A stretch of 64,000 nucleotides of DNA from Chlorokybus atmophyticus (taxonomy: Eukaryota; Plantae; Mesostigma and Chlorokybus algae). Numbering within the stretch: the first letter of the stretch is position 1; the number at the start of each line of letters is the position of its first letter. The DNA is taken from assembly GCA_009103225.1 (NCBI GenBank), contig RHPI01002069.1:1822846-1886845 (forward strand), read 5' to 3'. A program made the position numbers and the translations under genes. Under the pieces are notes generated by a model, which did no database searches, was not told the origin of the DNA, and worked only from the letters and a program-made list of their open reading frames with translations. Of this stretch, positions 1-64,000 are shown one piece after another.

Positions 1-52
1 TTGTTGTCGCTGTGTGGACGTTGATTGGTGCCACTCGTCCCTTTGTGTGCAG

Positions 53-1053
53 GGCAGAAAGAGGGTGGTCAGGCGTTAATCGGCGGCCTGGACGTCACCG
101 TGCACCGCAACTTCTTCGGCTCACAGGTATCATAAATAGAAAGAGACAAAAAAGTGTGCGCGTGGGTGTGGGTGCGTGGGTGGGTGGGTGTGGGTGCGCA
201 CATGCGAGCGCGTGTGCGTGCGCGCATGTAGGTTCACCTCCAGCTTCACAAGCTGTCTTGGTAACGCGTTTTAATCCTTGTGCCCATGAAGTTGAACAGT
301 TTTGAGGCGAGCCTCACAGCACCCGCGTGCCTTTCAAAACATGATGTACCGAATGTGGTTGGGGAGGATCCGTCGACCTTCCGTGCCGTGTTCATCCGCG
401 CGCCGGGCATCCTGCAGCTTGGGGAAGGCGTGGAGGTGCTCGCCGAGTGCCCCGTCGCGCCAGAGGACCTGCCGGAAGGCGCGCCTCAGGTGGGCGTGTG
501 TGCGTGGGCTTGTAGGTGGGGGTGGGGGTGCGAGTGGGTGCGTGCACACGTGTACGTGTGGCGCGGAGACACAGCGCGTGCGCACACGTGTGTGTGCGTA
601 CGTGTGTATGAGAGTACGTGTGTATTGTGCTGCGCTGCGAGTTTGCGGGCAGAGTGGCGGCACAGGCATGTGTGCTTGCGTGCAACAACATGTGTATTGT
701 GGTAACTTGATCTGTTGCTGTTACAGACGGACAAGGTAGTGGTTGCTGTGAGGCAGAACAACCTTCTTGCAACAGCTTTCCATCCTGAGCTCACAGCCGA
801 CAACAGATGGTAAGCTTACATCTTTCAAGACAAGAACCCACCACCAGTATGTACATATAAATCAGACCGCTACTGGTCATGCAAGGTTCCAACATTTACG
901 CGTTGCGTCCTTTGGCGTGGCAGGCACCAACTCTTTGTTGACATGTGCTCCAAGTTGCCACCTTACTCGAGTAAAGGCTCGCAACCAGCTGGCGAAAGTT
1001 TACAAAAGGAGTCCATTAGGTACTGTAGACCTGCTGATCTACCGGTTAGGTGA
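53..1053 (+). CDS. PDX2: Pyridoxal 5'-phosphate synthase glutaminase subunit (PDX2/SNO), 3' part; 5' end lies outside the window; spliced
   Basis: Exons about 53-126 ([17 protein letters not shown]), 291-490 ([12 protein letters not shown]), 727-809 ([23 protein letters not shown]) and 924-1053 (HQLFVDMC...DLPVR*) with GT-AG boundaries. FIRAP and FHPE are hallmark SNO/PdxT motifs. Confidence 0.93.
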
Positions 1054-1683
1054 CGAGTGAACTGGCTGGATTTTCATTAGCCATTGAGTAGTGTTGTGTA
1101 GCTGGTGGTCAGACATTGAGGCGTAAGTCATCACATTGGTGAACAGTTGGTTTAGCTTGGTTTGCCGCTGCTGCCTGCATGCAGCTGCAGCTCACGTCTG
1201 ATCGCTGGACAAAGCATGTCGAAGTGATGCATTGTGACACTCTCATCCCCCGGCAGACTCTATGTGTAATCTGCACTACTCATGTCGGTTATATATAGTT
1301 GGGGATAGGTCGAATCATACCCATGCTGAGTTCACTACAGTTACTGGCTCCTGTGCACCGCCGGTACATGACATGCACCAGCGCACTGCCAAACCGGCAG
1401 TACGATTGCATTGCCACCTTTGCGTGATCAACTACAAGTTGAGCATGAATGCAGCTGCGCGTGTTAACAACAGGCAATGCGTGAGAAGCACACATGTACT
1501 TGCTATAGCTTCAATCCCTCAGTGCCCAACCACGCAACGGCAGCACATCACAAACTGCGCCAACACTTGGGCAGATGAAGGATAGAGAGGAGAGGAGGGT
1601 AAGGATAAATTCATAATCAATGCTAGGATGATACAATAGACCTCGATGCCAGTGTTGCGTCATCAACGTCCAGACCAGAGACG

Positions 1684-4600
1684 TCACCGCTGCGGTAGCT
1701 TCTCTGGTGGCAACGCAGCCAGCATTTGCGAGACTCCGTCGTTTGCGATGGTGACGATTGTAGCAGGGTCGCTCTCAGGAAGTGGGACCAACCAAGGCTC
1801 GCCGTCAATCTGCAAATACGCCTCCTTGAACCTCTTTGTCCCGTGAAGTTCCGCGCGCACCTTACTCACCTGCGCACGACAACGTGATGTTGCACTGGAC
1901 TCAGGTATAGCTCCCACATGCACTCTGCCACGCAAACAGAAGGCAGATTGTGTATTTCATGAGTGCACGTGTGAGTGCACGGCAAAACTTAGTAGAAGTA
2001 TACCCAGTAGCAGCAATAAGAATGAGGCCAACCTGTGCCAGACGGACACCATGAGTCATCCTGCCCATCATGCAGCCCATGTCCCAGCCGCTACGAAACC
2101 CAACAACCTCAAGCAGACCATCATCGCCTGTTGGGACCTTGAACTTCTGCAAACAGCAATACACACCTTAGCACAGATGGACAAACATGCATACTAGAAT
2201 AGATCAAATCCTCACACGCGCGTGCATGCGCATAGACAGGTTTCAACTGAATACGACAACAAAACCTGCTATATGATAATGGCAAAGTTTGATATCTGAC
2301 CTTTCGCGCTGCACTCTTGTCATGTGATCCCCATGGACTGCGCCCACCAGCGTAGCTTTGAAGGTTCAGGATGACCAATGCGCGCATGCTGTCAAGTAAA
2401 GCATGGGGTTAATGCATGCGGGCGTCGATGTTACACCAAGACAGACAGGAATGTTGCAGCTTGTTCTTGCACTCACTCGTTCGGAAGGTCCAGCTTTACC
2501 CATTCCCCTAAACTGTTCGCAACAAACACTTTGGCCACGGCATTGATCTCCCTGCATGTACCACTGTTAGCTGATGCATTTATTCTGTAGCGCAGGTCTA
2601 GGGGTTGCACAAGTCATTGCACGGGTGATTCAACACTTACTCTGCAAATGCGCAAGGACAGCACCAAGTGCACCCCGTGCAGAGCCATCCCTGTTTCAAG
2701 CCGTAGTATCCATACAGTGTTTGGTTGATGAAGCGGCCGCGGACCATCTTAGGGTGTTCTTCGCGGTGCGTGTGGAATCCATGTGCAATCTGTGCATCCA
2801 TGCCTGATGCCAAGTAGACTGTCAGCTAATCTGCAAGCTCGCTTGCCACAAGTGTCCTGTCCGCAGCATGAACGGCAGTTCTCACCAATGCTGAAGTAAT
2901 TCCACATGCCTCCTTCATACACTGCCCTCTCCGGAACTCCCTCCTGACACAGCGCAGAATGATATGCTGCAGCAGCATGCAAGCCTGCTGCTGAGAGCGC
3001 TACTGTCTGAGGTTGATGCATTGCAAACTGCCACTGACCTCATTAACGATAACGCCCTCAGTGCCTCGTTTGGCCAGAGAGTTGGGCAACTTGATGGGCG
3101 CATCTGTTCCTGGTTGAAATGTCACAAGCCACCTGAAAGCAGTACACATCATAGTATCATGGGACACACTGTGTGCTGAAGCACACTTGGATATGCTACC
3201 AACAGAGGCCAATCGTAATGACACCAGTCAACTTGCGGATTATAGCATTGACTACATGAGACGGTTAGGCTGACAGAACGCTCAACGCTGCATGCATATC
3301 TGCAAGGCCCTGCCACATACCTGTCCAGATGAGCGAGCCTTGCTGTGAACATCTGCTGCAGGGTACCACGTACTCGCGCAAAAGAAGAAAAAGATCTGCC
3401 CTGTAATCCATGTCAGATGTCTAATCAGGCCCATGTACCACCACCACCACTTCAACCGCAATGGATCAACACAACTCACCCAACCAAAGGAGCGTGACAA
3501 GTCGTTGCCTGTGCCAAGCGGTATGATGGCCAATGCGGGATCTTCCTCCAATCCTAGACCCCGTATTGCCCCTAATAGCCAACCAACAGTGCCATCACCA
3601 CCCGCAACCTGAGAACCTCATGTCACACTCACTTGTAGCGGCATGCACAGCAACAGAGCACCTGCACGTGCTTACCACAATCCTGATCTTTGCTTTGACT
3701 TCTGCGGCTATAGTATCGCCGGCCTCAGCGGCCTTATCCAAACGAGCGTACAGCGCTCTGAGGACAACATCAGGCCTGTTTTGCTTCTCTGCAAGGTCAA
3801 ACACCTAATGGTAGCAATGGAAGTTAAAGATGGACTGCTGGATATTTAAGTCACAAGTGACCACCGGTTTGATAAGCAAGTCTGTGCCTGACCTGCAACG
3901 GGCCAATGAACTCGGTCATCTTCTTGCGCACCGCTGGGCCTTTTTGACCCCCGCTTCTCGAGTTGATAAAAAGGAGAGTCGGTGAGGCCTCTTTATCCAG
4001 GTTGCGAAACGGCTCCGCTTCTGCGGGCGAGTCTGTTAAGTACCTTCTTGGAATGACAAACTTCTCAAATCCCTGCACAAGCATACTGAGCCTAAACAGC
4101 CACACTGAGCAAAGCCGCGGTGCCAGCAGTAGCCCTGTCGTACCGCCTTTGATGAGACTGCCATCGTTGCTGATCGTTTCAAGCGGTCACTGAAGGTTGG
4201 TTGCCTCTGCATGGTCGCTGCTTTTGGTGGCTTCGGCGGTATGGGTGTTTCAACGCTTAGTGCAGCTGCAGGCTGAGCTGGTGCCTCTGTCGCCAAAGGA
4301 CTATCGCGGGTGACTTTCGACCTTACAGTGGGTGGTGTCAGATTGGAGTGCAGCCCAGTTGTGGATGTGGAGGCCGACACGGGAGGTTCCTCTATTTCAG
4401 TTATCTCCGTCACGAGCAGCACGGGCGGCCGCTTGGCGGATGTGACAATTTTGACATCAGGTGGTGGTGCAGACGTGCTTGCTTCATGTGGTGCTTGTTG
4501 GGTTGCTGCTCTGTTAGCCACCTCACTCTCTAGTGCTTCGCTGGTAGACACTGCTCCCACATGGTGTGAAGCATCAGTTTCAGTGGTTGGGGAGACTGCT

Positions 4601-5555
4601 GCCTCATTAGCTAGAGTGACTGTTCTTGCTGTCTGCTCCTGCAGTGGCGAGTCCAGCGGGTCAGCCTGTCCCTCGCGTGAAATTCCATTCACAGTTGTGC
4701 TCGCAGCAGCCCCAACGGCTATGCCCGCAGCTGTGGGGACTGCGCTGTCAGCAGCAGCGGTAACGGTGTCCGCAATGGCACTCGCAGCTTCGACAGTCTT
4801 ATATTCATCCTCCTGCAATGCCACACCGTTGACAGACACCGCTTCATCGGACTCAAGTGTGTGCTTCTGGGAAACAGGCAGCTCCCCTTCTGCACGTGAA
4901 GCTGGCACAGCAGCAGCTGTGGCGTCCTCCAACGCCATCGCCTCCTCTAGCTGCGAAGCAACCACCCAGCTTACATTGACACCGAGTAACACTGGTTTCC
5001 AAGGCTAGTAAGCTGAACAACAGAACCAAACACGGACACCTTTACATTACATGCCATGCTACCTCATTCTCTGACTGTTTGCTTTATGCCTAAACATAAG
5101 TGATGTCAACTGTTGCTGCAGTTGTTGCACTACAGACCAAGTGTTGTTGTCGCATTGCGTGTGACAGTCTAATAGAACAAGCAGCCGGTACCACACCAGA
5201 AATGGAGCAAATTTGATATGACAGCTGTGAAGAGTTGTGCGTTGTAGTGGGAGCTCAACTACATGATAAGTTTTCAAGCGTATGTTTGCTGCAGCATGTG
5301 TGTTGGCCAACGGTCACATGCAGCTCCTGACAATGTGCATGTAGCAAGCCCAAAACACAATCTTCACTCAACTGTCGCGTACATTGCATTGCCTTCATGC
5401 CTCAGCAATGCGTCAATTGGTGGCGTGTCAGTGTCTGGACACCCCTCACAATACCGCAACAATGCATACCGCAGCTTGACGTCAGCGCCGCGCTCAGGAA
5501 CGCTCCAAGCCGACGACAAAGGCCATGTGTAATCACATTCCCGTCTGACCGACAT
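1684..5555 (-). CDS. DGK: Diacylglycerol kinase with long low-complexity N-terminal region; multi-exon; start uncertain (at or above about 4950, possibly 5555)
   Basis: Exon peptides [50 protein letters not shown] and [10 protein letters not shown] are DAGK catalytic/accessory motifs in the correct order on the minus strand. Stop at 1684. Confidence 0.9.
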
Positions 5556-5687
5556 GCACCATGCTGAGCATCACGTCTCAATCAGCCTGGACACCGCCCC
5601 CCTCGCCGCCGCCGGCAACCACGACGACGACGCAGCTCAGCTTTGCCAGCTGGCAGCATTTTCACTGAACGATCACTGTGCTTCAGT

Positions 5688-5695
5688 TAGGGTTT
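5688..5695 (+). promoter_or_regulatory. Telo-box (TAGGGTTT) between the divergent DGK and EF-hand genes
   Basis: Exact TAGGGTTT about 115 bp upstream of the ATG at 5809. Confidence 0.5.
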
Positions 5696-5808
5696 CAAGC
5701 CGGCGTACACTGATCGCTTGGGATCACTCAGGCTCACATGGATCAGTAACCTTGGTCTGGATGCTGTTGGGTTCAGTACTTACTGATCCAGGTGTTGTTG
5801 GAGCCAGC

Positions 5809-8059
5809 ATGGCTAGCGGGGGCGGCGGTGGTGATGACGATGAGGAAGAGGAGGCCGTCGACTATGAGCGTCTCAGGGAAGAGCGCGTCAAACGCAACCG
5901 TCTCATGATGCAAGAGCTGCAGGTGTGTACTCAGGGTGGTGGTCGCTGCAGTGAAGTGCTGCGCAGTGCTGACTGCGTGCTGCTGCCAAGCACATGCTGC
6001 ATTCTTGTTTAGGTGCGTGAGAGGTTGCAAAATTATTCGCCAAACAGTGTCAAGTTTGCAAATGCTGTGCCGAGTTGTCAGTGGCTCATGCAGTGTACCT
6101 TTGCATGCACGATAAACATGCCACGAGCTGCTTACAATACTTGACGGGACGCAGCACACAACATAGAGGACGGCTTACAGTTCATTGGACTCTGTTTGCA
6201 TGCAGTTAACTGTATGAGCACAGTGCACAACGTACAGGTAGTGGCAAGCGTGCATCGTGTTGCGTTTCGCAGAATGACAGCCTTGTTAGTAGCATGCTTA
6301 CGGATTAATGCAGGTGACAGCAGCAGCCCAGACTCTGGCATCGAGAGCAGCTAATGAACAGAAGCTCCAAGCAGACAATATCGCTGCAAAGGTTGGTGCA
6401 GCAGATGTCGCGGTTACTTTTTCATCACCCTCCTCCTCATCATCATCATGCTAAATGTCATCAATTATGTATAGCACAAATACCGCACTACACAGTGTTG
6501 TCTTGAGCAGGTTAACAATGAGGCGCATTGACTCTTCTCCACTGTTTCTGTTGCAGATTGCAAGAGCAGCAACAGCAAAGCGGAGGTCTGTGCCGGTGCG
6601 TGCAGCCCGCGCACGGAGAGTCTCATATGCCGAAGGCGTCGACAGTGATGGCAGCAACGGAGGCGACAATAGCGGTGATGACAGCAACGGCGCTATTGCT
6701 GCAGGCAAAAAAAGCAAGCGCAAAGGCAGCGATGACGAGTTCGAGCCCGTGGATGATGAACATGATGATGATGAGGGTGGTGATGCCGAGGAGGCCAAAG
6801 ATGATGAAGCTGAAGAAGAGGACGATGCTGCAACGAGAGATGAAAGAAAGAAGGTCAGAGTACGTGTATCAATGTGACTGCCGATGTGCTGAGACTCTCA
6901 GGTTGAAGCATTTGACTTGATTCAAAATGTCTGTTCAGAGCATGCGCAGTAGCAGGCAGAAGCGACAAGCGGCTAAGGCCAAAGGCACCGGGAAGTCTTC
7001 TATTTTCTTCCCTGACTCTGATGATGACGACGTTCATAACGGCGATGATGAAGAAAGCCAGATGGCTGCTGCCATCGCTGCAAGCCTGGCGGAAGTTGAA
7101 CACGAGGCATTGCAGCAGGCGTTGGCCATGTCCATGACGGACGCCAATAACAGCAACAAAAACAACAATATCAATACCGATACCAGGCAGCCACAGAGTG
7201 AAGATGTTGCGCAGCAAGCCTCAACGTCAGCTCCGCAACCGGACCGGTCAGCTGTGACACCGCGCCAAAGGGCACTGCAGCAGGTTCGATTTTGTGTTGC
7301 TCTCTGTTGCTCTTTTGACCTCCACCTTGTGCCTGGCACTGCAACACAGTGCTTACTCATGCTTGACAGGTGGCAGCTGTGCAGGAGACGCAAGACGCCG
7401 ATGCGCAAGACAAACACACGGACGTCACAGCTATAGCCAAGCGGCCAGAGGTTAATGGGCGTGCACCTAAACGAAGAAAGGTTAGCTCAGACCAGTAGCA
7501 TGGACTGGGGTGACCACAAGAGTTTTTGTTAGCGTTGGCAAATGCAGGTTGGTAAAGTTCGCGCAACACTTGCTGCAACGCCTCACCAAGCTTCAACAAC
7601 AACATTGTATCACCCAATTCGTGTGTCACGTTTCTGACATTGGGCTGCGCAGGGACGGGGCCGCGCTCTTGAACCAGCATCAGATGCAGACGTGGTGAAT
7701 TACTTCAAGGTTATAGATGGTACGTGCTGACGATTGCTAACTTTTGTGCGAAGCCATGCAAGTGTTTGACGGCGCTGGCTGTCTGCTTGCGCAGAGAACA
7801 ATCGCGGCTATGTCACGGCTAAGGACATAGACAGGCTGGCCAGGGCGTATGGGTTCGGTGGTGAATGGACTGAGCAGAACATGAAGGACATGATTGATGC
7901 TTTTGACATTGATGGCGATGGAAGGGTATTTGATGTTCTGACGGATGTATCTGCTTGCAAAGCGTTTGTGCTGAAAATTGTGTTCCACAGATAACATTGG
8001 TTGAGTTTCAAGAGCTGCATGCCCGCCACGGCGTTGTGCCTGGACGCGTCCAGCAGTAG
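5809..8059 (+). CDS. Uncharacterised protein: N-terminal YERLREER helix, acidic/basic low-complexity region, two UIM-like motifs, C-terminal EF-hand pair; multi-exon
   Basis: Exons encode DYERLREERVKRNRLMMQEL, SQMAAAIAASLAE / ALQQALAMSM, YFKVIDENNRGYVTAKDI and MIDAFDIDGDGRITLVEFQEL (EF-hand loop DxDGDGxI). Stop TAG at 8057-8059. Confidence 0.75.
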
Positions 8060-8788
8060 AATGGGTAAGAAGCTGTGGCTCGCAGACAGTCAGTTCCAGG
8101 GTTAGGAGGCGCATGCACCAAGCATGTGGACACAACACATTTTGATTACAGCTACTTGCATTGTTGTTGCCGAAAAATCTTTAAGGTGTATCATGTGAAG
8201 TTGTTGACTCTGTGCGCGCACACTTACATGCGCGCGCATACAGCACCAGTCAGCAGCGAATACAGCACACACAACTGTCCAACAACAAACAGCAATCAGA
8301 CAACTACTGCAAAATTGTAGTCACGTTTAGGTGGTAACAGGCGTATTGGTTGGGCGCAGGGTTGCGGTAGACAATTCCAACCGTATGCGTGTGCATTCCC
8401 TTGTGATCCTGTGTGGCCCAGCATGCGCGCAACTGGCAGGTGATAATGGGCACAAATCGGGCAGTTACAGTTCTCAATTCTGGGCTGCTACTGACCACTG
8501 TGAGGTTGAGTGAGAACTCTATACTTTGTAAATGCATGACATCCAAGCAATGACAAGAGCTGACACATTCCAATAGTGACTTGCATGACAATCTGTAAGT
8601 ACAACACTTGCTACATTCATGCATGCCACAACCCTTGCATACTATAATTTACTCCTGCCAGTAATCTACTTACACTAGTGCACTGATTGCAGCAAACTGA
8701 CAGCTGCAGTGAACGCACTACAACTATACAAGCACTACGCGTATCTACAGTTCCAAAATTGAAATGGCCAGTCATGCCTACATGTGAC

Positions 8789-10457
8789 CTAGATCAAGGA
8801 GTCAGCGTCACCTTTCTTCAATGATGACACCAATCCTTGAGGCCGCTCTGTGGGCGGCTTGCCCGTTTTTGGGTCATGGACAGGAGGTAGCACGCAAACT
8901 TGGCCAAACTGACTGTTGTTGTAAGAAAACACAAACGGCACGGCTGTTTGAACCTGTAGTCTCAGCGACTCCTCTTCAGTGAGCCCGGCAAGCCTTGAGA
9001 TCAACCCTCGCAGCACATTGCCATGTGCCACAAGAAGAATGTTCTCGCCTGTCTCCAACCTTGGCAGAATGGTCGCCGCAAAGAACGCTTGTACTCTCTG
9101 GGATGTCTCCTGAAATGCGTGATGTGCACCAAATCAGCTTGGCGCATGTGGTTAACAACTGCATGCAATGTGCGCATGCATATCAAGTGGCCTACCCTCA
9201 GACTTTCACCACCAGGAGGTGAGGTGTCCGTGCTGCGTCGCCACAAAGCCACTTGCTCCTTGCCAAAAATCTCGCAAGCCCGTTCCTTGTTCAAGCCTTG
9301 TAACATGCCATAGCACCGCTCATTGAGTGCCGGGTCGGTGTACAGAGGCACCATCTCGCACTCAGCACTGCTCAGCGCCAACTGCGCTGCTAGCTATAAA
9401 AGCAAAAGAACGTGTTACTGCCTGATAGCACGGACAACTGCATTACCAACACTGTTCAAGGCAACTCCAATAACCAGCTGCAGCGACTGACAACCATGTC
9501 AATTTCAATTGCTGATATCACATGCTCTCAACCACATACCAGCAAACGCTGCCGATTCTTGTCGCCGTATCTGGCAGCACCATTGATACCACCACGTATG
9601 TGTACTGGTACTTGGCCAGCAGCATTCTGTAGAGCAAAATCTATTAGCGCTGTTCACCAACCTGGTACTGCCTTTCAGCAAAAGCAAACAAGAGTCAAAC
9701 TAGCCAAAGAAGACATACCTGCGTCATGGCAATCATCGCGGTCTGCTTGGATCTTGAAAGCCGGCTTGTCAATACCAAATCAAACTTCAGGCCAGCAAAC
9801 GCCCGACCCCCTGCAATGGCCTCCTCTACTCCCTTCGCACTGAGAGGTATGTCTACGTCGCTGCAGGACAAGAATCTCAGCACCAGACTTGAACGGTCAC
9901 CACAGTCCGCATGACTATGCTTACTGTGTTTTTTGACATATGTTCTGTGGCCAAGGAGATGCTTGCATTGTGTTCCATCTTTAGCATGATGGCCAAGCAC
10001 GTTACTATGAAAGCATTGTTAACTTGCACAGCGACAATTACCCTGTAAAAAGTCCTCTGTCATTCCACATGGACGCTCCGTGCCGCATGAGCACGAGCAT
10101 GGGCTGTGTCCGCGAGCCGGCAACGTTGCCGTTGGCATCTCTGCTCCGAAGTAGCAAGTCTTCCAGGGAGGCGGGGGTGGCGCAGCAGGGGATGGAGTCG
10201 GTGTCAAACGCCGCCACGACGGATGTGGACGCGTCGGCGGCGGCGGAGGAGGAGGAGGAGGAGGAAGCCGTCTCCTTGGACGGCGCCGCAGCAGCCGAGC
10301 AGGAGCAACCCCCCGTTTGGGCCTGCCATGACCCTGCAGCCTGCCTTGAACGGGGCACCCGGCCTCGCCTCCGCCTCTGCGCCAACCGGGACCCGCTCAG
10401 CGATGACGTCTGCGTCCCGCCAACCAGCGCAGGTGTCAACAAAGCCGCCAACGCCAT
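8789..10457 (-). CDS. 2,3-bisphosphoglycerate-dependent phosphoglycerate mutase-like protein (histidine phosphatase superfamily), probably plastid-targeted
   Basis: Spliced motifs [59 protein letters not shown] and [10 protein letters not shown]. The Ser/Ala/Arg-rich N-terminus resembles a transit peptide. Confidence 0.9.
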
Positions 10458-11581
10458 CACGACCTGACACCTCCGTCCGCCAGCCTCGCCGCCGTCGCCA
10501 CCACCAGCGCCGCCAACCACAACACCGTCAACATGAACGACTTTGCGTGTGACAAACCTAACTCTCCCATAGACCGGTAGCCAGCAGCAAAAGACCGGTT
10601 GCTACGCCCGCGACAGATCTTTTCGCGGGCAGTTAGGGCGAGATTGACCGGTCTATAGCAGCGCAGCCGGTCTGTAGCGCAGATAGGGATAGGGATATGT
10701 TCGTGCCTGCTTGGCTTTTGTTTCATGATTGCCGTATGGAATTCGTGGCTGAAGTTATCAACCCGGCGGATGCTGCACTCGCCGTCAGATGCGAGTCGGC
10801 CCGGGCAATCCACGGTTGCAGACGTAGTTCAGGATGGATATTTTCGTCGCGTGGGACAAGACTGTTAATGAGTGTCAACTTGACACAGGCCCATGACGCG
10901 TGGACAGGTGACACGCGTGGTGGTGACGTGACTCCGGCGTGGGCCTCGTGCATGTGCCTGCGCTCTGCCATGCACAGAGGAGGAGTTCATGGAGTGAGAA
11001 GCCTGTGGTATTCTTGTCGCCGCCATGCGCCATCCGGGTGGCGGTTAACAACACCGCGTTCACAACACTCAACACTGTGTTGCAACTAACACATGCAGGA
11101 TAACATAAAGCTCGTTGCAAGCTTTGTTTTACTTGTTTACCTTATAGCTTATTTTGTTATTAAACTTGACTAGGAAACGAAACCCATCAAAAAACAATTG
11201 CTAACTGCATTGTCTTGCGATTGTTCCCAATATTAAATAAGTATTTAAACAATTGCACAATGCAACATGTGTAATTGCAACATCTTGCAATTGTTACTTT
11301 TTCTTTCTTTACGCGCAAGTCGGTCACTTTCATGCAAAAATAAACGCATTTTATCGAATGCAATCCAATGTTACGTTGCGATGTGTTGTGAAAGCATGCG
11401 GCAAAGTTGACGCAATTATTTAATCACCATTACTGAAGTAGCATAAAATGCTATATGCATTTTATTTGATACGCTCGAATCAATTTTTCAGTTCAACATC
11501 CACGATGAAATCGGTTTCTTTGAATGTGACCGTTTTCGCAATGCAAGTTCGTATATAGTACTATACATGAATTTGTAAACG

Positions 11582-11646
11582 TTTCAATTCAATGCCATTG
11601 AATTGAAAGGCTTGTAAATTTGACCGGGTCAAATTTACAAGCCTTT
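11582..11646. repeat. Two abutting perfect inverted repeats (12-bp arms with 3-nt loop; 20-bp arms with 1-nt loop)
   Basis: TTTCAATTCAAT-gcc-ATTGAATTGAAA (11582-11608) and AAAGGCTTGTAAATTTGACC-g-GGTCAAATTTACAAGCCTTT (11606-11646). Confidence 0.9.
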
Positions 11647-11741
11647 TTCGCCAGCTAAATGCGGCTTATGCGCTTAGATTTTTATATCACTGAATCTTAA
11701 CTTGGTAAGCAATGATCGCGACCACTTCAAACGGCGGCGAG

Positions 11742-12080
11742 TGTAACGGTGTGCTACCTCCATAGAGGTTCCCCGCCCTTATTTAGGATTAAATAAGGGT
11801 CCCAACGGGATTATACAGCCTATTAAGCCTTATTAGGGCCGTTAACCTAGTGTTAAGGCCCTAATGTAGTGTTACTTAACTATAACACTGATATCGACAT
11901 GAGACATGAGTCTCATGTGGATATCAGCTGCATGGCGGCGCTGCTAACGCAGCGGCCGCCATAGCCAGAGCATCTTTTGCTCTGGCAACTGCCCCGGCAG
12001 TGGCGGCGGCGGCGGCGAGGCTGGTGGTGGTGTTGGGGTAGGGGATTAAAGGGAGGAGGGGCACACCCTCTCTCCTGACA
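11742..12080 (+). repeat. 5' LTR (339 bp)
   Basis: TGTAACGG...CCTGACA, matching 18907-19245 except T/C at 11907 vs 19072. Confidence 0.97.
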
Positions 12081-12081
12081 T

Positions 12082-12093
12082 TGGTATCGGAGC
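12082..12093 (+). other. Primer-binding site complementary to the initiator Met tRNA 3' end
   Basis: TGGTATCGGAGC 1 nt after the LTR; canonical TGGTATCAGAGC with one G-U wobble. Confidence 0.9.
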
Positions 12094-12908
12094 ACGGGCG
12101 GCAAGGGGCCTGTGGGAGGGGCGGCGGCAGGCGGCAGGCACTGCAGGGGCGGCGGCAGGCACTGCGTCGGCAGGCGGCACTGCGGCGGCAAACTAGCGGT
12201 AGTTAAAAGTTTTGTTTGGTTTAACTGTTGTAGTTAAACGCTGCTGCTGGTGCCTAGCCTAGCCTAGCCTAGCCTATGCATGCCATGCCATGCCATGCCT
12301 AACTTGTCCTAGTTTAGTTGTTATTGTGTGAAGGGGGGCGGCCATCCAGGCCCCTCCCTGAAGCATTGCATCCAAGCACATAACATAGTAATCATATATT
12401 GTTTACTATAATCTTTGTGTGCTAACCACCACGTGGATTCGTGGTGGTGAAGGGCTTTTTATCTATTTTTTTGGATAAATTCCCTTGGGGGCAGTTCGGT
12501 GGCAACATCGACTGTCTCGGTACCGCCAGTCAGTGCGGTGAGGCCGCCAGAATTTTTCTGTGCGGTCGATATCAAACTCACAACTCACAACTTGTCGATA
12601 TCGGCCTGTAGGGCTGATTCAACGAGATTTTGGCACTTTGGGTGTCAATTGTGATTGTAAGTTGAGCTGGGTTGTACAAAGTGAAAACTTTGAGCAGCCA
12701 TAGCTCGTGAGCCGTCGCGTGCATTCGCGTGCGGTTTGTTGCACAGTGATTGTCTAGTTGAGAGGTGTGTGGAGAGCTCTTGTTTGGGCTGAATACTCCA
12801 CGTTTACCCCTCCAAACTTGACAGGACAAAATCACTAGTATTCGACGTTTTCATAGTGCACAACTTTCCGTGTTTGTGCACTATTTGAACAGTGTTATCC
12901 TTGGGCAG

Positions 12909-14375
12909 ATGTCTGACCAAGGAGAGGGAGGTGAAAAGTACTTCACCGTCCCTGATTCATCATCCTCATATGAGCCATCCAGTGATGACAAAGTGAGGGA
13001 CTCGGACACGAGTGAGAGCTATAAGCTCACTGACAGTGACAAGGAAGAAGAGGCTAAGCAAGATAGCGAAGCTTCCCCCGACCTGTCTACCCACAGTGAG
13101 CCAGCTGTAATGGACACACCGAGTGTCATTGGCGGAGCCATTGAAAAGTATGCGCGCGAGCGCAAGACTTTACTTGACGCCCACCCGCAGCTTCGTCAAG
13201 AAGTGTGGGATGCATGGGCGCAGAAGGTTCGTAATGGCTATGAAACAGATTTTGCCACTCTCCCTCGCACTAGTAAGGAGATGGTGATCCGCATGATTGA
13301 GCACGAGTTGACGAACAATGTTCCGCCACTCGTGCGTGGTGATCCAAAAGTGGCTGCTCTGATGGCCGTCTACGATAGGCCGCTCCCATACGAAGGGAAG
13401 CGGATGGCGTTTGAGGCCTTAGCCAACTTGATGGTTGAAACGCAGCAGCGTTGCAAGGATGTGTTCTGGTACTTGGGACCTAACTTGGAAAATAAGTTGG
13501 CTGGCCGAGTGAAGTTGGAGGCACGCCTCGATGCGATGCAATCTGAGTTGATGGCGCTGCGTCAGCAAGTAGCGGGTGCTGCTTCATCAGTTGGCGCATC
13601 AGTGGGGCTGCCGGTTACGGCATTGAACAAACCTGAAAAGTTCAAGCCTAACGGTAGTGTAAGTATCCATGATTGGGTGGTGACTGTCGAACATTACCTG
13701 ACAGCGCTAAAGCGCCCGGTGGGTGAGCACGTTGCCGTTGCTGAGTTGCTTATGCCATCTGATGCTCTCGCCGAGTGGGCACGACAAACAGAGCATGGCG
13801 CTGTGAAGACAGTACCAGCACTGTTTCAGTTTCTGATGGAGCGCTATGGTGGCATGGATCCGGCTACTCAGGCTCGTAACAAACTTAGCAAGTTGCGACA
13901 GAATGGTCGAGCAGCATCAGTGTATCTGCAGGAGTTCCAAGCATTAGTTGGTCGTGCCAATAGCGGCCTGATGCCTATGGACAAAGCTGAGCAGTTCGAG
14001 TTGTACAAGCGTGGCTTGGATGCGCGTGTTCGCGATCAGCTGCAGTACAACACTGCAACGGGGCTTCCTTGGGTTCCTGATGACTTGGCCAAGCTGCAAA
14101 AGCTAAGTGTTTACCTGTACAATGATGACACGGTCGTGCAGGAAAAGTCGAACGTGACAGCTATGGCCAAGCCGCAAGGGGGGGAAATAAAGCGCTATCC
14201 TCCGCCGAGTGTACATGTGGCGAAGAAAGCGAAGACATTCGCTCCTCGAATTGGTGGTACGTCTGCTGGTAATGCACCTACTGCAGCTCGCACCTGTTTC
14301 ATCTGCCATCAGCCGGGTCACGTTGCAAAGGCCTGTCCTACGAAGGCGAAGGGCAAAGCCAAGAAGGTTGAATAG
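12909..14375 (+). CDS. gag: Gag (acidic N-terminus, capsid-like region, CCHC zinc knuckle)
   Basis: ORF 12870-14375, first ATG at 12909. KPEKF..WVVTVEHYL retrotransposon gag motif and CFICHQPGHVAKAC (CX2CX4HX4C). Ends in TAG. Confidence 0.93.
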   Translation: MSDQGEGGEKYFTVPDSSSSYEPSSDDKVRDSDTSESYKLTDSDKEEEAKQDSEASPDLSTHSEPAVMDTPSVIGGAIEKYARERKTLLDAHPQLRQEVWDAWAQKVRNGYETDFATLPRTSKEMVIRMIEHELTNNVPPLVRGDPKVAALMAVYDRPLPYEGKRMAFEALANLMVETQQRCKDVFWYLGPNLENKLAGRVKLEARLDAMQSELMALRQQVAGAASSVGASVGLPVTALNKPEKFKPNGSVSIHDWVVTVEHYLTALKRPVGEHVAVAELLMPSDALAEWARQTEHGAVKTVPALFQFLMERYGGMDPATQARNKLSKLRQNGRAASVYLQEFQALVGRANSGLMPMDKAEQFELYKRGLDARVRDQLQYNTATGLPWVPDDLAKLQKLSVYLYNDDTVVQEKSNVTAMAKPQGGEIKRYPPPSVHVAKKAKTFAPRIGGTSAGNAPTAARTCFICHQPGHVAKACPTKAKGKAKKVE

Positions 14376-17300
14376 GATTACGCTGTGGCTGATGTAGCAA
14401 AGGTTGATAGTCAGTTGCTTGAGATACAAGCAGTTAACTGGTTTGATAATCTGTCTCAAATGCATGTAATGACGCATGCATGGCAAACACATCACAAGTT
14501 ACCACTGTTTGATGTTGCAACAGTGGAAGCAAATACTTGTGTACTGGTACATGTGAAATTTAACATGCTTACCGACGTGTTGCACACATTGAGTGAATTG
14601 CAATGTAAACACAGATCCCTGAGTGTGGTAGCAATGGTGCCAAAATATCATGGCCCATGGTTGAAGTATACTCGAGGGGGTACTGTTTTAAAACAATTCA
14701 CCAAGCGCGAGACTGGGACAATTCGATTATCAGCAATATTAATCAACCCCCGCATTAGTCACGGATTCTTGGCTACCTTTCAAGGACGAGTGGTACCTTT
14801 GTTGTGGACATTCAGTGGCACAATGCAAGGTGTGAATAGCTCGTTTTTGATTGACACTGGTGCGACACACAACTTCGTGGACGAGCAATGGGTTGCGCGC
14901 AATAAAATCATGCGCAAACCCTCAGCATTTTCGGCTGCCGGTGCTGGGGGTACATTGCCAGTGACGGGAGAAGTAAAATTGAAGGTTAAAATTGGTAATT
15001 ATTATGCCAATCTTGCCTTTATAGTAGTAGCAATCAACATATCTGGTGTTGATGTGGTACTAGGCCAAGAATGGCAAAATAATGTCACAATGACATTGGA
15101 TACGGGTGCACGCTTGTGCACAGTAAAGAAAGGCGGTAAGCGGATTACATTGTCTGTGAAAGGGTCGCATAGCTTGGAATTCAAGCAACCCGACCCTGCG
15201 TTACTCACGGCACTACAGGTGAAACGTGCGTTGCGCAAAAACACACCGGCTTTTCTGGTACATTTGTCTTCATCAGATGACATTGCGCCGGGTAGTACTG
15301 AAGGTGTGGCAGACCTCATTGAGGAATATCAAGATGTGTTCTCAGATGAGTTGCCGGGCTTGCCTCCTGACCGAGGTGTCGGACACACTATACCATTAAT
15401 TCCTGATAGTGATCCTCCTTTTCGGCCAATATATAGGCTAAGCCCTAGAGAAAGGGGGGAAATGGAAACACAAATCAAGGAGTTATTGGAAAAAGGATTG
15501 ATTGAACCAAGTTCTTCACCCTTTGGCGCACCCATCCTATTTGTGATGAAAAAGAATGGAAAATTGCGCATGTGTGTGGACTATCGTGCTTTAAACANAA
15601 TCACGGAGAAGTAAAATTGAAGGTTAAAATTGGTAATTATTATGCCAATCTTGCCTTTATAGTAGTAGCAATCAACATATCTGGTGTTGATGTGGTACTA
15701 GGCCAAGAATGGCAAAATAATGTCACAATGACATTGGATACGGGTGCACGCTTGTGCACAGTAAAGAAAGGCGGTAAGCGGATTACATTGTCTGTGAAAG
15801 GGTCGCATAGCTTGGAATTCAAGCAACCCGACCCTGCGTTACTCACGGCACTACAGGTGAAACGTGCGTTGCGCAAAAACACACCGGCTTTTCTGGTACA
15901 TTTGTCTTCATCAGATGACATTGCGCCGGGTAGTACTGAAGGTGTGGCAGACCTCATTGAGGAATATCAAGATGTGTTCTCAGATGAGTTGCCGGGCTTG
16001 CCTCCTGACCGAGGTGTCGGACACACTATACCATTAATTCCTGATAGTGATCCTCCTTTTCGGCCAATATATAGGCTAAGCCCTAGAGAAAGGGGGGAAA
16101 TGGAAACACAAATCAAGGAGTTATTGGAAAAAGGATTGATTGAACCAAGTTCTTCACCCTTTGGCGCACCCATCCTATTTGTGATGAAAAAGAATGGAAA
16201 ATTGCGCATGTGTGTGGACTATCGTGCTTTAAACAAAATCACGGTGAAAAATCGATACCCGTTGCCACGGATTGATGACGTGTTTGATAAACTATCAGGT
16301 AATGCATACTTCAGTACATTAGACCTGACAAGTGGATATCATCAGATCCGAATTCATTCCGCTGATGTCTATAAGACAGCTTTCAGAACACCTTCGGGCC
16401 ATTATCAATACAAAGTGCTACCCTTTGGATTGACGAATGCGCCTGCTGTGTTTCAGAAGGAAATGAATAAAATTTTCGGTAATATACTTGGCAAGTATGT
16501 TATGGTTTACTTGGATGACATTATTGTCTTTAGTAAAACCAAAGAGGAACATAAGCAACACTTAGAAGCGGTGTTTACTTTGTTGCGGAAGCATCATTTA
16601 TTTGCCAGCCTTGCAAAATGTGACTTTTGCAAATCGGAGTTACCATTCTTGGGACATGTTGTGAGTGGTGCGGGTGTAAAGCCTGACCCTCGCAAGGTGC
16701 AAGTTGTCAAGAATTGGCCTCAACCCAAAAATATTCATCAACTGAGATCATTTTTGGGATTGGCAAATTATTTTCGCAAATTTATGATGGGTTATTCTAC
16801 AGTTGTAATGCCCTTGACTAAATTGTTGCGAAAGGACGCGCCATTTTCTTGGACGTCAGACCAAGAAGCTGCTATGCAACAAGTGAAGTTAGCATTAACT
16901 TCAGCTCCAGTATTGGCATTGCCAAATTGGGATAAACATTTCACTGTGGTCAGTGATGCTTCCACCCTTGGGTGTGGTGCAGTACTACTGCAAGACGGCA
17001 GACCATGTGCTTATGAAAGTAGGAAGTTTATCCCAGCGGAGGTAAACTACACTACTACTGAGCAAGAGTTGCTTGGTGTCGTACATGCTCTCGAAACTTG
17101 GCGATGTTACTTAGAGGGAGTTCAGTTCACAGTGGTGACTGATCACAACCCATTAGTATACTTCTCAACGCAGCTGACCTTGTCACGTAGGCAAGCTCGC
17201 TGGAATGAGTTTCTGTCGCGATTTACTTTTGAATGGGTATATCGGCCTGGCAGAACTAATGTGGCAGATCCTTTAAGTCGCTGTCCGTCATTATTGGCAG

Positions 17301-18784
17301 TTATGCGTGCGCAATTGCTTGCGACGCAAGTTACATTGCCCGCTAATGATGCATTTGTGCAATCTGTTTTGCATGGGTATTCCTTAGACCCATGGTTCTC
17401 ACGGCAAGAGAATATACAACAGCTTGAAGCACGAGACAACTTGTATTATATGGGTGCTAGCTTGGTGATACCTGACCATGCTGGGCTACGCATGCAATGC
17501 ATAGCTGATGTACACGACCCACCGTACGCTGGGCACTTTGGAAATCGCAAGACTACCAAGGCAGCGCAACAGCTGTACTGGTGGCCATCGTTGCCTGTTG
17601 ACGTAAAGCGTTATGTTGACACCTGTGACAAATGTCAGCGTGACAAGCCGTTACGTCAGAAACCCGCTGGGTTGCTGCGACCTTTGCCTGTTCCTGATGG
17701 CAAATGGGAAAGTGTGAGTATGGACTTAATTACTGAGCTCCCAGAGACAGCATTAGGTCACACTGCGGTTGCAGTTTTCGTGGATCGTTTAACAAAAATG
17801 GTCCACATTGTCCCTTGTCGCACGGAGATAGGCTCCCGTGAGTTGGCGATGGTTTTTGTCGCGTCTGTGTTCAAGTTGCATGGCTTGCCCCGCAACTTCG
17901 TGTCAGATCGCGATCCGCGATTTGTGGCTCAGTTTTGGAAGTCGCTATGCAGCTTCTTACACATTCAGCAGAACATGAGCACTGCTTACCATCCACAGAC
18001 GGATGGTCAAACAGAACGCGCCAATCAAGTGATTGAGGAAACCATCCGGCATTATGTGAGCCCGAATCAGAGTGATTGGGATATTTATCTCCCAATGGCT
18101 GAATTTGCGATCAATAATGCATGGCAAGAGAGTGTGCAGGAGACTCCGTTCTTCTTGAATTACGGAGTGCATCCACTAAGTCCTGCGAACATTAAGTTGC
18201 CCGCTACTGACGTGACTCGCGTACCTGCAGCGCGCGAGATGGCTTCGGCCATGCAGGATAGGTTAGCGTTGGCAAAGCACTGTCTGCGCGCAGCGCAAGA
18301 TAGACAAAAAGCCCAAGCTGATGCGCATCGTAGAGAGGCCAGCTACGATGTGGGCTGTTCAGTACTTTTGAGTACCAAAAATATATCCATCAAGGGAGTG
18401 GGTACCCGTAAATTTTTCCCTCGTTGGATAGGCCCTTTCAAAGTGATTGATCGGGTCGGCACTCACGCGTATCGTTTGGATTTACCAATGTCGATACGAA
18501 TTCACAATGTGTTTCATGTGAGTGTACTGAAACCGTACCGATCAGACGGTCGGGTTCAACCCCCTCCACCCCCAGTCGCAGTGGATGGTGACAATACATT
18601 TGAGTATGAGGTGGAAGCAATCCTAAGTCACCGTAAGCCTCGACGCGGACGCGCGCCGTCCTACTTGGTGAAATGGAAAGGGTATGGTGTTGAACACAAT
18701 ACATGGGAGCCCGAAAGGAATCTTACCAACTGCCAAGAGGTTCTTCGGGGGTACTGGAGTACTGTGTCCACACGCGAACGGTAA
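14376..18784 (+). CDS. pol: Pol: extra N-terminal segment, aspartic protease, RT, RNase H, integrase, chromodomain; interrupted in this assembly by a 638-bp tandem duplication
   Basis: LIDTGA (PR), RMCVDYRALN and YLDDII (RT), SDASTLGCGAVL / TDHNPL (RH), H-H-C-C zinc finger and DDE-region motifs (IN), YEVEAIL...YLVKWKGY...TWEPE (chromodomain, about 18604-18770). Removing the duplication leaves 3771 nt = 1257 codons, open from 14376. Confidence 0.95.
14967..16242 (+). repeat. 638-bp tandem duplication inside pol (14967-15604 repeated as 15605-16242), probable assembly artefact
   Basis: Identical ORF translations offset by 638 nt in the track; an N at 15598 just before the junction; causes a frameshift. 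Confidence 0.9.
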
Positions 18785-18893
18785 AAGGGTGCTGGCAGAC
18801 ATCTTTACCGCTTCGGCCCTGGTTCTCTCACTGCTTTCGTTTTGTGACTCGTGATGGGGCTTTGCTAACCCTTCAATGAGGACATTGAAACCT

Positions 18894-18906
18894 AAGTGGG
18901 GGGGAA
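18894..18906 (+). other. Polypurine tract
   Basis: AAGTGGGGGGGAA directly upstream of the 3' LTR. Confidence 0.88.
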
Positions 18907-19245
18907 TGTAACGGTGTGCTACCTCCATAGAGGTTCCCCGCCCTTATTTAGGATTAAATAAGGGTCCCAACGGGATTATACAGCCTATTAAGCCTTATTA
19001 GGGCCGTTAACCTAGTGTTAAGGCCCTAATGTAGTGTTACTTAACTATAACACTGATATCGACATGAGACACGAGTCTCATGTGGATATCAGCTGCATGG
19101 CGGCGCTGCTAACGCAGCGGCCGCCATAGCCAGAGCATCTTTTGCTCTGGCAACTGCCCCGGCAGTGGCGGCGGCGGCGGCGAGGCTGGTGGTGGTGTTG
19201 GGGTAGGGGATTAAAGGGAGGAGGGGCACACCCTCTCTCCTGACA
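18907..19245 (+). repeat. 3' LTR (339 bp)
   Basis: Copy of 11742-12080 followed by the TSD GCGAG. Confidence 0.97.
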
Positions 19246-19439
19246 GCGAGTGTGGTATGAGTAGCGACCGCTAAATTGAACGGCTGTGATACACCATAGC
19301 ATTGCGCACATAAAGCTTGTTGGCGACCCCAAGCCTACCATCAAAACGGCGGCGAGGGCGCTAGTTGTGGCGGCACGCTAGTAAAGATAAGCCCCAAGAT
19401 GCGCAAGCGTGCCGGTTAGCTTTTGAGCGCTTCCTCCTT

Positions 19440-19502
19440 GCAAAAGGTATATGAGGTTGCTCCAAGCATCGGATGCTTGGAGCAACCTCATAGACCTTTT
19501 GC
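19440..19502. repeat. Long inverted repeat: 31-bp arms, one mismatch, 1-nt loop
   Basis: GCAAAAGGTATATGAGGTTGCTCCAAGCATC-g-GATGCTTGGAGCAACCTCATAGACCTTTTGC; imperfect pairing extends a further 10-14 bp. Confidence 0.92.
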
Positions 19503-19733
19503 GGGAGGGCGCGCTCCCTTGCACGACTTGAGATATGTGTAGATTTATGTTAAGAGTTTAATGATATATATCAAAGTTTTATGGAGGACACACACATGCA
19601 TGTCAATAAAAACACCGATACCATAAGGTAAGCAACCTCAGGGCTCAAGTAAGCGCTATATTTATGTGCACGCGTGTGACACCTGCACCCAAAAACCAAA
19701 TCGAACAACAGGCAAGGAGAGGAGGACCCCCGC

Positions 19734-19750
19734 GGGGGGGGGGGGGGGGN
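19734..19750. other. G16 run ending in N; probable assembly junction or low-quality site
   Basis: Homopolymer immediately followed by an ambiguous base. Confidence 0.6.
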
Positions 19751-20259
19751 GCTTAGGTGGGTTTGAAAACGGGTTAAACCAAATGCAGTACCAGGCGTAC
19801 AAAGTATGCAACGAGGGAATGTGTATGAAGATATCCAAGCGGACTCAAGTCTATGAAATGTTGTACCATGTGCCATTTACATGCAAGTTTTCAAGTTCAT
19901 GAGATGGCAAGCGCCACAAAAGTATAGCCATAGCCACACCCACATAGCCCACACACCCCACCTCATGATCACCTCAATTGGAATGCCCCCGTGAGCAAGT
20001 TGCTGTGCGTGCAACTTCAGGCTATGGCCACCTGCCTTTATGCTTGAACATGTAATTTCCCGTGTCCTTGTTGTCGATCTCTGAATGTATGGTTAAACCC
20101 ACAACCGCTTTCAATCATCAAGCATTTTGGTCCATTCAATGTCAAGAAGCATTGACAATCACACTGCGCTTTACTGCGAAAGCCAATGTCAAAGAGCACG
20201 CATAGCCGTAGCAATAGAATGGACTGAGTTTGTAATACAGCTCTGCACAAGCCAGCCAC

Positions 20260-22223
20260 TTATTGATCAGGCATGCCAACCTTCAAATGTCCATAGAATG
20301 TTTGCAAGCTGTGGTCATCACCAACAAAACGCCAATGCCATGGCTCATACATGATGCCATATTCGTTGTCTTTGGGGAAGGACATCTCAAAGTGGAACCT
20401 GTAGTGAGACACTTGGTTAGTAAACACCATTCGCCCCGAGCTGTGGCAGATGGAATGGACAGCCTAAGCGTTCAGCACCGCACCTGGCAGCATTCTTTGC
20501 AAGCCACTTGTAAGCACCCGTTTCATCAAAACCTGTACGGCAAGCGAGAGTAGCTGAAGACGAGTTCTGATACTGCATTAAGCCTGTCGCACAACATGCA
20601 CTCACTCCACTCCAGATGTGTGTCGGGCCACCGGCCATCTCCAATATCAAGTACATAGCCCGTGTGATGTTCGCTGTAGCCTGGTGGCGCTGACACCTGA
20701 ACAGCGACAATTCGTTGTGAGTGAATGCGCCCACCTGCTATCTACCAGTGGCATGTTTGGTGTTCACACAAACCGCAAACAGAACTGCACCCCTGCTATT
20801 GCGCTGCTTACTACACTGATGCACACTGGACAACAGCGCTACCTTTGCTCGCTCGTGAGCCAACTGCTTCCTTTCTGCCTTAACGTCAAAGAATACACTC
20901 TGCTGATCCTCAATGGAGCGATATCTGAGCAGACGCAATGACAGTATGATTCAAGGCAACTGCAACTCTGCATGCAAACGCAGCCTCACAGTTACGCATC
21001 AATCGATACCCTGAAAGAGGGACAAGTCTCACTCCCGCCCAATGAGCCTCTTCCTGCATCTGGAAAAACGCCTCTGCTGCAGCTCTCCTCAGCATCACAC
21101 TGCGGTCGGTACTATGGTTACACATGCAACTCATTGGCACAGGACAACTTGCAACATGCAGCTGTGGCAGACCTGCGGTCCGCTAGGACAGGTATGAGGT
21201 CTTCGGCAGGCGCTTCTTCTCGTCGTATATGACCAAGCATCTAAAGCACAAAGGTCAACTTCTTACGCTCGTCTGTCTACAGACCACTTTGAACCCTTAA
21301 GAGGAATCTGCTAACATTGCACCTGTGTTGGTGCGCCGGTTGTGATGATGTCCGCAATGTTCTGTGCATACGCTGTGGCTACCGCGACAGTTTCTTTGAC
21401 ACCTGCAGCATGTTGAGATAAGCCGTCGTGTTTGCGAAGAAAGCTGTACACATGCTTGTTTGCGGCTACTGCAGGCAATGTCAGCCCACAAACAGACAAA
21501 GCTACTCACTCTCCCCACACCTCCATTCGTATGATAGATGTGCCAAGACCCTAAGCACACGGCACCACCGCCAAGTGTCCCGCGAATTGCAAGCGACAGC
21601 GCAGAGGACCTTTGGTGCTTTGACTGAGGCTTTGATGGTGATGAGGAGGAGGAGGAGGAAGCCTGCGAACTGCCTCTTCGCACACGTACCGCCTCGCGCA
21701 CTTCCTGTATACAGATTTTTTCAAAAGGGAAAAGAGGTGTTTGGTGCAAGACAGTATAACTTGCAGTTACACGTGTGTGGCATGAACGGCTCACATCTAG
21801 TCAGCCGCGTAAGTGTACTTGCTGCAAGGTTGGCAGTATAGTCGTAATACAATGGTACCGCATTGTCAACTACAACAAGAAAAGTTGCCTATAAAAACAA
21901 GTTAACTAATCTTCAAATTCTATTGAATGATGTCGCATGGCAGGGTTGGGACAAGTACTCTCATCGGAAATCAGTCAACAAGATCAGCAAGGTCTATGCT
22001 AACCCAACGCAAGCACCTCAAGCGGGTAGTCCTCGACGTCACCATCATCGCCAGCGGAGGCGGCGGCCCGAGGTGGCTCGGGAAGCAGCCTCCTCCTACT
22101 ACTTTTACAGTTCAAACTCCTCCTGGCGCCCCTTGGCAGCGGCTCCTCCGCTCCACCTGCCTCCCCCAACAGCCACCCCCACCCCGCCCCCGCCCCCGCC
22201 CCCGCCGCCCTTCCCGCCCACAT
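20260..22223 (-). CDS. vanY: D-alanyl-D-alanine carboxypeptidase, VanY/peptidase M15B family, cyanobacterial type; multi-exon; putative transit peptide and membrane anchor; start approximate
   Basis: Spliced: MLGHIRREEAPAEDL | VMLRRAAAEAFFQMQEEAHWAGVRLVPLSGYR | SIEDQQSVFFDVKAERKQLAHERAK | VSAPPGYSEHHTGYVLDIGDG | FDETGAYKWLAKNAAR | FHFEMSFPKDNEYGIMYEPWHWRFVGD. SxHxxGxxxD and EPWH zinc-binding motifs are intact. Stop TAA at 20260-20262. Confidence 0.92.
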
Positions 22224-23095
22224 CGCTTGAATGCAAGTTAGTTTACTGCTTGTTCACGACTCCACATTGAATGACTAGTGAACCAATCAGTGAATCACTT
22301 GAACCCGGTGTGCTGTTTCATCAAACTCGAGACAAAACCCATACTGCCTGCTGGTCCCTTTTATAGACACGTGTGGAGAAGGCGACAGCTGGCAGGGGAG
22401 AGGTGGTTGTTGTTGGTGTCGCTGGCGGTGGCGGCGGCGGCGGAGGCGGCGGCGGCGGAAGGGGGAGGGGTGGGAGTAATTGGTGTGAAGCCTTAAACGT
22501 GAGGCGTGCACTACGGTAAGGAAGGACGAGGCTGCTGTTGGATGATGCTTGCTGCCTTGCTTGATAGCTGCATACCCAACTTGATCAGCTCTTGTGCTCT
22601 ATTACAAGTCAGTCAGCGCAGGTACAAACACATTCAAAGCAATCATGTTATGTAAGCAATGTGAAGCTCGTTGATGGTTGTGCTTGGAATTGCGGAGTTC
22701 AGCGGACCTTGTAAGTGACCAATGCTAGCAATGTCCAGCAATGGTCTGGCATTGCACCAACACTGTTGCCTGAAGCGCACATATAACAGCTCTGGTAAGA
22801 ATACCTTGAGTGCATATTTGCTGCAGCCATTATGGCGCAAGTGTGTGCTTCATGCTGTCACGCATGCTGGACGCTTGTGCGAGAGCACGCGTCTGTGTGC
22901 GTGTGTGTACATTCTTACTACAGTTCAAGGCACAGTGCTGATCGATGCTTGTAGACTCATAGACTGTGTGTACAGGCTCATGATTACACCCTGTCAAGCA
23001 CAGATGATCGCATGAAGGACAAGCAGCCGGTCCGCTCTAGCCCCTGGACGTAACACTACTGCCGCTCTCCAAGCAGACACAGAAGCCATCACACA

Positions 23096-26000
23096 ATGGG
23101 CGGTAATGTCCCTGTGCGAGTTGCCGTGCGCGTGCGGCCCCCCCTTACCGATATCCACCTGCACACCAACATCAATAACAACGGTGACAGCAACAGTGCC
23201 AGCAGCGCACTGGCGGTGGAAGTGAATGGAGAAGCGCGCACAGTGATTGTGAGTTGCACTGCAATATAACCACACAAGGAGGCAAGATGGAAGGTGGGTT
23301 CAAAGCTAACATGTTGATATCAGGTCCACGCTCCATCCAATGCCACGGACTCCGCCAGCATCAACACCGGTGGCAGCAAGCGGCCCGTAGCTACCGGCCG
23401 CGCGTGGCGCTTCGACGCGTGCTTTGGGGGCGAGGCCTCGCAGGTATGTTATGGTTGTATGTATGTGCGTGCGTGCGTGCGTGCTTGTGTGCGCGCTTGT
23501 ATAGAAATGCAGAAACATTTTGTGGGTTATGTAGGAAGAGGTGTTCAGGGAGAGCGGGGTTCCGGAGCTTGTGGACGCTGCACTGGATGGCTATTCTGCC
23601 ACGGTCTTCGCATTTGGGCAGGTGAGGAGAGAGACAAGGTCAATCTGCCAGCTCAGCTTATACGCATGACTCCGTTAAGTGTGGTGATAAGTTTGTGCGC
23701 TGCTTGCATGACACTCAAGCGCGCACATGCTCAGTGTTAGAGCAACAGTTTGCCGGGAAATGCCACTGTTTGTCCATCTAATATGTGCAGCTGTTCTGTA
23801 CACACATTTGGCATGCACGCGCGCGCACGCGCGACATTGCAACTTCCATCAGTCAGTTATGAACACCAGTTTGGTTGCAACATGCCTCATATCCAACCTG
23901 TATTTATTGAAACGTTACCGAGTGGGATTCGTACCCAACACTCACTTTTCATCGCAGACCGGCTCGGGCAAGACTCACACGTTGACGGGACAGTCCGGAT
24001 CTATCTTCTCCACCAACGGCGGGAGCGATCCCAACGACGGCGTGGTGGCGCGCGCCCTTGCCCAAGCCTACGCCACCATCGAGCAGCGCCGAGAGCACAC
24101 GTCGTACGCTGTCAAAGTCTCTGTGGCTGAGATATACAATGAGAAGGTGTGTGCGTTATGCACGATACACATTGCAACCTGTCATGTATGCATTGCACGT
24201 AGCATGTGCATACTGACGGCATGTCTTGTGTGCTGTTGATTGTTACTTCAAGTTTCTTGCGTATAGATTACAGACTTGTTGACCTCTAAAGTGGGACCTC
24301 CTCTCCCGATCCGAAGCGATCGCACGCGTGGGTTTTACGTGAAAGGGCTCACGTGCACGACGGCGCCAGACTTGCACACAGCCATAGCCCTCATAAATAC
24401 TGGTATGCGCTTCAGGATACACACATGTCTTACACACAGACACATACCCACATTGACACACGTATGACGCTTGCAGCGCTCGCTAGGAGACGAGTCTCCG
24501 CCCACAGAATGAACCGCTCCTCCTCCCGCAGCCACTGCATAATGACAGTGTACTTCGACTCCACTCCTGCAAACACAACAAGCGGGCCTGCCCTTGACAA
24601 CAGCGATGACGCATCACAGCTGCCGAGGCAAGCTACACAATAATATGATACTGTTGCCGCTACGCTTAAACACAATGTGTCAAAGGGGTTCTTTGTTTTC
24701 TTCACAGGTTTGGGAAGGCGTGGTTTGTGGACTTGGCGGGGTCAGAGCGGCTGCGTGACACGGGCAGTGCGGGGACTCTCGCTGTGCGGGAGGCTGGCAA
24801 GATCAACCGCAGCCTGTTTTCTCTCAGCAAGGTGCGCATGGGTTTGCACCTGTGGTTGTGTCTTGTTTGACCAACACGCACATGCGCGCACGCACGTGCC
24901 ACATGTATGCTCGCGAAGCTGAAGCATGCGCAAACCACGCTTGTTTCAGGTTATCACGGCGTTGAGTGAGAAAGGAAACGCGTTTGTCCCATACCGAGAA
25001 AGCAAGCTGACACAGGTTGGTGGTAGAAAAGTGCTGACTTGCAGATGCAACAAGTGTGTTGATGAATGCAAACATAACGAGCAGCTCTTGTCTCTCAGTT
25101 GCTGATTGACTCGCTGCACGGGACGGGACGGGCCCTTCTGCTGGCGTGCTGTTCACCACTGGTGGAGCATGCTGAGGAGACCGCACACACGCTCCATTTT
25201 GCCAGGTGGAGAAGAGTGTGTGGTGTGCTTGGGTGGGCGTGCGCTTGTGTGCACCGTGTGTGTCTGTGTCTGTGTCTGTGTCTGTGTCTGTGTCTGTGTC
25301 TGCATGCCAGGTTCAAAAGATAGTCAACATCCTGTTGCAGAGTTCTCATGCCTCCAACTGTCGTGCAGTCTCGCCATGCGTGTGGCGAGCGCTCCTGTCG
25401 TGTCCCTGGACCCGCATAATGCTTTGGTACAGAGGCTCAAATCCACAATAGCAGATCTCAAAGAGGTGTGTCCTTACGTCCTTGCTTGATCTCATACTTT
25501 ACTGTTGAAATCTTTTCCCAATCACAGTCCTTCACTCCGCGCATCCTTGCTGCAATGTGCAGGAAAACAAGTCTCTAAGCGCGAAGCTCGTGCGAATGAG
25601 TGTTCACAGCGCCGAGACCGCGTCATCAAATAACGCGCTGATGGACGGCGATGAGAGCGTCCATACCAGCCATAAGCACAACAACAACAGTTTTGTCGTC
25701 AACCATGCGGATAGCAGCATCAACGACAGCCGCAGCGACGTGACAGCCACGAGCCCGCTCTCGCGCCCGACCGTGACAAAACACGAGGCACTCAGGCGTC
25801 TCAACAACAGGCGCCCGGACAGCAAGAAGAAGAAGCACAAGAGGATGCCAAGGTGATTGTTACGTACTGGTATGTTTCGGAGGTATGTATTGCACTCGTC
25901 ATTTGATTGTGTGTACACCATTCATGACCCATCTGACGTGTTACTTAGGCCAAGGAGCGAAGGCGAGAGCGGAAAGCTGTTAAACATGTGGAGTCTGTTC

Positions 26001-27727
26001 CCTGACACCACGAGCGTGCACACGCGCGATTATGTTGTTGCCAGCTCGCTCTACGATGCACGATCCGTGTACTCAAGTGAGTGCATCACATTCTAATGTG
26101 GCTGTTGTTGAGTTTAAGCAACTGACAGACTTGTGTGCAAAAGGTTTTATGGGCACGGCTCAGAAGCACCCCGCGCCTCGAGCGCACTCGCACCCCGCGA
26201 TATCGGCCTCGTGGGACACGGCTTCATCCCTTCGCGCACCCGCCTCAACACTAACATCATCATACCACAACTTGCCGACGGCTCCTGCCTCCATTGCACA
26301 GTTCACCTCCGCGCCTCCCCCTCCCCCTCCCAAAGACCTCCTCAGACAGTTTCCCGCGCTCGCAGACCTTGAAGACGCCTTCCGCAGGTGACGCATGCAT
26401 ACTCATGTGTGTGCGTGTGCGTGTGTGCGCGCGCGCGCATGTGTGCGTAGTTTGGCCTTGTCAGATTATTGACAGAATTTCTGTGACTGGTGTTCTGTTA
26501 TGATACATTGACACAATAAACCACAACAGGAGGTTGAACGAGGCTGAGGCCACAAGGAGAGATGCGCCCGCGGGCACGAGCGTTGCGGATGACGAGCGCA
26601 ACGGCCACTCTTACAACACGCTGCATGAGACAACAAGGCAAGTAGAGTGTTACACAGTACACATGTCTGAACATCGTGTTGGTTGGCTGTTGTTGTGCGC
26701 AGTATGTAGTAACGGATGTTGCTTGCAGCACGTACGCGCCAACGACAACAACATCATCAGCGCCAACCACAACATCGAGCCCGCAGCGGCCCGAGCCCAA
26801 GGCGGCAGCGTGGGCTCGCCGCAACACGTGGTTCGGACGCGACAAGGAGTTGACTGCGTACGCGTACAAAGTGCATGACGTGTTGGTCGGCAACGAGGGT
26901 ATCGACCCTGCCTCCGATATGTACTATCAAGGTAGGTTGGTTGTAACAGGCACATCGTAGGACTATGTTGGTTGTGACACACGCTGTGCACTCACAAGTT
27001 CCAGAAGGTGATGCATGTGGTTGAGACGCTGTGTGTGTCACAGAAATTGAGGGAAGAGTGGAAGCGCAGTTTCCCGCGAAGTGGGTTGAGTGGCTTGCAG
27101 GCGGCAAGCCGGGTTCGCAACCGACAACAGAGCACAGCAGCAAGCCGCGGCATCCGCATGCACACAGTAATGGCAACAACAACAACAACAATAACAAGCC
27201 CTCGCGGCCGCACTCGCAGGCAATTGTCAGTATGAGCAGAGAGCAGCAACTGGACAGGTACACGCAAGTGCATAAACGCCATGCAACAGTACCTATGTAG
27301 TGTACACAACATACACAATGAACTCACCCGCATGTGACTGTGCAGGGAGCTGAGGCGCATTGCTAGAGGGTTTGGGAGGGTAGCGGGAAGGGAGTCGGTA
27401 TCAATGGCTGGAGCAGGACGCAGCAGCTGGAGCGAGTTTGACAATGGTCTTGACTATTCGCATCACCCAAGCAGCAGTGTGCAAGTTGCTTCAGGTTCAT
27501 GTTGTTGCGTATTGTTGCGACTGCATAAGCGTGTGTGCGAGTATGTGTGTTTGTTTACGATTGTTTACATGGCAGCAGGCGTGGAGTTTGCCAGTGGGGA
27601 CCAGAACAACGACAGGGTGCAGGACGGGTTGGAGAGAGCGAGAAGGAGCGCGGAGGTTGCGAGGCGCAGCATGCTGCAAGAGCTAGACCGAAGACTCAAC
27701 AGGCAGCGGGTTGATTGGGTCACGTGA
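23096..27727 (+). CDS. Kinesin-family motor protein (N-terminal motor, coiled coil, divergent tail); multi-exon
   Basis: VRVAVRVRP, WRFDACF, AFGQTGSGKTHT (P-loop), MNRSSSRSH (switch I), VDLAGSE (switch II), INRSL and VPYRESKLT in spliced order. Putative last exon ends at 27727. Confidence 0.92.
25258..25302. repeat. (GTGTCT)n microsatellite in a kinesin intron
   Basis: About 7 tandem hexamers. Confidence 0.85.
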
Positions 27728-28740
27728 TGTGTACAACAGATGCATAGCGATATCGTACCCTAACTACTGCCACAGCCTGTTGTAGTGGAGGTTACAACAT
27801 ATGGGCCCTGGTGTCTTCAACCTGTCAATGCAGCAGCTTGGCAACTACCAAACCCACACATCTGACCGTGTGTGCTTCCTGTTTAAGCACATGTTGCTTG
27901 TTCTGCGTGACCATGTATGGTGTGGACTCCGAGCACGCAGCAAAGACAACTTTCAGGTGTGGCTAATAATGGCACTGCCTCAGTTGATTGCTGACCATCT
28001 GTCACAGTGGTCAAGAAAACTGCAACCAGTGAGTTTACCGAAGCTGTCGGAAAAGGAGCTGCAGCAAGCCCCCTGCGACATTTTGCCGCAGCTGCACTTG
28101 TTTCTGCTTGGCTGCACCCAATCCTAGTTTGGAGTCCGGCATTAGCTTCATCGCCTAAGAAAACAGCTGTCCCACCGCCTTGTGAATAGCGATCGGTAAT
28201 CGTGCATGCTTTAAGGTCTTTTTGGGTAAATCATGCAGCATTTCAAATGAGTGTTGAAGGTGGTGTAAGTGAATTAGCAATAGGTCTGAATACCATGTTT
28301 AGGCTGCATACCAGCTACTCATTGCGTAAAGCATCAAGCATTTCAAGTGAATGTTGATGTTAAAGTGCTTAATTAGCATTGCATGGGGGCAGTTTTCCTA
28401 ATACCAGGTAGCAAGCTATTACAAAACAGAGCAAAGCAGAACAACCACCAATCGTTGTTGTCATGCCCACCCCAGCAAACATTTCACATGATCGACAAAT
28501 TCCCTAATGCCCTAGCATGTGCAGTGGAGCTGCGAGGCGGCAACCATTTACACAGCCAGAACAAAACCAGACACACCAGCCCAATTATTGTGACAGCCCA
28601 CCCCTGCAAGTTGCAAACCGAGATACACAGCACACGAGTACTCATTGCAGGCAGCAACAATGTACAGGCAGAACTCAGACTACCTACAACAAAGCACTTG
28701 TCTACTGGCCACAACACAGGCACAACACTAAGTGCAGAGT

Positions 28741-30613
<1,873 letters not shown>

Positions 30614-30651
30614 CTATTACACGAGTGGCATAGGCGAGTACACTGCGAGGC

Positions 30652-30657
30652 TATATA
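30652..30657 (-). promoter_or_regulatory. Candidate TATA box of polyubiquitin
   Basis: TATATA about 125 nt upstream of the ATG in a GC-rich context. Confidence 0.5.
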
Positions 30658-30762
30658 CTCAGAGGCAAGGGTGCCGCGCACTGCAGCTTGTGGGAACTCT
30701 GCTGCGGGCGGGCAGTTTGTTGGCCTGCGAGGCCGCGGGCAGCAGGGGAGTCAGTTGACCCC

Positions 30763-30777
30763 CGAACTTTCCGGAAT
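30763..30777. promoter_or_regulatory. Perfect three-unit heat-shock element
   Basis: cGAActTTCcgGAAt = nGAAnnTTCnnGAAn upstream of the TATA of a polyubiquitin gene, a classically HSF-regulated gene type. Confidence 0.7.
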
Positions 30778-32208
30778 TATCTTTGCACGTTGCCTTCCAC
30801 GTTACCACTTGCAGTGCCCCAGACAAACGTTACTTAGGGCTTTGTTCGTAACGTGTGACGCGCTGCGACATCACCTGAGGTTCAGGGCCTGAGCCGATGA
30901 CGCTGCAAAAATTGAATCAAAACACGTCATCGGGGCTCATCAACCCGCAAGCCGCGGGGGTAGAGCGCTTGCTAATCAATGACGTGGCGACCTGTGAGCG
31001 GGCAGCCTGCAGCTAGAGTCCATCACGAATGAGGACAAAAGTGTCCCTTTGTCGTCACTCATGATGGATTGAATCTTGGATCATTGAGATTGTGAAAGCA
31101 GCTTGCTGGCTGGATCTACGCTGGTAGGCCTAATAGGCCGCCTATGCATTTGTCGTCACATGCAAGCAAGCATGTGACTACAAAAAGCAAAGCCCCTCAG
31201 CCCAAGATCACTAGCAATTGCATTGGGTGGTGTCGATGTCACATGATGTTTGACAATTGATTGATATAAGCAAGGTTATGCAGGTGATGCAGGTTATGCA
31301 AAGTTTTTGCATAACACAAATATTTTACCATAAAAATGTATAACATCTTTTACATACCTACATGCCATCACCGCAAGTTTCACCCAGTATTAATTTCATT
31401 GACGATTACACGAGCCCCGCATTTGCACCAATGAACCATGTTACTTTGTATGCATGTTATTATAGACATCAATAAAGCCATTTCTCAATTAAATTGTACT
31501 TCACAAGCATGGGTTGCACTGTTGTTGGTCAGGTTACTCATCTTATTACAAGCCGTATACTCAAGTGCATATACTGTGCTGGCAAGCTACACAAACCTCG
31601 TCTACCTATGGTGATGCCGTTGTATGTTTGCTATGTGTCGGGGCCTGGGCCAGCCCATGATACTGTGACTGAGTTGTCGGTTGTGCTGCTGAAACTGTGA
31701 ATGCAAGCACGCATATGGCGGGAGGTAACTCGGTCTGCATGCATGACTAACAAGGTGGGGTAGTTAGTTAGTTGGCGTAGAGTAAGTAGTTGTGCCTGAC
31801 GGTCGGCTGAAGGTACGTATGTGTGAAGTGTTAATGTAAGTGAGTGTTGTGAACATGTTGAACGTGTGAAGCATTGTTGCCTTGTCGACTAGTGTCGTGG
31901 ATTTGTATACACTTGCTTGCTTGCCTATGCTACTATGATGTAATACCCCCCCCCACCCCCCACCCCCCACCCCCACCCCTAAGGGGAGGATTTATGATAA
32001 AGTGATAAATGGTTGATGTAATGTATATATGTTGTCATGAATAGGTCCCCGATACTGTGAAGGGGAGGCTTGCGCTTGGGTAAATATGATGTGCTTTTAA
32101 GACGATAAGTCATGAAACGGTCAAATAAGTTATTGCACCGTTGGACATGCAATGTTATTTACAGCTTATCAAAGACTTAGTGCTGGCCTTCAATTAATAC
32201 CATCCTTC

Positions 32209-33174
<966 letters not shown>

Positions 33175-33330
33175 CCTTCTTGAGAAGGATGATACCGATC
33201 TAAGCCCCACCTTCCCCCTCCACAGCCGTTGTCATGCAGACAATCAGTCAATATACTAACACATCTATAGCAACAAGCTACAACTCACTCAAGAGCAAGG
33301 TCATAGCAAAAGCAAGATCTCACTTGTTAC

Positions 33331-34407
33331 CTATCCCGCCTTGTCAAGAAGCTGGATTGGAATGAGAACATTGTGCTTGTTGGTCTCAACAATGCAGCCA
33401 TTCATAATCATCTCATCCAGCATGAAGTGCGCTTTCTCCAAGTGAAACATGATGTCTAGCTCGCACTGCAAACAGAAGTGCGTTATGCGCAATGTACGTG
33501 TAGCTACACAGTGTACGCACACGTGGCAGCAGTGCGCGGCAAGCATGGGCGATGTCATGTGCTGTCAACAAAGTCACATGTTGCAAACTGCTTACCACAT
33601 TGCCGAAGTACCGATCCATTGTCTCCACTATGCAGTGTATCAACTCCAGAATAGCAAGCTCATTCTGCAAATGCGGCTGCTGTCAAACAAGCTGACAGCA
33701 AACTGAACTGCACGGATTGTACAGCTCTGCAGTGGAATGTAAACAGACTCCAAGTGCATGTTGTACCTCATCTGAGTCTACTCCAACCAGGAAAAACAGG
33801 GATGCATACCGCCTGTACACGATTTTGTGGTTTCTGTGCTCCACAAAAGAACACTGCCATACACGACGACAATCAGATGTTGTTGATGTATACACTATAA
33901 CACGGAGTAAGCGGTGCTTTGACATTCCACGAAACGCACCCAAAGGTGACCTACCTTTGGTTAAAACAATGCAATGTGGTACAACCTCACAGACTCACCA
34001 CTTGTTGATCCGAGCGTGTTAGGCATTTTCGCACAATCTCTGCCTCCAGAGCCCGCCTCTCTTCTGGCTGCGGGCAACGAGCACTTCAACAGGCATGCAC
34101 GACGGCACTGATTTACACAACAATTCTGCGTGTACAAGTTTAAGCAGACATGTAGTGTGTGGAGTAAGCCAGCTCGCAAAGGAAACCTACTGCAAGAGCG
34201 GCCCGTTTTACCCCGACATTTGCAGTGGGCAAACAGCATAATCTTGCTGACGTTTAACAAATTGTAACCCAAACAGCGCATGGCACAATGGCCTTCAAGC
34301 TGAGCAAGGCGCTGTATTCTGCCAAGACGTACCTTAATGTACTCATAATACTGAGCAAGGCGCGTTTGCCCCTGCTTGTTCACCAGTAACACAAAGCGGA
34401 TGGTCAT
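33331..34407 (-). CDS. AP4S1: AP-4 adaptor complex sigma subunit; multi-exon
   Basis: [93 protein letters not shown]: AP-4 sigma-specific wording. Confidence 0.95.
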
Positions 34408-34790
34408 CGCTCTCGCGCCACCAGGACAGATGAAAACCAAACTCTGACTGCCCTCAGCAGCAGCAGCAGCAGCAGCGGCACATGCAGTAGCAGCAGCAAT
34501 TGCTCATCACGCAATTGTTGAAGACTACTGTGCGATAGAGCCCAGAAAGCCCGCTTCAGCCTGGAAAGCTACCGTTTGCACCACCATATTTCAGATCTCG
34601 CAGCCAAAATGCTTCTGTCTGTTATGCGTCCCCCGCAACCGCCGCCACCGCTACCGCCCGCCCACACCACCTCAGCGACAATGCCGCCATATTCTGTCGT
34701 AATTCTGCAACACGTAATTCGAACTACCACCGTAACTCGAAGTGTCGGCCTGGTCTGGTCCGGCCTGGCCTGGCCTGGTGGTGGTTGCTC

Positions 34791-36239
34791 ATGGCGGCAT
34801 TGGCGTTTGCTGCGGTGGTGGCTGCTGGTGTGGTTTGCGACAAGTTGCAGTGGCGTGGGCAGAAGCCGCTGCTGCATGCGAGCACTAGCCAGCAGCAGGC
34901 TACAACAACCAGCAGCAGGCCGGCCCGGTACCCGCCTTCTGCTGGCAGAGTGCTTGGGCTTGCTGCACGCGACCGCAGAAGACAGCAGCGAAACTTGCAG
35001 CCGTGTTTTGCACAGCAGCTGCATCAGCTCAGCACCGAGGAGGCTGCGGTAGACGAGCACGTGCTTGGCAGGCTGAGAGGCGTTGCTGCAGCGCCGGCTG
35101 CTCAAGGCGGTCCTAACCAGTATGCTGCCATGGCGTACCTGTCGACAATGGTTGGCGCTGATTCTGTTGGGCAGCTGCTATCAAGGTTGGCAGTCAGCAG
35201 TGCTGCTGGCCCCCATGCACATGTTACCAGACCCAGTACTTGCATGAAAGTCTGTTTCGTACAAATGCACAACTCATACTGCTTATCTCGCTGCTGACTA
35301 CTGCATGCTTATTGATGTGCTGTGTAGATGTGAGGAGCTGACGGAAGTGGGTGTTGCGACCCTTCACAACACCAGCGAGTTCCTCGTTGCGCTGGGCGTG
35401 CGCCCTTCTGATCTCGCTACACTTGCGATGCGTCATCCCGCTGTATTTACTTATGGCGAGTTACGGTTGCATTCAACGACTGACTACTTGCAGGTTGAGA
35501 CTTCAATACCATAGTAGTTCTGCCTCCTTCGTGCAGTCTTACAGCATAACAGCGTGACAGCTTCTTACACAAGCTCAGCTCTCTGGTCATGGGCTTGTTT
35601 ATTGTTTGAAGGGTCTGGGCTTTACGCGAGCGCAGTTTGGCAAGGCGCTGGTGCGGTTTCCTGAAGTGTTCAGCTTGGACGTTCAAAGCGAACTGGAGCG
35701 CACAGTTTCTTATCTCAGGCATGCTGGCAAGTGTCAAGATGTCGCCGCAGCCATTGCAAGCTGCCCGCAGGTGCGTGCCTTCCTGCTGTACAGTGCAGCG
35801 CATGTTACTGGATTTGAGTATGGTGCAGGGTTGTCATCATACATCTTGTGTCAATGCTGCTTGACACTGCAGGCGCTGTCTTGGAGCATCCCTCGTCTAA
35901 GCACGAACATGCATTGGCTGGTGCCAGATTCATTGCAGCAAAAGTAACTGTACGTTGAAACTGCTAGCATGCCACTTTTGGTACACTTTCCTGGCCTCTT
36001 ATGCAAAGGAGCAACGCCAGGGGGAGGATAAAATGGCTTTTTTGTATCTTTATACAGGGTTTGTTGCATTTCACACAAAGATTGTGGTTCGTTACGTTCC
36101 TGCAGTCCACCGTTTCTCATGCCACCAGCATTGCACACGTTTGTCTAGGCTCAACGCAGCATGTGCAGTCAGCAATGACAGGCGGCCACCGCATCAGCAG
36201 CAACCAGCGTGTTGCAAACACGGTGTGCGTCACATATAA
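34791..36239 (+). CDS. mTERF-family protein, organelle-targeted; 3' end approximate
   Basis: Repeats EFLVALGVRPSDLATLAMRHPAVFTY and GLGFTRAQFGKALVRFPEVFSLDVQSELERTVSYL fit mTERF helical repeats; transit-peptide-like N-terminus. Confidence 0.75.
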
Positions 36240-36283
36240 GCTGTGCTAACTAGTTGTATGTACTACGCTGTCCATGTACACAA

Positions 36284-40120
<3,837 letters not shown>

Positions 40121-40194
40121 CTATTCATTGCAACATGCGCGATATACTGGTCAAAGCGCGGATATCTGGTTACATTTGATTTTTGCACGCGAAT

Positions 40195-40202
40195 TAGGGT
40201 TT
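40195..40202 (+). promoter_or_regulatory. Telo-box in the CDKL/NUP1 divergent promoter
   Basis: TAGGGTTT about 40 nt upstream of the NUP1 ATG. Confidence 0.55.
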
Positions 40203-40243
40203 CAGGCGGCGGTGTAGGCGGCCGTGGCAGGGTCGAGGGCGCC

Positions 40244-43200
40244 ATGGCCGACGACGACGACGGGGCTGTGGCTGGGGGTAAGGCTGTGCGGGGCAGGCGT
40301 CATGCCGCACGGCACTGGAGCAACCCCTACGCCCGCGCCGCGCCCGCGCCCGCGCCGTCTGCGGACGACAAGGCAGCCAGTGGTGGCCCCGGCGCGGCCG
40401 GCGAGCTGCCTCCTGGCCGGCGGTGGATCCCTCGCCTGGGAGGGGCGGTGGGTTGGTTGTGGGGCTGGTGGCATCGTCGGAGGGAGGATGAGCCCGCTGA
40501 TGACGATGTTGATAGCCGACATGGTGCAACAAGAGGCGCGGATGACCAGCAGCATGACGAGCAGCTTGATAGGGCAGGTCAGTCCAACTTACATGCACAG
40601 CAAGATGTTTTGCGTATACTATTTGTTTGCAAGAAGGTTTCTCGCACGTGCCACTGTGTGCTCTTGACAAGCTAGAACGAGAAACTTTCCTTGTTTTGGG
40701 TGGGACCCATGAAAATGTGTATGTGTGGTACCATGCAGTCTACATTACGACGCGACTGACTTTGTGTTGCTCACGCGAGTTGATTTAACGGCAATGTGAA
40801 GTGCGTTGCAGTGGTCGTTATATGCATCACATCGTGAACCTTGTGCCCTTGACTCATGCACGAACAGCGGCGGTCAAACAACTTGACTGTTCTTCAGGTT
40901 GTGAAGACTGCCAGCGCAGTATAAATCATGTCCTTATATGTGTTTGCTTGTGCCTGTTTGTGTGTCAGTGACATATGGCTTAAATTCAAACAGATGGTGA
41001 TCATGGTGTAGAGGTAGGAGCAGCGGGAATGCAAGAGGATCAACAGGTATGACATTTAACGTATATGCTGTTCAACAAGAATTGCAACCAACGTGTAATT
41101 TGCACGCATGGATGTCTTAGTATTACCACTTGGCTTGAATTTGCCTTACTGTCAATACATATGACAGGAGCAAGCGCAGCCTGCAAATCCTGCGGTGGAG
41201 CTGGTCAATATTCTTCAAGCACAGAAGATAACAAGGTGGGCTGTGGTGCTGAGCTTGTTGATGGTCATGGTTGTCTGCACCTATCTGATCGATATGCCAA
41301 AGGTTGTACTGGCGTAAAGACATCCTTTTCTTTCTCAGCTGCATTACAGCATTTGTGCTGGCATATATAATTGCACACGGCAGTACTTGTGTACCACAAT
41401 GGGCACACACGCACTCATCAAACAAGCCCGCCCCCATGGTTGTTACTTGCTTTGGATCTCACATTGTCATCCACTACCCATACAGCTGGCACAATTTGGA
41501 CCTCTAAAGCCTTCTCTGTTCTTTGTTTGTACTCTGGCAGACAGCAGTATGAGGACTGTTTGAGAGTACTGCGAGGAAAGTTTACTGCGGACGAACCCAA
41601 GCAGAACGGGTACAATGAAAGAGTGGCTTACTCGCCGGGGACAGCTGGTCGACCAGATCAGCCTGACACCGCAAGGTTCTCAGGGGAGTGGAGGACCCCA
41701 GCAACGCATCAACGAGATTCTACAGCATTTGAGCAGGTATCGACCTCTTTGGTTTCAGTCAAGGCCTACAACTCTTGCAGCTGTATTTCCGTGCGATTTT
41801 TGTGTAAAGTGTTACCACAGTACGGTCTCTGACTGCACACATGCTTGGATACACAACCACGATATCTCAAGTTGTCCCAATTAATTGTTTGGTCGGCATG
41901 TTGTGCCAGTTTTTCACATTTCTATGCAAGCACAGCTTGCTGCGCAACCAACAGGGGGGTTGCAAAGACACCCATGACACACTGTAGTAGTGTCGTGGGT
42001 GTTCGCAGACTTACCCTTGCATATGTCCTGTCAGTTGCCGACATTTCAAAGTGCATTCCGGCGCGAGCCACTCCGAAGGCTTTCAGCTACAGTACCGGAA
42101 TACAAGGCGGAGCTGGCAGGGAGCGCCGCGCAGGATGAACCTCATGAAAGAAGTGCAGTACCGGGGCGCGTGGATATGCCCCATCCTCGACTCTCACATG
42201 CTTCTGAGCCCGCTCAACGTGCAGCATTAGATGAAGCTCGCGATGATGGGTATGGTGTTGGCCCATCTACAGATGCACATTATCCAGAGCGTCAGCCTCG
42301 GCCATCCGCAGATGGTCCCATACCATATAGGTATGGCGGTTCAGGGTACTACCGTGGGTACAGCCAAAGCCGCTATGGTCCCAGCACTGGTGCGGGTGCG
42401 GGTGGAACATATGCCCAGCGGTATGCAACACCTTACACCAGACTGCGGCCCTCTCCTTACATGCGAGCGCCGAGTCGAACTGCTCCTCCGGTGCCATCAT
42501 CAGCACCTGCAGAGGTGCGTTGCTGGTTCAGTTGTACCTCAGTCATGGGTGGCTGGAATGCTGATTACTTGCATGCTTTGTAACGTGCAGCAGCCTATGG
42601 AATTTCCACCTGAAAGTTCTACAGGCCGAGGTACAACACGTTGGACGCCCCTGCGCACGCCTATTGCTGCTCCAATGGTGAGACCACAGAGAATTGATGC
42701 CTTGACTTTGTTCAGTCGTCTTGAACCTTACCGTGTGGCCCGGCCAGTATCTCAGCCAAATTCCTGGTATTCTCTAATGCAAGCAGTGTCTTTTGCTGTC
42801 GTGTAGCAAGTCAAGTTCTCACCCTAATTCTTACTCAACGGTACCTTACGAAGAATTGTTGGTGTAGAGGCACAAACGATCGCATGAGACTCTCACCCTT
42901 GTGGAGGCGGAACAAGGAGGCCCTGCTCGACGGCAACGACGTGACCATGTCGAGGTGAGCTTGGTCCCAACTATGGTGACCTCAAAGTGTGTCTACAATC
43001 CAGTGTCCTAATGTTAATGACTCATGCACAGCTGCAGTTGGTACGCTCGCTGAGGCTGTGAAACACATGTGAACACCAAGTAGTTGCAAACGTGTTGATC
43101 GCTCATCTAGCCATTGTAAGTTGGTGTATAAACCAATGTAGGTCAGGAGGCGTGCATTGTCAGAGCAGTTGCCATTGCATGCCAAATAACAATTGATGTA

Positions 43201-45916
43201 CAGGAGCCGTTGTTGCAACAGAGAAAGCCAGGTTCGCCGTCTGTGACCACTGAAACCGCCCGTAGAATATTGCAGACGCTGGATCAATTGTCGTCGCCCA
43301 TGGTGCGTTGTTTCTATGGCCAACGCAGTGCATGAATGGTAGTCACCTGGGTACAGCACATCTGACACTGGGCATGACAGGATTTAAGGAAAAGTCTCAA
43401 TGCAGCCTCGACACCTCCTCGCCAAGCCTTGGATTTGGCAACCAAGATACCTCGGACGACTTCAAGCACTCAGCCTTCCCCTCCACCACCAACAGAGTCA
43501 TTGACACCAGCAAATAAGGTTCACCCAGAGAGGCCGAGCCGTGATCGCGCTGAGCAAGGGTCTGCACCTTCAACTGCTGCATCAGCACGATTACCAGCAC
43601 CTTCGTTCACCCCTTCCCCTGCACCGAAGCCAGCCTTTTCCTTCGGGCTGAAACCATCAAAGCCAGTAGCAAGTGGCAATGTGTTCAGTCGGTTGTCACC
43701 AAACAGGTCACCAGAACAGCCAGTGGCCAAAGCAACCTCACACGAGGATAAACAGAAACCAGGGACCTCAGAGGTTAGCAACGTCGTTGCTTGTAAGTTG
43801 GGTGTGTTGCATGTTTTGCTTACATCGGTGTTCAGCAGGCAACATGGCCGACAACATCTGCTAAGAGGGCTCTTGCCAGCGAGAATACAGCTCCAGTGTT
43901 TGCTGGCTTCAACCAGTTGCAGCCTACGAGTCACCCAGCTACACCAGTTTTCAGTATGCCAGGCAGGGCAACACCAAGCTCAGCGCCCGCAGCTGCCATA
44001 GATAAGGATTCAACTGCACCGTCCTTCAGCTTCTCTGAGCCTGCACCTGTGGAGCCGATTGCAAGCAATGATGCCAAGGCGGTAGCGTCTGACCTGGCTG
44101 ACAAAGTCCCTGTGCCTACATTCACCTTTGCATCCCCGGACAGCAGCCTGAAGTACGCTTGTATGCTAATGCAGACTCTGCAGTGTGCAGGATAATCTGG
44201 CTAACTGTTGCTTTGTGTAGCAGACATCGGGAATCCAGACAGGAAGACAAAATGCCTGCGCTCGCAAATGGTGGGACGCCCGCCGTTGCAGACACAGCGC
44301 TGCCTACACGCCCGCTGTTTTCATTTGCACAAGCAGCGCCCACGGACGCAACCAAGGATGCACATAAGCCTGCTATGCCCTTTGGAGCACCTTTAGCCAT
44401 GCAGTTTGGTGCGACGCAATCAAGCACCACAGCTCCCTCATTCACTTTGCCCAGTACCACCACATCCACAGCGAGTGTGTTTTCTGCAACTGCCAGCCTG
44501 CCTGCAACAGGTTTGCTGGATTTTCTGAAGTCCACAGCGGCTGAGAAGGATGCGCCTGATGCCGAGAAGACGCCTGCCACGCGCTCAACGTCTGCTGAAA
44601 TCGCGGCTGATGGGGTCACTGCGATGATACCGTCCGTGAAGCCTGCATTTGGTGATGCGGTTGCAACGGCATTTACATTTGGTCAAGCACTGAAGCCAGC
44701 TGAGAGCATCCACCTCACTCCAACCACAGGATTCGGGTCCCTGTCTCAAGCAGCTGCCTCCAGTCCTGCTGTACAGGCATTGCCACCTCCTGAAGAGAAG
44801 CCAGCTAGTGCTTCGCTGTTTACATTTGGGTCTGCTGCACTTGCCAGCACCAGTGCAGTGGGAGCTGCGACCTCAGCACCTGTGCTCTTCGGCACAACAT
44901 CAGCACCTCTGTTTAGTAGTGCTCCAGAGACCCCTTTTAAGTTTGGAGGTGCCTCAGCAGCAATAGCGAATACAAGTGGGACAAGCAGTGTCACAACGTT
45001 TACGGGGTTTACATTTGGTGGCGCTCCAGCCTCATCTGCTGCAGAGCCACAACTGGTCTCGTTTGGTGCAAAACCTACTGTGGATCAAGTGGCATCCACG
45101 CCAGCACCGTCTCAGTTTGGCCGTGCAACTGGCGAGCAGACGTCGGGACCATTCACACCAATTTCGCATCAAGACAGTCAACCAATCAGCGAAGAAATGG
45201 GAGATGCGGCACCAATGGGCATGAGTCCTTCTTCTCCGATGGGGACTCCCTTGGCCTCAGTGCAAACTCCACCTGTGTTTGGCTTGCCAAGTGCAGCAAC
45301 ACCATTCCCATTTGGTTCAAGCTCTGCATCAGCGTTTGGAGGCTCAACGCCTGCATTCACAGCCCCGGCCTTCGGTAGCTCGACACAGGCTTTTAATGCG
45401 TTCGGCAGCTCGGCAACAACACCAGCATTTGGCGGTTCAACTCCTGCGTTTGGAGGCTCTGCAGGTGCTTTTGCAAGCTCTGCGGGCTTCGGCTCAGCAC
45501 CTGCGTTTGGTGGTTCCACCCCAGGGTTTGGCGATGCGGCCTCATCTGCTCCGTTGTTCGGTGCAGGTTCCTCCACACCAGTGTTTGGTGCGGCGTCCAC
45601 CCCTGCGCTGGGCGCAACATCTGCGCCAAGCTTTGGCTTTGGTTCTGCTCCTGCTTTTGGTGCTGCTTTCGGTGCATCATCGGCAGCAGCTCCCGCTCCC
45701 GCATTTGGCGCGCCACCTTCTTCCCCGGTTGTATTTGGAGCTCCGCCTGGCACTCCTGTCGCGCAACCGGGCGCCTTCCCTTTGGTTGGCGCCCAGACAC
45801 CGCCGCCGCAGCAGTCGCAGGGCGGATTTGTATTTAATGCCGGTGCGAATACACCAGCGCCTGGCGGAAGAGTTGTTAGGAAGGCGAAACGACCTGCTGG
45901 TGCGAAGCGAAAGTAG
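40244..45916 (+). CDS. NUP1: FG-repeat nuclear basket nucleoporin, plant NUP1/NUP136-like; multi-exon
   Basis: N-terminal GGK.RG..R...NPYAR...W..RL motif as in plant NUP1; many F/FG/FTFG repeats in the 44159-45916 ORF; basic C-terminus GGRVVRKAKRPAGAKRK*. Confidence 0.8.
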
Positions 45917-48900
45917 TGGTATTCTAGTTAGGCGCAGCACAGTTTTGAGTGTAGACTGACAGTGTGGGGTTGGTGTGCGTTATGTTACACTAGTACAATT
46001 GCCGCACCAGAGCACATGTTGCTGTGCATACCCTGTACACAGCCACTGTGTTCTGCAGTCAGCACCGTGCATGAGCATGCATGCGGCTCAAACTAGCGTA
46101 CACTCCCAGACCCAATTACAGATAGGCGGGCAAAACCCAATGCAGTATATGCTGGTTTAGCTACGGCCGCTGAGGTGTATATATGTGTGCTATGTACACA
46201 CAACTATAGCCTGCTAGGCGCAATGCAAATGGTGGCGTGCAGAGTGTAAGGAGGGAGGGAACCCTCGGGTGCAAGCATAGGAAAGGGCAAGAGAGGAGAG
46301 GTTTGGAGTGGTTAGCAATGCAGCTAGTGATGTGGTGGTGGATATGGGCGTGCTTGCGGCCTAGAAGGCTAACACCCCCCGCTGCCAACTGAGCGGTACA
46401 CCCTACACAACATGCATCATGTTTATATGCTTAGAAAGCAAGGCACAACACAGCACAGCACAGCTAGAGTGCACGCTGACTGCATCGGTGACGATCAGAT
46501 TAGCTACAGGCAACATAAGATGCATGAACTTCAGCAGGCATTGTAATTGCCGCCCACAGCTCTAGCAGGGGGCATCTACATATAGGAGATGCTAATTGTC
46601 GTAGAGTCTGCAACTGGTGCATCAGTGCCATTGTTTGACTTTATGTGTGTTTCAAAGGAAGGACATAGGCCTTTGCACCAAGGTCTACAACAAGAGACGT
46701 GGCAATGCCTATGTGGACATCCGCATGCAAAGGACACCTCGTCATCGTTATAATATTGCGCGCACAACCAAAGAGGGAGTGGTTGTGTTGCAATGCATTC
46801 GCTTCTGCCGCATTTGCACATACCGCTCCCATTTCCTGTAAGACGCTGCTTTTAACAATTGTTGAGGGACATGATCCGAGCTGGCTATACTCAGAGACAA
46901 TTGTTACGAAGGTTGCGGGGAAAGCTGTGGAGTATGCCATGCATGGCATACAATACGAACTACAGTTGTACAACTTGGTGGTCCACAGGTTGGAGATGGC
47001 ATGAACGCATGAATAAGAGTGAGAGCTGCAAACCCAGTTTATACGACAGCGCACAACAACGACAACATGTAAGTACGGGTAATGTAGTGTGGGGAGCAGA
47101 TTCTCTGCCCGCATACATGTCCGGTCCATGCACACCACACATCAACATGCATGACTGTCTTCTTGGCTATCTGCTTGTGAACTATGCTTGTACACTATGT
47201 GCATGGTTGTACATGGCATGTACACTGCCATAATGCCCTACTGTGCACTTGGCGCCTAATTTGCAGTGCGCCCTAATGAGACCTGTTGTGAGTGATTGCC
47301 GCGAAGGGGAATAAGAGAGCGAACATCAGCTCGAACCCTAGGGGCATAAAAGTTCGAATAAGTGTGGGTCGTCGTCGTCTCTGGCGGCACTAGCTGGCTG
47401 GCTAACTTGTCCTTCCTCCGCGGTGCTCTGTAGGTGCTTTGCTGCTTGCCGCTACCCCTTCCCTCTGCCCCCACTCCTCCAACCCCAGTCCATAGCTAGT
47501 GCACTTAGCTATAGCCTAGTGGGGCCCCCCACACCGTTGTTTTGCCCTTGCTTGTGTTTTATCAAGCTTTGTTGCGTTGTGCTTGCTTGCTTGACTGGCT
47601 AGCCCCACACCATCTGTTGTGTATTATGCAGCAATGGGTTGGCTTGGGCTTCAGGCCCAATCTATAAACTGAGTCAGTGCATAGCCTTCACGAAGTGAAG
47701 TGAATGTGCATAAGCCAACCACACAATGCACATGTACAGCAGCTGATCAAGAGGTAGCAGCAGCCGCCATGGGCAAAGACCACCACATTTTGTATGCTCA
47801 TATATCAAACGCAAGCGCCACATGTTAGCAATTACAAAGTGCACAAAAACTTGGATACTAATACAGCATGCACCGTGTGGAGCTTGGCATACATTCTTAA
47901 AGCTGCCGTGGACAGTGTGGGCATTGCCAACTGGCGCCAGAGTTGTGACCGCAAATCTTCTGCGCCCTATTCGCTAGTTTCCATGTACATGGGCACAAAA
48001 CATAAAAGTGTGCACAATATGCGTAGCCTGATCGTGCTTATTACCTTATGCATAGTACGCATAAGGTAGCATGTATAAAACTCCCCTCGTACGGCACACA
48101 TGCTAGTGCATTGCACACGTTTGACATGCCTCAAGATGTAATACGTGCCAATGTGCACATTGCACTTCACAGTTATGTATGCATACTCATCCAGCGCACA
48201 CATGCACGACCGGGCTAAGCTACTTCGGTTCTGTTTTCAATCTTCATGGCTACCCCTTGTCATGCGTGCATGCATGCACCCATGGCGGTTACACGCTACA
48301 CACGCGGGCGGGCGTGGCTTGCGTCTAGATAGACAATCATAGCTGTGAAGTGTGTATGTGATAATTTTGAGGGGCGCGGCATACAACTAATTGACGTGTG
48401 CACACAGTGTGATCAATGGTTGCATGATGTTGTCACCACGAATTTGGTTGTGCCCATCGAAAAGATGTAGCCTTCATCTTTTGGAGTGCTTGAAACACAA
48501 TGTTTTTAGCACACCATGCACCTCAACCCCAACCGACACACGCAACCTTGCTCTTTTATCGAGTTGGGATAAGGTTAACACACCGAGTTTACAAGCAATG
48601 AGTAGTTGATGGCAATAAACATAGGCTTAAAAGACTTGCTAGCTTACACCCCATGTTAGTGACAGATGCACCCGCAACATTGTGCTCATTGTATTACTGC
48701 CTATAACACACGCTGTTCTCTTTCAACAAACCAAAAAGTGTGCACTCCGTCACGGTCAGTTCTTACTTGTGCGCAATACAATGTTTCCACAATAACTTTT
48801 TATAATGAGTGCATGTGAGGCGTTTTGCTTAATCAACATTAATCAATAACAATACATGTTGTTATGCATGTATAATATAATGCATGTTAAAAGACTTTGC

Positions 48901-49180
48901 ACACATCATGTGAAACGCTCATTGTTCATCTGTAATGTTGTACATAGTATGAGTGCATGCTGGTGTACTGATCAATGTGCCTATACCTACATTTGAACAA
49001 TGTTTGCCGCATGCATACCTTTGATGTATGCTGCATGTGTCATGCGAGAAAATCCTGAAAACCTGCCGCCTTACTAAGCTACTAGGCGCTAAACATGTTG
49101 AGACCGCTTGTGCGGCGCACTAGCAATGAGTACTAACGTGCGTAGCCGGGGTCACAAACGTGCACGTTCGCAAAACTTCA

Positions 49181-49188
49181 AAACCCTA
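49181..49188 (+). promoter_or_regulatory. Telo-box upstream of UBP12/13
   Basis: AAACCCTA about 300 nt upstream of the ATG at 49484. Confidence 0.5.
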
Positions 49189-49483
49189 GCCCCTGCCCTT
49201 CTGCCCCAAGGTGCGCCCTTCGTCCCGTAGGAAGGAAGGTCTGGGCGGGTTGCGCTCGCCGCCGCCGCTGCCGCTACCGGAGGCTTCAGCGTAGGGCTGC
49301 TATTGGATGCTTGCTAAAAACCTGTTGTCATCATCTATCTTTGAGTAGAAGCACGCTTGCTCCTCCTGTCCGTGTCACACTCTTTCCCTCCTTTGTTTTG
49401 CCGCCGTGGCGATTCTGCAGCACAACAAACAGCAGCCTGCCAGGCGTGTCACAGCTGGCGGTCCCGACTTTAACGCCACCGCC

Positions 49484-55417
<5,934 letters not shown>

Positions 55418-57142
55418 TAGTCAAGGCAGACTGAGTCTCTCGCATGCTGGCCCCATGCGAGCGCGTTTTTCTACTTCAGGCGGAGTTGGTCCGCCGTTGC
55501 ACATGGCTTGCACTTAGTTGCAACTCTGCACGTTGTGAAGCGTTTCCACTATTGATGTGGCGCTCTGGTGGTGTGTAGTTGGTTGACTTTTGTACATTGT
55601 GAAACATCCTGTGCAGTACAGGAGCTTGACTGTATGATTGTAGGTATGCCCTTTGTTGGTAGCAGTGCCAGTGTGACGAGCGAAATGGCCTGGCACCTGA
55701 TCTTGTTGTGCTGGTGTTTGCCATGACATGTATGTACATCAAGGGTAAGCCACTATGAGGGTACAGGATAAGCGTGAAGCTGTTGTGTACCATGGGCCCT
55801 TGTTGCATTTGTCTGATTCTACCTTCGCTGTTGCAATGTTGGGCCTTAATTGCTGTGGCCTGGTTGTTACTGATTTGCATTATGTGCTGGCTGCTATGTG
55901 GACGGTTGGTTGGTTTGGCTATGCTGCTACGATGAGGGGATACGGTCAACTATTGGCAGTTGTACTACAATGGACGTGTGCAATGTCGCGAGTGTGACAC
56001 CCTCAAAGGAGCAATTTTGGTCTTCGTGGTGCTGCTAATGGATATTTGGATAAACATTGAAAAAATATTCAAGCAAGATAACACACGTCCCTCCAGCCCA
56101 TATGCGTGCACTTGGATAGTGCACATGTCTCATTACTAGTACAGCAACATCGTCACACATAGCTACGTACTGTCATCCATGCCTATTACAGTGTACAAGC
56201 GCACTCACACGCACGCAAGCAGCGTGCAAACACGCCAACAGTGCACATAGTTTTGCATTGCCCCTGCCTTAATAAAGTCCTAACTGTACAAAAGGGTATA
56301 GATTGACCGATTTTGATGCAAGAAACACTCAAGCACACAGTCCACCAGCATGCACTCAAGCCCACAAGCATGCACAGAAGCAGCACAAGGCAATCTATTA
56401 CCACAGGAGCACGTAACTAAGTGCTGTAACTAAGTGACTGCAACGGGGTAGTGAGGAGCAGGCAGAGTTGTTGGGCAAGCAGACCTGGGCATTGCCGCCA
56501 GAGGCCCACGATGGGAATGTGGAGGATGTGGAGGTAGTACAGCAGCAACAGGCAGCAAAGGTAGGAGCAGGGCGAGGGCGGGTGTGCAATGTGATGCTGT
56601 GCTGCTAAATGGTGGATGGCGCCGCCACTTTGCTGCTCGGCCGGTCCTGGTCTTGCCGTGTAAGACCTACAGTTCGCAAGGGTATGCTGTTATGTGCTTG
56701 TGAACTGCCTTAGGGCGGCTTGCTGCCTGCTATTGCTTTGCACTTGCTTTGCACTGGGCTACAGATAAGCCTATAGACTCGGTTGTGCCTATGGTAGTGC
56801 AATCCCTAGAACATTGAAGCCAGTGTGTCGGTTACAATCCGCGTGTGTTGGTTGTGAGTTGCACGCACAGGAGATGGAATAAGAAGCTGGCTGCTGAAGA
56901 AGTTCGCGGGGGCTGGGCGTTGACATTGTCGTATGGTCGTATGGTCGTTGTCGTTGTGGCCTACCTCGTGGTCTCACCTGTACTTCTCTCCCTCCTCCTT
57001 CCTTTCCTTCTTCTCCTGCGCCTGCAGGTACTGCTGCTGGACACTGCTGCAGCCGTCATCTTCCTGTCGCGTCACTTTGCAACAAACACTTTGCACGTAG
57101 CCCAGCCCTCTTAGCTTTGTAGGCTGCTTGTAATCAGCTAGT

Positions 57143-57200
57143 GTGCTTGTGCTTGTGCTTGTGCTTGTGCTTGTGCTTGTGCTTGTGCTTGTGCTTGTGC
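57143..57200. repeat. (GTGCTT)n microsatellite
   Basis: About 9 tandem hexamers. Confidence 0.85.
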
Positions 57201-57761
57201 GCGTGCTTGTGCTGGCTGCGTGCGCGTGTGACAGTGCATGTGACAGTAATTGTGTGTTTGCAATGCTATACCCTATGTGTCCCTGCAACCCATGGTAAGA
57301 GCTCCTTGGGCCACTAACGTAAGCGCTGCAGCTTAGCAGCAATTTCTGTCACTAGATTATGTCAAATGGACACAAGGTCCCAGTGCATATGCATGACGCA
57401 GTAAGCAACATAGGCCCAATACAGACTGATGGTTGTCCTACCCATGCAGAATTGCATGTCGCATGGTGTGTACAACAGCAATGCAAAAGCAATGTTACTG
57501 TGCCGCACAGCTGCCATGCGGAGCTTGAACACAAAGCTACCAAGCCAAGCATGAAGAAATGCACCATGCACATTTAAGCTGTGTTTTCCACTTGTAGTGG
57601 CGAGCTGAACAGTTGCAATGGCACTCACATCAGGCGTGATACTGACTGTTAGTTGGCGTCCACAAGCAGCCAGTCCCACACAAGTGAATGCAGATACAAT
57701 GAGCTGTTCATTGCAATGGTCCGTTTTAAGCACAATCAGATACAAGGCAGGTGCTGTATTC

Positions 57762-58912
57762 CTAAGCTGCGTCTCCCTCGACACGAACACCCTTTTCGCT
57801 GACATAGATGCCATCCAGGAACTTGCGGATGTCCTTCCTCTTGACGAGGCAGACCTGCACAAGAGTGTTGGCACAAAACAAAACTGAATGGTTGAACAAA
57901 TGTGAGAAATGCTGCCGCATGCAAAACACAGAATAAAAATGCAACAACCAGCGCCGCAAGCGCACCTGGTTAATCAGCGCGCATGATCGTGACACAAGCT
58001 CAATATCATTGCCCTCCACGGCAACCTCATCCTTAGCCGTTGTTCGCTGGATGCTAACGCCATCCAACATCTGAACTCGGCGAACCTGTTGAAGGCATGC
58101 ATCAGTGCGCACATATCACACTGCATGCAGGCATCAACTGTAGCCCCTGCCATAAAATTGCACATCATGCAAGCTTGCTGAAGCCAACAACTACCTTCTT
58201 CTCGCCCAGGAAGTTTCGGATCTCAATAGCATTGGCGCTGTCTGGGATGCTAGCGTTGATGGGAAAATGAGCGTACACAAAACGCATTTTGTACCGGTAG
58301 CCCTTGGTCACTCCGGTAATCATGTTGCTGATGTGACTGCATGCTGTGCGGATGGTGGAGTTGCGCTTGCGGGAACCGAACCAAGCATCAACCTGTTTGC
58401 AAAACAACAAAACTACATCAACACCTGCAAGCATCAATGCATGTGGAGGTGATAAGCACAGTTGCTGTCTAGTACGCAAGTAATTCCAGGACACTTTCAA
58501 CTTGTGATGCTTCATCTGACTCGCAATCCAATTGACGGAGCACCAATGCAGCGCTTGGCAATCAGACAGGGTTGCAAATGTGACTGAGATAGCGTTTTTC
58601 CGTTGTCGACTAGTAATGCTGCCTGAACACTCGTCCGCTGATGAACACTGGATGCACGCAACAACCATGGCTGATCACACAGACTTTGCGAAACAGCTGC
58701 TCACAGTTATGTTGCCTAGTATGCAAAGCTCACACAAGCTAGTCTACCTGCAGCTGCTTCCCGCCTTCCAGCAAGTACATGTCCAGCTGGAGATGCTTGA
58801 AGTCGCGGGTGAGCACGCCGCGGGGCCCCGTGACGCGGATCTTCTTTGCCTTGAGCTCCAGCTTGATGCCATCTGGAATGTCCACCGTCTGCGTCGCCAC
58901 GATGGTCTTCAT
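57762..58912 (-). CDS. RPL9: 60S ribosomal protein L9 (uL6); 4 exons
   Basis: [100 protein letters not shown]. Confidence 0.97.
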
Positions 58913-58987
58913 CTTGGCGTAGCGGTGCGCAGACCTCCCACGCCCGCCGCCCCCACCGCCGCTGCCGCCGCTGCAGCCAAAGAGACC

Positions 58988-58995
58988 AAACCCTA
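58988..58995 (-). promoter_or_regulatory. Telo-box near the RPL9 start (RPL9/MOG1 divergent promoter)
   Basis: AAACCCTA about 75 nt upstream of the RPL9 ATG, the typical location in plant ribosomal-protein genes. Confidence 0.65.
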
Positions 58996-59175
58996 GCGGC
59001 CGGCGGCTCCTTGTGCGTTGCGCACAGACACTGTGCAGCGTCGCACAAGCCACCGATGTGCCCTATTAGGTTTAGCACTCAAACGGAGTACTGATATCGG
59101 GGTCAGATTGTATAGATGGTGTTCCAAACCCTCATTTGGGTGTGGCGGCTGGCACAGCTGGCGGCGGCGGCGGCC

Positions 59176-60784
59176 ATGGCGCCATGCGAGTCCGTCAGCG
59201 TAAGGCCACTGTTTGGGGGCGCCATGCAGTGCGTTCTGCCGGATCGGCTCGTGGTGAGGGGCCAGCTTGACGATTGCTATTTCTGCTGCTTTGTTGGGCC
59301 GTATGCATTGCCGTGCATGGCAATGCACATGCGGACGCCTGGAGAAGGCTAAAGGTTACAATGTGTTCAGGATGTCAGCCAGCTACGGGACGTTCCTGAC
59401 AACCAGGTGAGTGCTGTGAGTATCGCTTGTAAGGCATGCGTCGACCCATTGTCTTGTGTCTGCTCGTTTTTCGACTGTCAACTCTGCTGAGACAATGTGC
59501 TGAGTGTTATTAATATTGTTAGCTGACTGGTGTAATACATGCACGCAGGAGGCCTTTGTTGATGCCCAGCGTGACCACAGCGTGATTGTGGAAATTCTGG
59601 AGCATGTGCCTGGACTTGAGGTACTGATGCTTGTGGCTAGCCACCTACAATAACGCCTGTGGTGCTGTTGGTTGTGCTGCTGACGCTGTCAACTGTTGTA
59701 ACGTCTGTGGGCAATGAGTACGAATTGCTCGACACATGCTCTTATGCAGGATGCCAGCAGCGCCACATGGTTTTTTCACGACCTGGCTGGAGAGATGGAA
59801 TCCGCTGGCACTGTAAGCGTCCATGCTGCCGTCTAGCTGGAGTGCGCAAAAGTACAGTGAGGTTGGAATGTTGGCAACCTCAAGTCTCAACTGTGTATGC
59901 CATGGTCTTGTTTGTCCCCTGTCAAAGCTGCGCTGTTTGCCGTCCCCTTCGATTCAAGCAGAAACCTGCATTGTGTTTGGGACCTTCCTTTATGCGCAAG
60001 ATTGAGCTGGCCGCCACTGTCGCCTGAGGACAACTCATTGCTGTGTTCACAGACAGCGGCGGCCACATATTGTGTTGCAGTTGCATGCGCGCAAGTGTTG
60101 GAAAGAATTGTGCCTATCGACAAGTCAATATGTGCTCTCCACACAGGTTGTGGAGCTTGCGCAGCCCTTGAGCGCAGGCGATGTGCCCTTAATGGATGCG
60201 TCCTGGCCCAAAAGTGCCGCCGTTGGTGTGCAGGTAAACCATTGTTCCATACCTGTGCCCCTTACGCCGCGTGCTTGTCTAACTGCATCATGCTGTGCTT
60301 GCATAGCTGATGGCATTATGTTTCGCAGGCTGTTGCCAAGTACCGCGAGGGACCAGATGCACGCAACCTCGTTCGGGTATTGGAAGTCATTTTGCATCAT
60401 GCTTTACAGACACCAGTTTCTCTGTGCTTGCTTACAAGGTTGTGCATGCGGTTATCAATCATTGCAGGTGCATTTGGTGAATGTACGAATTCCAGCCGTT
60501 GATTCAGACATCCTGGTCACGCTATACGAACCAGTAGCCATCAGGTAAGCTACGCAGTTAGCATGCAGTTAATACTAGCGCAGAGAGCAGTGTGCGATTG
60601 CTAGCTATGTGCGCAGTGGGTAACAAGAATCAACCCATGATTTTGTCTTGACAGCGCGCAAAGCAGCAGTGCCACAGCAGTTGCTGGGGGAGCCTCGTCG
60701 GCATGCATGCCAGTAGCAGAGGTTTTTCGCTTGCTGCTGAGCTCGCTGAAGATCAGTGACATGCGCTTGTTTGGGCATGAGTGA
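59176..60784 (+). CDS. MOG1: Ran guanine-nucleotide release factor MOG1; multi-exon
   Basis: RPLFGGAMQCVLP, DVSQLRDVPDNQEAFVD, SVIVEILE, WFFHDLA, AVAKYRE, VRIPAVDSDILVTLYEP, LSSLKISDMRLFG*. Confidence 0.9.
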
Positions 60785-61739
60785 CAGCCGTGACCGTTAG
60801 CTGCAATAAACTGGCCAGTCTGGGCGATAATAACACGCTGCAGAAAAGGCATTATCAGATTGAAATGTGCACTGTCGTGTAGTAAAGTTTACCTGTACAT
60901 TCAGTGGTGCTGGTTGGTTTGCTGCATGGTTAGTGTTTGACGCATATTTCTGGCTGCCGTTTTCACAATGACCTACGAATTCATTTCAACATGCCTCATG
61001 CTTGACTGTCGCAGCTCCTGGTTTCAGTGGATCTAATCGAGTGCGGCTTGTTGGAGGCTGCAGATGGGCACCACCTAGGTGGAACACAAGGACGCACACA
61101 TGTTTGCTACATTCTCATGCATGCCACAATCCTTGCATACTATATTATACAAGTACGATGACTGACTGTCTCACGCAGTTGTTCAGCAAGAATTAGCATT
61201 TCTATGCTTTACATGCTGGCACAGCAGCATACCCCTTTGTACATCAACCATCATGGAGAGTAACATGCAGTGTCATACAGCACACCATCAACCAGTACAT
61301 GCTCAATCACTGGACTAGTCAAATACCTCACGTGCTTATGTCTGTGCAATAACTGGATGCACTACTTGACATGCATTACATCTAGCTATGTGTGCCGATG
61401 TTGCTGTACTAGTAACGAGAGAGATTACATCTGATCTGGGGTCGCCGGCATGGTCACCAACGGTTGGCTTGGTGGTGATGCAGTGCATGTGTCATAATGG
61501 CAAACAACTCCGCCGCAAACAACTGGCTAGATTTCTCTGATAGCAAGGCGAGGGCAGCTTCACACTTACTGCACAGTACAAGTTGGGCTAAGGTGGAAAC
61601 CACACTTGAAGAGAGTGTTCTGTACACACAGCAGTAGTAGCCTGCTGAGCAGTGGGGCGGCGGCAGGTAGGTAGGGTCGTCTGGGATGGGTTGGGGCCGG
61701 TTTGCAACACAGAACCATGAGAAGATGGGCTCTTTCTTC

Positions 61740-62129
61740 TCAGCGGCGGGCGCGGTTGTCTGCGTTCTCCTTGAGACGCTGGATGAGGTACATGGTAGCT
61801 GCAAAGATCGCCGTGTGCACCGCCACCGCCGACCCCGGCGTCCTCATCGGACTCAGCGCCACAAACCTCCCCGGATCCTAGTGGTGGTAACAACACCACC
61901 ATGACCATCACCACTATCATCAGCAACAGCAACAACAACACCTCACCTTGGCAGGGATCTCGAGGAGGAAGCCCGGGGAGAGCAGAGCGAACAGGGCGGA
62001 GGGGACGATGACGCCGCCGACGAGGGGGGCGCCGGCCTCCCTGTCCGCCTTCTCGATGTACCCGCGGGTCTGCCTCCACGCCGCATCTGTCTTGTCCTTG
62101 TCCTGCGGGTCCCGGTCCGCCGGCGCCAT
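61740..62129 (-). CDS. Small membrane protein, DUF3339-like; 2 exons
   Basis: GGVIVPSALFALLSPGFLLEIP | DPGRFVALSPMRTPGSAVAVHTAIFAATMYLI matches the LF.LLSPG.L...P / T......VH..IF pattern of DUF3339 proteins. Stop TGA at 61740. Confidence 0.75.
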
Positions 62130-62553
62130 CCTAGCCTGCTGCTTTGCCAGTACCTGCCAGGTGCCTCTACCTCAGCACAATCAGGGGTGGGTGGGGGGTC
62201 TGTGTGGGTGTGTTCATGATTGTGTACGTGACAGACCAACTCACAGACGCTACGAGTCACGTATGTGGACCGTCCAACCATAATAACTGTCATGTAGCTG
62301 GATCAGCAGCATGTTGTGTGCATTCACTGTTGCATGAATGGAGTGGAGTAGTGGTAAAACAGCTGAAAGTCATTCAAATGCCGTCAATGACCGCTTTGCT
62401 AGCTGGGTGTCATCAGGACAGGTCCACTGCATGCACCCAGATGCCGTCTAGATGCCACCCTTAAGCAGAATTGAGCGTATGGATGGGCAGGCTGGCACAT
62501 ACTCTCTCAACGTTGGCGGATCATGCATGCTCACATGCATGCATGCATGCATG

Positions 62554-62573
62554 TGAAAGTGACGTCACTTTCA
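62554..62573. promoter_or_regulatory. Perfect 20-bp palindrome with a TGACGTCA core, preceded by a (CATG)5 run
   Basis: TGAAAGTGACGTCACTTTCA; CATG repeats at about 62534-62553. Confidence 0.45.
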
Positions 62574-62782
62574 TGCATATCGCCCAGATGACGAAACCGA
62601 CTTTAAGCTGCGGCAAGTATGCTTCGTTGTGGCAAACAGTAGGCTAGCAGTGCTGGAAAACAAGGCCAAGAGAGTATAAAGCAGCGCGTGGTGTATGCAA
62701 TGTGGACAACAACGTGGACTAGGCACGACTGCAACAGCACCCTTTATATATAGTCATGCAACTTGCTTCTTCAAAGAGGCGC

Positions 62783-63551
62783 TCAGGCCTGACCTGTCTC
62801 TGAGCTTCGACTGCAGAAAGGCTGGCTGGGCGGCACTTTTGAGGAAAGGGCTGAAGCTTGCCAAACAGGACAGCTCCTCCACAACGACTCTCTCTGGTCC
62901 AACTGAAGGGCAGAAAGCACTAGTGTGTGAATGCCGCTTGCGTCCACCAATTCAGCAACCTCCCGTATGAGTGTCTGAAGGATGTGTATGTGTGTGGGGC
63001 GAGGCACAGTGGATACGCCTGAAATGACACGTCCCCCACTATTGCCAGTTGATGGGACAAGAGAGCTTAAGCGCCTTTGGAGGCTGCCCTCTCCAGGGCT
63101 GTCAGCCAGCTGCCTGTTTGTCACACACATCAGCCTGAGGCTTCTCAATGACGTGTAATCAATCAAGTCCATTGATGTGCCAAACTGTCTGTCTGAGTCA
63201 GCAGTCAGCCACTGGCAGGCAGCCAGCTGCTGGCCTGCATGCCTGCGAAGCCTTCAATGCACTCCACCTGCGGGGCGGGCGCTTGCCTTCATTTTACATC
63301 TTAGAACGTAGTACACGGTGTAAAAAGCCCATGAATGTTGCGGGTCCCTCCCAGCTCAGCTGCATGCACAACAACCCGGGTATGCATGCCCATGGCCACC
63401 AGCGAGCCCCCACCAGCCTTGTCTTGAGGACAACCCAGCGTGTTCTTGTGGAAGGTGCACTGCACTCTGTCCAAAGGGGTTTTGCACGTGCGCCGCGCGT
63501 GGCACCTACCGCTGAGGCAAGGTGTGTTACATCCATACTATGGCATAGCAT
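62783..63551 (-). CDS. Hypothetical protein, probable 3' exons of a gene starting further right
   Basis: 129-aa ORF 62783-63172 extends upstream in frame to a candidate acceptor near 63245; a second 85-aa ORF lies at 63294-63551. No family recognised. Confidence 0.3.
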
Positions 63552-63894
63552 CAGGGCAGCTCACAAAACCGATAACCCCAACGTTACCAACCACAACCTC
63601 TGGCCACAATTGATTATTGGTACAGCCTCGCTGTGCTGCTTCAGTCACTCATTACTTGAAGTCCTGTGGGTGGGCATGCAAGCATGCACGCATGCATGCA
63701 TGCACCGTGGTGGTGTTGTCAGCACCATGGTGACGCTGATGCCAACAACGCCTGAACCTGTAGCCCAGGCGCTAAAAGCTGCACTTTATTCCAACATCTT
63801 TGTGCTCAGCTGTCAAAGCTGAGCAAACAGGACTGTATATTGACAACCGACGGCCAGTCTGAGAGCTTCAGTTCAGGCAATGGGCTTCCATCCC

Positions 63895-64000
<106 letters not shown>

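Follow-up and report, generated by a model that had tools for sequence, protein, structure and literature searches.

A moss VanY is reported to take part in the division of chloroplasts (Utsunomiya et al. 2021, Plant Mol Biol 107:405, via PMC13075712), and all streptophyte algae have been reported to possess ten core peptidoglycan enzymes (PMC7455551). The latter source also reports the Mur pathway for the Chlorokybus lineage, in agreement with the peptidoglycan setting proposed in a preliminary description of the DNA analysed here. From database names, we infer that the Physcomitrium (Physcomitrella) patens protein XP_024376143.1 (P0200) is the published PpVanY; the Physcomitrium cluster includes BAE45862.1 (UniProt Q3LHI1), which bears the database name 'DD-carboxypeptidase'. 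A literature search for 'PpVanY' returned nothing relevant, no carboxypeptidase was mentioned in the recent reviews and papers on plastid peptidoglycan that we searched, and the literature searched on the cyanobacterial homologue gave nothing usable about its role.

The locus of Chlorokybus atmophyticus described here has close known counterparts in other streptophytes. XP_024376143.1 is orthologous to the Chlorokybus protein and falls in the same streptophyte clade (support 99/93), with 58% identity over 205 residues, identical catalytic residues and the same layout of leader, hydrophobic segment, linker and M15B domain. The 2 proteins differ in the number of residues before the hydrophobic segment (approximately 100 in Chlorokybus versus approximately 160 in P. 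patens), in their leaders, which are unrelated in sequence, and in the Kyte-Doolittle value of the hydrophobic segment (1.21 versus 2.03). The nearest relative in the careful tree is a sister protein of Klebsormidium nitens, GAQ79155.1 (P0205; 'Peptidase M15B and M15C'; support 98/85), whose 8 introns all lie at the Chlorokybus positions and in the same phases; it is 442 aa long with a 200-residue leader, and its introns measure 170-807 nt versus 73-312 nt in Chlorokybus. Membrane-anchored M15 proteins of cyanobacteria, such as those of Gloeomargarita sp. SKYG116 (P0014) and Scytonema millei (P0010), are 60-64% identical over the catalytic domain and share with Chlorokybus a DDIPEAxR-like motif, a segment that in Chlorokybus is only a candidate membrane anchor, and a linker before the domain, but they are 240-290 aa long and have neither introns nor an N-terminal targeting extension. 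Among solved structures, the best sequence and structure matches are Bacillus and Streptococcus LdcB (4MPH, 4JID, 4OX3, 4OX5), which carry the same zinc site motifs; identity to the Chlorokybus protein is only about 29-32%, and substrate specificity is not transferable. The vancomycin-resistance enzymes VanY and VanXY (5HNM, 4MUR, 4F78) have PF02557, the fold and the catalytic motifs in common with Chlorokybus, whereas the gene lies outside any resistance operon and nothing suggests a role in glycopeptide resistance.

The window, that is, the whole 64-kb stretch analysed, is algal nuclear DNA and not human; a kinesin gene, a polyubiquitin gene and an LTR retrotransposon neighbour the locus on the contig, and Rfam and tRNA scans of the window gave no matches. 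The gene runs on the minus strand from 22223 to 20260 and consists of 9 exons and 8 introns that encode a 329-aa M15B/VanY-family zinc peptidase. Its coding span, from the ATG at 22223 to the stop codon at 20262-20260, coincides exactly with the interval 20260-22223 given in the preliminary description. The start codon is the earliest ATG in the open frame, and an in-frame stop lies just 5' of it. All introns are GT-AG, as had been proposed, and measure 73-312 nt; the earlier count of about 7 has to be raised to 8. The introns spread the coding sequence over 3 reading frames. The features are as follows.

22017..22223, minus strand: exon 1 (207 nt, residues 1-69), with the Met start, an Ala/Gly/Arg-rich leader and the acidic DDGDVEDYPLE
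21705..22016, minus strand: intron 1 (312 nt, GT-AG, phase 0), position conserved
21521..21704, minus strand: exon 2 (184 nt), with the EVREAVRVRR motif, a Ser-rich linker and the hydrophobic segment
21549..21605, minus strand: weak hydrophobic segment SALSLAIRGTLGGGAVCLG, candidate membrane anchor (residues 103-121; best 19-aa Kyte-Doolittle value 1.21)
21403..21520, minus strand: intron 2 (118 nt, GT-AG, phase 1), with preferred donor 21520 and acceptor 21403 favoured over 21469
21323..21402, minus strand: exon 3 (80 nt), linker GVKETVAVATAYAQNIADIITTGAPTQ
21241..21322, minus strand: intron 3 (82 nt, GT-AG, phase 0), directly 5' of the conserved (L/M)LGH
21173..21240, minus strand: exon 4 (68 nt), start of the catalytic domain, MLGHIRREEAPAEDLIPVLAD, 100% identical to P0123
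21100..21172, minus strand: intron 4 (73 nt, GT-AG, phase 2)
21010..21099, minus strand: exon 5 (90 nt), ending in the Ser-Gly of SGYR; Pfam VanY positions 3-45
20925..21009, minus strand: intron 5 (85 nt, GT-AG, phase 2)
20843..20924, minus strand: exon 6 (82 nt), YRSIEDQQSVFFDVKAERKQLAHERAK, with the invariant Arg of SGYR
20697..20842, minus strand: intron 6 (146 nt, GT-AG, phase 0)
20606..20696, minus strand: exon 7 (91 nt), VSAPPGYSEHHTGYVLDIGDGRWPDTHLEW; Pfam VanY positions 54-85, E 1e-7
20646..20675, minus strand: SEHHTGYVLD, His-x6-Asp zinc-ligand motif, aligning with SEHQTGLTMD of BaLdcB 4MPH
20533..20605, minus strand: intron 7 (73 nt, GT-AG, phase 1)
20484..20532, minus strand: exon 8 (49 nt), FDETGAYKWLAKNAA
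20399..20483, minus strand: intron 8 (85 nt, GT-AG, phase 2)
20260..20398, minus strand: exon 9 (139 nt including the stop at 20262-20260), RFHFEMSFPKDNEYGIMYEPWHWRFVGDDHSLQTFYGHLKVGMPDQ; Pfam VanY positions 101-132, E 1.4e-8
20335..20346, minus strand: EPWH, catalytic Glu and third zinc ligand His (E-x-x-H), aligning with EPWH of 4MPH

The protein thus has, in order, a eukaryote-specific leader, a short motif, a weakly hydrophobic segment, a linker and a complete catalytic domain with the SGYR Arg, His-x6-Asp and Glu-x-x-His. The elements listed in the preliminary description are all found in this model, both in the catalytic part (SGYRS across junction 5, SAPPGYSEHHTGYVLDIGD in exon 7 and YEPWHWRFVG in exon 9) and upstream of it (the leader end PPRAAASAG, the acidic DDGDVEDYPLE continued by EVREAVR across the first junction, and ALSLAIRGTLGGGAVCLGSW).

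Comparison with other streptophyte genes revealed the same exon-intron structure. Exons 4-8 (68, 90, 82, 91 and 49 nt) have the same lengths in the window as in Klebsormidium, Closterium and Sphagnum, and all 8 introns agree in alignment position and phase between the window and the Klebsormidium and Sphagnum orthologues. The phase-0 donor of exon 1 at 22016 falls in the same alignment column as Klebsormidium intron 1 and within 1 column of that of Sphagnum; intron 3 has its position and phase in common with Klebsormidium, Closterium and Sphagnum. Intron 2 has several frame-keeping splice options, and the choice of acceptor sets the protein length at 329 aa (21403, preferred) or 351 aa (21469). 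In both the window and Klebsormidium, a conserved Trp starts a run of 8 residues followed by a Gly codon that the intron splits in phase 1. A further gene model (model A; donor 21509 GTGAGT, acceptor 21455, phase 0, 350 aa) was rejected despite having the best donor consensus, because the conserved intron is in phase 1 at the position given by donor 21520. These comparisons indicate that the structure was already fixed before Chlorokybus, Klebsormidium, zygnematophytes and mosses diverged, the deepest streptophyte split sampled.

We used the exon pieces, together with an identical public protein of 172 aa (P0123), as inputs for searches and folding. Three separate exon pieces match the Pfam VanY profile PF02557 colinearly (profile positions 3-45, 54-85 and 101-132; E = 2.5e-4, 1e-7 and 1.4e-8, respectively), 2 of them scoring above the 25-bit gathering threshold even singly (32.2 and 35.0 bits), and P0123 bears a precomputed PF02557 match. 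BaLdcB (4MPH) has the same motifs at the positions aligned with SEHHTGYVLD, EPWH and SGYR, and the catalytic residues Arg55, H90, D97, E145 and H148 (P0123 numbering) are invariant in 55 homologues. We take H90 and D97 to be zinc ligands, the SGYR Arg to be substrate-binding and the Glu to be catalytic, as in the LdcB and VanXY structures. The AlphaFold model (pLDDT 88.8, pTM 0.84) and its Foldseek matches place the protein in the LAS-type (hedgehog/DD-peptidase) fold, the top matches being LdcB (BaLdcB, BsLdcB), VanYB and VanXY at TM 0.66-0.73, followed by Ply500, VanX and hedgehog N-domains. These results indicate that the locus encodes a complete M15B zinc metallopeptidase catalytic domain with putative carboxypeptidase activity.

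None of the curated NCBIfam models for VanY, VanXY and LdcB reaches its cut-off. The VanY/VanXY models (NF000380, NF000472, NF000473, NF000149, NF000086) score 22-69 bits against cut-offs of 250-500, the first 3 of them at 44-69 bits, and the Chlorokybus protein is placed outside the curated LdcB family (NF041194) because it scores 55 bits against a cut-off of 275. The D,D specificity implied by the usual name is a family label, and the same gene, with the same orthology and location, could instead encode an LdcB-like L,D-carboxypeptidase that converts tetrapeptide stems to tripeptides after the action of a D,D-carboxypeptidase or transpeptidase, and does not act on pentapeptides. The 3 best matches among solved structures by sequence are the LdcB proteins of B. 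anthracis and B. subtilis (4MPH/4JID, E = 2.5e-21; 4OX3, E = 9e-18), with VanXY and VanY ranking lower; by structure, BaLdcB, described as a 'VanY-like L,D-carboxypeptidase', matches best (TM 0.72), and the LdcB score lies in a range similar to those of the VanY models. Against this, VanXY (69 bits) and VanY-A (62 bits) score slightly above LdcB, VanYB and VanXYc equal it in TM-score (0.68-0.73), and databases and the moss literature name the orthologue a DD-carboxypeptidase, though probably by homology only. We therefore regard L,D specificity as possible, if unlikely. A wider proposition, which we hold still more tentatively, is that the green-plant plastid 'VanY' is an LdcB-like L,D-carboxypeptidase, with plastid peptidoglycan being matured to tripeptide stems, and that the marginal anchor in Chlorokybus could point to an enzyme free in the envelope space, not membrane-bound, among the streptophytes that branch earliest. 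Were it true, either L,D activity or a soluble enzyme would alter the current picture of plastid wall processing, which rests on the homology-based label 'DD-carboxypeptidase'.

To place the protein among M15B peptidases, as the preliminary description had proposed, we compared it with cyanobacterial and other bacterial members. All 120 matches listed in a search with a cyanobacteria-dominated profile were cyanobacterial; the profile was then re-weighted with non-cyanobacterial scaffolds and window pieces, and a streptophyte profile was used later. A scan of genome contigs with a 67-aa stop-free piece as query showed 78-81% identity between exon 9 and Chroococcidiopsis over 36 residues. Orthologues were found in mosses, streptophyte algae, prasinophytes, chlorophytes and the glaucophyte Cyanophora, and the exhaustive protein search recovered the same subtype in Cyanophora, Prasinococcus, Pycnococcus, Pyramimonas, Chloropicon and one trebouxiophyte. 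In 2 trees, the eukaryotic proteins form a clade with Gloeomargarita and the crown cyanobacteria (support 98/97 and 95/93), in which one group from bacterial MAGs is also nested, while the proteobacterial VanY proteins lie outside. The Chlorokybus protein therefore groups with cyanobacteria, and the cyanobacterial type assigned to it earlier is upheld. Streptophytes, including the moss protein, are monophyletic (97/98 and 99/93), and together with the other algae, Cyanophora and Gloeomargarita they lie outside the crown cyanobacteria (98/96) with proteobacterial VanY as outgroup. Branching beside Gloeomargarita, just outside the crown cyanobacteria, fits inheritance from the plastid ancestor, within a tree whose backbone is a polytomy.

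The polytomous backbone also leaves room for a later horizontal transfer into green algae or streptophytes, either from a Gloeomargarita-like cyanobacterium or from non-cyanobacterial bacteria that have the same subtype. The first careful tree showed a group of about 15 bacterial-MAG proteins (Pseudomonadota, Pseudobacteriovorax) as the sister of the streptophytes, but this pairing received support of no more than 17/47; approximately unbiased (AU) tests did not reject a placement of the eukaryotes outside all cyanobacteria (p-AU = 0.40). A single eukaryotic clade was likewise not rejected (p-AU = 0.39), nor was the other alternative (p = 0.32). The presence of the subtype in a glaucophyte, Prasinococcus, prasinophytes, chlorophytes and streptophytes argues against such a transfer, as do the common position of all these proteins beside Gloeomargarita, which is that expected for endosymbiotic transfer, and the fixation of 8 introns before the deepest sampled streptophyte split. 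We consider a later transfer improbable.

The motif across junction 1 aligns with the 'DDIPEAxR' motif found ahead of the membrane segment near the N terminus of the cyanobacterial proteins, and this motif and the weakly hydrophobic segment appear to be homologous to the cyanobacterial N-terminal anchor region. The candidate anchor precedes LGH by 37 residues, a relative position that matches the segments of the orthologues (25-44 residues before LGH). Its Kyte-Doolittle value is the lowest of all orthologues (1.35-2.23 in the others, and 1.72-2.23 when eukaryotes alone are considered) and below the usual threshold for a membrane helix, and the segment has an internal Arg. All orthologues have an N-terminal extension of 190-280 aa with a hydrophobic segment, and the moss full-length protein was found encoded on an RNA-seq contig. 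Like the weakness of the segment, the Gly/Ala repeat formed by residues 1-25 of the Chlorokybus protein, whose coding DNA is a GC-rich hexamer repeat, counts against the plastid reading. The leader is a putative plastid import signal.

The only public Chlorokybus model, the independently annotated JGI model Chrsp17S00179 (P0123), is 100% identical over its 172 aa to the product of exons 4-9 and is without exons 1-3; a look-up of the gene position by exact protein found nothing on record. If this model were correct, the protein would be cytosolic, with no leader or anchor, the upstream frames would be untranslated or part of some other feature, and the enzyme would be a relic or act on soluble D-Ala peptides. 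In favour of this, the model takes the exon 4 Met as its start, the segment proposed as anchor has low hydrophobicity, and we found no Chlorokybus transcript or protein support for exons 1-3. However, the start ATG of the model coincides exactly with a splice acceptor that Klebsormidium, Closterium and Sphagnum have as well, with Leu as the residue there, and the model is therefore truncated at its N terminus; the acceptor AG of intron 3 is part of an in-frame TAG that abuts this ATG. In addition, the 2 upstream introns lie where Klebsormidium and Sphagnum have theirs and are in the same phases, junction 1 is spanned by sequence matching a motif that has been conserved all the way from cyanobacteria to streptophytes, and every other eukaryotic orthologue has a long extension. 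The leader and the weak hydrophobic segment are thus supported by the match of all 8 intron positions and phases, and we judge the short protein very improbable; targeting predictions made from the truncated model would wrongly give a cytosolic protein. An explanation of the feature by bacterial contamination or by chance open frames, for which only the high similarity to cyanobacterial proteins could speak, is refuted by the coding sequence spread over 3 frames by 8 GT-AG introns, by intron positions common to other streptophyte genomes (3 others were compared), and by the eukaryotic genes and the retrotransposon that flank the gene on the same contig, so that the earlier view of a spliced eukaryotic gene whose introns argue against contamination holds.

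Together, these results make it probable that the locus is the nuclear C. atmophyticus orthologue of the green-plant plastid 'VanY / DD-carboxypeptidase', an M15B enzyme inherited from the cyanobacterial plastid ancestor, and they support the earlier interpretation of a spliced, cyanobacterial-type enzyme of the plastid lineage. The leader would bring this orthologue into the plastid, and the hydrophobic segment may tether it to the inner envelope membrane, its catalytic domain lying on the side of the intermembrane space, the site of the thin plastid peptidoglycan, in an arrangement that would mirror the periplasmic orientation in cyanobacteria. There, the enzyme would cut the C-terminal D-alanine off peptidoglycan stem peptides, its substrate being either the pentapeptide, as the family label of D,D-carboxypeptidase implies, or the tetrapeptide, as for the L,D-carboxypeptidases among the nearest solved structures. 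Removal of D-Ala could limit or tune cross-linking as the plastid wall grows and divides.

The Chlorokybus gene corresponds to a moss gene for which a link to chloroplast division had been made before, and current views are not overturned by it. Since the same subtype occurs across Cyanophora, Prasinococcus, Pycnococcus, Pyramimonas, Chloropicon and a trebouxiophyte, it could serve as an accessory marker of plastid peptidoglycan. With this gene, the range of algae and mosses in which a cyanobacterial enzyme for trimming peptidoglycan persists beside the Mur pathway extends to the streptophyte lineage that branches deepest.

Three-frame translation of the minus strand across 20200-22300 recovered every VanY peptide quoted in the preliminary description, alternating among frames, and the spliced model occupies exactly the coordinates proposed there (coding span 22223-20260, minus strand), confirming the observation. 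When nine stop-free pieces of the locus were scanned against Pfam, three matched VanY (PF02557) colinearly at profile positions 3-45, 54-85 and 101-132 (E-values 2.5e-4, 1e-7 and 1.4e-8). Splice sites were chosen by listing every frame-keeping GT/GC...AG pair, with cyanobacterial homologues as guide. The resulting gene has nine exons and eight introns (312, 118, 82, 73, 85, 146, 73 and 85 nt), all of them GT-AG as had been described, although only about seven had been counted. Exons 4-9 (residues 179-350 of our first, 350-aa model) are 100% identical to P0123, the 172-aa public Chlorokybus atmophyticus model Chrsp17S00179 (EukProt/JGI), retrieved by a word search weighted by alignment A3 (non-cyanobacterial scaffolds plus window exon pieces). 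This match independently confirms junctions 4-8 and marks the window as Chlorokybus nuclear DNA, not human DNA. Intron 2 is in phase 1; both here and in Klebsormidium it splits the Gly codon that comes after eight residues, the first of them a conserved Trp, and we chose donor 21520 because of this conserved position. Donor 21509 has a better consensus but would give phase 0, and was rejected. For the acceptor of this intron 21403 is preferred and 21469 possible, so that the predicted full-length protein would be 329 aa long, a length of 351 aa being the less likely alternative. The first ~25 codons of exon 1 (22150-22215, minus strand; AGAGAGAGWGW...) are a GC-rich, GGGGCG-like hexamer repeat, so that the start codon and first leader residues carry the greatest uncertainty in the model.

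P0123 begins at the Met of exon 4, without the leader. For Klebsormidium, Closterium and Sphagnum, we fitted each annotated protein exactly to its own genomic locus. In all three, the catalytic-domain exons measure 68, 90, 82, 91 and 49 nt, the same as window exons 4-8, and a phase-0 intron lies directly before the conserved LLGH. Chlorokybus has a Met in place of that residue, right behind the intron 3 acceptor, whose AG belongs to an in-frame TAG; the gene predictor thus appears to have read the edge of an internal exon as the translation start, and the public model is, judged from these sequences, truncated. By protein alignment all eight window introns share position and phase with Klebsormidium and Sphagnum introns; intron 1, in phase 0, falls in the same alignment column as theirs or in the neighbouring one. 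Both orthology with the moss gene and a conserved gene structure are shown.

The gene is intact and its catalytic residues are complete: the Arg of SGYR, His-x6-Asp and Glu-x-x-His are conserved in the alignment to 4MPH and invariant across 55 homologues. Among solved structures, Bacillus LdcB L,D-carboxypeptidases are closest in sequence (4MPH/4JID, E 2.5e-21; 4OX3), followed in order by VanXYg and VanXYc, VanYB, and pneumococcal LdcB. A confident AlphaFold model of the domain (pLDDT 88.8, pTM 0.84) shows a predicted M15B fold, matching BaLdcB, BsLdcB, VanYB and VanXYc at TM 0.66-0.73 and, after those, phage endolysins, VanX and hedgehog N-domains. Although Bacillus LdcB is the best solved-structure match by sequence, the Chlorokybus protein scores below the curated LdcB cut-off; indeed, none of the NCBIfam models VanXY, VanY-A, VanY-B, VanXY-G and LdcB came near its cut-off, indicating a generic M15B peptidase that, by these scores, lies outside both the resistance VanY families and the curated LdcB family. 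We propose that the leader would act as a transit peptide and that the hydrophobic segment would serve as its anchor in the inner envelope membrane, leaving the domain in the intermembrane space, where the enzyme would cut the terminal D-Ala off stem peptides and so may limit or tune cross-linking during plastid growth and division. In the principal alternative the scheme is unchanged except that the substrate would be the tetrapeptide, as for LdcB. A caution worth noting is that D,D and L,D specificity are not separable by sequence or fold, 'D,D' being only a label.

A truncated cytosolic protein is a less likely reading. In every eukaryotic orthologue there is an extension of 190-280 aa, and a hydrophobic segment lies 25-44 residues ahead of LGH; that of the Chlorokybus protein occupies the expected place but is the weakest (Kyte-Doolittle 1.21, with an Arg inside). 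The full-length moss protein and two algal proteins are each encoded without interruption on RNA-seq contigs. The sequence at junction 1, DYPLE|EVREAVRVRR, aligns to the cyanobacterial DDIPEAxR motif, which is kept from cyanobacteria to streptophytes and stands ahead of the membrane segment. Behind an additional leader, the predicted domain order reproduces the anchor, linker and domain of the cyanobacterial proteins.

The best bacterial matches of the C-terminal exon are cyanobacterial (Chroococcidiopsis, 78-81%; then Leptolyngbyaceae, Trichodesmium, Pseudanabaenaceae and Gloeomargarita), and identity to the best cyanobacterial proteins is 60-64% across the domain as a whole. A streptophyte profile search found orthologues in Sphagnum, Physcomitrium, Ceratodon, Closterium and Klebsormidium. 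Since streptophytes were until then the only eukaryotes represented, which bears on the endosymbiotic reading, we searched proteins exhaustively with the streptophyte domain profile and placed the best 148 new representatives in a tree; these added Cyanophora paradoxa, Mesotaenium, a second Closterium, Pycnococcus, Pseudoscourfieldia, Prasinococcus, Pyramimonas, Chloropicon primus, the trebouxiophyte [Myrmecia] bisecta and several marine clusters. In a careful tree (LG+C20+F+G4 PMSF, 63 rows, 249 columns), streptophytes were monophyletic (99/93*), with the window protein sister to Klebsormidium (98/85*), and crown cyanobacteria formed a separate clade (98/96*) with no eukaryotes within. An enclosing clade (95/93*), its backbone a polytomy, held the streptophytes, the Gloeomargarita lineage and other algal and MAG groups: a chlorophyte/prasinophyte and marine group (90/86), a Cyanophora and Prasinococcus group (81/72) and a bacterial-MAG group (100/100). 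Proteobacterial VanY proteins fell outside it, bearing out the cyanobacterial type assigned in the preliminary description. None of three topologies was rejected by AU test: the 29 eukaryotic and marine rows together as one clade (p 0.39), a grouping of streptophytes and Gloeomargarita (p 0.32), and eukaryotes outside all cyanobacteria (p 0.40). The gene is thus of cyanobacterial type. The placement is as expected for a gene of a Gloeomargarita-like plastid ancestor, and the data would agree with a single endosymbiotic transfer without demonstrating one; late horizontal transfer is a less likely origin.

Further members of the subtype were recorded:

L007:2527-3153; L009:1775-2434; proteins P0121-P0143: members of the 100/100 bacterial-MAG clade
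P0357, P0361, P0332, P0310, P0479, P0296: algal proteins of the same VanY subtype

The bacterial-MAG clade comprises ~20 clusters of 200-235 aa proteins within the cyanobacterial/algal-type clade, apart from other proteobacterial VanY; the two with named source loci are labelled as coming from bacterial MAGs (Pseudomonadota, Pseudobacteriovorax), and horizontal transfer to or from phototrophs may be involved. The six algal proteins come from [Myrmecia] bisecta, Chloropicon primus, Pycnococcus/Pseudoscourfieldia, Pyramimonas, Prasinococcus and Cyanophora; VanY in a core chlorophyte stands out, since a loss of peptidoglycan genes, varying in extent, is reported for core Chlorophyta (PMC7455551). 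P0291 (Closterium sp. NIES-54, CAI7765015.1; 771 aa) shares a 90% cluster with the 341-aa orthologue of Closterium NIES-53 and represents either a fusion protein or gene models that were merged. A divergent Scytonematopsis contorta paralogue (L019:2380-3186; …YEPWHWAWHG, PGHSQHHTG) branches below the whole cyanobacterial/algal clade, indicating at least two VanY subtypes in cyanobacteria.

Contamination is likewise a less likely explanation; the neighbourhood is eukaryotic, with a retrotransposon, a kinesin gene and a polyubiquitin gene. Features of the window are:

11733-19197, plus strand: Ty3/gypsy-type chromodomain LTR retrotransposon, LTRs 99-100% identical
19735-19751: run of ~15 G including one N
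23097-24236, plus strand: kinesin gene, divergent (head-to-head) to VanY, start MGGNVPVRVAVRVRPP near 23097
28744-30258, minus strand: polyubiquitin gene, seven ubiquitin units (6.6 tandem copies of a 228-bp unit, 90% identity)
32213-33173: (GA) microsatellite, ~480 units
63899-64000: (CT)51 run at the window end

The retrotransposon, which looks young, encodes gag, protease, RT-RNaseH, integrase and chromodomain in three adjoining ORFs (12870-18784), has LTRs of at least 300 nt starting at 11733 and 18898, and carries two identical internal copies of a 300-nt stretch, at 14967 and 15605; the VanY stop codon lies ~1.4 kb from the start of its downstream LTR. The kinesin motor-domain exon is at 23727-24236, and kinesin and VanY have a common upstream region of ~870 bp, with a (GGC)n run at ~22420-22460. 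The microsatellite accounts for the extreme GC and AT skew of its 2-kb bin, and the G run is probably an assembly or homopolymer artefact.

The Cyanophora genome paper lists vanY among peptidoglycan genes (PMC6704402), and a paper of 2026 (PMC13075712) refers to Utsunomiya et al. 2021 for the action of MltB and VanY in moss chloroplast division. The 90% cluster of the Physcomitrium orthologue includes BAE45862.1 (UniProt Q3LHI1), named 'DD-carboxypeptidase', and existing annotations call the orthologues of Klebsormidium, Chloropicon and Pycnococcus M15 peptidases or D-Ala-D-Ala carboxypeptidases. The 2021 moss study reportedly included chloroplast localisation and knock-outs. Recent plastid peptidoglycan papers do not discuss a VanY-type enzyme. 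The interpretation first offered for this locus is supported; the VanY gene is real, but of an already known type and not a discovery. What is new is the corrected, predicted nine-exon model, the full agreement of intron positions among streptophytes, and the broad distribution of the subtype among algae retaining genes for plastid peptidoglycan.
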